In this document: piece after piece, positions 1 to 55,014 of the stretch
How the letters are laid out: every line of letters starts with the position of its first letter
Numbering within the stretch: position 1 is the first letter of the stretch
Assembly (NCBI GenBank): GCA_036263155.1
Contig: DATAHN010000043.1
Coordinates: 1-55,014 of the forward strand
Source: Gammaproteobacteria bacterium
GTDB taxonomy: Bacteria; Pseudomonadota; Gammaproteobacteria; Natronospirales; REEB76
Reading direction: 5' to 3'
Length of the DNA stretch: 55,014 bases
Notes under the pieces: model-generated
What the model saw: only the letters and a program-made list of their open reading frames with translations
Databases searched by the model: none
What the model was told of the DNA's origin: nothing
Translations under genes and position numbers: made by a program

Positions 1-800
1 GCGTACATGGCATGCGCCGCCCACTGCACCACGCGCTCGATGGGCTCATCGATGTGGTGCGGCACCAGGAGCTTCACCTCCACGCCGCGTCGCGCGGCCA
101 ACCGCAATGCGCGGCGGGTGCGCCGGTCCGGCACGAAGTACGGCGTGGTGAGATGGATACTGCGCTTCGCCTCGGCGAACTTGCGTCGGTACAGCCGGTG
201 TAGGTAGCGGCGTCCGCCGCGCGAGTGGTTGGTGACGAACAGGTGCCCGCCGGGAAGTTCCAGTGCCGGATGCGGCAGCATGCGCCCCCGCCAGAATGCA
301 TCGAACAGGCGCTGCAGCGTGCGCGCCAGCTTGCCACCCACCTGCAGCTGGGTATCTCGCCAGCGCTGCTCGCCGAACACACCGCGGGAATTCTCGCGGT
401 GTACATTGAAGCCGCCGAAAAAGCCGATGTGGCCGTCCACCACCAGGAGCTTGCGGTGGTTGCGGCGGTTGTAGCGGGCCGGGTCGCGCCAGCTCCAGCG
501 CCGGAACCAGCGCACTTTCACGCCGCCCTCCCGCAGCACCTGCTCCACCGTCTTGCCGGAGAACAGCGAGCCCACCGCATCTATGTAGACCAGCACCTGC
601 ACGCCGGCCTGGGCCCGTTCCACCAGTGCCCCGATGAAGCGCCGGCCGACCTCGTCGTCGGCGAATATGTAGCTCTCGAACTTGATGGTGCGGCGGGCGC
701 CATGGATCGCGTCGAGCATGGCCTCGTAGAGCTCGTCGCCCTCCGTGAAGACGCGGATGGGGGTCTCGGTCATTTTACGGCTGCTGTCTTGCGCCGACAT
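1..800 (-). CDS. cls: Cardiolipin synthase / phospholipase D family protein, 5' part (runs off the left edge)
   Basis: Manual translation from ATG at 800 (alternative 773): MSAQDSSRKMTETPIRVFTEGDELYEAMLDAI...FESYIFADDEVG...RNHRKLLVVDGHIGFFGGFN (HKD motif)...AKRSIHLTTPYFVPD. Missing from the ORF track because its stop lies outside the window. Confidence 0.9.
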   Translation of the reverse strand, partial: MSAQDSSRKMTETPIRVFTEGDELYEAMLDAIHGARRTIKFESYIFADDEVGRRFIGALVERAQAGVQVLVYIDAVGSLFSGKTVEQVLREGGVKVRWFRRWSWRDPARYNRRNHRKLLVVDGHIGFFGGFNVHRENSRGVFGEQRWRDTQLQVGGKLARTLQRLFDAFWRGRMLPHPALELPGGHLFVTNHSRGGRRYLHRLYRRKFAEAKRSIHLTTPYFVPDRRTRRALRLAARRGVEVKLLVPHHIDEPIERVVQWAAHAMY

Positions 801-854
801 CTGCGGGCCCGGCTGCTATAGTGTCCCTGGGATTCTAAACTGCCACCCAGCCAC

Positions 855-1598
855 TTGCGCCTGCTCCTCTACAACATGCGGTACGCCACGGGCACCGGCC
901 CGGGATTCCACCTGCCGCTGCCCGGGGCCGGCTACCTGCGCAACACCAGCAAGAACCTGGCCCGCATCACCGAGTTCATCAGGGACCAGGCGCCGGACAT
1001 CGTCGGCCTGGTGGAGGTGGATATGGGCTCGCGCCGCGCCGCGGCGGTGAACCAGGCCGAGGCCATCGCCTCCGCCATCGGCCACTCTCCCCACTTCCAG
1101 AACAAGTACGGCATCAATTCCATCAACCGGCGCCTGCCCATCCTGAACAAGCAGGGCAACGCCTTCCTGACCCACTACCCTGACGCCGTGCAGCGCCTGC
1201 ACTACTTTGAACTGGGGGTGAAGCGGCTTATCATGGAACTGGAGTTGGACCAGGTCTGCCTGTTCCTGGTGCACCTCTCCCTGAAGCGCAGCCACCGGCA
1301 CCAGCAGATGCACCACCTCGCCTCACTCGTGCGCAGCGCCACCAAGCCGGTGATCGTCGCCGGCGACTTCAACACCCTGTGGGGCGATCATGAAATCGCC
1401 AAGTTCATCGACGGCAGCGGGCTTGCCAACGCCAACCTCGGTAACCTCCCGTCCTGGCCCAGCAACCGCCCATTCCGCCAGCTCGACTTCATCCTGCATG
1501 GCCCCGGCATCGAGGTCGCGCGCTTCGACATCCCACGCACCACGCTCTCGGATCACCTGCCGCTGGTATGCGACTTCCACGTGCGGAGCGCGCACTGA
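855..1598 (+). CDS. Endonuclease/exonuclease/phosphatase (EEP) family protein, YbhP-like
   Basis: EEP motifs LLLYNM, DIVGLVEVD, VHLSL, AGDFN, LDFIL, SDHLPL. Confidence 0.88.
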   Translation: MRLLLYNMRYATGTGPGFHLPLPGAGYLRNTSKNLARITEFIRDQAPDIVGLVEVDMGSRRAAAVNQAEAIASAIGHSPHFQNKYGINSINRRLPILNKQGNAFLTHYPDAVQRLHYFELGVKRLIMELELDQVCLFLVHLSLKRSHRHQQMHHLASLVRSATKPVIVAGDFNTLWGDHEIAKFIDGSGLANANLGNLPSWPSNRPFRQLDFILHGPGIEVARFDIPRTTLSDHLPLVCDFHVRSAH

Positions 1599-2278
1599 TG
1601 CACTGGCTGCTGGCGGGGCTGACCGCCGCGGCGTTCGCCAGCGCCACCGTGCTGCTGGTGCGGCGGCGGCGCGCCACCATGGAGCAGGCTTGGCGCAGCT
1701 GGTCGGTCGACGGTCCCGGCGACGATCGCCTGCGGGCGTTGCGCGATGCGCTGCTGGCCGAGCTCACCCCGGAAGTGCGTGAATCCGTCCACGGCAACCT
1801 GCTCGAGTTCGAGTCGGTCCTACGGCGGGATGAGGACCCGCTGCAGGCGCTCCGGCGCGAACTCATGGACAGCGTGGACCGGCGGCTCCTCAACATGGAG
1901 ATACTGGAGCTGCCGCCCGAGGTCAGGAAGAAGCTCCGTGAGCAGAGCAGCGAACTCTTGCAGAGTGACGCCGAGGCCCGAACGTATATCGCCGCCAACG
2001 AGGCGCGCCTGGCGGTGCTACGGGAGTATGCCGGCCTGCGCTTCGGCGATCGTGTCCCTGGCGACTGGTTCGACGTGTATGAGAGAGCCTCGCGCCTGCG
2101 CCGCCGCGGTACCCGCAACTTCATCCAGCGCACCCTGAACGGCACCCAGACCGGCGAGGACGACGCCCGCTATCAAAGCATGACCCGGGTAGACCGGGAG
2201 ATCCGCACCCGCCTGCTCAAGGTCCCGGCCGGCACCCGCTTCACGGGGCTGGACGAGGGCAAGCTCGCCCCCGAATAG
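1598..2278 (+). CDS. Hypothetical membrane-anchored helical protein
   Basis: ATG at 1598 overlaps the EEP stop (TGATG); N-terminal hydrophobic segment followed by RRRR; no family recognised. Confidence 0.7.
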   Translation: MHWLLAGLTAAAFASATVLLVRRRRATMEQAWRSWSVDGPGDDRLRALRDALLAELTPEVRESVHGNLLEFESVLRRDEDPLQALRRELMDSVDRRLLNMEILELPPEVRKKLREQSSELLQSDAEARTYIAANEARLAVLREYAGLRFGDRVPGDWFDVYERASRLRRRGTRNFIQRTLNGTQTGEDDARYQSMTRVDREIRTRLLKVPAGTRFTGLDEGKLAPE

Positions 2279-2374
2279 CCGCCTTGCGGCCCCCCGGTCC
2301 GGTTCCTATGATGATGGGTCGCGAAGCGGCGTCCGTCGCCTTTCCATAACTAAACGAATATCCGGAGTCACCCC

Positions 2375-4417
2375 ATGGCCGAGAGCAACACCAACTGGCG
2401 CATCGAGCAGGACGCAGACGGCATCGCCTGGCTGTGCTTCGACAAGGCCGGGGCCAGCACCAACGTGCTCTCGACGTCAGTGATGCTGGAACTCAGTGAG
2501 GTCCTGAAGCAGGTGGCCGCCATGCGGCCGAAGGGCCTCGTCATCTACTCGGCCAAGAAGAACGGTTTCATCGCCGGCGCCGACATCAAGGAGATCAAGG
2601 ACCTGCGCGCCCAGCAGGAAGCCTTCCGCATGGCCCGCGGCGGCCAGCTTATCTTCGAGCAGATCGAGAAACTGTCCTGCCCCTCTGTGGCGCTCATCAA
2701 CGGCTTCTGCCTGGGCGGCGGTCTGGAGCTGTCCCTGGCCTGTACCTACCGAGTGGGCGTGGACGACGACAAGCTGACGCTCGGCCTGCCGGAAGTGAAG
2801 ATCGGCGTGCACCCTGGCTTCGGCGGCTCCGTGCGTTCCGTGCGCCTGGTGGGCGTGCTGCCGGCCATGAGCTTCATGCTGAGCGGCCGCAACGTGCGCG
2901 GCAAGGAAGCGCTCAAGATCGGCCTCATCGACAAGCTGGTGACGGAAGACATGGCGCGGCCGACGGCGGCGCGCCTCATCCTCAAGAACGGCCCCAAGAA
3001 AGCCCCGCCGTTCATGCAGAAGCTGCTAGGCATGGCGCCGTTGCGTCCCATCATCGCAAGCGTGCTGGCGAAGCAGGTGAAGGCCGCCAAGGTGCGCCGT
3101 GACCACTACCCCGCGCCCTACGCGGTGATCGACCTGTGGAAGAAGTACGCTGCTGGTGAGGCCCAGTACGAAGCCGAGGCCCAATCCTTCGGCCACATGC
3201 TGACGCTGGATGTCTCCCATAACCTCATGCGCGTGTTCCTGTTGCAGGACCGCCTCAAGTCCCTGGGCAAGAAATCCGATCTCGCCTTGAAGCACGTGCA
3301 CGTGGTGGGCGCCGGCACCATGGGCGGCGACATCGCCGCCTGGTGCGCCCTGCGCGGCTACGAGGTGACGTTGCAGGACCGGGAGGAGAAATACGTGCAG
3401 CCGGCACTGGCCCGCGCCCGCAAGCTGTTCGAGAAGAAGCTGCGGGGCGCCGAGGTGGATGCCGCGGCGTCGCGCCTCAAGATGGACGTGGCCGGTAGCG
3501 GCGCGAAGGACGCGCAAGTGGCCATCGAGGCCATCTTCGAGGATGTGGATGCCAAGCAAGCGCTGTATAAGAAGCTCGATGCGGTGATGGCGCCCGGTGA
3601 GGTGCTGGCCACCAACACCTCCAGCATCAGGCTCGAGACCCTGCGCACCGTGCTCAAGGAGCCGGCGCGTCTCGTGGGCCTGCACTTCTTCAATCCCGTG
3701 GCGAAGATGCCGTTGGTGGAGGTGATCCACGCCGAGGATACCCCCAAGGAGGTGGTAGCGAAGGCGCTCGCCTTCACCCGCCACATCGACAAGCTGGCGG
3801 TGCCAGTGAAGAGCGCGCCGGGCTTCCTGGTGAACCGCATCCTCATGCCCTACATGATGGAAGCGATGCTGGCGGCGGATGACGGCGTGGCGCTGGAGGC
3901 TATCGACCAGGCGGCGCTGGACTTCGGCATGCCCATGGGCCCGGCCGAGCTTGCCGACACGGTGGGCCTGGACGTGAGCCTCTCGGTGGCGAAGGTGTTC
4001 GCCAAGGAATTCAACAAGAAGATCCCGGAGAGCCTGGTGAAGCGTGTCGAGGCCAAGCAGCTGGGCCGCAAGACCGGCGAGGGCTTCTACAGATACGTGG
4101 ATGGCAAGCCGGTGAAGGATAAATCCCGCGCCGGCGGCGCCACCCAGGACCTGCAGGACCGGCTCATCATGCCCATGCTGAACGAGGCGGTGGCGGTGCT
4201 GCGCGAAGGCATCGTGGCCGATGCGGAGCTCCTGGACGCCGGCGTGATCTTCGGCACGGGCTTCGCGCCGTTCCGCGGCGGCCCGGTCAACTACATCCGC
4301 GCCGCCGGCGCAGACAAGCTGCAGGCGCGTCTGCAACAGCTCGCCCAGGCCCACGGCGACCGCTTCAAGCCGGACGCCGGCTGGAATGCGGCGACCCTGC
4401 GGGAGCCCAAGGCATGA
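2375..4417 (+). CDS. fadJ: Fatty-acid oxidation complex alpha subunit (enoyl-CoA hydratase / 3-hydroxyacyl-CoA dehydrogenase)
   Basis: Crotonase motifs FIAGADI, CLGGGLEL, LPEV; Rossmann VVGAGTMGGDIA; TNTSS, GLHFFNP, PMGP. fadJ versus fadB not resolved. Confidence 0.9.
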   Translation: MAESNTNWRIEQDADGIAWLCFDKAGASTNVLSTSVMLELSEVLKQVAAMRPKGLVIYSAKKNGFIAGADIKEIKDLRAQQEAFRMARGGQLIFEQIEKLSCPSVALINGFCLGGGLELSLACTYRVGVDDDKLTLGLPEVKIGVHPGFGGSVRSVRLVGVLPAMSFMLSGRNVRGKEALKIGLIDKLVTEDMARPTAARLILKNGPKKAPPFMQKLLGMAPLRPIIASVLAKQVKAAKVRRDHYPAPYAVIDLWKKYAAGEAQYEAEAQSFGHMLTLDVSHNLMRVFLLQDRLKSLGKKSDLALKHVHVVGAGTMGGDIAAWCALRGYEVTLQDREEKYVQPALARARKLFEKKLRGAEVDAAASRLKMDVAGSGAKDAQVAIEAIFEDVDAKQALYKKLDAVMAPGEVLATNTSSIRLETLRTVLKEPARLVGLHFFNPVAKMPLVEVIHAEDTPKEVVAKALAFTRHIDKLAVPVKSAPGFLVNRILMPYMMEAMLAADDGVALEAIDQAALDFGMPMGPAELADTVGLDVSLSVAKVFAKEFNKKIPESLVKRVEAKQLGRKTGEGFYRYVDGKPVKDKSRAGGATQDLQDRLIMPMLNEAVAVLREGIVADAELLDAGVIFGTGFAPFRGGPVNYIRAAGADKLQARLQQLAQAHGDRFKPDAGWNAATLREPKA

Positions 4418-4812
4418 AGTTCGACAGCCTGCCCACGGACCGCTCCGCCGAGGTCCGTACCCTCGCCATGCCGAAGGATACCAACGGCCTGGGCGACATC
4501 TTCGGCGGCTGGATCATGTCCCACGCCGACGTGGCCGGCGCCATCCTCGCGTTCCGCCGTGCCGGCGGCCGCGTGGTCACGGTGGCGGTCAATGACTTCG
4601 TGTTCGAGAGCCCGGTCTACGTGGGCGACGTGGTGAGCTTCTATACCGACGTGGCCCGGGTCGGGAACACTTCCATCGCCATCGACGTCACCGTGTTCTC
4701 CCAGCGCAGCGACGGCGAGCGGGAAGCCACGGTGCGGGTCGCCACCGCCCAGGTCACCTACGTGCGGGTGGGGGCGAACCGCAGGCCGGTGCCAGTGGCA
4801 CACAAGGGCTGA
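4414..4812 (+). CDS. yciA: Acyl-CoA thioesterase (YciA-like hotdog fold)
   Basis: MPKDTNGLGDIFGGWIMSHAD motif; ATGA overlap with fadJ. Confidence 0.88.
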   Translation: MKFDSLPTDRSAEVRTLAMPKDTNGLGDIFGGWIMSHADVAGAILAFRRAGGRVVTVAVNDFVFESPVYVGDVVSFYTDVARVGNTSIAIDVTVFSQRSDGEREATVRVATAQVTYVRVGANRRPVPVAHKG

Positions 4813-4855
4813 CGGAAGGGCTCGGTCCGGCCTTGGCCGGCGTCCGATGGGGGTA

Positions 4856-4864
4856 TGGTAGAAT
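4856..4864 (+). promoter_or_regulatory. Candidate extended -10 promoter (TG-g-TAGAAT)
   Basis: tggtagaat about 65 bp upstream of the ATG at 4930. Confidence 0.5.
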
Positions 4865-4929
4865 GGCTTTCCCCGGTTCCCGGGGTGGGGATTTCCCCGT
4901 CAGAACAACAAGTTGTAGGGCTGGAAGCG

Positions 4930-5967
4930 ATGGCACCCCGACCGCTCGAACGCGAACTCATCAAGCAATTCTCGCCCCTGAGTGGCCTCAAGCCGGAGAA
5001 CCAAGCGGACCTCGCCAGCAAGAGCCAGGTGCAGGACACCGAGGCCGGGCGTTACGTCTTCCGCCAGGGCGATGCCGACAAGCGCACCGTGTACCTAGTC
5101 AAAGGTGAGGTCGAGCTGCGTGCGGGCGACAAGGTGGTGCGCGTCATCACCGGCGGCAGCGAGGAAGCCCGCCATCCCCTCGCCCCCCAGATCCCGCGCC
5201 ACCTCTCGGCGCGCGCCAAGACCAACGTCGAATGGTTCGGCGTGGACAGTGACCTCTTGGACATCATGCTCACCTGGGACCAGACCGGCGCCTTCGAGGT
5301 CGGCGAGTTGCAGGCCCAGGAAGAAGCTCCCGCCGACGACTGGATGACCACCATCCTCCAGACCAAGGCCTTCCACCGCATCCCGCCCGCCAACATCCAG
5401 GCGGTGTTGATGCGCATGGAGAACATCGCGCGCAAGGCCGGCGACGTCATCATCAAGCAGGGTGACGAGGGCGACTACTTCTACATCGTCACCTCCGGTA
5501 AGTGCGTGGTGACTCGCGAGACCCCCACCAACAAGGCCGGCATCAAGCTCGCCGAGCTGGGGACGGGCGACGGCTTTGGCGAAGAGGCGCTGATCTCCGA
5601 CGCCAAGCGCAACGCCACTATCACCATGCTCACCGACGGCTCGCTGGTGCGCCTCGCCAAGGACGATTTCAAGAAGCTCCTGAACGAGCCCAGCCAGAAG
5701 TGGATCCCCATCGAGGAAGCCCAGAACATCGTCGCCGCCGGCGGCCAGTGGCTGGACGTGCGTCTGCCCAGCGAGTTCGAGAACAAGCACCAGGAAGGCG
5801 CCATCAACATCCCGCTCTATTTCATCCGCCTGAAGCTCGACACGCTCGATCCCAAGAAGAAGTACGTGGTGTACTGCGACACCGGCCGCCGCAGCTCAGC
5901 GGGCGCTTACATTCTCAGCGAGCGTGGCTTCGACGTGTATGTGCTGAAGGGCGGTGCTCCGTCCTGA
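4930..5967 (+). CDS. Tandem cyclic-nucleotide-binding domains plus C-terminal rhodanese domain
   Basis: CNB1 VFRQGDADKRTVYLVKGEVEL; CNB2 IIKQGDEGDYFYIVTSGKCVV with phosphate-binding cassette FGEEALISDAKRNATI; rhodanese LDVRLPSEF, GAINIP, YCDTGRRS. Start taken at ATG 4930. Confidence 0.88.
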   Translation: MAPRPLERELIKQFSPLSGLKPENQADLASKSQVQDTEAGRYVFRQGDADKRTVYLVKGEVELRAGDKVVRVITGGSEEARHPLAPQIPRHLSARAKTNVEWFGVDSDLLDIMLTWDQTGAFEVGELQAQEEAPADDWMTTILQTKAFHRIPPANIQAVLMRMENIARKAGDVIIKQGDEGDYFYIVTSGKCVVTRETPTNKAGIKLAELGTGDGFGEEALISDAKRNATITMLTDGSLVRLAKDDFKKLLNEPSQKWIPIEEAQNIVAAGGQWLDVRLPSEFENKHQEGAINIPLYFIRLKLDTLDPKKKYVVYCDTGRRSSAGAYILSERGFDVYVLKGGAPS

Positions 5968-5989
5968 CGCGCCTTGCTCCGCTTCGATG

Positions 5990-6016
5990 AAAAGCCACCC
6001 CAGGGTGGCTTTTTTT
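5990..6016. terminator. Bidirectional intrinsic terminator
   Basis: aaaagccacc-ccag-ggtggctttt-ttt between convergent genes. Confidence 0.85.
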
Positions 6017-6022
6017 ATTGGA

Positions 6023-7375
6023 TCAGGCCAGGGACTGGTGCTTCCCGCCATGGGCGCGGTTGAAGCGCCCCAATTCCTCGATGGCGGCACGCATGCCTTC
6101 CCGTTCCGCCAGCGTCAGGGCCGGGTTCCAGATGTCGAAGATCATCACCACCCGGGTCTTGCCGCTCCTGTTCCAGGCCTCATGCTCGAAGGTGTCGTCG
6201 AAGGCGATGCACTGCCCTTCCGTCCAGTGGCGGGTCTCGGTGCCTACGCGGATGCCGCATTCTGTGGTGGAAGGCACGATCAACGGCAGGTGCACCACCA
6301 GGCGCACGTTGATGACGCCGGTATGGGGCGGAATGTGGGCGCCGGGGGTGAGCACCGAATAGAGCGCCTCCGGCGAATGGTCCGCCACCCGGTTCAGGGG
6401 CGCCGCATCCAGCGCCGCGATGGTGTGCGGGCAGCGTGCGTGGTTGTCCGCGAAGGCCATCCCGTCCCGGTAGAAGAAGAATGCGTTCCAGTTGGGTGAG
6501 TGGTTGAGCTCGCGCCAGTAGGCGGCGCCCGGGTGCTCCCGCGGCATCTCCACGAACGGGCGGAACCCCTCCTCCCGCGCCAGCATCGCCAGGAGCTCCT
6601 CGCGGATTTCGCCGGTGTGGCTTTCCAGCTCCGCCATCCAGGGGAACTCGGAGCGCTCATACCAGGCGCGGGCCGGCAGCCCGGGGAAGCTCATGAAGGT
6701 GGGTCGCTGCAGCTCCGGCAGCGGGATGGGCGGGCGCAGCCCCAGGTAGGATTCGAGGCAGTACCAGACACGGCCGAGGGTCGCGCGTCCATGCTCCCGT
6801 TCCACCGGCGCCAGGGCGGCGCGGAACACCTCCATGCGCGCGTCGCGCAACGCGACCATGGCCTTCTCCGCCAGGACCCGGATGCCGGCGGGGATCGCCG
6901 CCACGTCCAGGAACAGGCCGCTCGCCTCCGCCGCCTCGAAGCCGCGCATGTACCGGGCCAGCGCCTCGTCCCGGCGGCCGAGCTCTTCCAGCAGCGCGCC
7001 ATGGTTGAACAGCGCAGCCACCAGGTCCGGCTTGAGCTCTGCCGCCCGCTCGAAGGCCTTGAGTGCGTCCTCACGGTTGCCGGCAGCGCGGTAGGCGATA
7101 CCGAGGTTCTTGAGCAGGTTCGCATTGGCGGGATTGAGCTCGACCGCCCGCTCCAGGCGCTGCACGCCGCCGCGCAGGTCGCCTGCCTGCAGTACGCTCA
7201 TTGCGATGAAGCTCAGTGCCTCGGGGTTGGCAGGCTCGAGGCTCAGGATGTCCTCGTACAGGCCGCGGGCCGCCGCCAGTTCGCCGCGCTGGGCGTGCTG
7301 GCTGGCGCGCTCCGCGAGCAGGCGCACACGCTCTTCCGGACCAGACTGCCCGGCCTGTGTGCCGCCGCTCGCCAT
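6023..7375 (-). CDS. TPR repeats plus aspartyl/asparaginyl beta-hydroxylase (AspH-like) 2OG-Fe(II) dioxygenase
   Basis: N-terminal TPR helices (NPEAL, NPANANLL); C-terminal HIPPHTG, RLVVHLPL, FDDTFEHEAWN, RVVMIFDIW. Confidence 0.88.
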   Translation of the reverse strand: MASGGTQAGQSGPEERVRLLAERASQHAQRGELAAARGLYEDILSLEPANPEALSFIAMSVLQAGDLRGGVQRLERAVELNPANANLLKNLGIAYRAAGNREDALKAFERAAELKPDLVAALFNHGALLEELGRRDEALARYMRGFEAAEASGLFLDVAAIPAGIRVLAEKAMVALRDARMEVFRAALAPVEREHGRATLGRVWYCLESYLGLRPPIPLPELQRPTFMSFPGLPARAWYERSEFPWMAELESHTGEIREELLAMLAREEGFRPFVEMPREHPGAAYWRELNHSPNWNAFFFYRDGMAFADNHARCPHTIAALDAAPLNRVADHSPEALYSVLTPGAHIPPHTGVINVRLVVHLPLIVPSTTECGIRVGTETRHWTEGQCIAFDDTFEHEAWNRSGKTRVVMIFDIWNPALTLAEREGMRAAIEELGRFNRAHGGKHQSLA

Positions 7376-7376
7376 G

Positions 7377-7724
7377 CTACATGGTGTGGGTGGGACGGTC
7401 GGCCTGGAGGGCGCCGCCGAGGTAGCTTTCGATCTTCTTGGAGGTGTTGCCGCCGTCCTGCTCGCTGAACTGCACGCCGATGCCGGCCGCGCGCTTGCCT
7501 TGGGCGCCGCGCGGCGTCACCCAGATGACCTTGGCAGCCACCGGCAGGCGCTCAGCGGATTCCATGAGCTGCAACAGGATGAAGACCTCGTCGCCGAGCT
7601 GGTACGGCTTGGCGGTGGGGATGAACAGGCCGCCGTTCTTGATGAACGGCATGTAGGCACTGTAGAGCGCGCTCTTGTCCTTGATGGCGAGGTTCAGGAT
7701 GCCCTGTTGACGCGGTGCGCTCAT
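7377..7724 (-). CDS. pilZ: Type IV pilus assembly protein PilZ
   Basis: LYSAYMPFIKNGGLFIPT, LGDEVFILL, GIGVQF; directly after holB; no RxxxR c-di-GMP motif. Confidence 0.93.
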   Translation of the reverse strand: MSAPRQQGILNLAIKDKSALYSAYMPFIKNGGLFIPTAKPYQLGDEVFILLQLMESAERLPVAAKVIWVTPRGAQGKRAAGIGVQFSEQDGGNTSKKIESYLGGALQADRPTHTM

Positions 7725-8785
7725 CGGTTACCCCATTCGTTCGCCGCCAGCGGCGACCCTTTCATGTCGTTGAGTCCCTCTGCCCAGTCCGACAGCAGCA
7801 CCGTGAAGGTGAGCTCCCGGTTCGCGCTGGAATCCAGCGCCTGGATCGCGGCCTGGATGCGGTCCAGGAACGCGTGGAGGCTACGCAAGTGTATGCCCTC
7901 CGCGGTCTTTTGCAATAGCGGAAGCTGGTCGCGGTTCACCACCGCGGCGGCCGCGCCGCTCTTCACCAGGATCAGGTCCGAGACCATGCTCCACAGGAGC
8001 CGCAGCAACTCGGGATAGCGTTCCTTCGGGTGCGCCGCCAGCATCACCGGATTGGCCTGGCCGGCGCGCAGCCGGGCCAGGGCCTCGAAGAACGCCTTGC
8101 GGCGCGGACCGATGTCGGACGCGGCCAGCTCCAGCGCCGCCAGCGGCGCGCCGCCGGTGAGCCCGAGCAGCACGTCCCAGTCCTCCCGGCGCTCACGCGC
8201 CTGCAGCCAGTCGCGCGCCACGGCGGGATCCGGCGTCGGCACCGCCAGCAGCTGGCAGCGGCTGCGGATGGTGGCCGGCAGCCGTCCCGTTGCCGAGCTC
8301 ACCAGAAGCAGCAGCGTGTCCGCCGGTGGCTCCTCCAGGGTCTTGAGCAGGCTATTCATGGCGGCGTGGCTCATGCCCTCCGCCGGCTCGATGACCGCGA
8401 GCTTGCGTCCCCCGTATTGGCTCGAGAGTTGCACGCGACCGACGAGCTCACGCACCTGTTCGATGCTGATGTTCATCTTGAGCGCGCCTTCCTCCCCTGC
8501 CTTCCCCTCGCGTTCCTCGAACGTCACGTGGTTATAGTCCGGGTGCACGCCGGCGGCGAACTGGGCGCAGGAGCTGCAGTGGCCGCAGGCATGCCCGTCA
8601 CTGGATTCGCGGCAGAGCGCGAGCTTGGCGAAGGCGGCGGCGAACAGACCCTTGCCCAGACCCGGCTGCCCGTTGATGAGCAAGCCGTGGGCGAGCCGTC
8701 CTTCCTTGAGCCGGGCGGCGAGCATGTCCCACAGCTCCCGCTGCCAGGGCAGCGGCACGTCGGCGAGCGTCGGCAGCATGCTCAC
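7721..8785 (-). CDS. holB: DNA polymerase III delta-prime subunit
   Basis: GQPGLGK, zinc motif C...CGHCSSC, SLLKTLEEPP, ATIRSRCQ; GTG start overlapping tmk stop (alternatives 8791, 8779). Confidence 0.93.
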   Translation of the reverse strand: MSMLPTLADVPLPWQRELWDMLAARLKEGRLAHGLLINGQPGLGKGLFAAAFAKLALCRESSDGHACGHCSSCAQFAAGVHPDYNHVTFEEREGKAGEEGALKMNISIEQVRELVGRVQLSSQYGGRKLAVIEPAEGMSHAAMNSLLKTLEEPPADTLLLLVSSATGRLPATIRSRCQLLAVPTPDPAVARDWLQARERREDWDVLLGLTGGAPLAALELAASDIGPRRKAFFEALARLRAGQANPVMLAAHPKERYPELLRLLWSMVSDLILVKSGAAAAVVNRDQLPLLQKTAEGIHLRSLHAFLDRIQAAIQALDSSANRELTFTVLLSDWAEGLNDMKGSPLAANEWGNR

Positions 8786-9429
8786 GTCCACCGCTCCAGA
8801 CGCTCGTCCAGCACCGCGGCGAGATCCCGCTGCACGCTGGGGATGTCCTGTCCCGCGTCCACCGCCTTGATGCGGCGCGGCTCCTTGCGGGCACGGGCGA
8901 GATACACGCGTCGCACTCTCTCGAAGAAAGCGTCTTTCTCCCGCTCGAAGCGGTCCAGCTCGCCGCGCCCGCGGGCACGGGCCATGCCCACCGCCACCTT
9001 CACGTCCAAGAGCAGCGTGAGGTCAGGCTTGAGACCCTTCAGCACCATGCGCTCGAGCTTGGCGATCTCAGTCACGCGGATGCCGCGGCCGCCGCCCTGG
9101 TAGGCATAGCTTGCGTCGGTGAAGCGGTCGCATACCACCCAGGTGCCCGCGGCGAGCGCGGGACGGATGAGCTTGTCCACGTGCAGCGCGCGGGCGGCGA
9201 ACATCATGAGCAGCTCCGCGGTGGGATCGAAGCCGTCGCCCCTGACCTTGAGCAGCGTGGCGCGGATCTCGTCCGCCTCCGGCGTGCCGCCGGGCTCGCG
9301 GGTCTCCAGCACCGTGAGGCCGCGGGCGCGCAGCTCGTTGCACACGAACTGCATGTGCGTGGACTTGCCGACGCCCTCCACCCCTTCCAGGGTGATGAAG
9401 CGCCCGCGTTTGGTCCGTGTCTTCTTCAT
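8782..9429 (-). CDS. tmk: Thymidylate kinase
   Basis: FITLEGVEGVGKST, TREPGGT, CDRFTDASYAYQGGGR. Confidence 0.96.
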   Translation of the reverse strand: MKKTRTKRGRFITLEGVEGVGKSTHMQFVCNELRARGLTVLETREPGGTPEADEIRATLLKVRGDGFDPTAELLMMFAARALHVDKLIRPALAAGTWVVCDRFTDASYAYQGGGRGIRVTEIAKLERMVLKGLKPDLTLLLDVKVAVGMARARGRGELDRFEREKDAFFERVRRVYLARARKEPRRIKAVDAGQDIPSVQRDLAAVLDERLERWT

Positions 9430-10421
9430 TTGTCGTGCTTCAATTGATACTTCGCCACCGCCGCATTCTGCTCCTTGAGGGTGGCGGAGAACACGTGGGT
9501 GCCATCACCCCTCGCCACGAAGTAGAGCGCGTTGCCCCCCGCCGGGTGCAGCGCCGCATCGATGGCGGGCCGGCCCGGCATGCAGATGGGCGTGGGCGGC
9601 AGCCCGTGGCGGGTATAGGTGTTGTAGGGCGTATCGGTGCGCAGGTCCTTGAGAGTGATGTTGCCGAAATAGCGGTCGCCCAAGCCGTAGATGACGGTCG
9701 GATCGGTCTGCAGCTTCATGCCTTTCTGCAGGCGCCGCACGAATACGCCCGCGATCTGAGGCCGCTCGGTGGCCTGGCCGGTCTCCTTCTCCACGATGGA
9801 GGCCATGATCAGCGCTTCGTAGGGATACTTGTAGGGCAGTCCCGGCGCGCGCGCATCCCAGGCCGCCGCCAGCTCTTGCTGCTCAGCCTCGTGGGCGCGG
9901 CGCAGGAAAGCCACGTCGCTGGTGCCACGCGGGAACTGGTAAGTATCCGGCATCACCAGGCCCTCGGGGCTCTCGGCGTCGAAGCCGAGCTTCTCCATCA
10001 GCGCCGTGCCGCTCAGGCCCTTGAGTTCGTGCGCGAGGTTCGGTTCCTGCTCCACTGCCGCCAGCACCTGCTGGAAGGTCCAGCCGTCCACCAGGGTGAG
10101 GGAGTGCATCACCACCTTGCCGCTGCGCAGGAGCTTGAGCAGCTGCGCCACGGTGAGGCCCGGTTCCACGTGGTACTCACCGGCGCGCAGGCCACCGGAA
10201 GCGCGGTGCAGGCGCGCGAACCAGACGAGGTCGTAGGCGTGCGTGACGATGCCCTGCTTCGCGAACTGCTGCGCCACCTGGCGCAGGGATTCGCCGGGCA
10301 GGATCTCCACATCCCGCGCCTCGGCCAGCGGCAACGGTCGGTTGTTCCAGCTCCAATAGACGTAACTTGCCCCACCGGCCAGGAGCAGCAGCAACAGGGG
10401 CAGGATGACGCGCAGTCTCAT
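9426..10421 (-). CDS. mltG: Endolytic transglycosylase MltG
   Basis: N-terminal TM; ASIVEKET, MKLQTDPTVIYG, YNTYTRHGLPPTPI. Confidence 0.95.
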   Translation of the reverse strand: MRLRVILPLLLLLLAGGASYVYWSWNNRPLPLAEARDVEILPGESLRQVAQQFAKQGIVTHAYDLVWFARLHRASGGLRAGEYHVEPGLTVAQLLKLLRSGKVVMHSLTLVDGWTFQQVLAAVEQEPNLAHELKGLSGTALMEKLGFDAESPEGLVMPDTYQFPRGTSDVAFLRRAHEAEQQELAAAWDARAPGLPYKYPYEALIMASIVEKETGQATERPQIAGVFVRRLQKGMKLQTDPTVIYGLGDRYFGNITLKDLRTDTPYNTYTRHGLPPTPICMPGRPAIDAALHPAGGNALYFVARGDGTHVFSATLKEQNAAVAKYQLKHDK

Positions 10422-10425
10422 GGGT

Positions 10426-11241
10426 TCAGGTTTCCGCGGCCCAGGCCTTGGCCAGCCGTGTCAGGGAACCGATCGGGTAGCTGCGCGCGCCGATGCGCGT
10501 CACCGGCCACACCCCGGCGATGGAATTGCACACGAATATCTCCCGCTGGTCCAGCAGTTCATCCAGGCCCATATGCCGCACTTCGGTCTTGATCCCGGCC
10601 TGCTCCGCCCGCGCCAGGATGTGGCGGCGCGTCACGCCGGCAATACCCGCTTGGCTCAGGTCCGGCGTCACCAACCTATCCTCTGCCGGTGATGCGAACA
10701 GGTTTGTCATTGTACCTTCCACCGCGCGACCGCCGGTGTCCAGCATCAGGCCCTCCGGCGCGCCCTCGCTCAATTCCGCCCGTGCCAGCACCTGCTCCAG
10801 GCGGTTAAGGTGCTTCAAACCGGCCAGGGCGGGATTGCAGGCGAGACGCGTCGTGCACAGGCGCAACTCGATGCCCTGTTCGCTCCATGTGGCGGGATAG
10901 TCGGGCCAGGGATATCTGAAGAGGATTCGCGTGGCGGCCGGCTCTGCAGGGGGCCGGTAACCACGCCCGCCGCTGCCGCGGGTGAGGATGAGTTTGAGCA
11001 CGACCCGTTCCTGGCCCTGGGCGGCCTGCTGCAACTCGTGTTCGAGCGACCCACGGTCCGGCGCAACGAACCCGAGCCTGCCGCAGCTCTCTTGCAGACG
11101 ATCCAGGTGTAGGGCCAGCCTCTGGACGCGTCCGCCCCGCACAGCCAGGGTCTCGAACAGGCCGTCGCCGTAGTGCAGACCCCGGTCCGTGAGCGGCAAG
11201 GCGTCAGCCGGCTGGCCGTCGATCCAAGCAGCGGACTTCAT
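10426..11241 (-). CDS. pabC: Aminodeoxychorismate lyase
   Basis: DRGLHYGDGLFET, GLKHLNRLEQVL (PLP lysine), EGTMTNLF. Confidence 0.93.
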   Translation of the reverse strand: MKSAAWIDGQPADALPLTDRGLHYGDGLFETLAVRGGRVQRLALHLDRLQESCGRLGFVAPDRGSLEHELQQAAQGQERVVLKLILTRGSGGRGYRPPAEPAATRILFRYPWPDYPATWSEQGIELRLCTTRLACNPALAGLKHLNRLEQVLARAELSEGAPEGLMLDTGGRAVEGTMTNLFASPAEDRLVTPDLSQAGIAGVTRRHILARAEQAGIKTEVRHMGLDELLDQREIFVCNSIAGVWPVTRIGARSYPIGSLTRLAKAWAAET

Positions 11242-12581
11242 GCGTCCGCTCCCAGGGCGCGGGCGAGGCCGCGGGCCTTGGCGCGCGTCTCTTCCAGCTC
11301 CCGCTCCGGCACCGAGTCCGCCACGATGCCCGCGCCGGCACGGAACGTCAGGCGGCGTCCCTTCTGCACCAGGGTACGGATGAGGATGTTGAGGTCCATG
11401 TCGCCGTCCAGGTTCAGCCAGCCCATGGCGCCGGTGTAGGCCTCACGGCTAGCCTGCTCCAGCTCGGCGATGATCTGCATGCAGCGCACCTTGGGACACC
11501 CGGTGATGGTGCCGCCCGGGAACACCGCGCGGATGACCTGCGCTGGAGTAGTGCCCTCGCGCAGCCGGGCGCAGACGTTGGAGACGATGTGGTGCACGTG
11601 GGTGTAGGACTCCACCACCATGAGTTCATCCACCCTGACGCTGCCCGGTTCCGCCAGCCGTCCTAAGTCGTTGCGCTCCATGTCCAGGAGCATCACATGC
11701 TCGGCCCGCTCCTTGGGGTTCTCGATGAGCTCGCGGATGAGGGCCGCGTCCCGGGTCGGATCAGGGCCCCGCGGCCGGGTGCCGGCGATGGGCCGGGTGT
11801 CCACCCGCCGCCCCGTGACGCTGACGAGACGCTCCGGCGAGGAACTGATGATTGCCGCGTCGCCGTAGAGAGCCAGGCCCGCGAAGGGCGCCGGGTTGGC
11901 GCGGCGCAGCCTGGCGTAGAGGCCGGTGGGCGTCGCTTCCGGCGCCAGCGCCGCCGACCAGTGCCGGCTCAGGTTCGCCTGGAAGATGTCTCCCTCATAT
12001 ATATACCGTCGCGCGCACATCACCTGGTCAAGGTAGCGCCGCGGCTCCTCCTCCGCGAGCCCGCCGATCAGTGCCGCGGTCTCCCGCACCGGCCCTTGTC
12101 CCAGGATGATCGCCTCGAGCAGGGCTTCGCTGCCGGGCTCCGCCACCCAAGTCACGGTGCCGGCCAAGTGATCCCGCACCAGGGCCGCCGGTGTGCGCGC
12201 GGCGAATGCTACCGGCAGGTCGCGGCCCAACGTAAGCCTAAGGTTCTGCTCGATCTGCCCCACGAGCTCGTAGCCGAGGTACAGGAAGAAGCCGCCGCGG
12301 AAGGCGCTGCCCTCGGCACCCTTCCCATGTGTACGTTCCGCGCGCCACCAGCCATCGAGTGCCGTCAGGAAGTCGCCACCGGCCTCTTCCGCATGGGGAC
12401 CGGTGAGACGGCCGTCCGCGTGCAGCACCAGCATCTCGGGATCGGGGCGGGCGAACAGAAAATCGTAACGGCCCTGGGCGCCGCCACGGGCAGCGCTCTC
12501 CAGCAGGAATGGGAAAAGATCGGGCGCATCCTGGCACGCGGCCAGGAAGTCGGCGTCGTAAGGGATGTGGGCCGCGCCCAT
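11238..12581 (-). CDS. pabB: Aminodeoxychorismate synthase component I
   Basis: GDIFQANLSR, SSPERL, TRPIAGT, AEHVMLLDMERNDLGR, FPGGTITGCPK; start set at ATG 12581. Confidence 0.88.
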   Translation of the reverse strand: MGAAHIPYDADFLAACQDAPDLFPFLLESAARGGAQGRYDFLFARPDPEMLVLHADGRLTGPHAEEAGGDFLTALDGWWRAERTHGKGAEGSAFRGGFFLYLGYELVGQIEQNLRLTLGRDLPVAFAARTPAALVRDHLAGTVTWVAEPGSEALLEAIILGQGPVRETAALIGGLAEEEPRRYLDQVMCARRYIYEGDIFQANLSRHWSAALAPEATPTGLYARLRRANPAPFAGLALYGDAAIISSSPERLVSVTGRRVDTRPIAGTRPRGPDPTRDAALIRELIENPKERAEHVMLLDMERNDLGRLAEPGSVRVDELMVVESYTHVHHIVSNVCARLREGTTPAQVIRAVFPGGTITGCPKVRCMQIIAELEQASREAYTGAMGWLNLDGDMDLNILIRTLVQKGRRLTFRAGAGIVADSVPERELEETRAKARGLARALGADA

Positions 12582-12604
12582 GGCCGGCCGCGGGAGTCCG
12601 CCGC

Positions 12605-13846
12605 TCAGATGCGGCGGAACACCAGCGTGCCGTTGGTGCCGCCGAACCCGAAGGAGTTGGACAGCACCACGTCGATCTTCATCTTGCGCGCCTTGTTTGG
12701 CACGTAGTCGAGATCGCACTCGGGGTCCGGATTCTCCAGGTTGATGGTGGGCGGCGCCACCTGGTCACGCATCGCCAGGATGCTGAACACCGCTTCCACG
12801 CCACCGGCGGCACCCAGCAGGTGCCCCGTCATGGACTTGGTGGAGCTGATGGCGACCTTCTTCGCATACTCGCCGAAAGCACGCTTGATGGCGATGGTCT
12901 CGCCCTTGTCGCCCACCGGCGTGGAGGTCCCGTGGGCGTTGATATAATCCACCTGCTCCGGCTTGATGCCGGCGTCATTCAGCGAGTTCGTCATGCACAG
13001 GCGCGCGCCCTCGCCGTCGTCCGGCGGGGAAGTCATGTGGTAGGCGTCGCCGCTCATGCCGAATCCGATGAGCTCGCAATAGATCTTGGCGCCGCGCTTC
13101 TTCGCGTGCTCATACTCCTCCAGCACCAGCACCCCGGCGCCCTCGCCCAGCACGAAGCCATCCCGGTCCTTGTCCCAGGGACGGCTGGCCTTCTCCGGCG
13201 CATCGTTGCGCTCCGAGAGCGCACGCGCGGCGCAGAAGCCGCCCAGGCCGAGCGGCGTCACCGCCATCTCGGCGCCGCCCGCCACCATCACGTCGGCCTC
13301 ACCGTACTGGATGTTGCGCATCGCCAGGCCGATGTTGTGGTTGGCAGTGGTGCAAGCCGTGACCACGGCGTAGTTCGGGCCCTTGAGGCCGTACATGATC
13401 GAAAGATGCCCGGAGATCATGTTGATGATGCTGGAGGGCACGAAGAACGGCGACACACGCTTCGGGCCGTGGTTGTCGATGATGGAGGAATGGGCCTTCT
13501 CGATGTTGGTGAGGCCGCCGATGCCCGCACCCACGGCGACGCCGATGCGTGCCGCGTTCTCCGGGGTCACCTGGATGCCGGAGTCCTTGAAGGCCTGCAC
13601 GGACGCCGCGATGCCGTAGTGCACGAAGGGATCCATCTTCTTGATGTCCTTCGGCGTGATGTACTGGGTCGGGTCGAAGTTCTTCACCTCGGCCGCGATC
13701 TTGGTCGGGTAGTTGGTGACGTCGAAATGGGTCACCTGCCCTACGCCGCTCTTGCCGGCGAGGATGTTGGCCCAGGATTCCTCGATGCTGTTGCCGACCG
13801 GGGAGATGATCCCCATGCCCGTGACGACGACCCGACGCTTGCTCAC
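12605..13846 (-). CDS. fabF: 3-oxoacyl-ACP synthase II
   Basis: [14 protein letters not shown] (catalytic Cys), [26 protein letters not shown]. Confidence 0.97.
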
Positions 13847-13912
13847 TTGGACTGCCCTCTCTTCGCTCGCATATTCACCGAGTATACGCGGATAGCCGCG
13901 TCATCTCATAAA

Positions 13913-13946
13913 TGACAAGGCCGTTGTCACCTCGCGATGACAACGG
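13913..13946. other. Intergenic stem-loop between acpP and fabF with an alternative pairing
   Basis: ccgttgtca-N8-tgacaacgg (13921-13946); tgacaa at 13913-13918 can alternatively pair with ttgtca at 13924-13929. Confidence 0.55.
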
Positions 13947-13971
13947 CGCTTGTTCTGCGGAATCCCGCCAC

Positions 13972-14214
13972 TCAGGCGTTGGGCAGGTGTTCCTTGATGT
14001 AGCTGATGGCCTGGCCGACGGTAGTGATCTTCTCGGCCTCTTCATCGGGGATCTCACACTCGAACTCTTCCTCGAGCGCCATCACGAGCTCCACGGTATC
14101 CAGCGAGTCAGCGCCCAGATCGTCCACGAAGGAGGCCTGCGGGGAGACCTGGTCTTCCTTCACGCCCAGTTGTTCGACGACGATCTTCTTGACGCGTTCT
14201 TCAATGCTGCTCAT
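13972..14214 (-). CDS. acpP: Acyl carrier protein
   Basis: [38 protein letters not shown]. Confidence 0.97.
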
Positions 14215-14401
14215 GACTGTTAAGACCTCCCAGTGTGACAAAACAGTTCGGCATCGGCATAACCGACCAAACTGGGGGCGGTATTGTAGAGAAAACCCCC
14301 TGCCTGCGCCACTTGCCCTTTATACCCTTTCTAAATAGGCCTATAAGCCCCATAGACCCTTCGAAAACCGCCCCAAAACCGCCAAAGCCGTCGTGAGGCG
14401 G

Positions 14402-15142
14402 CTAGGCCATGTACATGCCGCCGTTGACGTGGATCGTCTCACCGGTGATGTAGCTCGCGCCCGGCGAGGCCAGGAACAGCACCGTGGCGGCGATGTCCTC
14501 CGGCGCGCCGAGGCGCTCCAACGGGATCTTCTGCATGAGCGCAGCCCGCTGCTCGTCGGTGAGCGCGCGAGTCATGTCGGTGTCGATGAAGCCCGGCGCC
14601 ACCGTGTTCACTGTGATGCTGCGGGAGCCGACCTCCTGGGCCAGCGAGCGCGTGAAGCCCATGATGCCGGCCTTGGCGGCGCAGTAGTTCGCCTGACCCG
14701 GGTTGCCGGAGGCGCCCACCACCGAGGCGATGCTGATGATGCGGCCGCGCCGCGCCTTCATCATGCCGCGCAGGCAAGCCTTGGAGAGGCGGAACACCGA
14801 GGTGAGATCGGTGTCGAGCACCGCGTTCCAATCCTCCTCCTTCATGCGCAGGAGCAGCGTGTCGCGAGTGATGCCGGCGTTGTTCACGAGCACCGTGGGG
14901 TCGCCGAACTCGGCCACCAGGGCCTTGAGCGTCTCGTCCACCTGGGCGGAATCCGAGACGTTGAGCACCACGCCCTTGCCCTTGATGCCCTCGGCCTTGA
15001 GATAGTCGCTGATCTGCTGCGCGCCCTCGGGCTTGGTGGCGGTCCCCACCACGGTGGCGCCGGCCTTGCCGAGCGCGACCGCGATGGCCTTGCCGATGCC
15101 GCGAGTTGCGCCGGTGACGAGGGCGATATCCTGATTCAGCAT
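14402..15142 (-). CDS. fabG: 3-oxoacyl-ACP reductase
   Basis: ALVTGATRGIG, NNAGITRD, NYCAAK (YxxxK), VAPGFIDTDM; ATG 15142 (TTG 15148 possible). Confidence 0.96.
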   Translation of the reverse strand: MLNQDIALVTGATRGIGKAIAVALGKAGATVVGTATKPEGAQQISDYLKAEGIKGKGVVLNVSDSAQVDETLKALVAEFGDPTVLVNNAGITRDTLLLRMKEEDWNAVLDTDLTSVFRLSKACLRGMMKARRGRIISIASVVGASGNPGQANYCAAKAGIMGFTRSLAQEVGSRSITVNTVAPGFIDTDMTRALTDEQRAALMQKIPLERLGAPEDIAATVLFLASPGASYITGETIHVNGGMYMA

Positions 15143-15144
15143 GT

Positions 15145-16080
15145 TCAAACTCCTGCCGCGGCCAGGGCGGCCTGCAGCGTCGAAGGGTCGTATACGGGAT
15201 AGGTCTCCACGGCCTTATCGATGCGCTTGCCGAGACCGGCTAGCACCTTGCCGGGGCCGAACTCCACCTGCTTCACCATGCCGTCGCGCGCGAGCTTCTG
15301 CACCGTCTCGACCCAGCGCACCGGGCTGTGCAGCTGCGCTTCGAGCACGGCACGGATCTCACCCGGATTGGAATGCCTGCTCACGTCCACGTTGTGGATA
15401 ACCGGGATGCGCGGCGCCTTGATCTCGAGGGCGGCGAGCCTCTGTGCGAGCCGCTCGGCGGCGGGCTTCATCAGCGCGCAGTGGGAGGGCGCGCTCACCG
15501 GCAATGGCAGCGCGCGCTTGGCGCCTTTGGCCTTGCACAGCTCGCCGGCGCGCTCCACCGCGGCCTTGGAACCGGCTATCACGACCTGGCCCGGCGCGTT
15601 GAAATTGACGGCTTCCACCACTTCGCCCTGCGCCGCCTCGGCGCAGGCGGCGCGCACCGCGTCGTCATCCAGGCCGATGATGACGAACATGGCGCCTGTA
15701 CCGGCGGGCACGGCCTCCTGCATGGCCTGTCCGCGGAACTCCACGAGCTTGATGGCGTCCTTGAAGTCGAGAGCACCGGCACAGACCAGCGCCGTGTACT
15801 CACCCAGGCTGTGGCCCGCCATGGCGGAGGGATCGGCGCCGCCCGCGGCCTTCCACGTGCGCCAGGCGGCGACGCCGGCGGCGAGCAGCGCGGGCTGGGT
15901 CTGCTGGGTGGCGTTGAGCCGCTCCTCGGGCCCCTGCTGGCAGAGCGCCCACAGGTCGTAGCCGAGCGCCGCGGAAGCCTCGGCGAAGGTCTGCTGCACC
16001 TCGGGCCGCTCGGCCGCGAGCGTGCCCAGCATGCCGAGCGACTGGGAACCCTGTCCCGGAAACACCGCGGCGAAACTCAT
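15145..16080 (-). CDS. fabD: Malonyl-CoA:ACP transacylase
   Basis: FPGQGSQ, GHSLGEY, NFNAPGQVVIAG, SAPSHCALM; ATG 16080 overlaps the rhombosortase stop. Confidence 0.96.
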   Translation of the reverse strand: MSFAAVFPGQGSQSLGMLGTLAAERPEVQQTFAEASAALGYDLWALCQQGPEERLNATQQTQPALLAAGVAAWRTWKAAGGADPSAMAGHSLGEYTALVCAGALDFKDAIKLVEFRGQAMQEAVPAGTGAMFVIIGLDDDAVRAACAEAAQGEVVEAVNFNAPGQVVIAGSKAAVERAGELCKAKGAKRALPLPVSAPSHCALMKPAAERLAQRLAALEIKAPRIPVIHNVDVSRHSNPGEIRAVLEAQLHSPVRWVETVQKLARDGMVKQVEFGPGKVLAGLGKRIDKAVETYPVYDPSTLQAALAAAGV

Positions 16081-16706
16081 GCTCCGTCTCCACTTCGTTT
16101 GGGACCGCGCATTATACGGTGCCACGGCAGGCCGCCGCCAAAGCCGATGAGCGCGCCGGCGAAGGCGCCGTAGAGATGCGCGTCCACGATCACGGCGCCG
16201 CCGGTGGACACGCTGGAGAACGGCAGCGCACCGAAACACTGCTCGTAGGCGAGTTTCGACACCAGCAGTGCCGCCAGCACCCAGCCGAAGCGGTCGCGGC
16301 GCCGGATCAGCCCGAGGCTGCCTGCGGCCCACAGGGTGTCGAGGGCGCCGGAGATGCCCACATACCAGTCCACCTGCGGGTCGCCCGCCAGCAGGCCGAG
16401 GCCCACCGCCAGCGCACCGGCAGAGACCACCGCCGGCGTCCGCCAGCCCGGCAGCGCATCCTCGAACAGGAGCCACAGCAGCAGGAGGCCCGCCATGTCC
16501 TCGAGCAGATGCCCGGTGCCAAGGTGCACGAAGTTGCCGGTGAAGAGCCGCCATGCCTCCCCGTGCAGGATGGCGACACGCTCGTAGCGCAGGGCCACGC
16601 GCAAGGGCTCTCCGCCCAGTGCCAGCAGCAAGCACGGCAGCAGCAGCGCGAGCAGCGGCCAGTGACGCCGCGCGAGATCGAGGATGCGTTGGGACACCGG
16701 AGGCAT
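16077..16706 (-). CDS. Rhombosortase (GlyGly-CTERM-processing rhomboid protease)
   Basis: LRYER...GEAWRLFTGNFVHL, WYVGISG (catalytic Ser), acidic-free STGGAVIVDAHLYG (catalytic His); six-TM short rhomboid next to T2SS genes. Confidence 0.82.
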   Translation of the reverse strand: MPPVSQRILDLARRHWPLLALLLPCLLLALGGEPLRVALRYERVAILHGEAWRLFTGNFVHLGTGHLLEDMAGLLLLWLLFEDALPGWRTPAVVSAGALAVGLGLLAGDPQVDWYVGISGALDTLWAAGSLGLIRRRDRFGWVLAALLVSKLAYEQCFGALPFSSVSTGGAVIVDAHLYGAFAGALIGFGGGLPWHRIMRGPKRSGDGA

Positions 16707-16776
16707 GGGAGGCTAGTGTATGATTGAGCCTGCGCGAGGATGCGCGCCAACCCTGATTTTATCAGCCCAAACAGCC

Positions 16777-17232
16777 ATGCAGACCCGCAAGCAGCAATCC
16801 GGTTTCACCCTCATCGAAGTGATGGTGGTGGTGGTCATCCTCGGCATCCTGGCCGCGGTCATCGTCCCCAAGATCATGGACAAGCCAGACGAGGCCCGTC
16901 TGGTGAAGGTCAAGGCCGATATCCAGCAGATCCAGTCCACCCTGGAGATGTACCGCCTCGACAACTATGTCTACCCGAGCACCGAGCAGGGCCTGCAGGC
17001 GCTGGTGCAGAAGCCCTCGGCCAACCCCGAACCGGCCCACTGGAAGCAGTACCTGGATCAGCTGCCGGTGGACCCCTGGGGCCATCCCTACCAGTACCTG
17101 AACCCGGGCACCCATGGCACGGCGGTGGACATCTGGTCCAACGGCGCCGACGGCACGCCCGGCGGCGAGGGGGTGAACGGCGACATGGGCAACTGGAACA
17201 TGAACGGGAACGCCGCGAACGGCGGACACTGA
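16777..17232 (+). CDS. gspG: T2SS major pseudopilin
   Basis: Prepilin site G/FTLIEVMVVVVIL; MYRLDNYVYPSTEQGLQALV, DPWGHPYQY. Confidence 0.96.
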   Translation: MQTRKQQSGFTLIEVMVVVVILGILAAVIVPKIMDKPDEARLVKVKADIQQIQSTLEMYRLDNYVYPSTEQGLQALVQKPSANPEPAHWKQYLDQLPVDPWGHPYQYLNPGTHGTAVDIWSNGADGTPGGEGVNGDMGNWNMNGNAANGGH

Positions 17233-17250
17233 CCGGCAAGGACGCCCACG

Positions 17251-17841
17251 GTGAGCCCGCAACGCAGCAAGGGCTTCACGCTCCTCGAACTCCTGGTGGT
17301 GATGGTGATCATCGCGGTGATCGCCAGTGTCGCCGTCATATCCACCGGCGCCCTCGGCCGCGACCCACCGGCCCAGAAAGCCGCGCATGAGCTGGCGGAC
17401 CTCGCCGGCCTCGCCTCCGAGCAGGCGGTGATGCAGGGCCGTGTGTACGGCCTGCGCATCGAGGCCCACGGTTATTCCTTCTATACCTACGATGGCCGCA
17501 AGTGGTCGCCGCTGCAGGCCGACAACCTCTTCTACCGCCGTGACCTGGGCGATGACGTGACGCTCACCCTGCACATGGACGGCACCACATCGGCGCTGGC
17601 CCCGCCGCCCGCGACGGTGCAGGAACCGGCGGCCGCCACCAGCGCTACGCCCGCCGTGCACGAAGGTGACACGGACCAGACCGAACTGCCCCAGGTGCTG
17701 CTCCTGTCCAGCGGCGAGCTCCTGCCCTTCGAGATCGAGGTCGCCGGCGTCTCCGGTGCGGCATACACCGTCAAGGGCTCCCTCACGGACGGCATCACGG
17801 TGGTGGAACCGTCTGCCGACGCGGGCAAGGCCAGGCCATGA
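17251..17841 (+). CDS. gspH: T2SS minor pseudopilin H
   Basis: GTG start; G/FTLLELLVVM; SSGELLPFEI; position after gspG. Confidence 0.9.
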   Translation: MSPQRSKGFTLLELLVVMVIIAVIASVAVISTGALGRDPPAQKAAHELADLAGLASEQAVMQGRVYGLRIEAHGYSFYTYDGRKWSPLQADNLFYRRDLGDDVTLTLHMDGTTSALAPPPATVQEPAAATSATPAVHEGDTDQTELPQVLLLSSGELLPFEIEVAGVSGAAYTVKGSLTDGITVVEPSADAGKARP

Positions 17842-18212
17842 AGCGCACGCGCGGCTTCACGCTGCTGGAGGTGCTGATCGCGCTCGCCGTGCTGGCGCTC
17901 GGCATGCTGGCGGTGATCGGCACCGCCGGCTCCAGTTCGCGCCTGGGCGCGCAGCTGCGGGACAAGACCTTCGCCGGCTGGGTGGGCATGAACGAGCTCA
18001 CCATGCTGCGGGTGGCCCAGAGCTGGCCCAGCGACGACTCGCTGAACGGCGACGCCGACATGGGCGGCCAGAAGTGGCACTGGAAGGCCACCATGACCAA
18101 GACCGCGGACCCGGATCTCTTGCGGGTGGACATCGACGTGAGCCTGCCCGACAGCGACGCGGTCATCACCACCGTCACCGGCTTCATGGGCCGGCCGCCA
18201 CAGAGAGGTTGA
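17838..18212 (+). CDS. gspI: T2SS minor pseudopilin I
   Basis: G/FTLLEVLIALAVL, MGGQKWHW. Confidence 0.9.
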   Translation: MKRTRGFTLLEVLIALAVLALGMLAVIGTAGSSSRLGAQLRDKTFAGWVGMNELTMLRVAQSWPSDDSLNGDADMGGQKWHWKATMTKTADPDLLRVDIDVSLPDSDAVITTVTGFMGRPPQRG

Positions 18213-18214
18213 AC

Positions 18215-18856
18215 GTGGATCGCGCGCGCGGCTTTACGCTGATCGAGCTGCTGGTGGCCTTGAGCATCACCGCGCTCATCATGGCCATCGCCTACGGCGG
18301 CCTCGGTGCCGTGACCAAACAGTCGGAAGGCAATCGCGACACCATGAAGCGCCTGCGCCAGGTGCAGCTCGCCATGGACATCATGGCGCGCGACTTCGCC
18401 CAGCTCGAGCCGCGCCCGGTGCGCGACGGCCTGGGCGGCAGCGTGCCCGCCTTGGTGGCGGGTCCCGACAACGTGCCGCCCATCGTGTTCACCCGCGGCG
18501 GCTGGAGCAATCCGCTCGGCACGGTGCGCAGCACCCAGCAGCGCGTGGCTTACAGCCTGGAGGACGGCAAGCTCATGCGCTCCTGGTGGCCGGAGCTGGA
18601 CGGCATGGCGCAGCTCACGCCCGCCAAGCAGCCGCTGCTGGACGATGTGAGCTCCATCAAGTTCCAGTACATGGACCCCGTCTCCAAGAGCTTCCAGGAC
18701 GTGTGGACCGCCACCGCCGCACGCGCGGCGCCCGGCGTGAAGCCGGCGGGCGACGTGCTGCCGGTCGCGGTCAGCATCACCATCACGCTCAAGGACCTGG
18801 GGGAGCTGACCCGCATCGTGGAGGTGGCGAGCTGTGCCTCGAACTGCGGCCCCTGA
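18215..18856 (+). CDS. gspJ: T2SS minor pseudopilin J
   Basis: Within track ORF 17666-18856; GTG 18215 after agagagg (TTG 18209 possible); G/FTLIELLVAL, FTRGGWSNP, QRVAYSLEDGKLMR. Confidence 0.9.
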   Translation: MDRARGFTLIELLVALSITALIMAIAYGGLGAVTKQSEGNRDTMKRLRQVQLAMDIMARDFAQLEPRPVRDGLGGSVPALVAGPDNVPPIVFTRGGWSNPLGTVRSTQQRVAYSLEDGKLMRSWWPELDGMAQLTPAKQPLLDDVSSIKFQYMDPVSKSFQDVWTATAARAAPGVKPAGDVLPVAVSITITLKDLGELTRIVEVASCASNCGP

Positions 18857-18857
18857 C

Positions 18858-19787
18858 ATGGATGCGCGCCAGCGCGGAGTCGCGCTCATCACCGCGCTGG
18901 TGGTGCTGGCCATCGCCGCCGGCATGTCCGCCGCCATGATCTGGCAGACGGGGCTCGACGAGCGGCGCACCGCGACGCTGGTGCAGGGCGACCAGGCCCT
19001 GGAGTATGCGCTGGGCGCAGAAGCCTGGGCCGGCCAGATCCTCTCGCGCGCCGCGCGCAAGAACCAGGGTGTCACCGCCTTGAGCCAGGACTGGGCGCAG
19101 CAGCTGCCGCCGCTGCCGGTGGACGGCGGCCAGATCCAGGGCCGCATCGAGGACTTGCAGGGCCGCTTCAACGTCAACAACCTGGTGAATGCCCAGGGCG
19201 TGATCCAGGCTCCGATAGTGGAGCAGTTCCACCGTCTCTTGCAGGCGCTCGAACTCGACCCCGCGATCGCCGACGCCACCGCCGACTGGATGAGCCCCGG
19301 CACCGGCGCGAGCCAGGGTGGCGCCAAGGACGACTACTACTCGCGCCTGCAGCCGGCCTACCTCACCTCCGGCGTGCCCATGAGCAGCATCAGCGAGATG
19401 CTGCTGGTCAAGGGCGTGACGCCGGCGGTCTATGCCCGGCTCTCGCCCTACCTCTCGGCGCTTCCCCCGCCCCTGGGCGGCGGCGCCACCACCGTGAACG
19501 TGAACACCGCCCCGGGGCCGGTGCTGGAGTCGCTGGATCCGCACATCACGCCCGACCTCGCCTCACAGGTGATCGGCGAGCGCGGCAGCGTGGTGTTCAA
19601 CACCGGCAACCCGCCCCAGGCGTTCACCGCGGCGAACCTCGCCCCCAAGGGCATCGGCTACGACAGCCAGTACTTCCTGGTGACAGTGGACGCGGAGATT
19701 GGCACCACTCACGTCACCCTGTACAGTCTGCTGCTGCGCAACGGCGTCAACGTGACCACCGTGCGCCGAACCCTCGGGACCCTCTGA
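18858..19787 (+). CDS. gspK: T2SS minor pseudopilin K
   Basis: QRG/VALITALVVLA, IEDLQGRFNVNNL, VNVNTAP. Confidence 0.9.
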   Translation: MDARQRGVALITALVVLAIAAGMSAAMIWQTGLDERRTATLVQGDQALEYALGAEAWAGQILSRAARKNQGVTALSQDWAQQLPPLPVDGGQIQGRIEDLQGRFNVNNLVNAQGVIQAPIVEQFHRLLQALELDPAIADATADWMSPGTGASQGGAKDDYYSRLQPAYLTSGVPMSSISEMLLVKGVTPAVYARLSPYLSALPPPLGGGATTVNVNTAPGPVLESLDPHITPDLASQVIGERGSVVFNTGNPPQAFTAANLAPKGIGYDSQYFLVTVDAEIGTTHVTLYSLLLRNGVNVTTVRRTLGTL

Positions 19788-19789
19788 GC

Positions 19790-21013
19790 ATGGCCGAATC
19801 CCTCTACCTGCACCTGCCGCGCGCCGCCGGGCCCGCCCACTGGCTGCTGGTGGACAGCCTGGGCAACCGCATCGGCCACGTGCAGCAGGGACCCATCGAG
19901 GATGCCTTGCCGTTCGCCAAGGGCCGGCGCGTCACTGTGCTCATGCCCGGTGAGCAGGTCACGCTGCTGCACGTGGATGTGCCGAGCCGCAATCCGCAGA
20001 AGGTGCTGCAGGCGGTGCCCTTCATGCTCGAGGACAAGCTGGCGGAGGACGTGGAGTCGCTGCATTTCGCGCTCGGCGACCGCACCGAAGCCGGCCAGCT
20101 GGTGGCGGTGGTGAGCCGCGCACGCATGCAATCCTGTCTCGACACGCTCGCCGCGGCCGGTATCGCGCCGCGCCAACTGATACCGGACGTCTGCGCCCTG
20201 GTGCCGGAACCTGGCACTGCCGCCGTCGCGCTGGACGGTGACGCCGCACTGGTACGTTTCGCTGAAGGCGGAGGCTTCGCCACCGACCTCGTGCTGGGCG
20301 CGCCTCTGCTCAAGCGCCGCGCCTTCGAGAGCGGCGGCGCCCTCACCCGCGTGGAGCTGTATGGCACCGAATCCGATATAGAGACCTTCGATGCGACGCT
20401 GGGCGACGCATCGCTGGAGCGCGTGAAGCACCCGAATGCGGACGGCGCACTGCCGGCCCTCGCGGCAGAGCTGCGCGGCCAGCGCGGTCTCGATCTTCTG
20501 CAGGGCGACTTCCGCCTGCAGACGCCGCTGCAGGAGCACTGGCACACTTGGCGCGTGGCGGCGATATTGCTCGCGCTCTGCCTGCTGCTCGGTTTCACCG
20601 AGCAGATCACCTCCTACGTGCGCCTGCGTCACCAGGCTGCGGCGCTGGATTCCCAGGTGGCCGAGTTCTACACCCAGGCCACCGGCAGTCCGGTGCCGGA
20701 AGGCACCGATGCACTCACGGCGATGAAGAGCAAGCTCAGAGCGCTTCAGGGCGGCAGCTCCGCCGGCTCCCTGCTGGCGCTGCTGGATGCCCTCGGTGAT
20801 TCCATCGGCGGCAACGCCTCCATCCAGATCACCGGCTTCAACTACCAGGGGGGCAACCTGCAGGTCCAGGTCCAGGCCGGCGACATCGGTGCCCTGGACG
20901 CACTCAAGGGCGCACTCAACCAGCAGGCCGGCGTGCGCGCCGACCTGGATTCCGTCAACGCCGCCGGCAGCCAGGTGACCGGGCGTCTCGTGCTCAGCGG
21001 AGGCGGCGCATGA
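19790..21013 (+). CDS. gspL: T2SS inner-membrane platform protein L
   Basis: AVPFMLEDKLAEDVESLHFAL, PDVCAL, DLLQGDF, then a TM segment. Confidence 0.9.
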   Translation: MAESLYLHLPRAAGPAHWLLVDSLGNRIGHVQQGPIEDALPFAKGRRVTVLMPGEQVTLLHVDVPSRNPQKVLQAVPFMLEDKLAEDVESLHFALGDRTEAGQLVAVVSRARMQSCLDTLAAAGIAPRQLIPDVCALVPEPGTAAVALDGDAALVRFAEGGGFATDLVLGAPLLKRRAFESGGALTRVELYGTESDIETFDATLGDASLERVKHPNADGALPALAAELRGQRGLDLLQGDFRLQTPLQEHWHTWRVAAILLALCLLLGFTEQITSYVRLRHQAAALDSQVAEFYTQATGSPVPEGTDALTAMKSKLRALQGGSSAGSLLALLDALGDSIGGNASIQITGFNYQGGNLQVQVQAGDIGALDALKGALNQQAGVRADLDSVNAAGSQVTGRLVLSGGGA

Positions 21014-21510
21014 AGCAGTTCGCAGAGCTCAAGGCCTGGTACCTGTCCCTGCAGCAGCGCGAGCAGCGCATATTGATGGTGGGTGCCGTGTTCCTGGTGG
21101 GTATGTTCATCTACCTTGCACTGCTGCATCCCTACTTCGCGAGCCGCTCGCGGCTCACTGCGGACATCGCCTCACACCAGGCCGAGCTCGCCGAGATGCG
21201 GCCCATGGCAGCGCGGCTGCAATCCCTGCGCGGGCAGCAACCCTCCGGCATCCCCGCTGGTCAGTCACTGCTCGCGGTGGTGAGCCGCAGCGCCAACGAT
21301 TCCGGCTTCGGCGCCGCCGTGAAGCAGGCCCAGACAAACCCCGACGGCTCCGTGCGCGTGCAGATGCAGGCGGTGGGCTTCGACAGCGTGATCCGCTGGA
21401 TCGGCACCCTGCGCCGCCAGTATGGCATCTCGGTGCGCGACATGAGCGCGCAGCGCGCGAGCGGCGCCGGCACGGTGGACACCACCCTCACCCTGACCGC
21501 TGGTTCATGA
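21010..21510 (+). CDS. gspM: T2SS protein M
   Basis: WYLSLQQREQRILMVG, single TM, ferredoxin-like C-terminus (FDSVIRWIGTL). Confidence 0.88.
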   Translation: MKQFAELKAWYLSLQQREQRILMVGAVFLVGMFIYLALLHPYFASRSRLTADIASHQAELAEMRPMAARLQSLRGQQPSGIPAGQSLLAVVSRSANDSGFGAAVKQAQTNPDGSVRVQMQAVGFDSVIRWIGTLRRQYGISVRDMSAQRASGAGTVDTTLTLTAGS

Positions 21511-22259
21511 GCTGGCGTGTCCTGCGCTGGTGGCTGCTGGGTGCGGTCGCCTATCTCGTGTTCCTGGGTGCCACCCTGCCCGCCCGATATCTTGCCGACC
21601 GCGCCATGCGCCAGTTGCCCGGGCTCGAACTCAATGGTGTCACAGGCTCCGTCTTCTCCGGCGCCGCGGCGGACGTGCGCTGGCAAGGCACGTCCCTCGG
21701 CGGCATGGCCTGGCGCTTCGACTGGCTCGCGCCGTTATCGGCCAGCTTCGGCTATCGCGTGCACCTGCAAGGCGAGTCGCAGGAACTGGCAACACGCATG
21801 GACATGGGGATGGGCCATCGTCTCTACCTGCGCGGTGTGGACGGGCGCCTGCCCGTCGCGACGGTGATGGCCTGGCTGCCGCTGCCGCCCCGCGCGCTCG
21901 CCGGCTCTTTGACGCTGCACCTGGACCAGCTGAGCTTCAAGGAAGGCAGCCTGCGGTCCGCCCAGGGCGAGGTTGACCTGGACGAGGCAGTGCTGAGCTG
22001 GCCCGCCACCGCCACCCTGGGCAGCTTCCGCATGCTGCTGATCCCGGCCGCCGACGGGGTGGATGCCGAGGTGTCCGACGTGGCGAGCCCCCTGCGGCTG
22101 AACGCCAAGCTCAGCTTGAGTTCCGGGGGCGCCTATCACCTGGCCGGCACCCTGGCGGCCAAAGACCCCGGCGACAGTGCTACCCGCTCCCTGCTGGCGG
22201 GCCTGGGCAATCCCGATAGCACCGGCCAATATCCCTTCGACTTCAAAGGACAATGGTGA
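21507..22259 (+). CDS. gspN: T2SS protein N
   Basis: YLVFLGATLPA, GVTGSVFSGAA; last gene of the gspG-N run. Confidence 0.85.
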   Translation: MSWRVLRWWLLGAVAYLVFLGATLPARYLADRAMRQLPGLELNGVTGSVFSGAAADVRWQGTSLGGMAWRFDWLAPLSASFGYRVHLQGESQELATRMDMGMGHRLYLRGVDGRLPVATVMAWLPLPPRALAGSLTLHLDQLSFKEGSLRSAQGEVDLDEAVLSWPATATLGSFRMLLIPAADGVDAEVSDVASPLRLNAKLSLSSGGAYHLAGTLAAKDPGDSATRSLLAGLGNPDSTGQYPFDFKGQW

Positions 22260-22291
22260 CCGAAATCACTTAGTCTTCCCTTGGTTTTTCA

Positions 22292-22321
22292 TTGACTTAG
22301 AACCGTCTCTTTAAGCATTAT
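22292..22321 (+). promoter_or_regulatory. Candidate sigma70 promoter of the GGDEF-EAL gene
   Basis: TTGACT-N18-CATTAT in an AT-rich intergenic stretch. Confidence 0.35.
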
Positions 22322-22386
22322 TTACGCTCGCTGCGGCTCCGGGAGAAGACCGCACGCAGCCGCCTGACTAAGGTAACCTGCCCACG

Positions 22387-25300
22387 ATGAAGCCGGAAAG
22401 CGCCCTCCACGCCGCGCCCGCGGGGATCCTCTACAGTCTGATGGAACAGACTGCGGGCTTCGCCGGCCAGGACTTCTTCCGCCAGCTGGTGCGCAGCCTG
22501 GCGGAGGCGCTCGACACCGAATACGCCTTCGTCACCAGCCGCCTGCCGGAGGACGCCAACCGCCTGCGGGTGGTGGCCGGCTGGCACGTGAACCATGCTG
22601 CCGGCGGCATGGGCGAGATTGATGTGCCGGGCACGCCCGCCGAGCGGGTGATGTCGGAAGGCCGACTCTGGATCGAGGATGAAGCCGCCACCGCCTTCCC
22701 GGAGGACCGCTGGCTGCGCAAGCACGGCGTGCGTGCCTACTGCGCGGTGGCCATCGCCGGCCCCGACGGCCAGCCCATCGGCCACCTCGGCATCATGTCG
22801 CGCCAGCCGTTCCAGGCCAACGACGAGCTGTTCGATGCGCTCAGGCTCCTGGCCGCGCGCTGCTCGGCGGAACTGCGCCGCCGCCGCTTCGACGAGGTGC
22901 AGCGCCTCGCCGCCGCCAAGTTCGCCACCGCCTTCCGTGCTGCGCCCGGCATCATCGCCATCTCCGAGCTCGACACCGGCAAGTTCACCGACATCAACGC
23001 GGCAGTTGAGCGCATGCTGGGCTTCAGCCCGGCCGAGATCATCGGCCGCACTGCCGTGGAGCTCGGCATCTGGGAGTACCCGGAGGAGCGCGAGGAATTC
23101 CTGCAGGAGCTGCGCCTCAACGGCCGACTCACCAACCGCGAGGCCCACTTCCTGACCCGTGACGGCGAGAAGCGCCGTGGCCTCACCTCCGCCGAGATGG
23201 TGGAGATCGAAGGCAAGCCCTACGTGCTGACCGCGGTGCTGGATGTCACAGACTACCGCTCCACGCTGGATGCGCTGCATCGCCGTGACGTGAGCTACCG
23301 TACCCTGTTCAACACCGGTGGCGATGCGATCCTGGTCTACCCCATCGGCACTGACGGCCGCATCGGCGGCCCCTTCATCGAGGCCAACGACACCGCGTGC
23401 ACCCTGCTCGGCTACGCGCGCGACGAGCTGCTGGAGATCAGCCTCTCGAGTCTCATGGACGCGGAGAAGCTGCGCGAGACCAACACCGCGCTGCTCACTG
23501 ACCAGGCCCTGCTGTTCGACACCAGCCTGCGCGCCAAGGACGGGAGCGCCGTGCCAGTGCGGGTGCATGCGCGCCTGCAGGTGCTGGACGGCATGCACAC
23601 GGTGCTGGCGGTCTGCCACGACCGTCGCGACCAGAGCGTCGGGACTGATTCCGGCACCGGCGAAGCCCTACAGGACGTGGAGAAGCGCTACAGCAGCATC
23701 TTCCAGAACGCAGTCGAGGGCATCTACCAGAGCACCGCAGACGGGCGCATCGTGCGCGCCAACAAGGCGCTGGCCCGCATCCTGGGCTTCGCCGACGCCA
23801 AGGAGCTGATGGCCGCCGGTCCGAGCGTGGCCGAGCGCACCTACCTGCACCCGGAGCAGCGCGCTGAGCTGCTCGCACGCCTGGAGAAGGACGGCCAGTA
23901 CACCGACGAGGAGATCCAGGTCACGCGCCGCGACGGCAGCGTCATCTGGGTCTCGGACAACTCACGGGTGGTGCGGGACAAGTCCGGCAAGGTGGAGTAC
24001 TACGAGGGCACGCTGCACGACATCACCGCACGCAAGCAGGCCGAGGAAGCCCTGGCCCAATCGGAGGAGAAGTACCGCACGCTGGTGGACATGAGCCAGG
24101 ACGGCGTGTTCCTGAGCTCTCACGGGGGCCTGGTGTACGTGAACCGCGCCTTCGCCACCATGCTCGGCTATGAGCCCGAGGAGATGACCGGCCTCTCGTT
24201 CAGTTCATTGCTGGCGCCGGAAGACCGGCACTCCAGCAGCGCCTTCGAGGAAGAGTACGTGCTGCACGCCAGCCACGAACTCCACGAGCTGCGCTTCATG
24301 CACCGCGACGAGAAGACCCGCGTCGTGGCGGCGGTGACTGTGGCGCACGTGCCCTACCGCGGCTCCCCTGCTGTCACCGGCACGGTGCGCGACGTGACCG
24401 CCCAGAAGCGTTCCGAGCAGGAGCTGCTGCGCGGCGCCTACCATGACGCCCTCACCGACCTGCCGAACCGCAGCTTCTTCATGGAGAGGCTGCAGCAGAC
24501 CCTCGAGCACGTCGGCAAGCGCAGCTCTGACCGCTTCGCGGTGCTGTTCCTCGACCTCGACCGCTTCAAGCTCATCAACGATGGCCTGGGCCATTCCTTC
24601 GGCGACCGGGTGCTGGCGGCGATCGCGCGCCGGCTGCGCACGTGCCTGCGGCCCGCCGACCTCATCGCCCGCTACGGCGGCGACGAGTTCACCATCCTGG
24701 TGGAGAACATCACCGGGCTGGACGATGCCACCGCGGTGGCGGACCGGGTGCACGAGGAGCTGGCCCGCGCCATCACCGTGGACGGCCACGAGGTGTTCAC
24801 CAACGCCAGCATCGGCATCGTCATCAACGCGCCACACTACAAGCATCCGGACGAGATCCTGCGCGACGCCGACACCGCCATGTACCGCGCCAAGGCCGCC
24901 GGCAAGGCCGGCTACGTGGTGTTCGACGATGCCATGCACGAGAGCGCCAAGGCCAACCTCCGGCTCGAGACGGACCTGCGCCAAGCCCTGCAGCGCAGCG
25001 AGTTCCGCGTGTTCTACCAGCCGGTGATGGATCTTTCGGCCAACAAGCTCTCGGGCTTCGAGGCGCTGGTGCGCTGGGAGCACCCGACCCAGGGGCTGCT
25101 CGGTCCCGAGCACTTCCTGGCGGTGGCCGAGGAGACCGGCCTCATCATCCCCATCGGCTGGTGGGTGATGGAGACCGCCTGCGCCCAGTTCGCCGCCTGG
25201 AAGAAGAAGTACAAGCACCTCGGCGACGAGATCACCATGAGCGTGAACATCGCCAACCGCCAGTTCGCCCACTGGGTGCTGCCGCAGCGCGTGGCGCGCG

Positions 25301-25740
25301 TGCTGGACATCACCGGTCTCAAACCCAAGCACCTGTGCCTGGAGATCACCGAGACGGTGTTCATGGACAACCCGGCGCTGGCCGTGGAGACCATCGCGCG
25401 CCTGCGCACGGTGGGCGTGAACCTGCAGATGGATGACTTCGGCACCGGCTACTCGTCGCTCTCGGCGCTGCGCCGCTTCAAGATCGATACCCTCAAGATC
25501 GACCGTTCCTTCATCACCGGCATCGAGAAGGCGCGTGCCGACCGCGCCATCGTGCGCACTATCACCGTGCTGGCGGCGGACCTGGGTATGGACGTGGTGG
25601 CGGAAGGCATCGAGGATGCGCGCCAGGTGGAACTGCTCCGCGCACTGGGTTGCCGCAAAGGCCAGGGCTACTTCTTCTCCAAGCCCATGGCCATAACCGA
25701 AGCGGAAAAATATCTGGCTGCCCTCGCCCCGCCCAAATAA
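22387..25740 (+). CDS. GAF-PAS x4-GGDEF-EAL c-di-GMP cyclase/phosphodiesterase
   Basis: N-terminal GAF; four PAS/PAC units; HDALTDLPNR, RPAD I-site, GGDEF; FEALVRW, LEITE, DDFGTGYSSL, VVAEGIE all intact; no TM. Confidence 0.94.
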   Translation: MKPESALHAAPAGILYSLMEQTAGFAGQDFFRQLVRSLAEALDTEYAFVTSRLPEDANRLRVVAGWHVNHAAGGMGEIDVPGTPAERVMSEGRLWIEDEAATAFPEDRWLRKHGVRAYCAVAIAGPDGQPIGHLGIMSRQPFQANDELFDALRLLAARCSAELRRRRFDEVQRLAAAKFATAFRAAPGIIAISELDTGKFTDINAAVERMLGFSPAEIIGRTAVELGIWEYPEEREEFLQELRLNGRLTNREAHFLTRDGEKRRGLTSAEMVEIEGKPYVLTAVLDVTDYRSTLDALHRRDVSYRTLFNTGGDAILVYPIGTDGRIGGPFIEANDTACTLLGYARDELLEISLSSLMDAEKLRETNTALLTDQALLFDTSLRAKDGSAVPVRVHARLQVLDGMHTVLAVCHDRRDQSVGTDSGTGEALQDVEKRYSSIFQNAVEGIYQSTADGRIVRANKALARILGFADAKELMAAGPSVAERTYLHPEQRAELLARLEKDGQYTDEEIQVTRRDGSVIWVSDNSRVVRDKSGKVEYYEGTLHDITARKQAEEALAQSEEKYRTLVDMSQDGVFLSSHGGLVYVNRAFATMLGYEPEEMTGLSFSSLLAPEDRHSSSAFEEEYVLHASHELHELRFMHRDEKTRVVAAVTVAHVPYRGSPAVTGTVRDVTAQKRSEQELLRGAYHDALTDLPNRSFFMERLQQTLEHVGKRSSDRFAVLFLDLDRFKLINDGLGHSFGDRVLAAIARRLRTCLRPADLIARYGGDEFTILVENITGLDDATAVADRVHEELARAITVDGHEVFTNASIGIVINAPHYKHPDEILRDADTAMYRAKAAGKAGYVVFDDAMHESAKANLRLETDLRQALQRSEFRVFYQPVMDLSANKLSGFEALVRWEHPTQGLLGPEHFLAVAEETGLIIPIGWWVMETACAQFAAWKKKYKHLGDEITMSVNIANRQFAHWVLPQRVARVLDITGLKPKHLCLEITETVFMDNPALAVETIARLRTVGVNLQMDDFGTGYSSLSALRRFKIDTLKIDRSFITGIEKARADRAIVRTITVLAADLGMDVVAEGIEDARQVELLRALGCRKGQGYFFSKPMAITEAEKYLAALAPPK

Positions 25741-25743
25741 GCC

Positions 25744-27213
25744 TCAATCCCAACCCGGTTCCGCATAGTATTTGAGCCGTTCGGCGTCTACCGGACGCGT
25801 CACCAGACTCACGCCCACCAGCACGATCACGTTCGCCAGCAGGCCGTAGATGCCCTCGTGCAGCGGCACCGGCTTCAGGGCCGGCGCCAGCAGGAATAGC
25901 ATGTTCACTGCGATGCCTGTGAGCAGGCCGGCCGTGACGCCGGCGGCGGTGGCACGCGGCCAATAGAACGCAGCGATCAGCACTGGGAATATCTGCGCCA
26001 CGCCGCCGTAGGAACCCAGCAGCAACGACACCAGCGAGGCCTTTGACATCATCGCGTAGTAGTACGCCACCGCAGTGATCACCAACACCAGCCCCTGGAT
26101 CAGTCGGCGCTCGCGCTTGTCGTCCAGCGGCTTTCCCAGGAGCGGCACGATACCGTCGCGCACGCCCACCGTGGCGGCGGCGTGCATGATGGCATCCCCG
26201 GTATGCATGGAAGCCGCCAGCGTGCCCGCCGAGGCCAGTCCCACCAGCCAGGGCGAGAGCCCGGCGTGCTGCAGCATGAAGGGCAGCACCGTGTCGGCAG
26301 GCTGGATGCCTGGGAACATCAGCACCGCAGAGAAGCCGATGATCAGCACCGGCACCATGAATACCTGCATGGTCGGGTACATCACCACCATGAGCTTGAG
26401 GCTGCGGTCATCCTTCGCCGCCATGCTGCGCATGAAGAAATGTGGCCAGCAGCAGAAGCCCAGCACCGAGACCACGATCGCCGAACTGTAACCCCACCAG
26501 TCCCAGGCCCCGCCGTCGGCGGTGAGGCCCGGCGGCACCAGCATCGCGGCATGGGGTCCGGACGCGAGGGCATGGAACATGCCCTCCACCCCGCCGTAGA
26601 ATTTCCAGGGCAGGTACAGGCCGAATAGCCAGCCTATGCTCATCATGGCGATGCCCATGAACACGCTGGTCCAGCTCACTCCCAGCATGCCGCTGTAAAG
26701 CACGTACACCGTGACGATGCCGTAGGCGATGAGTGCGCCGGCCCACTCCGGTAGCGCGCCATGGCTCGCCACCGCCAGGATGAGACCGACACCCTTGATC
26801 TGCAGTGTGAGGTAGGGCACCAGTGCGGCGATGCTCAAGAGCGCCACTGCCACCTGCAGGGCGCGGCTGTCGAAACGGTGGCCGATGATCTCCGCCTGGG
26901 TGAAGAAGCCAAGCCTGGCGCCGATGCGACGCGCCCGCGGCCCCAGGAAGTAGAACGGGATCATACCGAAGGCGCCGTAGGACAGGATGTAGAACGCTGC
27001 GGCGCCGCGTGAGTAGGCCCAGCCGGGCCCGCCCAGGAACGCGAACGAGGAGAACACCGCCGCGCCCAGCACGAAATAAAGGAGCACGGTGTTGAGGCTG
27101 CGGTCGCCGGCGACGTAGCCCGCCACGCTCCGGGAGCTGAACCTGGCTGGCAGCATGCCGAGCAGTAGCGCGATGCCGAGGTACACGAGGCACGGGACCA
27201 GCTCGACGGTCAC
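25744..27213 (-). CDS. Sodium:solute symporter (SSS) family protein
   Basis: YVAGDRSL, FSSFAFLGGPGWAY, GTLAASMHTGD; many TMs; GTG start overlapping DUF3311 stop. Confidence 0.9.
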   Translation of the reverse strand: MTVELVPCLVYLGIALLLGMLPARFSSRSVAGYVAGDRSLNTVLLYFVLGAAVFSSFAFLGGPGWAYSRGAAAFYILSYGAFGMIPFYFLGPRARRIGARLGFFTQAEIIGHRFDSRALQVAVALLSIAALVPYLTLQIKGVGLILAVASHGALPEWAGALIAYGIVTVYVLYSGMLGVSWTSVFMGIAMMSIGWLFGLYLPWKFYGGVEGMFHALASGPHAAMLVPPGLTADGGAWDWWGYSSAIVVSVLGFCCWPHFFMRSMAAKDDRSLKLMVVMYPTMQVFMVPVLIIGFSAVLMFPGIQPADTVLPFMLQHAGLSPWLVGLASAGTLAASMHTGDAIMHAAATVGVRDGIVPLLGKPLDDKRERRLIQGLVLVITAVAYYYAMMSKASLVSLLLGSYGGVAQIFPVLIAAFYWPRATAAGVTAGLLTGIAVNMLFLLAPALKPVPLHEGIYGLLANVIVLVGVSLVTRPVDAERLKYYAEPGWD

Positions 27214-27443
27214 CGTCCGCCTCCCCTGCCCGCGCGCATGTCGGCGCGGAAGGTCAGCAGCAGCGCGATGAATACCAGCAGGATGCCCCCCACCAGCCAG
27301 GCCATGCTGAACGGCAGGCCCAGGACGTAGGGCTCGATGCGCGCGGCCACGAGGTAGCCGGGCCAGATGCTGGCGACGAGCACTGCCAGCACCACGCCGA
27401 GCAGCCACTTGTGGCGCCTGGGCGCGCCCCGCTTCCTGTCCAT
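27210..27443 (-). CDS. DUF3311-like small two-TM symporter partner
   Basis: IEPYVLGLPFSMAW motif directly upstream of an SSS gene. Confidence 0.78.
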   Translation of the reverse strand: MDRKRGAPRRHKWLLGVVLAVLVASIWPGYLVAARIEPYVLGLPFSMAWLVGGILLVFIALLLTFRADMRAGRGGGR

Positions 27444-27465
27444 ACGCCCCCTTCTCAAGCGCAGG

Positions 27466-30400
27466 TTACGTCTTCCCGCCGGCGGCCACGACGCGATTGC
27501 GTCCGCCGCGCTTGGCTTCATATAGGGCGCGGTCCGCCTGGTTGATCAGTGCGGCCACGCTCTCCGTGTCCGAGGTCGCGGTGGCGACGCCGATGCTCAC
27601 GCTGAGGTGGATCTCTCCATCCAGGGCCGGGACGCGCAGCTGCTCGATGCTGCGCCGCAGCCGCTCGGCGGTCTCCAGGGCGAGCCCGGCAGGCGTCTCC
27701 GGCAGCAACACCACCAGTTCTTCGCCGCCGTAGCGGCCGAGCACGTCGAGCTGGCGCAGTCCCTGGCGGCAGGTGGCGGCCAAAAGCCGAAGCACCCGGT
27801 CTCCGGCGTCGTGGCCATGGGTGTCGTTGATGGCCTTGAAGTGGTCGGCGTCGATCAGGAACACCGACAGCTCGCGCCGGTAGCGGTGGCTGCGCTCAAA
27901 CTCGCTCTCGGCCCGTTCCATGAAGTGGCGGCGGTTGTAGAGCCGGGTCAGGCCATCGGTGGTGGCGAGGTTCTCCAGGTCCTTGATGAGCTGGGCGTTG
28001 TCCAACGCCACGCTCACCTGCTTGGCCATGGCCGAAGCCACCTCCATCTGCTGCAGGTCCAGCGGCCGGTTCGGGCGCCCGACCAGCAGCAGCCGGAATG
28101 CACCGCTGCCGGAATGCAGCGGCACCGCCAGGTAGTGGTGGCGGCCAGGCCGCGCGCCGCCGCCGGCCAGGGTGGCGGCATCCTCGGACGCGAGCAGCAG
28201 CGCCTGGCTGGCCTGCCTGAGGCGCGCCACGATGCGCGGCTGCTGCTGCGGCCAGTGCTCCAGGTAATCCTGCTCGCCGGAGCCGATGCCGCGCGAGGCG
28301 ACGAGCTGCAGCATGCCGTCCCGCTCCACGTAGAACAGGGCTTGTTCGTAGGTGATGAAGTTGGTGAGGGTGTCGATGAGCTGCTCGGCGATGGCACGCT
28401 CGTCGCGCTGGGCCGTGACCGAGTGGATGAGGTTGTGCAGCGACTCCGCCCACTGGCGTCGCTGTTGCTCGTTCTCGAGCTGGTGCTCGCGGGTGATGAA
28501 GCGTTTGTAGAGGCCGAGTCCCAGCATCAGGGCGACGAATGCCGCCGCCACATACAGGAGGTAGGCCCAGCCGGTGCGCCAGGCCGGCGGCAGCACCTCG
28601 ATGTCCAGGACGGCCTCGCGCTCGTTCCACACCCCGTCGCTGTTGGCGCCGCGCACCCGCAGCACGTAGCTGCCGGGGTCCAGGTTGGTGTATGTGGCCG
28701 CGTGGCGGCCGCGCAGCGTATGCCAGTCGCTGTCGAAGCCGTCCAGCCGGTAACTGAAGATGTTGAGCTCCGGCTCGGCGTAGTCGAAAGCGGTGAACTC
28801 GAAGCTGAGGATGTTCTGCCGGTACTGCACCTCCACCTGCCTGAGCGGGCCGCCCGGCGTGTCCAGCGACACATCGTCGCCGTGGCGCACGAAGCGGGTG
28901 ATCGCCACCGCCGGCGGCTCGGTGTCGCGGCTGAGTTGCTCGGGATAGAACGCGTTGATGCCGTCCACGCCGCCGAACAGGAGCTCGCCGTCCGGCGCCG
29001 CGAACGCAGCACCACCGTTGAACTCGTCGCTCTGTAAGCCGTCGCTCTTGACGTAATTGCGGAACGTGCCGGTGGCCGGGTCCAGGCGTGACAGGCCATG
29101 CCCGGTGCTGGACCAGATGCCGCCACTGCCGTCGCGCAGCACGGCGTAGATGGTGTCGCTGGGCAGGCCATCGGCGGCGAAGTAGCGTTTGAACTCGTGC
29201 CCGCCGGCTTTGAGGTGGTCGAGGCCCACCGCCGTGCCGATCCACAATCCGCCTTCGCCGTCCGGCTGGCAGCTCTGGATGCTGTCGTAGCTCAGGCTCG
29301 CGGGGTCGCGCGGGTCGCTGTGGTAGGCCGTGAACAGGTCGTGCTCACCATCGAAGTAGGCGAGCCCGCCACCGGTGCCGAGCCACAGCTTGCCGTCACC
29401 GGTCTCGCACATCGCCACCACGCTGTTGTCCGGGAGGCTGCCGGGGCGGCGGTCATCGTGCTGGTAGCGCCACACCTTACCCGTGGCGGGCTCCACCCGC
29501 ACCAGCCCGAGGCCGGTGCCGGCCCAGACGCGGCCGCGGCCGTCCACGTACACCAGGTTTACGATGTCGCCTTCGGAACCGTCATCGTGGGCGATGAGGT
29601 CGTAGTGCCTGAACTCCTCACTGCCGGCCGTACGGCGGAACAGCCCGTAGTCGGTGCCGGCCCAGATGCCGCCCTGACCGTCGCCGGTCACCGCGTTGAT
29701 CTGGTCATCATCGGGCCGGTTCGCGGGCCGGTTGCCCATGTGGTACTGGCGGTAGCGACGCCGCGACGCGTCCAGCCGCGTCAGCCCCTGGTCGGTGCCG
29801 ACCCACAGTTCGTCGTGGGCATCTTTGTACACGCTCCACACCATGTTGCTGGCGAGGCTATTGGCATCCCCCTGGCGGTGCCGGTAGTAGCCGAAGGCAC
29901 GGGTGCGCGGGTTGTACACGTCCACGCCTCTCTCGTTGGTGCCGATCCAGACCAGCCCCGAGCGGTCCTGGTACAACATATCGATGTTGTCGCTGCCCAG
30001 GCTTCCCGGGTCGGTAGCGTCGTGCTGGTAGGATTCGAACCGACCGCTCTCCACCTCGAAACGGTTGAGGCCGCCGCCATAGGTACCGACCCACACGTCA
30101 CCGGTCGGATCCTTGAGCAGCGCCAGCGCGTGGTCATTGGAGAGGGAATCGGTGGCGGCGCCGTGGCTGTAGAAGTGCTTCTCGTTGTGGTCCGCGTCCA
30201 ATGCCGCGATGCCGCGCCCGCTCGCGATCAGCAGGAAACCGCCGGCCTCCATGAAGCCGTGGATCGGAGACTCGGTAAACAGGCCGCGCTCGTTCGCGTC
30301 GCGGATGCCGGGCGGCACGAGCGACTGCAGCCGGTCGCCCGCGTCGTCGAAATAGAACACGCCGTGATTGCTGCCCACCCACAGGCGCCCGCCCGCGTCC

Positions 30401-30993
30401 TCATAAAGACTGAGCACACCGTCAGCGGTCTTGGACGGCAGGCGGTAATGGTGGAAGACATGGCCGTCGAAACGGTCGAGACCGGCGGCATGGCCGATCC
30501 ACATGCGGTGCTTGCGGTCCACCAGCAGCGACGAGATCTGGTCGTCGGCGATGCTGGCCGGATCCTTGGGGTCGTGGTGGAAGTGGGTGAAGCGACGCGT
30601 GCCCGGCTCGAGCCGGTCCAGGCCCGAGAGCGTAGTACCCACCCAGAGCGCACCGCCCTCGCCCAGCGCCAACACGTTCACGTTGTTGTCCGCCAGGGAG
30701 TCCGGGTCGGCCGGATCATGGCGCAGCGTCAGGAACTCGTAGCCGTCGTAGCGCTGCAGCCCGTCCTGGGTGCCGAACCACATGTAGCCCTGGCTGTCCT
30801 GGATGATGGCCTGCACAGAACTCTGGGCGAGCCCATCTTCGATGCCGATGTGGCGGAAGCGCAGGCTCGAGCCGGGCGGGAACGGTGTATCGGCGGCGGC
30901 CGCGGCCATGCCGCAGGCGAGACACGCGAGTGCGAGCCCGGCCCAGCGGGCCTTGCCTCTCGCGTCGCGCTGCTTGCGTGGGCGCTGGAACAT
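27466..30993 (-). CDS. Membrane diguanylate cyclase: Reg_prop beta-propellers - Y_Y_Y - TM - GAF - GGDEF
   Basis: Signal-like N-terminus; repeated DxxGxxWxGT units; FEFTAFDY...FSYRLDGFD...YTNLDPGSYVLRVRGAN...IEVLPPAWRTGWAY; DGLTRLYNRR, RQLD I-site, RYGGEEL. Confidence 0.92.
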   Translation of the reverse strand: MFQRPRKQRDARGKARWAGLALACLACGMAAAAADTPFPPGSSLRFRHIGIEDGLAQSSVQAIIQDSQGYMWFGTQDGLQRYDGYEFLTLRHDPADPDSLADNNVNVLALGEGGALWVGTTLSGLDRLEPGTRRFTHFHHDPKDPASIADDQISSLLVDRKHRMWIGHAAGLDRFDGHVFHHYRLPSKTADGVLSLYEDAGGRLWVGSNHGVFYFDDAGDRLQSLVPPGIRDANERGLFTESPIHGFMEAGGFLLIASGRGIAALDADHNEKHFYSHGAATDSLSNDHALALLKDPTGDVWVGTYGGGLNRFEVESGRFESYQHDATDPGSLGSDNIDMLYQDRSGLVWIGTNERGVDVYNPRTRAFGYYRHRQGDANSLASNMVWSVYKDAHDELWVGTDQGLTRLDASRRRYRQYHMGNRPANRPDDDQINAVTGDGQGGIWAGTDYGLFRRTAGSEEFRHYDLIAHDDGSEGDIVNLVYVDGRGRVWAGTGLGLVRVEPATGKVWRYQHDDRRPGSLPDNSVVAMCETGDGKLWLGTGGGLAYFDGEHDLFTAYHSDPRDPASLSYDSIQSCQPDGEGGLWIGTAVGLDHLKAGGHEFKRYFAADGLPSDTIYAVLRDGSGGIWSSTGHGLSRLDPATGTFRNYVKSDGLQSDEFNGGAAFAAPDGELLFGGVDGINAFYPEQLSRDTEPPAVAITRFVRHGDDVSLDTPGGPLRQVEVQYRQNILSFEFTAFDYAEPELNIFSYRLDGFDSDWHTLRGRHAATYTNLDPGSYVLRVRGANSDGVWNEREAVLDIEVLPPAWRTGWAYLLYVAAAFVALMLGLGLYKRFITREHQLENEQQRRQWAESLHNLIHSVTAQRDERAIAEQLIDTLTNFITYEQALFYVERDGMLQLVASRGIGSGEQDYLEHWPQQQPRIVARLRQASQALLLASEDAATLAGGGARPGRHHYLAVPLHSGSGAFRLLLVGRPNRPLDLQQMEVASAMAKQVSVALDNAQLIKDLENLATTDGLTRLYNRRHFMERAESEFERSHRYRRELSVFLIDADHFKAINDTHGHDAGDRVLRLLAATCRQGLRQLDVLGRYGGEELVVLLPETPAGLALETAERLRRSIEQLRVPALDGEIHLSVSIGVATATSDTESVAALINQADRALYEAKRGGRNRVVAAGGKT

Positions 30994-31100
30994 GTGGGGC
31001 TAGGGCCCTGTTCTCTATTTATGGTGTAAAAGACCGCCTCTCCGGGCGGCTTCCCTGTCCCGGATTATGTAGCAATTCTCCCAAAAAAGCTTGGGTCTGG

Positions 31101-31919
31101 TCAGCCCGGCGGGATGCAGTCCGGCGTGCGTCCCCTGCGTTTCGCCGCTTGGTAGCGCTGCGTGTTCTCCGGCAGCCTGGCTTGCAGGTCCTGCAGCCGG
31201 TTCTCATCCGAGGGGTGGTCGGAAAGGATCTCCGGTGGCGCGCCATTGTTGGCCTTCATCATGTTGCGCCAGAGGTCCAGCGCCTCATGGGGGTCGAAAC
31301 CCGCCTCGGCCATGTACTGCATGCCTAGTACGTCCGCCTCGCTCTCCTGGGCGCGGCTGAACGGGAGCAGCACGCCGACCTGGGTTCCGAGACCAAGCGC
31401 TGCCATGGCGGCCTGGCCCTTGCCGCTGCTCTGGTCGATGCCGGCGAGGATGGCCGCGAGGCCGACCCCCACCTGCGCTGCCGTCTGGTCGGAGATGCGC
31501 TCCGCGCCGTGGCCCGCCTGCACGTGGCCCATCTCATGGCCTAGCACCGCGGCAAGCTCCCCCGGGGTCTTGGCGACGGGGAAGATACCCGTGTACACCG
31601 AGACATGGCCGCCGGGAAGCGCGAAGGCGTTCACGGTCTTGTCCTGCTTGAACACCGCCACGTCCCACTTACCGCCGCCGCGCGGCTTGCCGGTGGCGCC
31701 CGCCAGCGCGTGCACGATGCACTCGGCATAGGCGTTGTCATCCTTGTCCTTGTCCAGGGGGGTTTGCTTCTGGATCTGCCTGAACGACTGGGTTCCCATC
31801 TGGGCGGCATCCTGGTCCGAGATCAGGCTGAGCTGCTTGCGGCCGGTGGGTGACGTGGCACATGAAGCAAGACTGGCAAGCAGGAAAGAGATGAACAGGA
31901 TGTTTTTATTTGCATGCAT
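31101..31919 (-). CDS. M48 family zinc metalloprotease lipoprotein
   Basis: Lipobox LASC; NAFALPGG, HEMGH, FSRAQESEAD, LSDHPS. Confidence 0.9.
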   Translation of the reverse strand: MHANKNILFISFLLASLASCATSPTGRKQLSLISDQDAAQMGTQSFRQIQKQTPLDKDKDDNAYAECIVHALAGATGKPRGGGKWDVAVFKQDKTVNAFALPGGHVSVYTGIFPVAKTPGELAAVLGHEMGHVQAGHGAERISDQTAAQVGVGLAAILAGIDQSSGKGQAAMAALGLGTQVGVLLPFSRAQESEADVLGMQYMAEAGFDPHEALDLWRNMMKANNGAPPEILSDHPSDENRLQDLQARLPENTQRYQAAKRRGRTPDCIPPG

Positions 31920-31940
31920 GGGTGGCTCCTCAAGATGACA

Positions 31941-33017
31941 TTAGGATACTCCGAGATCGGTGTCGCCCTGGGCCTCGGGGGCTTTGCTGAGGGCGATCCG
32001 GGTGTGCGGCAGGCAGTCGGGGCGCCGTTCCTGCAGGTATCTCACCAACTCTTCCCGCACCAGGCAGCGCAGGTCCCAGGCGCTACCGCTGTTGGCCACG
32101 CTCATGAGCGCGCGCAGCTCAAGGGTATGCGAGGTGGCGTCCGTCACCTGCAACGCCCAGGCCTTGCCATCCCACAGCCGACTGGACTTGAGTATCTCGT
32201 GCAGGCGCTCCCGCACCTCCACCACCGGTGTCACGTAGTCCACGTACAGCGTCACGGTGGCGAGCAAGTCCGCCGTGCGGCGGGTCCAGTTCTGGAACGG
32301 CTTCTCGATGAAGTACGAGAGCGGCAGCAGCAGGCGGCGCTGGTCCCACACTCGCACCACCACGTAGGTGGTGCGTATCTCCTCGATCCAGCCCCACTCA
32401 CCCTCCACCACCACTACGTCGTCGATGCGGATCGGTTCGGTCAGGGCCACCTGCAGGCCTGCGAGGATGTTGGTGGCGGTGGGCTTGGCGGCGAGGCCGA
32501 TCAGGAGGCCCGCGGCGCCGGCGGAGGCGAACAGCGTCGTGCCGAGGGCCCGCACCTGCGGGAAGGTCATCAGCATGGCGGCCAGCGTGATGATTACTAC
32601 CAGCACCACCGCGATGCGGCGGATGATCAATACCTGGGTGATGACCTGGCGCGCCCGCAGGTTGTCCGCCACGTCCAGGCGGTGGCGCAGCGTAAGGCTG
32701 TCGCGCCAGGCATCGAACAGGCGAACACACCCCCAGCCGGTGGCGGCGATCAGCAGCATGGTGACCGCATGGTAGACAGAGTTGTCCACGCGCGGGCTGA
32801 AGCGCGCCAGCGGCTGCGCCGCCAGCATCACCAGGAGCGGCACCAGCACCAGCACCGGTTCGCGCAGGCGCTTCAGCACGCACTCCGCGATGCCACCGGG
32901 TATGCGCCGCGCCACCGGCCGCAGCAGCCAGAGCACGAGATAAGTCACACCCAGGGATGCGCAGAGCAGCACTGCGAACAGCGCCGCGGATAGGAGGTCG
33001 TCGGTGAGCCCGCTCAT
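31941..33017 (-). CDS. mscS: Small-conductance mechanosensitive channel (MscS family)
   Basis: Three to four TMs; NILAGLQVAL, PIRIDDVVVVEGEWGWIEEI, FQNWTR. Confidence 0.88.
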   Translation of the reverse strand: MSGLTDDLLSAALFAVLLCASLGVTYLVLWLLRPVARRIPGGIAECVLKRLREPVLVLVPLLVMLAAQPLARFSPRVDNSVYHAVTMLLIAATGWGCVRLFDAWRDSLTLRHRLDVADNLRARQVITQVLIIRRIAVVLVVIITLAAMLMTFPQVRALGTTLFASAGAAGLLIGLAAKPTATNILAGLQVALTEPIRIDDVVVVEGEWGWIEEIRTTYVVVRVWDQRRLLLPLSYFIEKPFQNWTRRTADLLATVTLYVDYVTPVVEVRERLHEILKSSRLWDGKAWALQVTDATSHTLELRALMSVANSGSAWDLRCLVREELVRYLQERRPDCLPHTRIALSKAPEAQGDTDLGVS

Positions 33018-34432
33018 GCGCCGCTCGCGGCTCGCCGCCCATCGGCGCGCTCACGTGCCGTACCGGCCTCGCGCAGCGCGTCAGTGAAGTCCGCTACCCA
33101 GCGATGCACGTCCGTCTCACGCAGTGCCGCCAGCAGCCGTGTGTGGCGCGCGCGCCGCTCCTCCACGGGCATGCTGAGCCCCCGGGCGATGGCTGCGGCC
33201 ATGCCGTCCACATCGTAGGGATTGACGATGAGCGCATCCTTGAGCTGCTCCGCCGCCCCCGCCAGTGACGACAGCACCAGCATGCCCGGATCCTCCAGCG
33301 GCTGGGCCGCGCAGTATTCCTTGGCCACGAGGTTCATGCCGTCACGCATGGGCGTTACCAGCCCGATGCGCGCCATGGACAGGAAGCCCATGACCGTGGG
33401 ACGCGGGAAGCCGCGTGTCATGTAGCGCAGCGGCAGCCAGTCGTACTCGGCGAAGCGGGCATGGATGTCGCCGGCGATGGCGTTGATTTCCTGCCGCAGG
33501 TCTTCGTACTCAGCCACCTCGGTGCGCGAGAGCGGCGCGATCTGCAGCAGCACCACCTGGCGGCGATACTCGGGGCTGAGCTCCAGCATACGACCGTAGG
33601 CACGGAAGCGTTCCGGCAGACCCTTGCTGTAGTCGAGACGGTCCACGCCGATGATGAGGCGCCGGCCCGTGAGACTGGCTTCGAGGCGCTGGCCGTGGTT
33701 GCCCTGCCGGCCCTTGCGCGCCATACGTGACACGCCATCCACGTCGATGCCGATGGGGAAGGCCCGCACCTTCACGTGCCTGCCGTCCAGTTCGACATAG
33801 TCACCGCGCACCTTGGCACCCGGGCAGCAGTGGCGTATCCCCGCCAGGAACGCCTCCACGTCCAGCGGCGTCTGGAAACCCAGCACGTCGTAGTCGAGCA
33901 TCGCCCGCAGCAGGTTCTTGTAGTCCGGCAGCGCGCGCAGCGTATCCGGGAAGGGAAATGGTATGTGCAGGAAGAACCCGATGGGCTGGCGTACACCGCC
34001 CTCCCTCAGCATGCGGCCCATGGGCAGGAAGTGGTAGTCGTGCACCCACACCAAGTCGTCACCCCGCAGCAGCGGCGCGAGTCGCGTCGCGAATATGCGG
34101 TTCACGTCCAGGTAGCACCGGTAGTCAGCGTCACGGTAGCGCAGCAGGTTAAGGCGTGAGTGGCACAGCGGCCACAGCATGCTGTTGGCGAAGCCCACGT
34201 AATAGCGTTCGAACTCGCGCCCGGTCAGAGGCACCGTGGCGAAGCTCACCCCCTCCTCTTCCATCTGCTCCGGCTTCTCTGTGTGCCGCTCGACGAGCTT
34301 GCCGTTCCAGCCGAACCACAGGCCGCCCTGCTTGCGCATCGCCGCCAAAAGGCCCGTGGCGAGCCCGCCTTGGGCGCTCCCGCGCCGGTCCGGCAGGGCC
34401 ACCCGGTTGGAGACCGCCACCAGCCGCGTCAA
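33014..34432 (-). CDS. otsA: Trehalose-6-phosphate synthase
   Basis: RLVAVSNRV, GGLA, WVHDYH, DRLDYSKG, DGMNLVAKEY; TTG start overlapping the GH15 stop. Confidence 0.95.
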   Translation of the reverse strand: MTRLVAVSNRVALPDRRGSAQGGLATGLLAAMRKQGGLWFGWNGKLVERHTEKPEQMEEEGVSFATVPLTGREFERYYVGFANSMLWPLCHSRLNLLRYRDADYRCYLDVNRIFATRLAPLLRGDDLVWVHDYHFLPMGRMLREGGVRQPIGFFLHIPFPFPDTLRALPDYKNLLRAMLDYDVLGFQTPLDVEAFLAGIRHCCPGAKVRGDYVELDGRHVKVRAFPIGIDVDGVSRMARKGRQGNHGQRLEASLTGRRLIIGVDRLDYSKGLPERFRAYGRMLELSPEYRRQVVLLQIAPLSRTEVAEYEDLRQEINAIAGDIHARFAEYDWLPLRYMTRGFPRPTVMGFLSMARIGLVTPMRDGMNLVAKEYCAAQPLEDPGMLVLSSLAGAAEQLKDALIVNPYDVDGMAAAIARGLSMPVEERRARHTRLLAALRETDVHRWVADFTDALREAGTARERADGRRAASGA

Positions 34433-36219
34433 AACGCCACCTCCCAGGGATCGCTGAGGCGCATGGCGGAATGGATGATGCCCACCATGCTGTAGGTCTG
34501 GGGGAAGTTGCCCCACAGTTCGCCGGTGGCCGGGTCCAGGTGCTCCGACAGCAGGCCGGTGGCGGTACGCCGCGCCAGCATGTGCTCGAACAGGGTGCGC
34601 GCCTCCTCGCGCCGGCCGATCTTGGCGAGCGCATCGATGTACCAGAACGTGCAGAGGGTGAAGGCGTTATGAGGCGTGCCGAAGTCGTCTGCCTCCACGT
34701 AGCGGAATACGTAGTCGCCGCGCTTGAGCTCGCGCCCGATCGCCTCGACCGTCGCGACGAAACGCGGGTCCTTGGGCTCCACGATGCCGAGCTCTGCCAG
34801 CAACAGCAGCGCCGCATCCAGCGAGTCGCCGCCGAAGCTGGCGGTGAAGCTGCCGAGCTTGGCGCTCCAGGCCCGCTCCAGGATGATGGTGCGGACGCGT
34901 TCCGCCGCCCTGCTCCAATATAAGGTGCGTCCCTTGAGGCGCAAGCGCCGGGCGATGCGGGCCAGACGGTCGCAGGCGGTCCAGCACATCACGCTGGAGA
35001 AGGTATGCACGCGGCTGTTGCCGCGCAGTTCCCACAGGCCCGCGTCCGGTTTGTCGTGCAACTCGAGGGCCGTCTCCCCCAGTGCCTCCAGCTGGGCGAA
35101 TAATGCAGCGTCGCCGGGCGAGTCCAGCCGCGCGTCGAAGAAGGCGTGGGCGGCGGACAGCACCACTGCGCCGTACACGTCGTTCTGTTCCTGGCGGTGC
35201 GCGTCATTGCCCACCCGCACCGGCCCGAAGCTACGGTAGCCCTTGAGGCTCCCGACTTCACGCTCCTCCAGGTCGCTGCGGCCGTTGATGCGGTACACGG
35301 GCTTGAGGCGTCCATCCACCGCGTCGGCGCCGACGTTGACCACGTAACGGATGTAATCCTCCATGGTGCGGGTCGCGCCCAGGCGGTTGAGCGCGTTCAC
35401 CACGAAGTAGCTATCCCGCAACCAGCAGTGGCGGTAATCCCAGTTGCGGGAGGAGCCGGTGCTCTCGGGGATGGAAGTGGTGACCGCCGCGATCACCGCG
35501 CCGGTATCCTCGAAGGTGCAGAGCTTGAGGGTGATGGCGGCGCGAATGACCTCGTCCTGCCATTCCAGAGGAAGCGCCAGGTAACGCACCCACTCGCGCC
35601 AGTAGGCGGCAGTCTCAAGGTGGAACTCCCGCACCATCTCCTCCAGCGAGACGTTCACCACCTCGTCCGGCCCCAACAGCATCACCACCTCATGGTCGAG
35701 CTGGAACGGCGTCTCGTCCAATACCGCCGTCACCGGCGCATTGGTGGTAAGCCGCAGCACCATGTCGGGCAGAAGATAACGCACGTGGTTGCTGCCGGCG
35801 GTGGTGGCGGGCCTGTGTGCCCCATAGTCTCCCGCCGGCCGCAGCCTCAGGGTGATGCGCGGCCGACCCTTGAGCGGGCGGATACAGCGCACCAGCGTGG
35901 CCGGGCGGAACATGCGGCCGAAATTCTTGAAGCGCGGGGCGAAGTCCACCACCTCTACCACGCCGCCTTGGGCGTCATTGAGCGTGGTCACCAATATGGC
36001 AGTGTTGCGCTCGTAGCGCTGGCTGGAGCTCGCGAACCCGGCGAGTTCGATGCGGAAGCTGCCACGTCCTTCCGCCGCAGGCTCGAGCAGCGAGCAGAAC
36101 ACCGGGTCGGCGTCGAAGCGCGGCAGGCAGGCCCAGACGATCTCGGCGCGGGCATCCACCAGCGCCCCGAACGCACAGTTGCCGATCAGGCCCAGTTCAA
36201 GGTCGCGCAAGGTCCCCAC
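34429..36219 (-). CDS. Glycoside hydrolase family 15 (trehalase/glucoamylase-like)
   Basis: GLIGNC, AAVTTSIPE, RNWDYRHCWLRDS, GLWELRG, LLSEH...GNFPQTYS; start approximate (GTG 36219 or TTG 36210). Confidence 0.92.
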   Translation of the reverse strand: MGTLRDLELGLIGNCAFGALVDARAEIVWACLPRFDADPVFCSLLEPAAEGRGSFRIELAGFASSSQRYERNTAILVTTLNDAQGGVVEVVDFAPRFKNFGRMFRPATLVRCIRPLKGRPRITLRLRPAGDYGAHRPATTAGSNHVRYLLPDMVLRLTTNAPVTAVLDETPFQLDHEVVMLLGPDEVVNVSLEEMVREFHLETAAYWREWVRYLALPLEWQDEVIRAAITLKLCTFEDTGAVIAAVTTSIPESTGSSRNWDYRHCWLRDSYFVVNALNRLGATRTMEDYIRYVVNVGADAVDGRLKPVYRINGRSDLEEREVGSLKGYRSFGPVRVGNDAHRQEQNDVYGAVVLSAAHAFFDARLDSPGDAALFAQLEALGETALELHDKPDAGLWELRGNSRVHTFSSVMCWTACDRLARIARRLRLKGRTLYWSRAAERVRTIILERAWSAKLGSFTASFGGDSLDAALLLLAELGIVEPKDPRFVATVEAIGRELKRGDYVFRYVEADDFGTPHNAFTLCTFWYIDALAKIGRREEARTLFEHMLARRTATGLLSEHLDPATGELWGNFPQTYSMVGIIHSAMRLSDPWEVAF

Positions 36220-36967
36220 TCTCCGCTCCCTGGAGACGTGACTTGAGCCAGGCCAGCACCGCGGCGGGATCGGCGAGCCGCTCCTGCGCCACGCTCGGCT
36301 CCGGGCCGACCTTGATGCTGAGGCCGCCACGCGCGTTGACCGCCTCGAAACCGCTCTCGTCGGTGAGATCGTCTCCGATGTAGATGGGACGGCGACCCGC
36401 GAAGGGCGGCTGCCTGAGGTAGGCCTCAATTGCCCGGCCCTTGCCGGTCTCGGCACCGCATACTTCCAGCACCATTTTGCCTGGCTGCAGGCGCAGCACC
36501 GAGTACGGCGCGAGCAGCGTCATCATGCGTATGGCGAGCTGGTCGCCGAGCTGGGGAGCACGCCGGTAGTGCAGCGCCATGGCGAGGCCCTTGTCCTCGA
36601 GCCTGAGGCGCGGATCGGAGTCCGCCAGCCGGCGCAGCCTCGGCCCCACCGCCTGCAGTGCCGGCAGGTGCGCCTCGGACCAGACCACCATTCCGCCCGG
36701 GTCGCGCCGCTCCGCGCCGTGCTGGGCAGCGGCGACGAAACGGTTGGGCGCGAACATGAGGTCCACCTGCCGTAGCGGCCGGCCGCTCACCAGCGCAAGC
36801 GCGCCGTCGCAGGCCGCCGAGAGGCGGTTGAGCAGGCCGCACACGGCCGCGGTCGGGACCACCGTCTCGGGCGAATCCGCGATCGGGAGCAAGGTGCCGT
36901 CCACATCCAGGAAAAATGCTTCGGGTATGCCCTGCTCCATTGCAGGTTTTTCTACAGGGCGCGACAT
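36197..36967 (-). CDS. otsB: Trehalose-6-phosphate phosphatase
   Basis: HAD motifs FLDVDGTL, VSGR, GKGRAI, YIGDDLTDE. Confidence 0.94.
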   Translation of the reverse strand: MSRPVEKPAMEQGIPEAFFLDVDGTLLPIADSPETVVPTAAVCGLLNRLSAACDGALALVSGRPLRQVDLMFAPNRFVAAAQHGAERRDPGGMVVWSEAHLPALQAVGPRLRRLADSDPRLRLEDKGLAMALHYRRAPQLGDQLAIRMMTLLAPYSVLRLQPGKMVLEVCGAETGKGRAIEAYLRQPPFAGRRPIYIGDDLTDESGFEAVNARGGLSIKVGPEPSVAQERLADPAAVLAWLKSRLQGAESGDLARP

Positions 36968-37053
36968 AAGTCCGTCTTTCGTTCGATGTTATATGTTCAC
37001 GGCGCGCGCGACCGTGACGAGGACTGCATTTTCAGCGGGAAAAGACAGCAGGT

Positions 37054-37090
37054 AAAACCCGCGGATGCCCGAAGAATGGACATCCGCGGG
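37054..37090 (-). terminator. Probable intrinsic terminator of the DUF1993 gene
   Basis: 10-bp stem cccgcggatg/catccgcggg followed on the minus strand by TTTT. Confidence 0.6.
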
Positions 37091-37112
37091 AAGCGGGTGT
37101 AGGCGGGATGCG

Positions 37113-37640
37113 TTAAGCGCGCTTGACGTGCTCGGTGTCGCCGAGGAAATCCGTCTTGCCCACCGCGACACCGTTGTGGCGCAGGATCGCGTAGGCCGTG
37201 GTCACATGGAAGAAGAAGTTCGGGTATACGGAGTCGAACACGTAGTTCGTGCCCAGGTACTTGCGCGGGTTGCCATTGGCGGGCTTGACCTCGATGGTCT
37301 TGCTCTCGCTGCCGTCGATCTGTGTGGGCTTGAAACCCTGGATGTAGGCGATGGTCTTGTCGAGGCGCGCCTGCAGCTCATCGAAAGTCTTCTCGGTGTC
37401 GTCGAACTTCGGCGCGTCGGTGCCGGAGAGGCGCGCCATGCAGAACTTCACCTGGTCGGTGGCGATGTGGACCTGGCGGTTCAGCGGGAACATGTCCGGG
37501 AACAGCCGCGCGCCGGTCAGCACCAGCGGGTCGATCTTGTGCGCGGCGGCGTGATCCTCGCCCTTCTTCAGGACGAGCTTCAGCTGGGTGAGTATGTGGA
37601 TGAAGCCCGGCGCCGTGGCCTGGTACATCGAGAACTGCAT
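37113..37640 (-). CDS. DUF1993 family protein
   Basis: ARLFPDMFPLNRQV, PNFFFHVTTAYAILRHNGVAVGKTDFLG. Confidence 0.88.
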   Translation of the reverse strand: MQFSMYQATAPGFIHILTQLKLVLKKGEDHAAAHKIDPLVLTGARLFPDMFPLNRQVHIATDQVKFCMARLSGTDAPKFDDTEKTFDELQARLDKTIAYIQGFKPTQIDGSESKTIEVKPANGNPRKYLGTNYVFDSVYPNFFFHVTTAYAILRHNGVAVGKTDFLGDTEHVKRA

Positions 37641-37722
37641 GGTCTCCACTCCTGTCTTCGGGTGATGCGATGGCTGCGGTCACGGCGGGCATGCGACAAT
37701 CGACTGAACCGGAGGACCGCGG

Positions 37723-38211
37723 ATGAAGATGTTACTCCAAGTGATGCTGGTGGCGGCGCTGCTGTGTGTAACCGGCATCGCATCGGCAGACGAGCAGGAT
37801 TTCGACGTACTCAAGGCCATGTCGGTGGCGGACTTTCGCGCCAGTGGCCTGGACAAGCTCTCCGACGCGCAGATCAAGGCACTGGATGCCTGGTTTGCCG
37901 GTTACCAGAAGCAGCATGGCTGCGATCCCGCGGCGGGGCGGGCGGCTGCGGCGCCGGCCGTGGCGGAACAGGTGCCTGCTGCGGACGACAGCATCAGCTC
38001 TTACATCAGCGGTGAGTTTCGCGGCTGGAGCGGCGGCACCAGCTTCCGTCTCGACAACGGCCAGGTCTGGGAGCAGACGGACGACGCCGTGCTGACCCTG
38101 GGTGCGCTCACGCATCCCAAGGTCACCATCAGCCGCGGCCTGTTCAATTCCTATTACATGTCCGTGGAAGGCGTGCGTGACACGGTGCAGGTCAAACGCA
38201 TCAAACCTTAG
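37723..38211 (+). CDS. Hypothetical secreted protein
   Basis: Signal peptide; [26 protein letters not shown]; Ala-rich linker; [22 protein letters not shown] beta domain. Confidence 0.78.
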
Positions 38212-38657
38212 GCGCCACGCTTCGCCAGCAAACGATCCAGGTGGTTGGCGAAGGCCTGCCGGTCGGCCTGGCTCAGGGGCGCGGGGCCGCCGGTCTGCAC
38301 GCCGCTGTCCCGCAAATTGGCCATAAAGTCCCTGAGGCTCAGGCGGGCCTTGATGTTTTCGGGCGTGTAGAGCTCGCCACGCGGATTGAGGGCGTGGGCA
38401 CCCTTCTCCACCACCTGCGCTGCCAGCGGTATGTCCGCCGTGACCACCAGGTCGCCTGACGCTACCTGCTTCACGATCTCGTTATCCGCCACGTCGAAGC
38501 CGGACGCCACCTGCATGGACTTGATGTGCTGCGAAGGCGGCGTGCGCAGCGACTGGTTGGCCACCAGCGTGAGCTGTACGCCGGCACGCTTGGCGGCGCG
38601 GAACAGGATCTCCTTGATGGCCTTGGGGCAGGCATCCGCGTCCACCCAGATCCTCAT
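38208..38657 (-). CDS. yaiI: YaiI/YqxD (UPF0178) family protein
   Basis: [31 protein letters not shown]. Confidence 0.93.
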
Positions 38658-39874
38658 GGCTTGCCTTCCAGCCTGCGCAGCGCGCCCTCGCCCGCGGCCT
38701 TGCCACTGGCGAAACAGGCCGTGAGCAGGTAACCGCCGGTGGGCGCCTCCCAGTCCAACATCTCACCGGCGCAGAAGACTCCCGGCAGCGCCCGCAACAT
38801 CGAGTGTTCGTCCATGGTCTCGAAGGCGACACCACCGGCTGTGCTGATGGCTTCGTCCAGCGGACGCATCGCCGTGAGCTTGATGGGCAGATCCTTGATG
38901 AGCGCAGCGAGCTCGCCAGGCGCCGGCAACTCCCCAGCGCCCGCCACCTCCCGCAGCAGCCCTGCTTTCACGCCTTCGAGCCCGGTCTGCTTGCGCAGAT
39001 GGTTGGCCATGGACTGGGAGCCACGGGGTTTGGCGAGAGCCTGCGCCAGATGCGGCACATCCCGGTTCGGCACGAGGTCGAGATGCAAGGTCACGCTGCC
39101 GTCGCGCTCGATGGCCTCACGCAGGGACGTGGACAAGGCGTAGATGAGTCCGCCCTCGACACCATGGCGGGTAACGATGAACTCGCCTTGTCTCGGCGTG
39201 CCATCTTCCAGCCACGCGGTCACGGGTTTCACCGGCTGCCCGGCGAAACGTTCGCGGAAATATCCGCTCCATGCGGCCTCGAAGCCGCAGTTGGCGGGCT
39301 TGAGGGAGCGTATATCGACGCCTTTCGCCTCCAGCAGTCCCGCCCAGGCCCCGTCGGACCCGAGGCGTGCCCAGCTGCCGCCGCCCAAGGCAAGCACGGT
39401 GACATCCGGCTTGGAAGTGATGCTTCCATCCGGAGTGTCGAACAGCAGCGCACCCTGTCCGTCCCAGCCGCGCCAGCGATGCCGCACGTGGATGCGCACA
39501 CCATTCTCTTTCAAGCGCCGGAGCCAGGCACGCAGGAGCGGCGCGGCTTTCATCTGCCTGGGGAACACGCGGCCCGAGCTGCCGACGAAGGTCTCGACGC
39601 CCAGCGACGCCGCCCAGGCGCGTAGCGCGTCAGGACCGAAATGCTCCAGCCACGGGCGCAACCGCTCGCGCCGCGCGCCGTAGCGTGCGAGGAAGGCCGC
39701 TTCAGGTTCGGAATGGGTCAGGTTGAGGCCGCCGACGCCCGCCTGCAGGAACTTGCGTCCCACGGAGGGCATGGCGTCATAGAGCATGACGGAGACGCCT
39801 GCCTGCGCCAGCGTCTCCGCGGCCATGAGGCCCGCGGGACCGCCGCCGATCACCGCGGCGGTGCGCGGGTTCAT
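38654..39874 (-). CDS. HI0933/BaiN-like flavoprotein (TIGR03862 type)
   Basis: [62 protein letters not shown]. Confidence 0.9.
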
Positions 39875-39884
39875 GGGCGGCCCG

Positions 39885-40814
39885 TCAGCGGGCCGCGGGC
39901 TTGGCGTTGCCGGACTGGGACAGCAGCGTGCCCACCATGGCCGAGAGGTCGCCCATGTTCGCGGGTACTACGGTCACGGTGGAGGTCTTGGCGATCTCGC
40001 CCCATTGCTGCACCCACTGCTGGCCGAGCTGGTAGTGCAGCGCGTCGGCGCCGCCCTGGCCCGCGGTGGCCTTGCCGATGGTCTCGATGGCCTTGGCGGT
40101 GGCGTTGGCCACCGCAGCGATCGCCTGGGCCTGACCGTCGGCGCGCAGGATGGCAGACTGGCGTTCGCCCTCGGCGTTGTTGATCTGGCTCTGCTTCTGG
40201 CCTTCCGACTGGTTGATGGCCTGCTGGCGATCACCCTCGGACTTGGCGATGGCGGCGCGCTTCTGGCGTTCGGCGGTGAGTTGCAACTCCATGGCGCGCT
40301 GGATCTCATCCGGCGGCGTGAGGTTGCGGATCTCGTAGCGCAGCACCTTCACGCCCCAGCCCGCGGCGGCCTCGGTGAGCACGTCCACGACGCCGCGGTT
40401 GAGAGTCTCTCGCTGCGACAGGCACTCGTCCAGCGCCAGCTTGCCCACCTCGGCGCGCATGGTGGTCTGCACCAGCTGCACCACGGCCGTGATCACGTTA
40501 TTGGTGCCGTAGGCGGCGTTCTGGGCGTTGGTGATCTGGTAGTAGAGCACGCCGTCCACCGACAGGCGCGTGTTGTCCTTGGTGATGCAGATCTGCTCCG
40601 GCACGTCCATCGGGATCTCGCGCATGTCGAAGCGGTAGGCCACCCGGTCCAGGATCGGCACGATGAGCTGCATGCCCGAGCCCAGCACGGCGTGGAAGCG
40701 TCCCAGGCGCTCGACGACCCAGGCCTGCTGCTGCGGCACGATGCGCACCGCGCGGATGATGGTGAACGCGGCCCAGACGAGGATCAGCAGGCCGATGATG
40801 GATGACAACTGCAT
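39885..40814 (-). CDS. qmcA: SPFH/stomatin-like protein (QmcA/paraslipin type)
   Basis: IVPQQQAWVVERLGRF, QICITKDN, WGVKVLRYEI, AERQKRA coiled coil. Confidence 0.9.
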   Translation of the reverse strand: MQLSSIIGLLILVWAAFTIIRAVRIVPQQQAWVVERLGRFHAVLGSGMQLIVPILDRVAYRFDMREIPMDVPEQICITKDNTRLSVDGVLYYQITNAQNAAYGTNNVITAVVQLVQTTMRAEVGKLALDECLSQRETLNRGVVDVLTEAAAGWGVKVLRYEIRNLTPPDEIQRAMELQLTAERQKRAAIAKSEGDRQQAINQSEGQKQSQINNAEGERQSAILRADGQAQAIAAVANATAKAIETIGKATAGQGGADALHYQLGQQWVQQWGEIAKTSTVTVVPANMGDLSAMVGTLLSQSGNAKPAAR

Positions 40815-40844
40815 GGAGATGCTCCCTTTGGTATGTTCGTTCTG

Positions 40845-41273
40845 TCAGTGGACCGGCTTCACGCGCAGGCGCGAACCGTCGCGAGCCACCACCTTGGCGC
40901 GCTGTCCCACGCTGGGGTGGTCGCTGCCCTCCCAGGCCGCCTCCCACAGCGAGTCGCGGTACTTCACCTTGATGTCGTGGCCGTCCGCCTGGGCAACCGT
41001 GACCAGGTTGCCCTTGTCCATGTCCTCCAGCGGGTCGGTCTTGTCGCCGTGCAGGCGGTGGCGCAAGAGGTGCGCCAGCGGCAATGCCACGGCGGAACCC
41101 AGCGTGAACACCAGCGCCCCCTGCCAGCCGTTCATGGGATAGAGCCAGATGATGAGCGCGGTGAGCAGCGAGGCGAAGGCCAGCGCTGCCAGGTAGAACG
41201 TCACGCTGGCCATCTCCAGCACGAGGAGGATGATCCCCGCCGCCAGGAAGCCCAGAGCCATCTCATGTTCCAT
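40845..41273 (-). CDS. NfeD-like C-terminal partner protein (YbbJ type)
   Basis: Hydrophobic N-terminus then OB-fold with VKYRDSLWEA; directly upstream of the SPFH gene. Confidence 0.85.
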   Translation of the reverse strand: MEHEMALGFLAAGIILLVLEMASVTFYLAALAFASLLTALIIWLYPMNGWQGALVFTLGSAVALPLAHLLRHRLHGDKTDPLEDMDKGNLVTVAQADGHDIKVKYRDSLWEAAWEGSDHPSVGQRAKVVARDGSRLRVKPVH

Positions 41274-41359
41274 GGAACCCCTCCCAAGACTATATAGATA
41301 TAGATGATAGTGCTGCGCTGACCGGTTTCAATGCCCGGGAGGCCTGGCGGCGCGGGCCT

Positions 41360-41671
41360 TCAGCCCAGAGGCGTGAATCGGCCCAGCTCCCGTTCCTTCA
41401 CGGTGTACTGCTCGCAACGCACGTCCAGGTCCTCGTAGTCGTGCAGGAACTGCTTGCGAAAGGCGTCCCCCGCCGCCTGGGATTCCCAGTAATCCACTGT
41501 CACGAAGCGCTGCGGGTTGGCCTGGTCCTGGTGAAGCTCGCTGCGGATGTAGCCCGGTGCGCGGCGGAACAGCTGCACCCAATCCCCCTCTGGCCCGTAG
41601 AGGCGCTTGAACTCCTCGACCTTGCCGGGGGCCGCCAGGAACTCCCACACGCAGATGTAACCGGGCTTCAC
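41360..41671 (-). CDS. Antibiotic-biosynthesis-monooxygenase (ABM)-like dimeric alpha/beta barrel protein
   Basis: EFLAAPGKVEEF, APGYIRSEL, RFVTVDYWESQAA. Confidence 0.75.
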   Translation of the reverse strand: MKPGYICVWEFLAAPGKVEEFKRLYGPEGDWVQLFRRAPGYIRSELHQDQANPQRFVTVDYWESQAAGDAFRKQFLHDYEDLDVRCEQYTVKERELGRFTPLG

Positions 41672-41800
41672 GGCACGTGGCTCCCTTTACTGCCACCCCT
41701 TTCCAGGGCCATCAGTATAGCGCCAGCCGGACTGGCCAGGGCTCAGCCGCCGTGAGTATGCTTAGGGGCAAAAGACGCCTGCATTAGGGATGGGGTTTCC

Positions 41801-42118
41801 ATGCGACGAATCATCGGACTTGCGCTCCTGCTAGCGCCTTGCCTCGCGGCTGCCACGGCGCCTGAGCTCGGCATCACCTACAGCGTGCGCGTGGACAACC
41901 TCACTGCCGGCGACGTGCTGTTCAAGCTGGACGGCGGCAAGTCCTGCACGGCCCGCTCCCAGGCGAGCTGCAGCTGGGACATCGACTACGGTTCCCACAG
42001 CCTGGAAGCCTACGTGGGAGGCCTGCGCTACGTCCGCGACTTCGAGCTCTCGGACGAGAGCGACATCCAGGTGCACTGCAAGTTCGATGGCAGCAAGTTC
42101 AGCGGCGATAGCTGCTGA
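41801..42118 (+). CDS. Hypothetical small secreted beta-rich protein with four mature-chain Cys
   Basis: Signal peptide MRRIIGLALLLAPCLAAA; codon usage typical of real genes here; stop abuts the uup stop. Confidence 0.7.
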   Translation: MRRIIGLALLLAPCLAAATAPELGITYSVRVDNLTAGDVLFKLDGGKSCTARSQASCSWDIDYGSHSLEAYVGGLRYVRDFELSDESDIQVHCKFDGSKFSGDSC

Positions 42119-43915
42119 TCAGCCGGAACCCTTGCTCTCCAGTTCACTCCAGCGGGCATAGAGTTCCGCGATCTTCATCCCGGCGCCTTCCATCTGCTCA
42201 TGCAATTGCTTGAGTCTCGACGCGTCCGTCGCCACTTCCGGCTGGATCATCTCCTGCTGCAGGCGCCCCAGTTCCGCCTCGGCCCGCTCGATCTTCTTCC
42301 CGATGCCGTCCAACTCCTTACGCTCCTCGCGGCTCAGGCGCGGGGATGCAGGCTGTCTTGATGCCGGCGCCCCCTCGCGCGGTTCAGGTGCGGCTGCGCG
42401 CGTTTTCCGCGACTGCAACCACTGGGGATAATCAGCGAAATATTCCGCTTTCCCTTCACCATCCAGGTACAGCAAGCGGTCGCTCAGGCGATCCATGAGA
42501 TAACGGTCATGGGTGATGAGCACGAGCGCGCCGGGGAATTCCGTGAGACTGTCCTCCAGCACTTCCAGCGTAGCGATGTCCAGGTCATTGGTGGGCTCGT
42601 CCAGCAACAGCAGATCCGCCGGCTGCAGCATGAGCCGGGCGATCAGTACCCGCGCCTGCTCGCCGCCGGAGAGCTTGGACACCGGCAAGCCCAGCTTCTC
42701 GATGGGGAACAGGAAGCGCTTGGCCCAGGCGCTCACGTGCAGTGGCTTGCCCTGGAACATCACCGTGTCGCCGGTGGGCGAGAGCGCTTCCTTCAGGCGC
42801 AGGCTCTTGTCCAGTTGTTCGCGCTTCTGGTCGAAGCTCACGATCTTGAGTTCGTCGGCCCAGGTGATGCTGCCGGCGCTGGGCGTGAGCTTGCCCTGCA
42901 GCAGCTGGATCAAACTGCTCTTGCCGCTGCCATTGCGGCCCAATACGCCCAGGCAGCTGCCGGGGCCCAACACCAGGTCCAGGCCGCCGAAAAGCCGCTT
43001 GCCGCCTCGCTCCACCGCCGCACCCTTGACCTCTACCAGCTTGCGGGTCTTGCGCTCGCTGGACTCGAACTCGATGCCAGCGCGCGCACCTTCAGCGTTG
43101 CGGCCGCGGGTCGCTGTCAGCTCGTCCTTCAGCTCATAGGCGGCATCTATGCGCGCCGTGGCTTTGGTGGTACGGGCCTTAGGGCCGCGCCGCAACCACT
43201 CCAGCTCGCGCCGGAACTTGTTGGCCAGCACTTCCTCTTCCCGGTCCTGCCGGTCGAAAGCCTCCACGCGCCTCTGCAGGAACTCGCTGTAGTTGCCTTC
43301 TACCCGCAAGTAGCCATCCGGGTAGCGCCGGTTCAGTTCCACCACCCGGTTGGTGGCGTTCTCCAGGAAATACCGGTCATGGCTCACCAGCACGAAAGCG
43401 AAATTCGTCTGCTTGAGCAGGTTCTCGAGCCAGAGGATCCCTTCCAGGTCGAGATGGTTGGTGGGCTCGTCCATCAACAACAGGTTCGGCTCCTGGATCA
43501 GCGCGCAGGTCACCGCCAGCCGCTTGCGCCATCCCCCGGACAAAGCGTCCACTTTCTGGCCGAGGTCCGCGAAAGCCATCTCCCGCAGAGTGTCGCGGAT
43601 ACTGTTGAGACCTTCGTCCTTATGGAAAGGCGGCAAGGCCGCCAGCAAGGCGCTCTCGACGGTGGCGCCGGCCGGGAACCTGTCTTCCTGGGGCAGATAC
43701 ACGAGATGGGTCGAGCCCGCCAGCGCCAGCTGCCCGCTATCCGGAGTCTCGACACCCGCCAGTATCTTGAGCAGCGTGGACTTGCCTGAGCCGTTGGGTC
43801 CGATGAGACCCAGCTTCTCCCCTTCACGGAAACTGAGGGTGATGCCATCGAACAGGGTCTGGAGTCCATAGGACTTGCTGATGGATTGGACGCTGACGAG
43901 CAGATCGGATGCCAT
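42119..43915 (-). CDS. uup: ABC-F family ATPase, Uup-like
   Basis: Two ABC cassettes (GPNGSGKS/LSGGW/DEPTNHLD; GRNGSGKS/LSGGE/DEPTNDLD), WLRRGPKARTTK linker, coiled-coil C-terminus, no TM. Confidence 0.88.
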   Translation of the reverse strand: MASDLLVSVQSISKSYGLQTLFDGITLSFREGEKLGLIGPNGSGKSTLLKILAGVETPDSGQLALAGSTHLVYLPQEDRFPAGATVESALLAALPPFHKDEGLNSIRDTLREMAFADLGQKVDALSGGWRKRLAVTCALIQEPNLLLMDEPTNHLDLEGILWLENLLKQTNFAFVLVSHDRYFLENATNRVVELNRRYPDGYLRVEGNYSEFLQRRVEAFDRQDREEEVLANKFRRELEWLRRGPKARTTKATARIDAAYELKDELTATRGRNAEGARAGIEFESSERKTRKLVEVKGAAVERGGKRLFGGLDLVLGPGSCLGVLGRNGSGKSSLIQLLQGKLTPSAGSITWADELKIVSFDQKREQLDKSLRLKEALSPTGDTVMFQGKPLHVSAWAKRFLFPIEKLGLPVSKLSGGEQARVLIARLMLQPADLLLLDEPTNDLDIATLEVLEDSLTEFPGALVLITHDRYLMDRLSDRLLYLDGEGKAEYFADYPQWLQSRKTRAAAPEPREGAPASRQPASPRLSREERKELDGIGKKIERAEAELGRLQQEMIQPEVATDASRLKQLHEQMEGAGMKIAELYARWSELESKGSG

Positions 43916-44035
43916 GAGACTGGAGGACCGGATTTGAGGGGAATTTCGCGGCGCTATGGTCTCACATCCCCTGCGTCACCGGCAGGCTCTAGAGCTAGAA
44001 TCGCCTATCTACATCCCTGGGTACGAGCACATCTC

Positions 44036-44797
44036 ATGCGCGAGACCACTGCCGAACATGCCCTGAGCAAGGTCCCGGAAGTCACCCTGGTGTTCTGGGT
44101 CATCAAGGTCTTCGCCACCACCCTGGGGGAGACCGGTGGCGACGCCCTCTCCATGTCCATGGAGCTGGGTTACCTGCTCAGCACAGGCATCTTCGCCGTC
44201 ATCTTCATCGGTTTCGTCATCGCCCAGATCCGGGCCCGGGGTTTCCACCCCTTCCTCTACTGGGCCACCATCGTCGCCACCACGACCGTGGGCACCACGC
44301 TCGCGGACTTCGCCGACCGTTCCCTCGGCATCGGCTACACCGGCGGCAGCTCGCTGCTGCTGGCGCTGGTGCTGGGCTCGCTGTTCCTCTGGCATCGCAC
44401 CCTGGGTTCGGTGTCCATCAATAGTGTGAGCACACCCAGGGCCGAGATGTTCTACTGGGTCACCATCATGTTCTCCCAGACCCTGGGCACGGCGCTGGGG
44501 GACTGGACCGCGGATTCGGCGGGCTTAGGTTACCTCGGCGCGGCGGCGATCTTCGGCGGACTGCTGCTGCTGGTGGCGGCGGCGTATTTCCGGATGAAGC
44601 TCGATCACACGCTGCTGTTCTGGGCGGCATTCATCCTCACGCGGCCCCTCGGCGCGGTGGTGGGGGATTTCCTCGACAAGCCCCATGACCAGGGCGGCTT
44701 GGCCTTGAGCCGCTATGCCGCGTCGGCGGTGCTGGTGGTGCTGATCGTGGCCGGCATCCTCGTCTTCCCACAGCGCGCGGCCCGGGCTTCCCACTAG
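44036..44797 (+). CDS. COG4705 / DUF347 repeat membrane protein
   Basis: SKVPEVTLVFWVIKVFATTLGETGGD, YWATIVATTTVGT, FWAAFILTRPLGA. Confidence 0.85.
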   Translation: MRETTAEHALSKVPEVTLVFWVIKVFATTLGETGGDALSMSMELGYLLSTGIFAVIFIGFVIAQIRARGFHPFLYWATIVATTTVGTTLADFADRSLGIGYTGGSSLLLALVLGSLFLWHRTLGSVSINSVSTPRAEMFYWVTIMFSQTLGTALGDWTADSAGLGYLGAAAIFGGLLLLVAAAYFRMKLDHTLLFWAAFILTRPLGAVVGDFLDKPHDQGGLALSRYAASAVLVVLIVAGILVFPQRAARASH

Positions 44798-46398
44798 CCG
44801 CGCGGCAGCGTCCGGCACCAATGGCGCAGCACGTCCGGCTCCATCCATCCTTCGGCAGCAGCCAGGCCGAGCAGTGAGGCGGTGTAAGTGCGCGCCATGC
44901 TGAAGGCCAGGCGCCGCGCGCCCCGCTCCAGCGCTTCGCGGTCCTGCGCCGCGCCTTTGAGCCAGGTCCCCATGGCCTCGACGCCGGCGGTGATCTGGTC
45001 GCGGAACCCGGCGAGCTCCTTGCCCTGCATGGCCGCGGTGCGCGCAGCCACGTCCGCCGCGTAGGCCTTGAAGGACGCCGGATCCTCCAGCGCCCGCAGC
45101 ACGTCCAGAGACAGCACATTAGTGGTGCCCTCCCAGATGGAGAGCACCTGGCAGTCCCGCAGCAGCCGCGGCAGGCCCGTGTCCTCTATATATCCCGCGC
45201 CGCCGAAGCACTCCAGTACTTCGCTGGCAGTGGCGATGGATTGCTTGGCGGTATACAGCTTCGCGACCGGCGTGAGCAGACGCAGCAGCGCGGTCTCTGC
45301 CGGCGTGCCCTTGCCCGTCTCGCCGCGGCCGAGCAGCACGCCCAGGTGCAGCACCAGGTGCAGGGCGCCGGTGTACTCCGCGTCCAGTTCCGAGAGGGTC
45401 TCGTGATGCAGCGGCTGCTCCAGGATCGGCTTGCCGAAGGCATGGCGCTTGCCGGCGTAGTCCACCGCCAGCGCCAGGCCCCGGCGCATGTAGCTCACGG
45501 CGGAGACCGCGTTATAGAGGCGCGTGATGTTCAATACCGTCGCGATCTGTTTCACGCCTTTTCCGGGCTCGCCGATGCGCACCGCCGGCGTGCCCTGCAG
45601 GCTCAACTCGGCGGTAGGCAGTGCCCAGGTGCCCAGCTTGGGCTTGAGCCGGTGCACGAAGATCTCGTTCAGCTTGCCCTCCGCATCGCGAAGCTGCAGG
45701 AGATAAAGGCTCAGGCGCCCCTGTGCCTCCGGGTCCCGCGCCAGTGTCACGGCGACCTCGGAGGTGGTGGCGGAGGTGAACCATTTGGTGCCATGGAGCC
45801 GCCAAAGGCCGTCTTCGAACCGCGCCTCGGTGGAGGTGCCGCTCACGTCCGAGCCGCCGCTGCGCTCCGTCATCCACTGCCCCGAAGTCCAGAACGCCTG
45901 CGGATCGCGGCTCACGAGATGCGGCAGCACATCCTGCTTCAGTTGTGCTTCGCCGAACAGCTCCAGCGTGCGCGCCGCGCCGTCGGTCATGGCCAGCGGG
46001 CAGGAATAGATGGCGGAAGACGGCGTGTAGAGATGCAGGCGCACGAACTGGTGCAAGCGCGACCATTCCCCTTGCGCGCGTTCGTAGGCGGTGGCGACGA
46101 TGCCTTCTTCGGCGGCGATACGATGCAGCATCTTCCATGCATCCGACACTTCGATGCGGCCCACACGTCGGCCCCAGGCGTCGTAGGGCACGTGACGCGG
46201 CGGCTGCGCTTCCGCCGCCGCCGTTAGCGCCAGCATCTCGCCTGACGCTCGCGCACCCAGACTCGCCAAGCCCGGTTCGATGCCGGACAGCACCGTCTCC
46301 GGCACGCGCCGGCCAAGCCACGCACGCAGCGCCTCGTCATCCTGATATTGGTTACCCAACTCAGGTCCTTCCTGGAAGAACTCTGCGTTTCCGCTCAT
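44794..46398 (-). CDS. Acyl-CoA dehydrogenase, AidB-like
   Basis: CPLAMTDGA, WMTERSGGSDV, KWFTSA, KLGT, RLLRDCQVLSIWEGTTNV. Confidence 0.88.
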   Translation of the reverse strand: MSGNAEFFQEGPELGNQYQDDEALRAWLGRRVPETVLSGIEPGLASLGARASGEMLALTAAAEAQPPRHVPYDAWGRRVGRIEVSDAWKMLHRIAAEEGIVATAYERAQGEWSRLHQFVRLHLYTPSSAIYSCPLAMTDGAARTLELFGEAQLKQDVLPHLVSRDPQAFWTSGQWMTERSGGSDVSGTSTEARFEDGLWRLHGTKWFTSATTSEVAVTLARDPEAQGRLSLYLLQLRDAEGKLNEIFVHRLKPKLGTWALPTAELSLQGTPAVRIGEPGKGVKQIATVLNITRLYNAVSAVSYMRRGLALAVDYAGKRHAFGKPILEQPLHHETLSELDAEYTGALHLVLHLGVLLGRGETGKGTPAETALLRLLTPVAKLYTAKQSIATASEVLECFGGAGYIEDTGLPRLLRDCQVLSIWEGTTNVLSLDVLRALEDPASFKAYAADVAARTAAMQGKELAGFRDQITAGVEAMGTWLKGAAQDREALERGARRLAFSMARTYTASLLGLAAAEGWMEPDVLRHWCRTLPRG

Positions 46399-46568
46399 GG
46401 CGCCTCACGACATGTTCGACATGACATTAAGGAACGACGCGGCGCAACTGTCAATTCGGTTCGACCTTTTCAGCGCGAGGGGGTTTTAATAGCCACTTCG
46501 CATGCAGCACGGCCACCTACGAGCAGCCGCGATGCATCGCGTACCCCGAACCGACCGAAGGAGTGACC

Positions 46569-47021
46569 ATGAAACACAAGATCGTTTTGATATCCGCCCT
46601 GCCCGCCCTGCTGCTGGCCAGCGCCGGCTTCGCTGCCGGCGCGCCCGATGCCGGCATGAACCCCGGCAGTTCTGGCATGGATGTCTCCAAGGAGATATCC
46701 ACCGCCCTCACCCACGCCCAGATGTCCGCCAGCAGCGGCGACATCAAGATGGTGCATGAGCACATGCAACACGTGGTGAATTGCCTGGTGGGTCCGCAGG
46801 GCCCTGAATACGACGCCAACGCCGAGGACCCCTGCAAGGGCATGGGCAAGGGCGCCATGAACGACGTGGACAGCAAGAGCGCCCAGCACAAGAAGCTGGA
46901 CAAAGCGCTCACCGAAGCCAAGGACTCGCTCAAGAAGGACAGCGTGAAGGGTGCCCAGGGCGAAGCCAAGGACGTCGTGAAGTATCTGCAGGATGCCCAG
47001 GAAGCCAAACCCAATTCGTAA
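46569..47021 (+). CDS. Hypothetical secreted helical protein, His/Met-rich with two Cys
   Basis: RBS gaagga; signal peptide; VHEHMQHVVNCLVGPQG...DPCKGMG. Confidence 0.82.
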   Translation: MKHKIVLISALPALLLASAGFAAGAPDAGMNPGSSGMDVSKEISTALTHAQMSASSGDIKMVHEHMQHVVNCLVGPQGPEYDANAEDPCKGMGKGAMNDVDSKSAQHKKLDKALTEAKDSLKKDSVKGAQGEAKDVVKYLQDAQEAKPNS

Positions 47022-47041
47022 GCTTCTTGCATGCAGAGACG

Positions 47042-47069
47042 AAAAGCCCGGCTCGCGCCGGGCTTTTTT
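47042..47069 (+). terminator. Intrinsic terminator (potentially bidirectional)
   Basis: aaaagcccggc-tcgc-gccgggctttt-tt. Confidence 0.85.
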
Positions 47070-47199
47070 GTCTGAACCATGACCCGACGTCGAGATACTG
47101 AACACCCCCGTATCCATTGGCTAGCCCCTCCCCATCCAGCTGATAACCGAGACGGGGGAGGTTCATGAATCTTTTGTGACAGCCAGCTGGAATTTTCAA

Positions 47200-47345
47200 T
47201 CGGGACGAGAGGGCCGGATGCGAAGCATCCGGTGGGCCTACAGGGATGTAGGCCCTGGGCTTTCGGCCGCAGCAGGATGCGAAGGCCGAAAGTGAACCTC
47301 AGAGGAGGTTCAAATCCTCTCCTCGCCGGAGAGATTTGAGTTCCG
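47200..47345. repeat. tRNA-Pro-derived palindromic element (split, inverted and degenerate T-arm copies with hairpins)
   Basis: 47200-47212 = 47379-47391; 47293-47300 = 47395-47402; 47304-47321 is the exact reverse complement of 47386-47403; hairpins at 47214-47232, 47234-47255, 47260-47292, 47304-47344. Confidence 0.85.
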
Positions 47346-47351
47346 CTTACT

Positions 47352-47364
47352 TAAGTATTTGATT
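47352..47364 (-). promoter_or_regulatory. IHF binding site consensus
   Basis: Minus strand AATCAA-ATAC-TTA matches WATCAANNNNTTR at all defined positions. Confidence 0.65.
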
Positions 47365-47375
47365 CAAGGTTGAAT

Positions 47376-47452
47376 TGGTCGGGACGAGAGGATTTGAACC
47401 TCCGACCCCCTGCACCCCATGCAGGTGCGCTACCAGACTGCGCTACGCCCCG
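47376..47452 (-). tRNA. tRNA-Pro(GGG)
   Basis: 77 nt: CGGGGCGTAGCGCAGTCTGGTAGCGCA-CCTGC-ATGGGGT-GCAGG-GGGTC-GGAGG-TTCAAAT-CCTCT-CGTCCCGACCA, CCA encoded. Confidence 0.97.
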
Positions 47453-47492
47453 ACTGATTCAACTGACTGACGGCCTGAACGGCCTCGGCAGG

Positions 47493-47508
47493 CGCGTAAT
47501 GATACGCG
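47493..47508 (-). promoter_or_regulatory. Candidate -10 (TATCAT) of the tRNA-Pro promoter inside a dyad
   Basis: Minus-strand TATCAT at 47499-47504 followed by GC-rich discriminator; cgcgta-atga-tacgcg palindrome. Confidence 0.45.
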
Positions 47509-47539
47509 AAGCCCGAACCCCGGGAAACCCGTTTGAGAA

Positions 47540-47896
47540 TCAGCGCTTTAGGAGCTGCAGAAGCTCTTCTAGCTCGACGCGCATCTGGCGCACGATCTGG
47601 TGGCTCTGGGTGATGTCCTGCTTGGCGCCGTCGCTGGAGAGCTGCTGGCGGGCACCGCCGATGGTGAAGCCCTGTTCGTACAAGAGGCTGCGGATCTGCC
47701 GGATCACCAGCACGTCGTGGCGCTGGTAGTAGCGGCGGTTACCCCGGCGCTTCACGGGCTTGAGCTGGGGGAACTCCTGCTCCCAATAGCGCAGCACGTG
47801 CGGCTTCACGCCGCACAGGTCGCTCACCTCACCGATGGTGAAGTAGCGCTTCCCCGGGATCGGGGGAAGCTCGCTATTGTTCCCGGCTTCCAGCAT
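47540..47896 (-). CDS. MerR family transcriptional regulator (conserved ihfA neighbour)
   Basis: [35 protein letters not shown]. Confidence 0.93.
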
Positions 47897-48176
47897 ATGT
47901 CTCCACCCGTGCCTTGAGCTTCTGTCCCGGACGGAAGGTCACCACCCGGCGGGCGGTGATGGGGATCTCCTCCCCCGTCTTGGGGTTGCGCCCCGGCCTC
48001 TGGTTCTTCTTGCGGAGGTCGAAATTGCCGAACCCGGACAGCTTGACCTGCCGGCCCTCGGCCAGGGCGAGGCGGACCTCCTCGAAGAACAGGTCCACCA
48101 GCTCCTTGGCCTCGCGCTTGTTCAGGCCAAGTTCCTGGAACAGGGCCTCGGCCATCTCGGCTTTGGTCAGCGCCAT
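47874..48176 (-). CDS. ihfA: Integration host factor alpha
   Basis: [48 protein letters not shown]. Confidence 0.97.
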
Positions 48177-48179
48177 TAC

Positions 48180-50561
48180 TTAATCTCGTATTGTTGCGCC
48201 CAAATCCCGCCTGAGACGGTCAGCAACCCGCTGCATGGTCCCATCAGCGTCTTCGTCAGTAAGAGTGCGCGAAGAGTCTTGTAAAATCAAGCCTAAAGCG
48301 ACGCTTTTTCGTCCAGAATCTATGCCCGGACCATGGTAGATATCGAAGATCCTGGCCTCCTGGAGCAGGCTGCCGGCGGCCTCCCGGGCCATGGTCAAAA
48401 GTTGCCCAGCCGTGACCTTCTCCTCCACGACCACCGCCAAGTCCCGTCGTACCGCCGGGAACCTGGAGATGGGCTCAAAAGCCGGAATTTTGCCCTCCAG
48501 AAGCATCTCCAGGCGGATTTCGAACATCAGAGCGCCCTGAGGCAGGTCCAGTACCTTGACCAGCCTGGGGTGCACAGCGCCCATCCAACCCAGTTCCCTG
48601 CCATCCAACATCAGGCGGGCCGACTGGCCAGGGTGCAGGGCACCCAAAGCCGTGGCCTGGACCTCCAGGCGACCGACGGCCCCAGCGGGCCTAAGCAGGG
48701 CCTCGATATCGCCCTTGAGGTCAGCGAAGTCCACCGGCCGGTCCGCTTCGCCCCATTGGAGCGGGAACTCGGGTCCGGAAACCACTCCAGCGATGATATT
48801 TTCTTGTTTTATTTCATCAGCTTGCGAATAGAATATCAAACCAGTCTCAAATACCCTGACGCGGTCCTGCTGCCGGTTCAGGTTGTACTGGAGCACCTTG
48901 AGCAGCCCCGGCCACAGACCCATGCGCATCTCGGCCATATCTGCGGTGATGGGGTTGGCGAGCGGCAGGGCCATGCCGTTGGATCCGTAGACCTGGGCCT
49001 GCAGTCCTGCGTCCACGAAGCTGTAAGTCACCACCTCCTGGTAGCCCCGCTCCACCAAGACCTGCCGCAGGCGTCTCAAGTCCACCCGCGCTTCCGGCAG
49101 GGGCGTCATGCCCTGGCGCGAGGGGTACTGGAGGGCCGGGATCCGATCGTAGCCGTGGATCCGGCCCACTTCCTCGATGAGATCTTCCTCGATCTCGATG
49201 TCGAAGCGATGGCTGGGCGCGGTGGCCATCCAGCCCTCCTTGTCCGCCTTCACCATGAACCCGAGGCGCGTGAGGATACCCTCCACTTCCTTATCCGGCA
49301 CGCTGATGCCGAGCAACGCAGCGAGCCGCGCGCGGCGCAGCCTTATGGGCGCGCCCAGGAAGCGGGTCGTCTCCACCGTGACCACGCTCACGGGGCCCGG
49401 CTGGCCACCGGCGATCTCCAGGATGAGCTGGGTGGCGCGCTCGATGGCGCGGGCTTGGGCCCCGGGATCCACGCCCCGCTCGAAGCGGTAGGCAGCGTCC
49501 GTGAGCAGGTCCATGCGCCGCGGCCGGCCGCTGATGGCGGCGGGCGTGAAGAACGCGGCTTCCAGGAGCACGTCGGTGGTGCCGGCGGTCACGTTGGACT
49601 CGCCACCGCCCATGATCCCCGCGAAGCCCTGCAACCGGCTCTTGTCGGCGATCACCAGCACGTCCGGCTGGGCTTCATACACCTGGTTGTTGAGGAGCTT
49701 GGCCATCTCCCCCGTCTTCGCCATCCGCACGGTGAGGCCGCCGTCCAGGCGCTTCAAGTCGTAGGCGTGCATGGGCTGGCCGAGCTCCAGCATCACATAC
49801 TGGGTCACGTCCACCGCCGGGTGGATCGGCTTCAACCCCGCGGAACGCAGGCGCTCGCGCATCCACAGAGGCGTAATGGCGTCGGTGCGCAGGCCCTTGA
49901 TGACGCGCGTGGCGAACACGGGACAAGCTTCCTTCGCCTGGATCTCCGCCGGGAACACGTCCTTGATGGCCGCCTTCACCGGCAGCACTTCGGCCTTCTC
50001 CAGCGGCTTGCCGTAGAGCGCCGCGAGTTCGCGCGCCACGCCAAGGATGCTGAGGCAGTCGCCGCGGTTGGGCGTGATCTCGATCTCGATGAGCCAGTCG
50101 TCGCCGCCCAGGTATTCACGCAGGTCCTTGCCCACGGGCGCATCCGCCGGCAGCGCGAAGAGTCCCGAGGCTTCTTCCGAGAGGCCGAGCTCGCGGGCCG
50201 AGCACAGCATCCCGGCGGAATCCACGCCGCGCAGGGCGGCCTGCTTGATCACGGTGCCATCCGGGAGCTTGCCGCCCGGCAGGATCACCGGCGCCTTCAT
50301 GCCCGCCTGTACGTTCGGCGCACCGCACACGATCTGGTGTTGTTTGCCGTCGCCGATGTCCACCTGGCAGACGTTCAGCTTGTCCGCCGAGGGGTGCTTC
50401 TCCAGGCTTTTCACCTGACCTACATACACCTTCTCGAAGGCCGGGATGGACGGCGTCACGGACGCCACTTCCACGCCGCCCGAGCCGAGCTTGCGGCCGA
50501 TGCCTCGGGCATCGTCCTGGAGTTCCACGAATTCCTTGAGCCAGTTGGCGCTGATCTTCAT
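48180..50561 (-). CDS. pheT: Phenylalanyl-tRNA synthetase beta subunit
   Basis: IVCGAPNV, GMLCSARELG, ITPNRGDCLS, RFERGVD, SRFPAVRRDLA. Confidence 0.97.
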   Translation of the reverse strand: MKISANWLKEFVELQDDARGIGRKLGSGGVEVASVTPSIPAFEKVYVGQVKSLEKHPSADKLNVCQVDIGDGKQHQIVCGAPNVQAGMKAPVILPGGKLPDGTVIKQAALRGVDSAGMLCSARELGLSEEASGLFALPADAPVGKDLREYLGGDDWLIEIEITPNRGDCLSILGVARELAALYGKPLEKAEVLPVKAAIKDVFPAEIQAKEACPVFATRVIKGLRTDAITPLWMRERLRSAGLKPIHPAVDVTQYVMLELGQPMHAYDLKRLDGGLTVRMAKTGEMAKLLNNQVYEAQPDVLVIADKSRLQGFAGIMGGGESNVTAGTTDVLLEAAFFTPAAISGRPRRMDLLTDAAYRFERGVDPGAQARAIERATQLILEIAGGQPGPVSVVTVETTRFLGAPIRLRRARLAALLGISVPDKEVEGILTRLGFMVKADKEGWMATAPSHRFDIEIEEDLIEEVGRIHGYDRIPALQYPSRQGMTPLPEARVDLRRLRQVLVERGYQEVVTYSFVDAGLQAQVYGSNGMALPLANPITADMAEMRMGLWPGLLKVLQYNLNRQQDRVRVFETGLIFYSQADEIKQENIIAGVVSGPEFPLQWGEADRPVDFADLKGDIEALLRPAGAVGRLEVQATALGALHPGQSARLMLDGRELGWMGAVHPRLVKVLDLPQGALMFEIRLEMLLEGKIPAFEPISRFPAVRRDLAVVVEEKVTAGQLLTMAREAAGSLLQEARIFDIYHGPGIDSGRKSVALGLILQDSSRTLTDEDADGTMQRVADRLRRDLGATIRD

Positions 50562-50568
50562 GGGTGCC

Positions 50569-51594
50569 TCAGCGGAACTGGCGCAGGAAGCGCAGGTCGT
50601 TGTCGTAGTTCATGCGGATGTCATCGATGCCGTAACGCAGCATCCCCAGGCGCTCCACGCCGATGCCGAAGGCCCATCCGGTGTAGCGCTCGGGATCGAT
50701 CTTGCAGGCTTTGAGCACGTTCGGGTGCACCATGCCGCAGCCCAGCACCTCCAGCCAACCGGTGTGCTTGCACACGCGGCAACCGGCGCCCCTGCAGAAT
50801 ACGCAGCTGATGTCCACCTCCGCGCCCGGTTCCACGAACGGGAAGTAGGACGGGCGGAAGCGCAGCTTGAGGTCCTCCTGCTCGAAGAACCGCTGCATGA
50901 AGTCCGTGAGCGTGCCGCGCAGGTGCGCCATGCTCACGCCCTCGTCCACCAGCAGGCCTTCCACCTGGTGGAACATGGGCGTGTGGGTCATGTCGTAATC
51001 GTGGCGGTAGGTCCGGCCGGCGGCGATCACCCGGATCGGCGCGCCGTGCTTCAGCATCGAGCGGACCTGCACGGGCGAGGTGTGGGTGCGCAGCAGGAAA
51101 GGCCTGTCTTTCAGGTAGAAAGTGTCCATCTCGGCGCGGGCCGGGTGGTCGGCCTTGAAGTTCAGCGCATCGAAGTTGTGGAACTCGTCCTCGATCTCGG
51201 GGCCGGACTCCATACTGAAGCCCATGCGCTCGAACAGCACCTGGACACGCTCCATGATGCGGGTCGAAGGATGCAGGCCGCCCGCCTCCTGGCCGCGTCC
51301 CGGCAGGCTCACGTCCACCGCCTCGCTGGCGAGCTTGGCAGCGAGGTCCGCCTGCTCCAGCGCGGCCTTGCGCGCATCCAGCAGTTCCGTGACCGCCTGC
51401 TTCACCACGTTGATGCGTTGGCCGGCGGCGGCGCGCTCGGCGCCCGGCAGCTTGCCGAGGGTCTGCAGTTCGGCGGTGATCACGCCCTTCTTGCCGAGGT
51501 AATGCACGCGCACCTCATCCAGGGCCGCGAGCGTGGTGCAGGCGGCAGCCTTGGACTTGGCCTCGGTGATCAGCTTGTCGAGGTCGGTGCTCAT
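50569..51594 (-). CDS. pheS: Phenylalanyl-tRNA synthetase alpha subunit
   Basis: [49 protein letters not shown]. Confidence 0.97.
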
Positions 51595-51622
51595 GGGACG
51601 TTCTTATTACCCCGTGTACCCC

Positions 51623-51660
51623 AAAAAGAAAAGGGGGAAGACCGTTGTGCGGCCTTCCCC
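51623..51660 (-). terminator. Intrinsic terminator after rplT
   Basis: Minus strand ggggaaggcc-gcacaac-ggtcttcccc followed by c-ttttcttttt; no Phe-rich leader peptide seen. Confidence 0.75.
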
Positions 51661-51703
51661 CACTTGCTCTGATTGAAAGCCCCTCAGCGGGCCATCATTC
51701 GTC

Positions 51704-52060
51704 TCAGGCTAAGCTGGCTTTGGCCTTCTCGGCGAGGGCCGCAAAACCGGCCGCATCGAAGACGGCGATGTCGGCGAGGACCTTGCGGTCCAGCTCGATC
51801 TTCGCCTTCTTCAGGCCGTTCATGAAGCGGCTGTAGGACAGCCCCGAGAGGCGCGCCGCGGCGTTGATGCGGGCGATCCAGATGCCGCGCATGTCGCGCT
51901 TCTTGTCGCGACGGTCGCGATAGGCATACTGGCCGGCCTTCATCACCGCCTGCTTGACGGTGCGGATGTTCTTGCGACGGGCGTTGTAGTAGCCCTTGGC
52001 CTTGCCGATGACCTTCTTGTGCTTGGCTCGGCTGGTGACGGAACGTTTTACGCGTGCCAT
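51704..52060 (-). CDS. rplT: 50S ribosomal protein L20
   Basis: [38 protein letters not shown]. Confidence 0.98.
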
Positions 52061-52075
52061 GTTTCTATCCTCTCC

Positions 52076-52273
52076 TTACGACCAGGGCAGCATCTGCTTG
52101 ACGCGGAAGTGATCCTGGGGGACCACGAGCGTCGAGCCGCGCAGTTGACGCTTGCGCTTGCTGCTCTTCTTGGTGAGGATGTGGCGCTTGTGCGACTGGC
52201 CACGCTTGTACTTGCCGGTGCCGGTGGCGCGGAAGCGCTTCGCGGCGGCCCGGTTGGTCTTGATCTTGGGCAT
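52076..52273 (-). CDS. rpmI: 50S ribosomal protein L35
   Basis: [23 protein letters not shown]. Confidence 0.98.
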
Positions 52274-52393
52274 GACTGAAACTCCTGATTGTTACTGATA
52301 GCCTGGCCCCGCTCAGAAGCGGCGTTGAGGTGTTCGCCAGGGGTGACGCTTGGGCCGTCACTTTTGTTGCATCGACTTCTTAGCGCTGGAAAC

Positions 52394-52912
52394 TCATTTC
52401 TTCTTCGGGCCGATGATCATCACCATCTGCTTGCCCTCGAGGCGGGGGAACTGCTCGATCATCCCCACTTCCTCCAGATCCTTCTTGATGCGCTCCAGGA
52501 TCTCGACACCGATGTTCTGGTGCAGCAGCTCGCGTCCGCGGTACCTCAGGGTCACCTTGGCCTTGTCGCCTTCCGTGAGGAAGCGCGTCAGGTTGCGCAG
52601 CTTGATCTGGTAGTCGCCCTCGTCCGTGGTCGGACGGAACTTCACTTCCTTGACCTGTATCTGCTTCTGCTTCTTGCGCGCGACCTGCTGCTTCTTGTTG
52701 ACCTCGAACAGGTACTTGCCGAAGTCCATCACGCGGCAGACCGGCGGCTCCGCCGTGGGTGACACTTCCACGAGATCCAGGCCAGCCTCTTCGGCGTAGC
52801 GTATGGCCTCGCGGGTGAACATGATTCCGATCTGCTGGTTGTCGGGTCCGATGACCCTGACCTTGGGCGACGTGATCTCCCCGTTTCGCCGGGCGCGCTT
52901 CTCAGAGCTGAT
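52394..52912 (-). CDS. infC: Translation initiation factor IF-3 (non-canonical ATC start)
   Basis: GGAGGATCAGGT-ATC-AGC in frame with the track ORF; [38 protein letters not shown]. Confidence 0.93.
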
Positions 52913-52969
52913 ACCTGATCCTCCAAAAATAAACCTGAACCCGTCCCCTCAACGCATACGGGACGCGGT

Positions 52970-54895
52970 TCAGGCTGACACTCCGCGGCTGACCACCTCG
53001 GCTTCAAGACGCCGGGCGAAGTCCTCAAGCTTGAGGCTGCCCAGGTCCTGGCCTTCGCGGGTACGCACCGCCACGGAACCTGTTTCCATCTCCTTGTCGC
53101 CCACCACCAGGAGGTAAGGGACGCGCTGGAGCGTATGTTCGCGTATTTTAAAGCCTATCTTCTCGTTCCTCAAGTCGGATTCCACCCGAAATCCCTGATT
53201 TCCATGGGTTTTCAGTGTTTCAGCCAGGTTTTTGGCGTATCCGGCCTGCCGGTCGGTGATGGTGAGGACCACCGCCTGGACCGGGGCCAGCCAGGCCGGG
53301 AAGCGGCCAGTGAAGTGCTCGATGAGGATGCCCACGAAACGCTCCATGGACCCCACGATGGCCCGGTGCAGCATCACCGGGACATGCTTGGCCCCGTCCT
53401 CCCCCACGAACTCGGCCCCCAGGCGGCCGGGCATGTTGAAGTCCACCTGCATGGTGCCGCACTGCCAGACCCGGCCGATGGCGTCTTTCAGGGAATACTC
53501 GATCTTGGGGCCGTAGAACGCCCCCTCCCCCGGTGACACCGTGAATTCGCAGCCGGAGGCCGTCAGGGAATCCATCAGGGCCTTCTCGGCCTTGTCCCAG
53601 AGGGCATCCTCGCCGACCCGGTTGGCCGGACGGGTGGCCACCTTGTAGATGATGTCCGTGAAGCCGAAGTCCTTGTAGACCCCCTGCAGCAGGGCCGTGA
53701 AGTCGGCACACTCCGCCTGGATCTGGTCCTCGGTGCAGAAGATGTGCCCGTCGTCCTGGGTGAAGCCGCGCACGCGCATGAGGCCGTGCAGCGCGCCCGA
53801 GGGCTCGTTGCGGTGGCAGGCGCCGAACTCACCGAAGCGCAGGGGCAGGTCCCGGTAGCTCTTCAGGCCGTGCTTGTAGATGAGGATGTGGCCCGGGCAA
53901 TTCATGGGCTTCACGGCGAAGTCCCGGTCCTCGGAGTGGGTGATGAACATGTTCTCGCGGAAGTTCTGCCAGTGGCCGGTCTTCTCCCACAGGCTCTTGT
54001 CCATGATCTGGGGCCCGCGCACCTCCCGGTAGCCGCTGGCGCTGTACACGCGTCGCATGTACTGCTCCACCTGCTGCCACAGCGCCCAGCCGCGCGGGTG
54101 CCAGAACACCATGCCCGGCGCTTCTTCCTGCGTGTGAAACAGGTCCAGCTCGCGGCCGATGCGGCGGTGGTCGCGCTTCTCGGCCTCTTCCAGGCGCGTG
54201 AGGTAGGCCTGCAGGGCCTTCTTGTCGGTCCAAGCGGTGCCGTAGATGCGCTGCAGCATCTCGTTCTTGGAGTCGCCGCGCCAGTAGGCGCCGGCCACCT
54301 TCATGAGCTTGAAGGCCTTGAGCTTGCCGGTGCTCGGCACGTGGGGGCCGCGGCAGAGGTCTATGAAGTCGCCTTGGCGGTAGAGGGAGATATCCTCGGC
54401 GCTGGGGATACTGGCGATGATCTCGGCCTTGTACTTCTCGCCCATGTCGCGGAAGAACTTCACGGCTTCGTCGCGCGGCATCACGCTGCGGGTGACCTTC
54501 TGGTCCTGGGCCGCGAGTTCCTCCATGCGCTTCTCGATGGCGGCCAGGTCCTCCGGCGTGAAGGGCCGGCTGAAGGCGAAATCGTAGTAGAAGCCGTCCT
54601 CGATCACCGGACCGATGGTGACCTGGGCTTCCGGGAAGAGCTGCTTCACCGCCTGGGCCAGGAGGTGCGCCGTGGAGTGGCGGATGACGTCGAGGCCTTC
54701 CGCGTCGCGCTCCGTGATGATGCTGAGGGGTGCGTCGTGGTCGATCGTGAATGAGGTGTCGACGACCTTGCCGTCCACCTTGCCGGCGAGCGCGGCCTTG
54801 GCGAGGCCGGGGCCGATGCTGGCGGCCACCTCAGCGACCGTGACCGGATTGTCGAACTTGCGTTGGGAACCGTCGGGCAGCGTGATGGCGGGCAT
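52970..54895 (-). CDS. thrS: Threonyl-tRNA synthetase
   Basis: [49 protein letters not shown]; ATG 54895 after AAGGAG. Confidence 0.98.
53145..53173 (-). promoter_or_regulatory. Internal sigma70 promoter for infC within thrS
   Basis: TTGAGG-N17-TAAAAT encoded by the [11 protein letters not shown] codons, same place as the E. coli infC promoter. Confidence 0.75.
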
Positions 54896-54913
54896 CATCG
54901 TCTCCTTACAGTG

Positions 54914-54934
54914 GCGACCCATACGAAAGGCCGC
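54914..54934 (-). promoter_or_regulatory. thrS translational operator hairpin (tRNA-Thr anticodon mimic)
   Basis: mRNA GCGGCC-UUUCGUAUG-GGUCGC just upstream of the SD; CGU in the loop as in E. coli operator domain 2. Confidence 0.75.
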
Positions 54935-54968
54935 GTGTTTCGGGTTGTCTGGACTGTTTCGTATTGGT

Positions 54969-55014
54969 TGGTAGGCGTGATTGGACTCGAACCAACGACC
55001 CCCACCATGTCAAG
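54969..55014 (-). tRNA. tRNA-Val(GAC), 3' part (truncated by right edge)
   Basis: Minus strand CTT-GAC-ATGGTGGGGGTCGTTGGTTCGAGTCCAATCACGCCTACCA. Confidence 0.93.

Follow-up and report, generated by a model that had tools for sequence, protein, structure and literature searches.

Why does a rhombosortase gene (rrtA) stand between the pseudopilin genes of a type II secretion system (T2SS) and a run of fatty-acid synthesis (fab) genes, and does this position couple acyl-chain supply to lipid anchoring and secretion, as the initial annotation had proposed? The window analysed here is a stretch of 55,014 nucleotides (positions 1 to 55,014 of contig DATAHN010000043.1, assembly GCA_036263155.1), and its host belongs to an uncultured lineage of metagenome-assembled genomes from soil and sediment. 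The features of the locus are collected in Table 1. We find that the system itself is known and that its arrangement is specific to the lineage; taking the explanation as a whole, we think it probable that rrtA is paired with the T2SS and that the fab genes were placed behind it by an inversion and have a promoter of their own.

Table 1. Features of the rrtA locus, in order along the window
Feature	Position	Strand	Evidence
fabF, beta-ketoacyl-ACP synthase II	12605..13846	minus	TIGR03150, 684 bits
terminator-like GC hairpin and T-run, acpP/fabF spacer	13920..13947	minus	promoter/terminator scan
acpP, acyl carrier protein	13972..14214	minus	NF002149, 145 bits; single copy
fabG, 3-oxoacyl-ACP reductase	14402..15148	minus	NF004197, 397 bits
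fabD, malonyl-CoA:ACP transacylase	15145..16080	minus	TIGR00128, 374 bits; single genomic tblastn match
rrtA, rhombosortase, 209 aa	16706..16077	minus	TIGR03902 and Pfam Rhomboid PF01694 matches
fabD Shine-Dalgarno GGAG, 7 nt before ATG, within rrtA tail	16088..16091	minus	sequence reading
perfect TATAAT, predicted sigma-70 -10 of fabD(-fabG) promoter	16111..16116	minus	conservation and rarity
divergent rrtA/gspG intergenic region, 70 bp	16707..16776		candidate control elements
TATGAT, -10-like, candidate for gspG	16719-16724	plus	
short GC inverted repeat between TATGAT and TAAAAT	16732-16747		
TAAAAT, candidate for rrtA	16761..16756	minus	
gspG, major pseudopilin	16777..17232	plus	TIGR01710, 184 bits
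gspH	17251-17841	plus	NCBIfam equivalog
gspI	17838-18212	plus	NCBIfam equivalog
gspJ	18209-18856	plus	NCBIfam equivalog
gspK	18834-19787	plus	NCBIfam equivalog
gspL	19790-21013	plus	NCBIfam equivalog
gspM	21010-21510	plus	Pfam T2SSM
gspN	21507-22259	plus	Pfam T2SSN

Rhombosortase, secretion system and predicted cargo

The rrtA product scores 139 bits against TIGR03902 (cut-off 84), covering model positions 3-153 of 154, and by its profile matches the reading frame is a true rhombosortase gene, of the same family as RssP/RrtA (VC1981), the partner of the Eps T2SS in Vibrio cholerae, and with the same Ser/His dyad (for the V. cholerae RssP/VesB system see Gadwal et al. 2018, PMC6219818). The dyad consists of Ser119 in a GISG motif (G117-I-S119-G120) and His177, and both residues are invariant across 177 aligned rhombosortases. 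Unlike in the V. cholerae system, an Asp replaces the Asn of the rhomboid HxxxN motif in this clade: the motif reads HLLED (H66-L-L-E-D70), and 39 of the 177 sequences, 35 of which belong to the fab-linked clade, have Asp for Asn at this position. HxxxN provides the oxyanion-stabilising Asn of rhomboids in general and is not a stated criterion of TIGR03902; given the change to Asp, the full catalytic competence of RrtA is uncertain.

The start of rrtA lies 70 bp from that of the divergent gspG (16706 and 16777), as first annotated. The gspG-N genes of the window and gspC, D, E and F on contig C69 make up the complete core set GspC-GspN, the one complete T2SS of this genome, with each gsp gene in single copy; the locus represents the pseudopilin and assembly half of this system, head-to-head with rrtA. 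An alternative gspG start at 16720 (after GGGAGG) was rejected, the upstream ATG being out of frame in one relative (L017) and followed by a stop in another (L023), and it would also yield an atypically long prepilin leader. Within the shared intergenic region, the TAAAAT box has a fixed position in the genus-level loci, the TTGnTGTATGAT block is at least 80% conserved in 28 family-level sequences, and similar boxes occur in other families, all of which may serve as control elements.

The profile search confirmed that the window itself encodes no GlyGly-CTERM protein. Elsewhere in the genome three proteins match TIGR03501 above cut-off, with motifs ending 2-4 residues before the stop, and no match above cut-off was found in 14 control genomes. 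Each carries the tripartite tail (Gly/Ser-rich motif, hydrophobic helix, basic residues) at its extreme C-terminus. They are an S8 subtilase on contig C82 (terminal sequence GGGGGSIDLISLLALGAAFARRRRNA) and an FG-GAP protein on C17 (SNGGGALDLFSLGLLAAFALRRRVRG), both with a signal-peptide-like N-terminus by eye, and an S8 subtilase with a VesB-like Ig domain on C80 (GGGGGSLDLLSLAALALTLKRRMQRD), whose N-terminus is cut by the contig end. The two subtilases and the FG-GAP protein are predicted to be surface-anchored T2SS cargo, and GlyGly-CTERM cargo is found in 26 of 41 relatives. As in V. cholerae, a complete T2SS occurs together with GlyGly-CTERM proteins that include proteases, and one sortase serves a few cargo (such as VesB there). 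The pairing of rrtA with gspG reflects a known chain of functions: cargo exported by Sec has its GlyGly-CTERM tail cleaved by the rhombosortase in the inner membrane, and the T2SS then carries the processed cargo to the surface. In V. cholerae the cleaved C-terminus of VesB gains a glycerophosphoethanolamine-containing moiety (PMC6219818), and by analogy both tail cleavage by RrtA and this attachment may be expected here.

Unlike in V. cholerae, rrtA is here head-to-head with gspG and directly upstream of fabD. This arrangement, with gspG and gspH running away from rrtA, fabD and fabG, recurs at each of the 30 loci compared from relatives throughout the order, which is far beyond chance, and MAGs of Woeseiaceae and Steroidobacteraceae show it as well. 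More widely, the rrtA/gspG pair is present in about 66 of the nearest 80 rhombosortase loci from GTDB species genomes. An even sample of the class Gammaproteobacteria, in which 133 of 400 genomes have a rhombosortase, gave the head-to-head pair at about 40 of 100 loci. At these class-wide loci rrtA is often found in antisense orientation between gspF and gspG, and at 13 of them gspF is convergent with its 3' end. Crude ORF-based clustering of neighbours gave spurious antisense ORFs at G+C-rich loci, and the neighbour clusters used are those confirmed by sequence inspection (GspF, GlnD and an EamA-type transporter). Judged from these surveys, much of the Gammaproteobacteria has the pairing as its ancestral state. 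Neighbourhoods of rrtA with gsp or fab genes are not described in PMC3237569, PMC6219818, PMC11389362 or a 2026 bioRxiv preprint.

Given the complete T2SS and the three GlyGly-CTERM cargo, the link between sortase and secretion is well supported, and this part of the proposed coupling stands. The initial annotation had named three findings that would speak against it; two of them, a genome devoid of GlyGly-CTERM proteins and an arrangement unique to this genome, do not hold, since cargo exist and the arrangement is shared across the order.

Reciprocal junctions of the fab and gsp clusters

The genes that follow fabD on the same strand are fabG, acpP, fabF, pabB, pabC, mltG, tmk and holB. The fabD stop and the fabG start (TTG at 15148 or ATG at 15142) are within 2-4 nt of each other, and a gap of about 187 nt, space enough for a separate acpP promoter, separates fabG from acpP. 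In Escherichia coli the cluster runs yceD-rpmF-plsX-fabH-fabD-fabG-acpP-fabF-pabC-mltG-tmk-holB. The order from fabD through pabC, mltG, tmk and holB is thus like that of E. coli, as are the gap upstream of acpP, the hairpin after it and the rluC/maf/.../plsX-fabH order on contig C69. Unlike in E. coli, a break separates fabH from fabD, and the two parts of the cluster each adjoin one half of the T2SS. The canonical plsX-fabH pair is not found directly upstream of fabD; the reported absence of both genes was correct for the locus but not for the genome, where both score above cut-off on contig C69, which rules out their loss or replacement. On that contig they are convergent with orf1061-orf194-gspF-E-D-C.

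This reciprocal fabH/gspF junction is also present in G008, G011, G015, G019, G023, G028, G036, G040 and G378, and in family f9 fabH directly adjoins gspF. Both junctions, rrtA-fabD and fabH/gspF, are found together in G378 and in three or more families of the order. In G019, fabH (plus strand) and rrtA (minus strand) share a contig, with 111 kb between them, and are oriented as an inversion predicts. Both parent layouts also exist: G350, G206, G430 and G310 have an intact plsX-fabH-fabD-fabG-acpP-fabF cluster together with an antisense rrtA that is convergent with gspF and divergent from gspG. Our locus resembles those of G350, G430 and G422, where rrtA is antisense between gspF and gspG, in its divergent rrtA/gspG pair, its short spacer and the -10-like box upstream of gspG, but in genomes of that type the T2SS is contiguous (gspCDEF, rrtA, gspG-N), and at least four of them have intact fab genes elsewhere. 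Such antisense-rrtA clusters, found in uncultured and cultured Gammaproteobacteria, would represent the parent layout.

One ancient inversion, about 110 kb long as measured in one relative, would account for both junctions if one breakpoint separated fabH from fabD and the other separated gspF from the rrtA 3' end. Its outcome would be plsX-fabH convergent with gspCDEF, as on C69, and fabD-fabG-acpP-fabF directly after rrtA; the fab genes would stand there because of this event, and the rrtA-fab link looks like a rearrangement scar. The direction of the inversion and its single origin are what we infer from these layouts and from the rhombosortase tree, on which the fab-linked state requires 7 changes versus about 47 in shuffles and a single group contains 52 of the 58 fab-linked rows. 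The tree is short and weakly resolved, and six fab-linked rows, some of them long-branched, lie outside the main group.

These outlying rows and the 7 changes could also mean that the fusion of rrtA with the fab genes arose several times, the boundary between fabH and fabD being fragile. Indeed, of 13 other genomes compared, 9 have fabD apart from fabH, and such recurrent breakage in other lineages weakens the argument for a single event; moreover, the reciprocal junction is not present in G025, G246 and G261, so that later rearrangements or separate events have to be assumed for them. Several origins would, however, have to be reconciled with the co-occurrence of both junctions in at least three families and G378, with the only 2 changes forced by the starred branches of the tree, and with a sequence motif, described below, that is shared by most of the junctions, those of the outlying Woeseiaceae-type group among them. 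We regard them as unlikely and favour the single inversion.

The rrtA-fabD boundary and a predicted fabD promoter

As the initial annotation stated, rrtA and fabD overlap in an ATGA at 16077-16080, where the rrtA TGA (16079..16077) shares bases with the fabD ATG (16080..16078) on the minus strand; the overlap is seen in genus g1 and family f2. The last approximately 20 codons of rrtA are unconserved and contain the -10 box and Shine-Dalgarno sequence of fabD, and in this genus the rrtA frame continues through the predicted promoter and ribosome-binding site of fabD to the overlapping TGA. The TATAAT begins 36 nt upstream of the fabD ATG (30 nt between) and lies within the rrtA codons Arg-Ile-Met. 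Exact matches to the sigma-70 -10 consensus are very rare at the G+C content of this genome (66.5%), which has 95 TATAAT on both strands of its 2.46 Mb, two of them in the window. Of 30 loci of the order, 27 keep the motif at a distance of 31-54 nt upstream from fabD. It occurs at 45 of 57 fab-linked rhombosortase loci, including the outlying Woeseiaceae-type group, versus 1 of 115 non-linked loci; the other 12 fab-linked loci lack a perfect copy. Since this rare, perfect motif is conserved at fab-linked loci, fabD probably has its own promoter, and fabD-fabG are most likely expressed mainly from it. Inheritance of the motif from the canonical fabH-fabD spacer finds no support, as none of 4 canonical loci and none of 13 loci where fabD is not linked to rrtA have it. 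E. coli transcribes fabHDG mainly from a strong promoter located in plsX, upstream of fabH, and has only a weak one before fabD (PMC3896788); unlike there, a perfect -10 precedes fabD here.

A plain rrtA-fabD-fabG operon could alternatively be transcribed from a single promoter in the 70-bp intergenic region, the TATAAT being then perhaps a constraint on the rrtA tail or a site of RNA processing or binding. Such an operon would fit the overlap of stop and start, the Shine-Dalgarno sequence within rrtA, and the scan of 13800-17400, in which no terminator-like site was found between rrtA and fabD. It would also fit the TATAAT having no convincing -35; the consensus scan of the same interval gave no full sigma-70 promoter either before fabD or in the 70-bp region, and the -10 boxes were recognised by comparing relatives after that scan had missed them. 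However, a tail constraint is at odds with the lack of conservation in the rest of the tail, and with a TATAAT that relatives retain both inside the rrtA coding sequence and in non-coding gaps of 26-53 nt, and at the same place where fabG stands for fabD; the rarity of the exact consensus at this G+C content also speaks against the single-promoter reading. We give this reading very little credence and prefer a separate fabD promoter, whose predicted activity corresponds to the third finding named in the initial annotation, transcription of fabD from its own promoter. The hairpin after acpP is the sole terminator-like site on the minus strand from the rrtA start to fabF and, with no terminator after rrtA, transcripts from the rrtA promoter are likely to read through into fabD. 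Such read-through is probably incidental, not a device coupling lipid supply to anchoring.

Co-expression and the meaning of the arrangement

The strongest form of coupling would make rrtA, the pseudopilus operon and fabD-fabG-acpP-fabF one adaptive, co-regulated module in which acyl or phospholipid supply is tuned to anchoring and secretion. The rrtA-fabD junction is kept across the order and beyond, with the ATGA overlap in g1 and f2, no terminator between the two genes and conserved boxes in the short shared intergenic region, and the anchor of V. cholerae is reported to be lipid-derived (PMC6219818). That anchor, however, requires the phosphatidylethanolamine head group and not more malonyl-ACP (PMC6219818 and established knowledge). 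The fab genes are moreover the sole, housekeeping set of the genome, and a second, dedicated set is ruled out by the single copies of fabD and acpP in tblastn searches. The module is further opposed by the nature of the rrtA-fabD junction as one of two reciprocal inversion products, by the conserved perfect -10 right before fabD, and by the rarity of the link elsewhere: outside the order, fab genes lie downstream of rrtA at only about 3 of the 100 rhombosortase loci of the class-wide sample, and a fab link of any kind occurs at fewer than about 3% of those sampled outside this clade. There are also lineages where fabD is gone from the junction and fabG is next after rrtA, and in V. cholerae, the best-studied species, rssP (VC1981) is unlinked to both the fab and the eps clusters. 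We consider such a module highly improbable, and on the same grounds find no support for acyl-chain supply as a designed part of the coupling first proposed.

A weaker form is that the junction, once made, was co-opted. Selection for co-expression could explain why it has been retained for so long and why two families show the ATGA overlap; under conditions that induce secretion, transcription from the bidirectional gspG/rrtA control region would then pass through rrtA and boost fabD-fabG, and more broadly the rrtA/gspG pair may mark a T2SS subclass for lipid-anchored surface display. Haft and Varghese (2011, PMC3237569) reported no evidence of a T2SS subclass marked by rhombosortase, and we hold this extension to be distinctly unlikely. 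If it were true, read-through would add to the output of the fab promoter, and the cell would step up the synthesis of membrane phospholipid together with the lipidation of cargo and the assembly of the pseudopilus.

The explanation that we favour, a T2SS-paired rrtA with fab genes placed by inversion, bears on both halves of the locus. The link between rhombosortase and T2SS, experimentally shown only in V. cholerae so far, gains genomic support, with about 40% of the sampled loci paired. The locus also offers an example of operon splitting, in which an essential fab operon was cut and its downstream half appears to have acquired a consensus -10. A tight, overlapping and widely kept junction such as rrtA-fabD can be a frozen inversion scar with its own promoter and not necessarily a functional operon.

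The rrtA locus, its predicted cargo and the T2SS

The source assembly comprises 2.46 Mb in 153 contigs (93.7% complete, 66.5% G+C), of which the window is contig C43. The initial annotation of the rrtA locus, with the rrtA/fabD overlap and the 70-bp divergent spacing to gspG, was right in every detail, and the genes downstream from fabD follow the usual gammaproteobacterial order. The longest ORF for pabB shares about 115 nt with the end of fabF; since the family model aligns pabB only from residue 52, its true start probably lies further downstream.

Features of the rrtA locus and of the genes beside gspF on contig C69
Feature	Position	Strand	Remark
rrtA (rhombosortase, 209 aa)	16706..16077	minus	TIGR03902, 139 bits (curated cut-off 84); Pfam Rhomboid match of product, 47 bits
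ATGA	16080..16077		rrtA TGA shares bases with fabD ATG
fabD	ATG overlapping rrtA stop	minus	TIGR00128, 374 bits
fabG, acpP, fabF, pabB, pabC, mltG, tmk, holB, PilZ gene	after fabD	minus	
pabB, longest ORF	11238-12719	minus	
gspG	start 16777	plus	70 bp from rrtA start
gspH, I, J, K, L, M, N	after gspG, ending 22259	plus	
HLLED (H66-D70 of rrtA product)	16497-16511		rhomboid HxxxN motif
TATAAT, perfect	16116..16111	minus	36 nt upstream of fabD ATG
TATGAT	16719-16724	plus	part of conserved TTGnTGTATGAT block
TAAAAT	16761..16756	minus	fixed position within genus
GCGCG-AGGATG-CGCGC	16732-16747		short GC inverted repeat
Two genes after gspF	C69:19526-23404 (L035:8527-12405)		same direction as gspF

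In Vibrio cholerae, RssP (VC1981) cleaves the GlyGly-CTERM of VesB (PMC6219818), and the sortase mechanism as applied to the present rrtA would be that of V. cholerae, by analogy. Rhombosortase was discovered by phylogenetic profiling by Haft and Varghese, who were unable to show that it marks any T2SS subclass (PMC3237569). A profile search of the whole genome recovered three GlyGly-CTERM proteins above the TIGR03501 cut-off, namely an S8 subtilase that also carries a Calx-beta domain, an FG-GAP repeat protein and another S8 subtilase, this one having PA, Fn3-like and VesB-like Ig domains, and in each the Gly-rich, hydrophobic, Arg-rich motif ends 2-4 residues before the stop codon. Such proteins occur in 26/41 genomes of relatives (1-4 each), and none of the 14 control genomes has one that reaches the cut-off. 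The T2SS is complete and single, with gspC, D, E and F on contig C69 and gspG-N in the window. Beside gspF on C69, a 194-aa ORF without a family match overlaps it by 4 nt and is followed by a gene for a 1061-aa Sortilin/BNR-repeat protein with four paralogues in the genome. Within the window's family both genes stay in this place, as does the larger one in family f5; a role as T2SS accessory or cargo genes is possible.

The catalytic Ser119 and His177 of the rrtA product are present and are invariant across 177 aligned rhombosortases. Its HxxxN motif carries Asp for the oxyanion Asn, a substitution shared by 39 of the 177, 35 of which belong to the fab-linked clade, where fab genes directly follow rrtA; as read from this alignment, the Asp is a clade-specific active-site change. 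The residue beside the Asp is Glu in 28 of these variants.

Distribution of the gspG/rrtA/fabD arrangement

Rhombosortase scored above the cut-off in 36/40 relatives of the same order, and all 30 loci fetched from order relatives have gspG and gspH diverging from rrtA, fabD and fabG. The window's genus and family f2 have the ATGA overlap; in other families the rrtA-fabD gap is 26-53 nt, rarely more. The rrtA-gspG spacing is mostly 70-83 nt across relatives. In a GTDB scan with one genome per species, the 80 nearest loci were all from MAGs (labelled Gammaproteobacteria, Natronospirales, Steroidobacteraceae, Woeseiaceae or Chromatiaceae); about 50 showed the full layout, six had fabG directly after rrtA, twelve had gspG/rrtA without fab genes and fourteen had rrtA alone. 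Loci with fabG-acpP-fabF directly after rrtA and fabD elsewhere form one subgroup: L076, L079, L097, L102, L110, L113 and L207.

An even sample of Gammaproteobacteria contained rhombosortase in 133/400 genomes. Among 100 loci fetched from this class-wide sample, gspG adjoins rrtA in about 40, whereas fab genes lie downstream of rrtA outside the order in only three, so that the rrtA/gspG pairing is old and widespread and the fab link lineage-specific. With three GlyGly-CTERM proteins, a complete T2SS and a widespread rrtA/gspG pair, the sortase-secretion coupling initially proposed is well supported. In two class-wide loci (L206, L213) rrtA is immediately upstream of gspG and co-directional rather than divergent. 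Where gsp genes are lacking, glnD (PII uridylyltransferase) usually precedes rrtA, in many cases overlapping it by 4 nt; in L069, L083, L121, L157 and 22 others, from Chromatiaceae-type MAGs, a convergent EamA/DMT transporter gene comes next. This glnD-rrtA pair is a second, unrelated conserved neighbourhood.

An inversion model for the position of fabD

The initial annotation gave plsX and fabH as absent here. They are indeed missing at the rrtA-fabD locus but present on C69, immediately convergent with gspC-gspD-gspE-gspF-orf194-orf1061, which leaves each half of the fab cluster next to one half of the T2SS. On the far side of plsX come maf and rluC, the E. coli arrangement. In 13 class-wide loci gspF is convergent with the 3′ end of rrtA (gspCDEF-> <-rrtA gspG..N->). 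From this layout and plsX-fabH-fabD, a single inversion with one breakpoint at fabH|fabD and the other separating gspF from the rrtA 3′ end would produce exactly both junctions seen, and one such event fits the gene orders of C69 and of the window.

Four lines of evidence support the model. The reciprocal plsX-fabH/gspF junction was recovered in five genomes of the window's own family (G008, G011, G015, G019, G023), in G028 (f5), in G036 and G040 (f9, where fabH abuts gspF directly) and, outside the order, in G378; it was looked for and lacking in G025, G246 and G261, a caveat to the model. In G019, fabH (plus, 318 kb) and rrtA (minus, 430 kb) sit on the same contig, oriented as the model predicts, and the inverted stretch would span about 111 kb; both parent layouts occur together in G350, G206, G430 and G310. 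On the rhombosortase tree, which is short and partly unresolved, the fab-linked state changes 7 times vs about 47 in shuffles, 52/58 fab-linked rows sit in a single group, and only two changes are required by well-supported branches. The safe reading is one or a few origins.

Rearrangement appears to recur at the fabH|fabD boundary, a further caveat to the model: fabH and fabD are separated in different ways in 9/13 other gammaproteobacterial genomes examined. Different genes precede fabD where the boundary is broken in L233, L235 and L237-L243, and family f112 has a conserved trio of ~269-aa, ~380-aa and ~640-aa genes there.

Predicted promoters of the fab and gsp genes

A sequence scan found no terminator-like site between the rrtA start and acpP, so that read-through from an rrtA promoter into fabD is likely. 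The perfect TATAAT before fabD falls at Arg-Ile-Met codons in the C-terminal tail of rrtA, which is not conserved; GGAG comes 3′ of the hexamer, 7 nt before the ATG. This hexamer occurs 95 times in the whole genome on both strands, twice in the window, and lies 31-54 nt upstream of fabD in 27/30 order loci, coding or intergenic alike. It follows the catalytic His motif in 45/57 fab-linked loci vs 1/115 other rhombosortase loci, although the latter are more A+T-rich; the 45 include 6/7 rrtA-fabG loci, where its distance from that motif is unchanged. At fabD loci unlinked to rrtA, four canonical fabH-fabD loci included, it was found in 0/13. No good -35 element was found upstream. TATAAT is best read as the predicted -10 of a fab promoter belonging to the rrtA-fab junction. 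In E. coli, fabH-fabD-fabG relies mainly on a strong promoter upstream of fabH, with only a weak one before fabD (PMC3896788). One would expect a lineage deprived of that upstream promoter by inversion to make the promoter next to fabD stronger.

In the 70-bp divergent region, a family-level alignment shows the TTGnTGTATGAT block about 50 nt upstream of gspG, with related boxes in other families. TATGAT for gspG and TAAAAT for rrtA make a plausible back-to-back pair of -10 elements. The inverted repeat between them is a candidate operator or 5′ hairpin; other genera have different, also palindromic, sequences at that spot, e.g. TGCGATTC...GAATCGCA in L055.

We found no description of rrtA/gsp or rrtA/fab neighbourhoods in PMC3237569, PMC6219818, PMC11389362 or a 2026 bioRxiv preprint; the inversion model, the reciprocal junction and the predicted fab promoter element are new. 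The suggested link of rrtA to acyl-chain supply most likely came about as a side effect of an old inversion, and fabD appears to have a promoter of its own. The locus is a genuine rhombosortase/GlyGly-CTERM/T2SS system in a lineage-specific gene arrangement.

Follow-up and report, generated by a model that had tools for sequence, protein, structure and literature searches.

A probable tRNA-linked repeat unit behind tRNA-Pro(GGG) of an uncultured gammaproteobacterium carries a dispersed three-hairpin cassette

Introduction

The tRNA-linked repeats (TLRs) of Escherichia coli are said to have been described by Egan & Landy in 1978 and by Rudd in 1999, and we know of no origin or function that has been accepted for them since 1978. 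The tRNA-end-like closing helix of TLR RNAs is thought to direct tRNA-type processing of these transcripts.

[quoted passage not shown] The units are without known function save RrA, RrB and RrF, which bind CsrA through GGA loops, and CsrA binding by the rRNA-linked repeats is the sole role to have been proposed for TLRs (PMC8144298). The RNAs of these rRNA-linked units, which are located behind rrnA, rrnB and rrnD, are processed, were bound by CsrA and Hfq in vitro, and link stable-RNA operons with the Csr system (Stenum et al. 2021, PMC8144298). The 19 tRNA-linked units were evaluated by InvenireSRNA as unlikely CsrA binders (probability <0.01; PMC8144298). SELEX yielded RUACARGGAUGU as the consensus recognized by CsrA, with the GGA presented in a hairpin loop, and the repeat in CsrB reads CAGGA(U/A/C)G (PMC7652899). 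Here we describe a locus in a 55,014-nt stretch of DNA from an uncultured gammaproteobacterium (the window), at which a tRNA gene is followed by a unit that probably belongs with the TLRs and that bears a hairpin core of a different kind.

Results

Organization of the tRNA-Pro(GGG) locus

The only tRNA gene that ARAGORN and Rfam detect in the window is tRNA-Pro(GGG), which stands last in the minus-strand run pheS-pheT-ihfA-merR-tRNA-Pro(GGG), as read from a Pfam scan of the neighbouring ORFs. Pfam identifies the neighbours of the locus as pheS, pheT, an IHF/HU-like gene, a MerR-family gene, an acyl-CoA dehydrogenase and an ABC ATPase; the context is a housekeeping run, pheST-ihfA-merR-tRNA-Pro. 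Immediately 3' of the tRNA lies a unit that extends from 47375 down to 47200 (Table 1).

Table 1. Features of the tRNA-Pro(GGG) locus, in window coordinates
Feature	Position	Strand	Basis or remark
tRNA-Pro(GGG), intact	47376-47452	-	ARAGORN; Rfam tRNA 60.1 bits
Trailer part of spacer	47334-47375	-	starts ATTCAAC, like empty allele of relative G004
Antisense copy of T-arm and part of acceptor strand of tRNA	47301-47333	-	sequence; minus-strand fold
Sense copy of T-stem 5' strand and T-loop 54-57 (GAGGTTCA)	47293-47300	-	= 47395-47402
Three-hairpin cassette	47213-47292	+	R1 model match 47209-47292, 100.6 bits; antisense to tRNA
P4 hairpin ctttcggcc...ggccgaaag, inner loop GCAGGAUGC	47260-47292	+	sequence
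P3 hairpin gggcctaca-ggga-tgtaggccc, loop ACAGGGAUGU	47234-47255	+	sequence
P2 hairpin ccggatgc-gaa-gcatccgg	47214-47232	+	sequence
Copy of T-stem 3' strand, acceptor 3' strand and discriminator base (CCTCTCGTCCCGA)	47200-47212	-	= 47379-47391
Flank, homologous to native trailer of empty allele	47140-47199	.	G004 AGCTGGATTCAAGCACCTACACCCC vs G000 AGCTGG...GATTCATGAACCTCCCCC
G+C hairpin, T-runs either side	47046-47072	.	plus-strand terminator called at 47050-47064

A first-pass annotation had described the unit as a copy of the tRNA-Pro 3' end that is split by an 80-nt insert of three hairpins, and the sequence, its internal identities and shuffled controls confirm that description. On the plus strand tcgggacgagagg at the 3' end of the unit (47200-47212) is identical to 47379-47391, while tgaacctc (47293-47300) is identical to 47395-47402; the two pieces are separated in the gene by att (T-loop 58-60) and in the copy by 80 nt (47213-47292). 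Some 1e-5 exact 13-mer matches are expected by chance within 700 nt, and the distance between the two tRNA-end repeats is 163 nt. The displaced 3' end is missing its CCA, with which orthologous copies in relatives finish. The antisense part of the unit contains the exact reverse complement of 47386-47403 (at 47304-47321) followed by a degenerate complement of the tRNA 3' end (47322-47333). The trailer motif ATTCAAC is found 3' of tRNA-Pro in nearly all genus-g1 genomes, whether a unit is present or not. Within the flank beyond the displaced 3' end there is a degenerate T-arm copy (ggaggttcatgaatc, 47158-47172) together with aatcttttgtgacag, which the cassette copies of contigs C66 and C109 also have in their left flank.

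The region 47196-47345 folds strongly on both strands: the predicted energy is -83.6 kcal/mol (z -6.8) for the plus strand and -78.6 kcal/mol (z -7.9) for the minus strand, and 0 of 200 shuffles were as good in either case. The minus-strand fold, which is that of the tRNA-sense strand, closes the unit by ~12 bp formed between 47322-47333 and 47200-47212; the antisense copy gives this helix its 5' strand and supplies one arm of a small hairpin, tgaacctc/gaggttca. The earlier proposal that the copied T-stem closes the hairpins into a junction needs to be corrected, as the 4-bp T-stem is not the predicted closing element. Downstream, the hairpin at 47046-47072 terminates a convergent plus-strand ORF (46563-47021) and, by inspection of the minus strand (GCCCGGCGCGAGCCGGGC TTTTCG), is likely also to form the end of the tRNA-Pro transcript.

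Comparison with the RtT repeats of E. coli

The closest described relative in design is the TLR type RtT/rttR of the E. coli tyrT-tyrV locus, which has the same siting behind a tRNA, a 3'-end copy that likewise starts in the T-loop, and tandem units whose number varies among strains or species, as at Pro(GGG). Reading the K-12 tyrT region by eye reveals in each unit an antisense T-arm copy (GGGGAAGGATGAGAAGCTTCGAC) followed by AAGGTTCGA, hairpins and AATCCTTCCCCCACCACCA, which is the same internal order, including the sense T-stem 5' half, and the same T-loop boundary. In the consensus structure of the Rfam RtT family (RF00391) the antisense copy pairs with the 3'-end copy, the closing helix that is also predicted in the Pro unit. 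Because its anatomy and T-loop boundary are the same as those of the K-12 tyrT units, the Pro unit is a TLR by architecture. It should be emphasized, however, that the Pro locus displayed no match to RF00391 at E <= 1; the unit is therefore a member of the TLRs architecturally and not by sequence. Indeed the RtT model matched solely the E. coli control and, weakly, a unit behind tRNA-Ser(GCT) of the host genome, which aligned with the whole model (positions 1-130, 28.9 bits, E 0.016) at a score below the gathering threshold of 45 bits.

The two systems also differ. The cassette of the Pro unit has no sequence relationship to RtT and points the opposite way to the tRNA, and most members of its family, in contrast with RtT, stand alone between genes. 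The copied tRNA end measures 13 nt, lacks CCA and has lost three T-loop letters, compared with 18-19 nt in E. coli, and the host belongs to an uncultured gammaproteobacterial family whereas RtT resides in Enterobacterales. The caveat of the first-pass annotation, that the element might fall among already described repeats, was thus well placed with regard to the tRNA-end-duplicating unit, which has the anatomy of the E. coli TLRs; as judged from these sequence comparisons, that unit type is already known, and what differs is the dispersed cassette core, inverted with respect to the tRNA.

Units at other tRNA genes

ARAGORN was run on the whole assembly (2.46 Mb, 153 contigs, 67% G+C), and the DNA downstream of each tRNA was searched for a copy of its own 3' end. 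Units of this type are present at eight tRNA loci in the host genome. The tRNAs Met, Arg-CCG, Pro-GGG, Leu-CAG, Pro-CGG and Ser-GCT are followed by their own 3'-end copy 137-290 nt downstream, Lys-CTT is followed by a degenerate copy, and the Arg, Leu and Ser loci contain 2-3 units. The order in every unit, in the sense of the tRNA, is trailer, antisense T-arm copy, sense T-stem 5' strand (TTCA/TTCG(A)), hairpins and 3'-end copy, the last comprising the T-stem 3' strand and the acceptor 3' strand, often with CCA included. Copy length varies: the Pro copy has 13 nt and no CCA, those of relatives have 16 nt including CCA, and that of the Ser unit has 19 nt. The cassette family occupies the same T-loop position in the displaced 3' ends of at least four different tRNAs, each with its own split T-arm, as had been anticipated, and in T-loop copies it is always antisense to the tRNA (Pro in many species; Met, Lys-CTT and Arg-CCG). 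The genes for tRNA-Gln(CTG) and tRNA-Lys(TTT) are preceded by 5' pseudo-copies of the tRNA, in which the cassette follows the GG of the D-loop in the sense orientation.

It could be argued that the tRNA-end repeats are the attL and attR of a T-loop-specific tyrosine integrase whose island has been deleted or has shrunk to the hairpins, and three tyrosine recombinase genes are indeed present in the assembly. All three, however, are on contigs other than that of the locus, which is housekeeping in character and has no integrase or other mobile gene nearby, in agreement with the earlier observation that neither an integrase nor a RAYT gene is in the window. The 163-nt 'island' consists of the tRNA's own sequence and of a repeat that is mostly found away from tRNAs; the same geometry recurs at eight tRNAs and in the E. 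coli TLRs, with island genes in none of them; the position of the cassette coincides exactly with that of the supposed crossover, an outcome that integrase chemistry does not yield; and a full integrative element lies between the repeats in 0 of 30 orthologous loci. An integration scar is rejected because there are no mobile genes near the locus, and we regard it as extremely improbable.

The cassette belongs to a dispersed, structured repeat family

The 80-nt block is one copy of a dispersed, structured and fast-changing repeat family. Alignment of 24 copies revealed three helices with 92.7% of cells paired, and 20 of the 28 pairs have changed on both sides. None of 500 shuffles reached these values, and controls in which the alignment was slid were just 30-44% paired. 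The stems change in a compensatory fashion while the GGA(U)G loops are fixed, a pattern that the first-pass annotation had asked of a genuine element. The consensus conserves loops, not stems (nnGGGc-P2-CGGGC..aCA(g)GGAUGu..GCCC-UGGnC-P4, with GCAGGAUGC in P4), and the loop letters of P3 and P4 are near-invariant across 74 copies. GGATG begins at 47216, 47244 and 47275 and GGATGCGAAG recurs at 47216 and 47275, as previously noted; the GGATG at 47216 sits in a stem and not in a loop.

The covariance model R1 has 33 matches in the host genome, bearing out the expectation of further copies, all of which are intergenic and many of which lie between convergent genes. By blastn the 80-nt cassette is present in 23 of 41 relatives, most matches having no tRNA within 1.5 kb, and among 300 Gammaproteobacteria sampled evenly R1 matches occur in 23 genomes from many families, several of these genomes having at least 15. 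The cassette is not tRNA-specific, because most copies are in ordinary intergenic DNA, and the suggestion that the element specifically targets tRNA T-loops is not upheld. No family in Rfam 15 matched the cassette, at the gathering score or at E <= 1, and full-text literature searches on CsrA-binding repeats or MITEs and on T-loop-targeted miniature elements brought up no description of the family. A closing stem (P1) drawn from the flanks of free copies averaged 4.5 bp compared with 3.6 bp in controls, and was left out of the R1 model because this enrichment is modest. Flanking direct repeats of at least 11 nt accompany 15 of 69 copies, against 3% in controls. A long target duplication was considered as a general rule but was dropped, because most of these long repeats are at tRNAs.

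REP/BIME and REPIN sequences are similarly short, G+C-rich, palindromic intergenic repeats with compensatory changes that often lie between convergent genes, and the first-pass annotation had drawn attention to a resemblance to REP ends and had envisaged mobilisation as folded single-stranded DNA. A REP/REPIN or IS200/IS605-derived miniature element, moved in that form by a Y1 transposase (RAYT/TnpA) acting in trans, would be consistent with the many intergenic copies, their G+C-rich palindromes and compensatory stems, the presence/absence polymorphism described below and the one case of an inverted pair of cassettes (contig C60). In contrast with this view, a search for Y1_Tnp (PF01797) gives 0 matches in the assembly, which is 93.7% complete, and detects the domain in 6 of 14 control genomes. 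The GTAG/CTAC letters are likewise not fixed, as the positions covary: the pair 32-44 is UA in 14 sequences, GC in 7 and CG in 3, and a second pair is AU in 19, CG in 2 and GC in 2, the conserved letters being those of the loop CA(G)GGAUG. The three hairpins with conserved loops differ from the layout of REP sequences, as does the duplication of the target. Y1 elements insert without duplicating 13-38 nt of their target and without making a target copy in inverse orientation. The REP/RAYT reading is rejected because PF01797 is absent and GTAG is not conserved; we consider it very improbable, and the proposed single-stranded-DNA transposition mechanism finds no support. A retro-element origin, which was also entertained, was rejected, as the assembly has no RVT_1 reverse transcriptase match.

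Turnover of units and cassettes

The tRNA-Pro(GGG) locus was compared in 30 genomes of the family, and the orthologous loci contain 0, 1, 2 or 3 tandem units. In relative G004 the tRNA is identical and the gene downstream is the same, yet a unit is lacking, and the G004 trailer, AGCTGGATTCAAGCACCTACACCCC, matches the flank beyond the displaced 3' end of the window. The locus is also empty in G024 and in most of genus g2, while in two genomes extra cassettes are nested inside the Pro(GGG) units. Eight free copies were compared with the orthologous sites of the closest relative, G011, where the flanks are 88-97% identical, and the cassette was absent at 8 of 8. Thus, both empty and filled alleles, which the first-pass annotation had proposed to compare, exist at tRNA-Pro(GGG) and at sites away from tRNAs, and the cassette turns over very fast.

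On contig C118 the extra DNA consists of the cassette, 7 nt and then 38 nt that imperfectly duplicate the target and contain a small fold-back. At each junction looked at, the cassette follows GG: AGG|ATT in the antisense T-loop, TCGG|TA in the D-loop and GCGG|ATAC on C118; in relative G020 the junction, CGCCAGGG|AT, is itself inside a GGA hairpin. The fixed orientation and these GG junctions look like the outcome of a strand-specific entry rule, but selection for one orientation could yield the same picture.

CsrA-type loops in the cassette

On the plus strand the P3 loop cUACAGGGAUGUag and the P4 loop GCAGGAUGC match RUACARGGAUGU and CAGGA(U/A/C)G, and across the family P3 reads (c/a)UACAGGGAUGUA. 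The CAGGGAUG and CAGGAUG loops are readable on one strand of the cassette and lie ~30 nt apart; they look like optimal, textbook CsrA consensus sites, which are putative. The host genome encodes CsrA (contig C108, 6470-6634), at 87% identity to the E. coli protein. The match of the loops to the CsrA consensus is a point that does not appear in the first-pass annotation.

Repeated CAGGAUG/ACAGGGAUGU hairpin loops ~30 nt apart, a spacing that suits the CsrA dimer, are also the arrangement in CsrB, CsrC and RsmX/Y/Z. The cassette differs from these sponge RNAs in having just two sites in each copy, with no promoter and terminator of its own found, and in occurring as ~30 dispersed copies that are rapidly gained and lost, whereas the Csr/Rsm RNAs are encoded by one to a few conserved genes. 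The Rfam Csr/Rsm models gave no match at the locus. GGA hairpin loops are likewise shared with RrA, RrB and RrF, in which, however, the loops are on the transcribed strand and binding has been measured (PMC8144298), while in the Pro unit the sites are predicted and on the opposite strand. A genome-wide scan of GGA-hairpin clusters for a canonical Csr sponge RNA returned 491 clusters and was too noisy; hairpin-embedded CA(N)GGANG occurs at 184 sites compared with 88 in the reversed-genome control.

With respect to which strand might act as RNA, the free copies contain 49 G.U pairs against 24 A.C mismatches on the GGA strand, and are ~2:1 sense relative to neighbouring genes. Both figures weakly favour the GGA strand as an RNA, and neither is decisive. 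The G.U excess is modest, and in tRNA-linked copies it is gone (G.U to A.C, 7 to 5). The GGA strand of the Pro(GGG) cassette runs opposite to the tRNA, a search of the locus yielded no sigma-70-like promoter for that strand, and a strong terminator lies upstream of the plus-strand cassette; CsrA binding at this locus would require transcription of the plus strand.

An alternative explanation is that the unit is a selected small-RNA gene. According to this explanation the unit would be cut from the tRNA-Pro precursor by tRNA-processing enzymes, helped by the closing helix, and its anti-GGA loops (CAUCCCUG and GCAUCCUGC) would base-pair with GGA loops, either those in the ~30 dispersed sense copies or those in Csr-type sponge RNAs, coupling free CsrA to tRNA transcription and thus to growth rate; the antisense orientation would then be selected and not mechanistic. 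The placement of the unit between the tRNA and the next terminator, the strong minus-strand fold with its 12-bp tRNA-end-like closing helix and the uniformly antisense T-loop cassettes at four different tRNAs are consistent with such a gene, as are the E. coli rRNA-linked TLR RNAs, which are processed and bind CsrA (PMC8144298). The unit is missing, however, from close relatives with an identical tRNA (G004, G024 and most of genus g2), and can therefore be dispensed with; relatives differ freely in copy number and in spacer sequence; and the tRNA-linked copies have no G.U bias for the tRNA-sense strand. We thus view a selected small-RNA gene as possible but unlikely.

Discussion

The reading that we favour, and that we consider probable, is that 47200-47375 is one TLR unit of the RtT type, gene-less, strongly folded and set directly behind a tRNA gene, in which a cassette came to lie at T-loop position 57/61 of a copied tRNA end (the last 13 nt) by the route that follows. 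The cassette would enter hairpin loops right after GG (..AGG|AUU in the antisense T-loop, ..CGG|UA in the D-loop), and entry would be accompanied by copying of the flanking target, so that the tRNA gene would stay whole with a displaced, cassette-bearing tRNA end behind it. Unequal exchange may then have generated the arrays of 1-3 units. The unit is probably contained within the tRNA-Pro transcript, in which it would fold into a five-way junction whose closing helix imitates the acceptor/T-stem end of a tRNA, and that transcript would bear the complement of the CsrA loops.

A more far-reaching version, which we put forward tentatively and think unlikely to hold in full, is that GGA-hairpin cassettes are self-propagating CsrA-site modules that home to GG|A loop steps, copying the target, partly as a fold-back, and that this is how TLRs originate in E. 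coli and elsewhere. The modules would home to the antisense face of the T-loop, to the sense face of the D-loop and to GGA loops of their own, the last of which would produce nested copies. Spread would proceed without a transposase, RAYT or reverse transcriptase, for which template switching at stalled forks and an unknown structure-specific enzyme are candidates. If this were true, units behind tRNAs might yield growth-rate-coupled RNAs, sense cassettes acting as a sponge for CsrA and antisense ones masking GGA loops.

This study extends the TLR architecture to a distant, uncultured gammaproteobacterial family, and indicates that the hairpin core of a TLR is exchangeable, one type of core being also a free, quickly gained and lost intergenic repeat with CsrA-consensus loops. 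It also raises the question of whether CsrA-site modules spread in the manner of mobile elements, which, if true, would be a route to the rewiring of a global post-transcriptional regulon. With respect to annotation, 'att-like' repeats of tRNA ends that are not associated with an island are usually units of the TLR type. The filled and empty alleles of related species constitute concrete material on how TLRs arise. For one unit at tRNA-Met the sequence can be accounted for by a simple tandem duplication of 110 bp at a microhomology of 6 nt, with the insertion coming later.

Spread and arrangement of the cassette

The dispersed three-hairpin cassette with CsrA-type GGA loops was not found in Rfam 15, and is present in 23 of 300 Gammaproteobacteria, evenly sampled and from many families, where it scored 65-82 bits. 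These cassettes have the same loops and covarying stems; they include at least 15 matches in each of the genomes G130 and G145, 11 in G306 and a further example in G168. Among the 33 copies detected in the window's own genome by the covariance model R1, a single inverted pair, on contig C60, forms a REPIN-like doublet.

Features in the window's own genome (contigs numbered C), its closest relative (G011) and E. coli
Feature	Location	Strand	Remarks
R1 copies, inverted pair	C60:4836-4920; 4970-5049	plus; minus	50 nt apart
Pseudo-tRNA-Gln	C31 ~1002-1105, with ~200 nt flanks	minus	outside window
tRNA 5'-end copy + R1 cassette	C31:6080-6164		upstream of tRNA-Gln CTG
tRNA 5'-end copy + R1 cassette	C110:43207-43294		upstream of tRNA-Lys TTT
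Cassette-bearing insertion	C118:3452-3534		compared with G011 C12:30200-30800
Tandem duplication at tRNA-Met	C4:10503-10860
Degenerate T-arm copy ggaggttcatgaatc	window 47158-47172	plus
csrA	C108 6470-6634	plus	convergent with tRNA-Ser(GCT)
tRNA-Ser(GCT)	C108 7081-7174	minus	convergent with csrA
tyrT-tyrV locus	E. coli SK1144, NZ_AP018784.2 2698163-2698365
GGA-loop hairpin stretch after terminator	C58:9990-10260		counterpart G011 C4:110000-110760

Sense-oriented hairpins at copies of tRNA 5' ends

The unit at tRNA-Pro(GGG), in which the cassette splits a displaced copy of the 3' end of the gene, has mirror images upstream of tRNA-Gln CTG and tRNA-Lys TTT. Here it is the 5' end that is copied, starting exactly at position +1 and extending for 22 nt and ~19 nt, respectively, after which the R1 cassette follows in sense orientation from the D-loop GG, 19-87 nt from the genuine tRNA. 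The pseudo-tRNA-Gln retains both ends of the tRNA, 21 nt at the 5' end (TGGGGGATCGTCTGCGGTAGG) and ~19 nt at the 3' end (AATCCTAGTCCTCCAGCTA), between which an acceptor stem can form. These ends enclose a large block of GGA hairpins, again in sense orientation, resembling a natural 'tRNA scaffold' surrounding CsrA-type hairpins. Immediately upstream, the D/anticodon region is copied in antisense.

Insertion and duplication

The insertion on C118 is present only in the window's own genome when compared with G011. It is made up of the cassette followed by 7 nt and then by a 38-nt stretch that imperfectly repeats the target (TAAGTnATACCCGCTTGTAC...GCGG). The insertion has the geometry of a long target-site duplication and contains the fold-back CTTGTAC-CCC-GTACAAG. 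At tRNA-Met a 110-bp segment, which runs from GGTCGG in the variable-loop/T-stem of the gene to GGTCGG in the trailer, occurs in two tandem copies with the cassette in the T-loop of the second, showing that microhomology-bounded tandem duplication occurs at a locus bearing tRNA-linked repeats (TLRs). Beside the unit in the window, at 47140-47199, the degenerate T-arm copy and aatcttttgtgacag, the latter shared with the left flanks of the cassettes at C66:3009-3090 and C109:2050-2131, look like remnants of an older unit or cassette adjoining the present one.

TLR presence also varies within E. coli. In strain SK1144 the two tRNA-Tyr genes of tyrT-tyrV are separated by 33 nt and an annotated fatty acid desaturase family gene follows 17 nt past the second; no RtT units, the TLR type of tyrT-tyrV, are annotated at this locus and the spacing is too small to hold any. 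TLR presence is thus polymorphic within the species.

Association with csrA and GGA-hairpin-rich DNA

RtT-like units occupy the gap between csrA and tRNA-Ser(GCT), and it is the tRNA-sense strand that bears their GGA loops (CCCCAGGGAUGGGG). The csrA gene of E. coli likewise adjoins a TLR-bearing operon, serV-argVYZQ. The intergenic stretch on C58 and its G011 counterpart are both dense in GGA-loop hairpins (CGUACAGGGACGUAC, GGCAGGAUGCC and ACCAGGGA among them), differ from each other in content, and may represent a Csr-type sponge locus.
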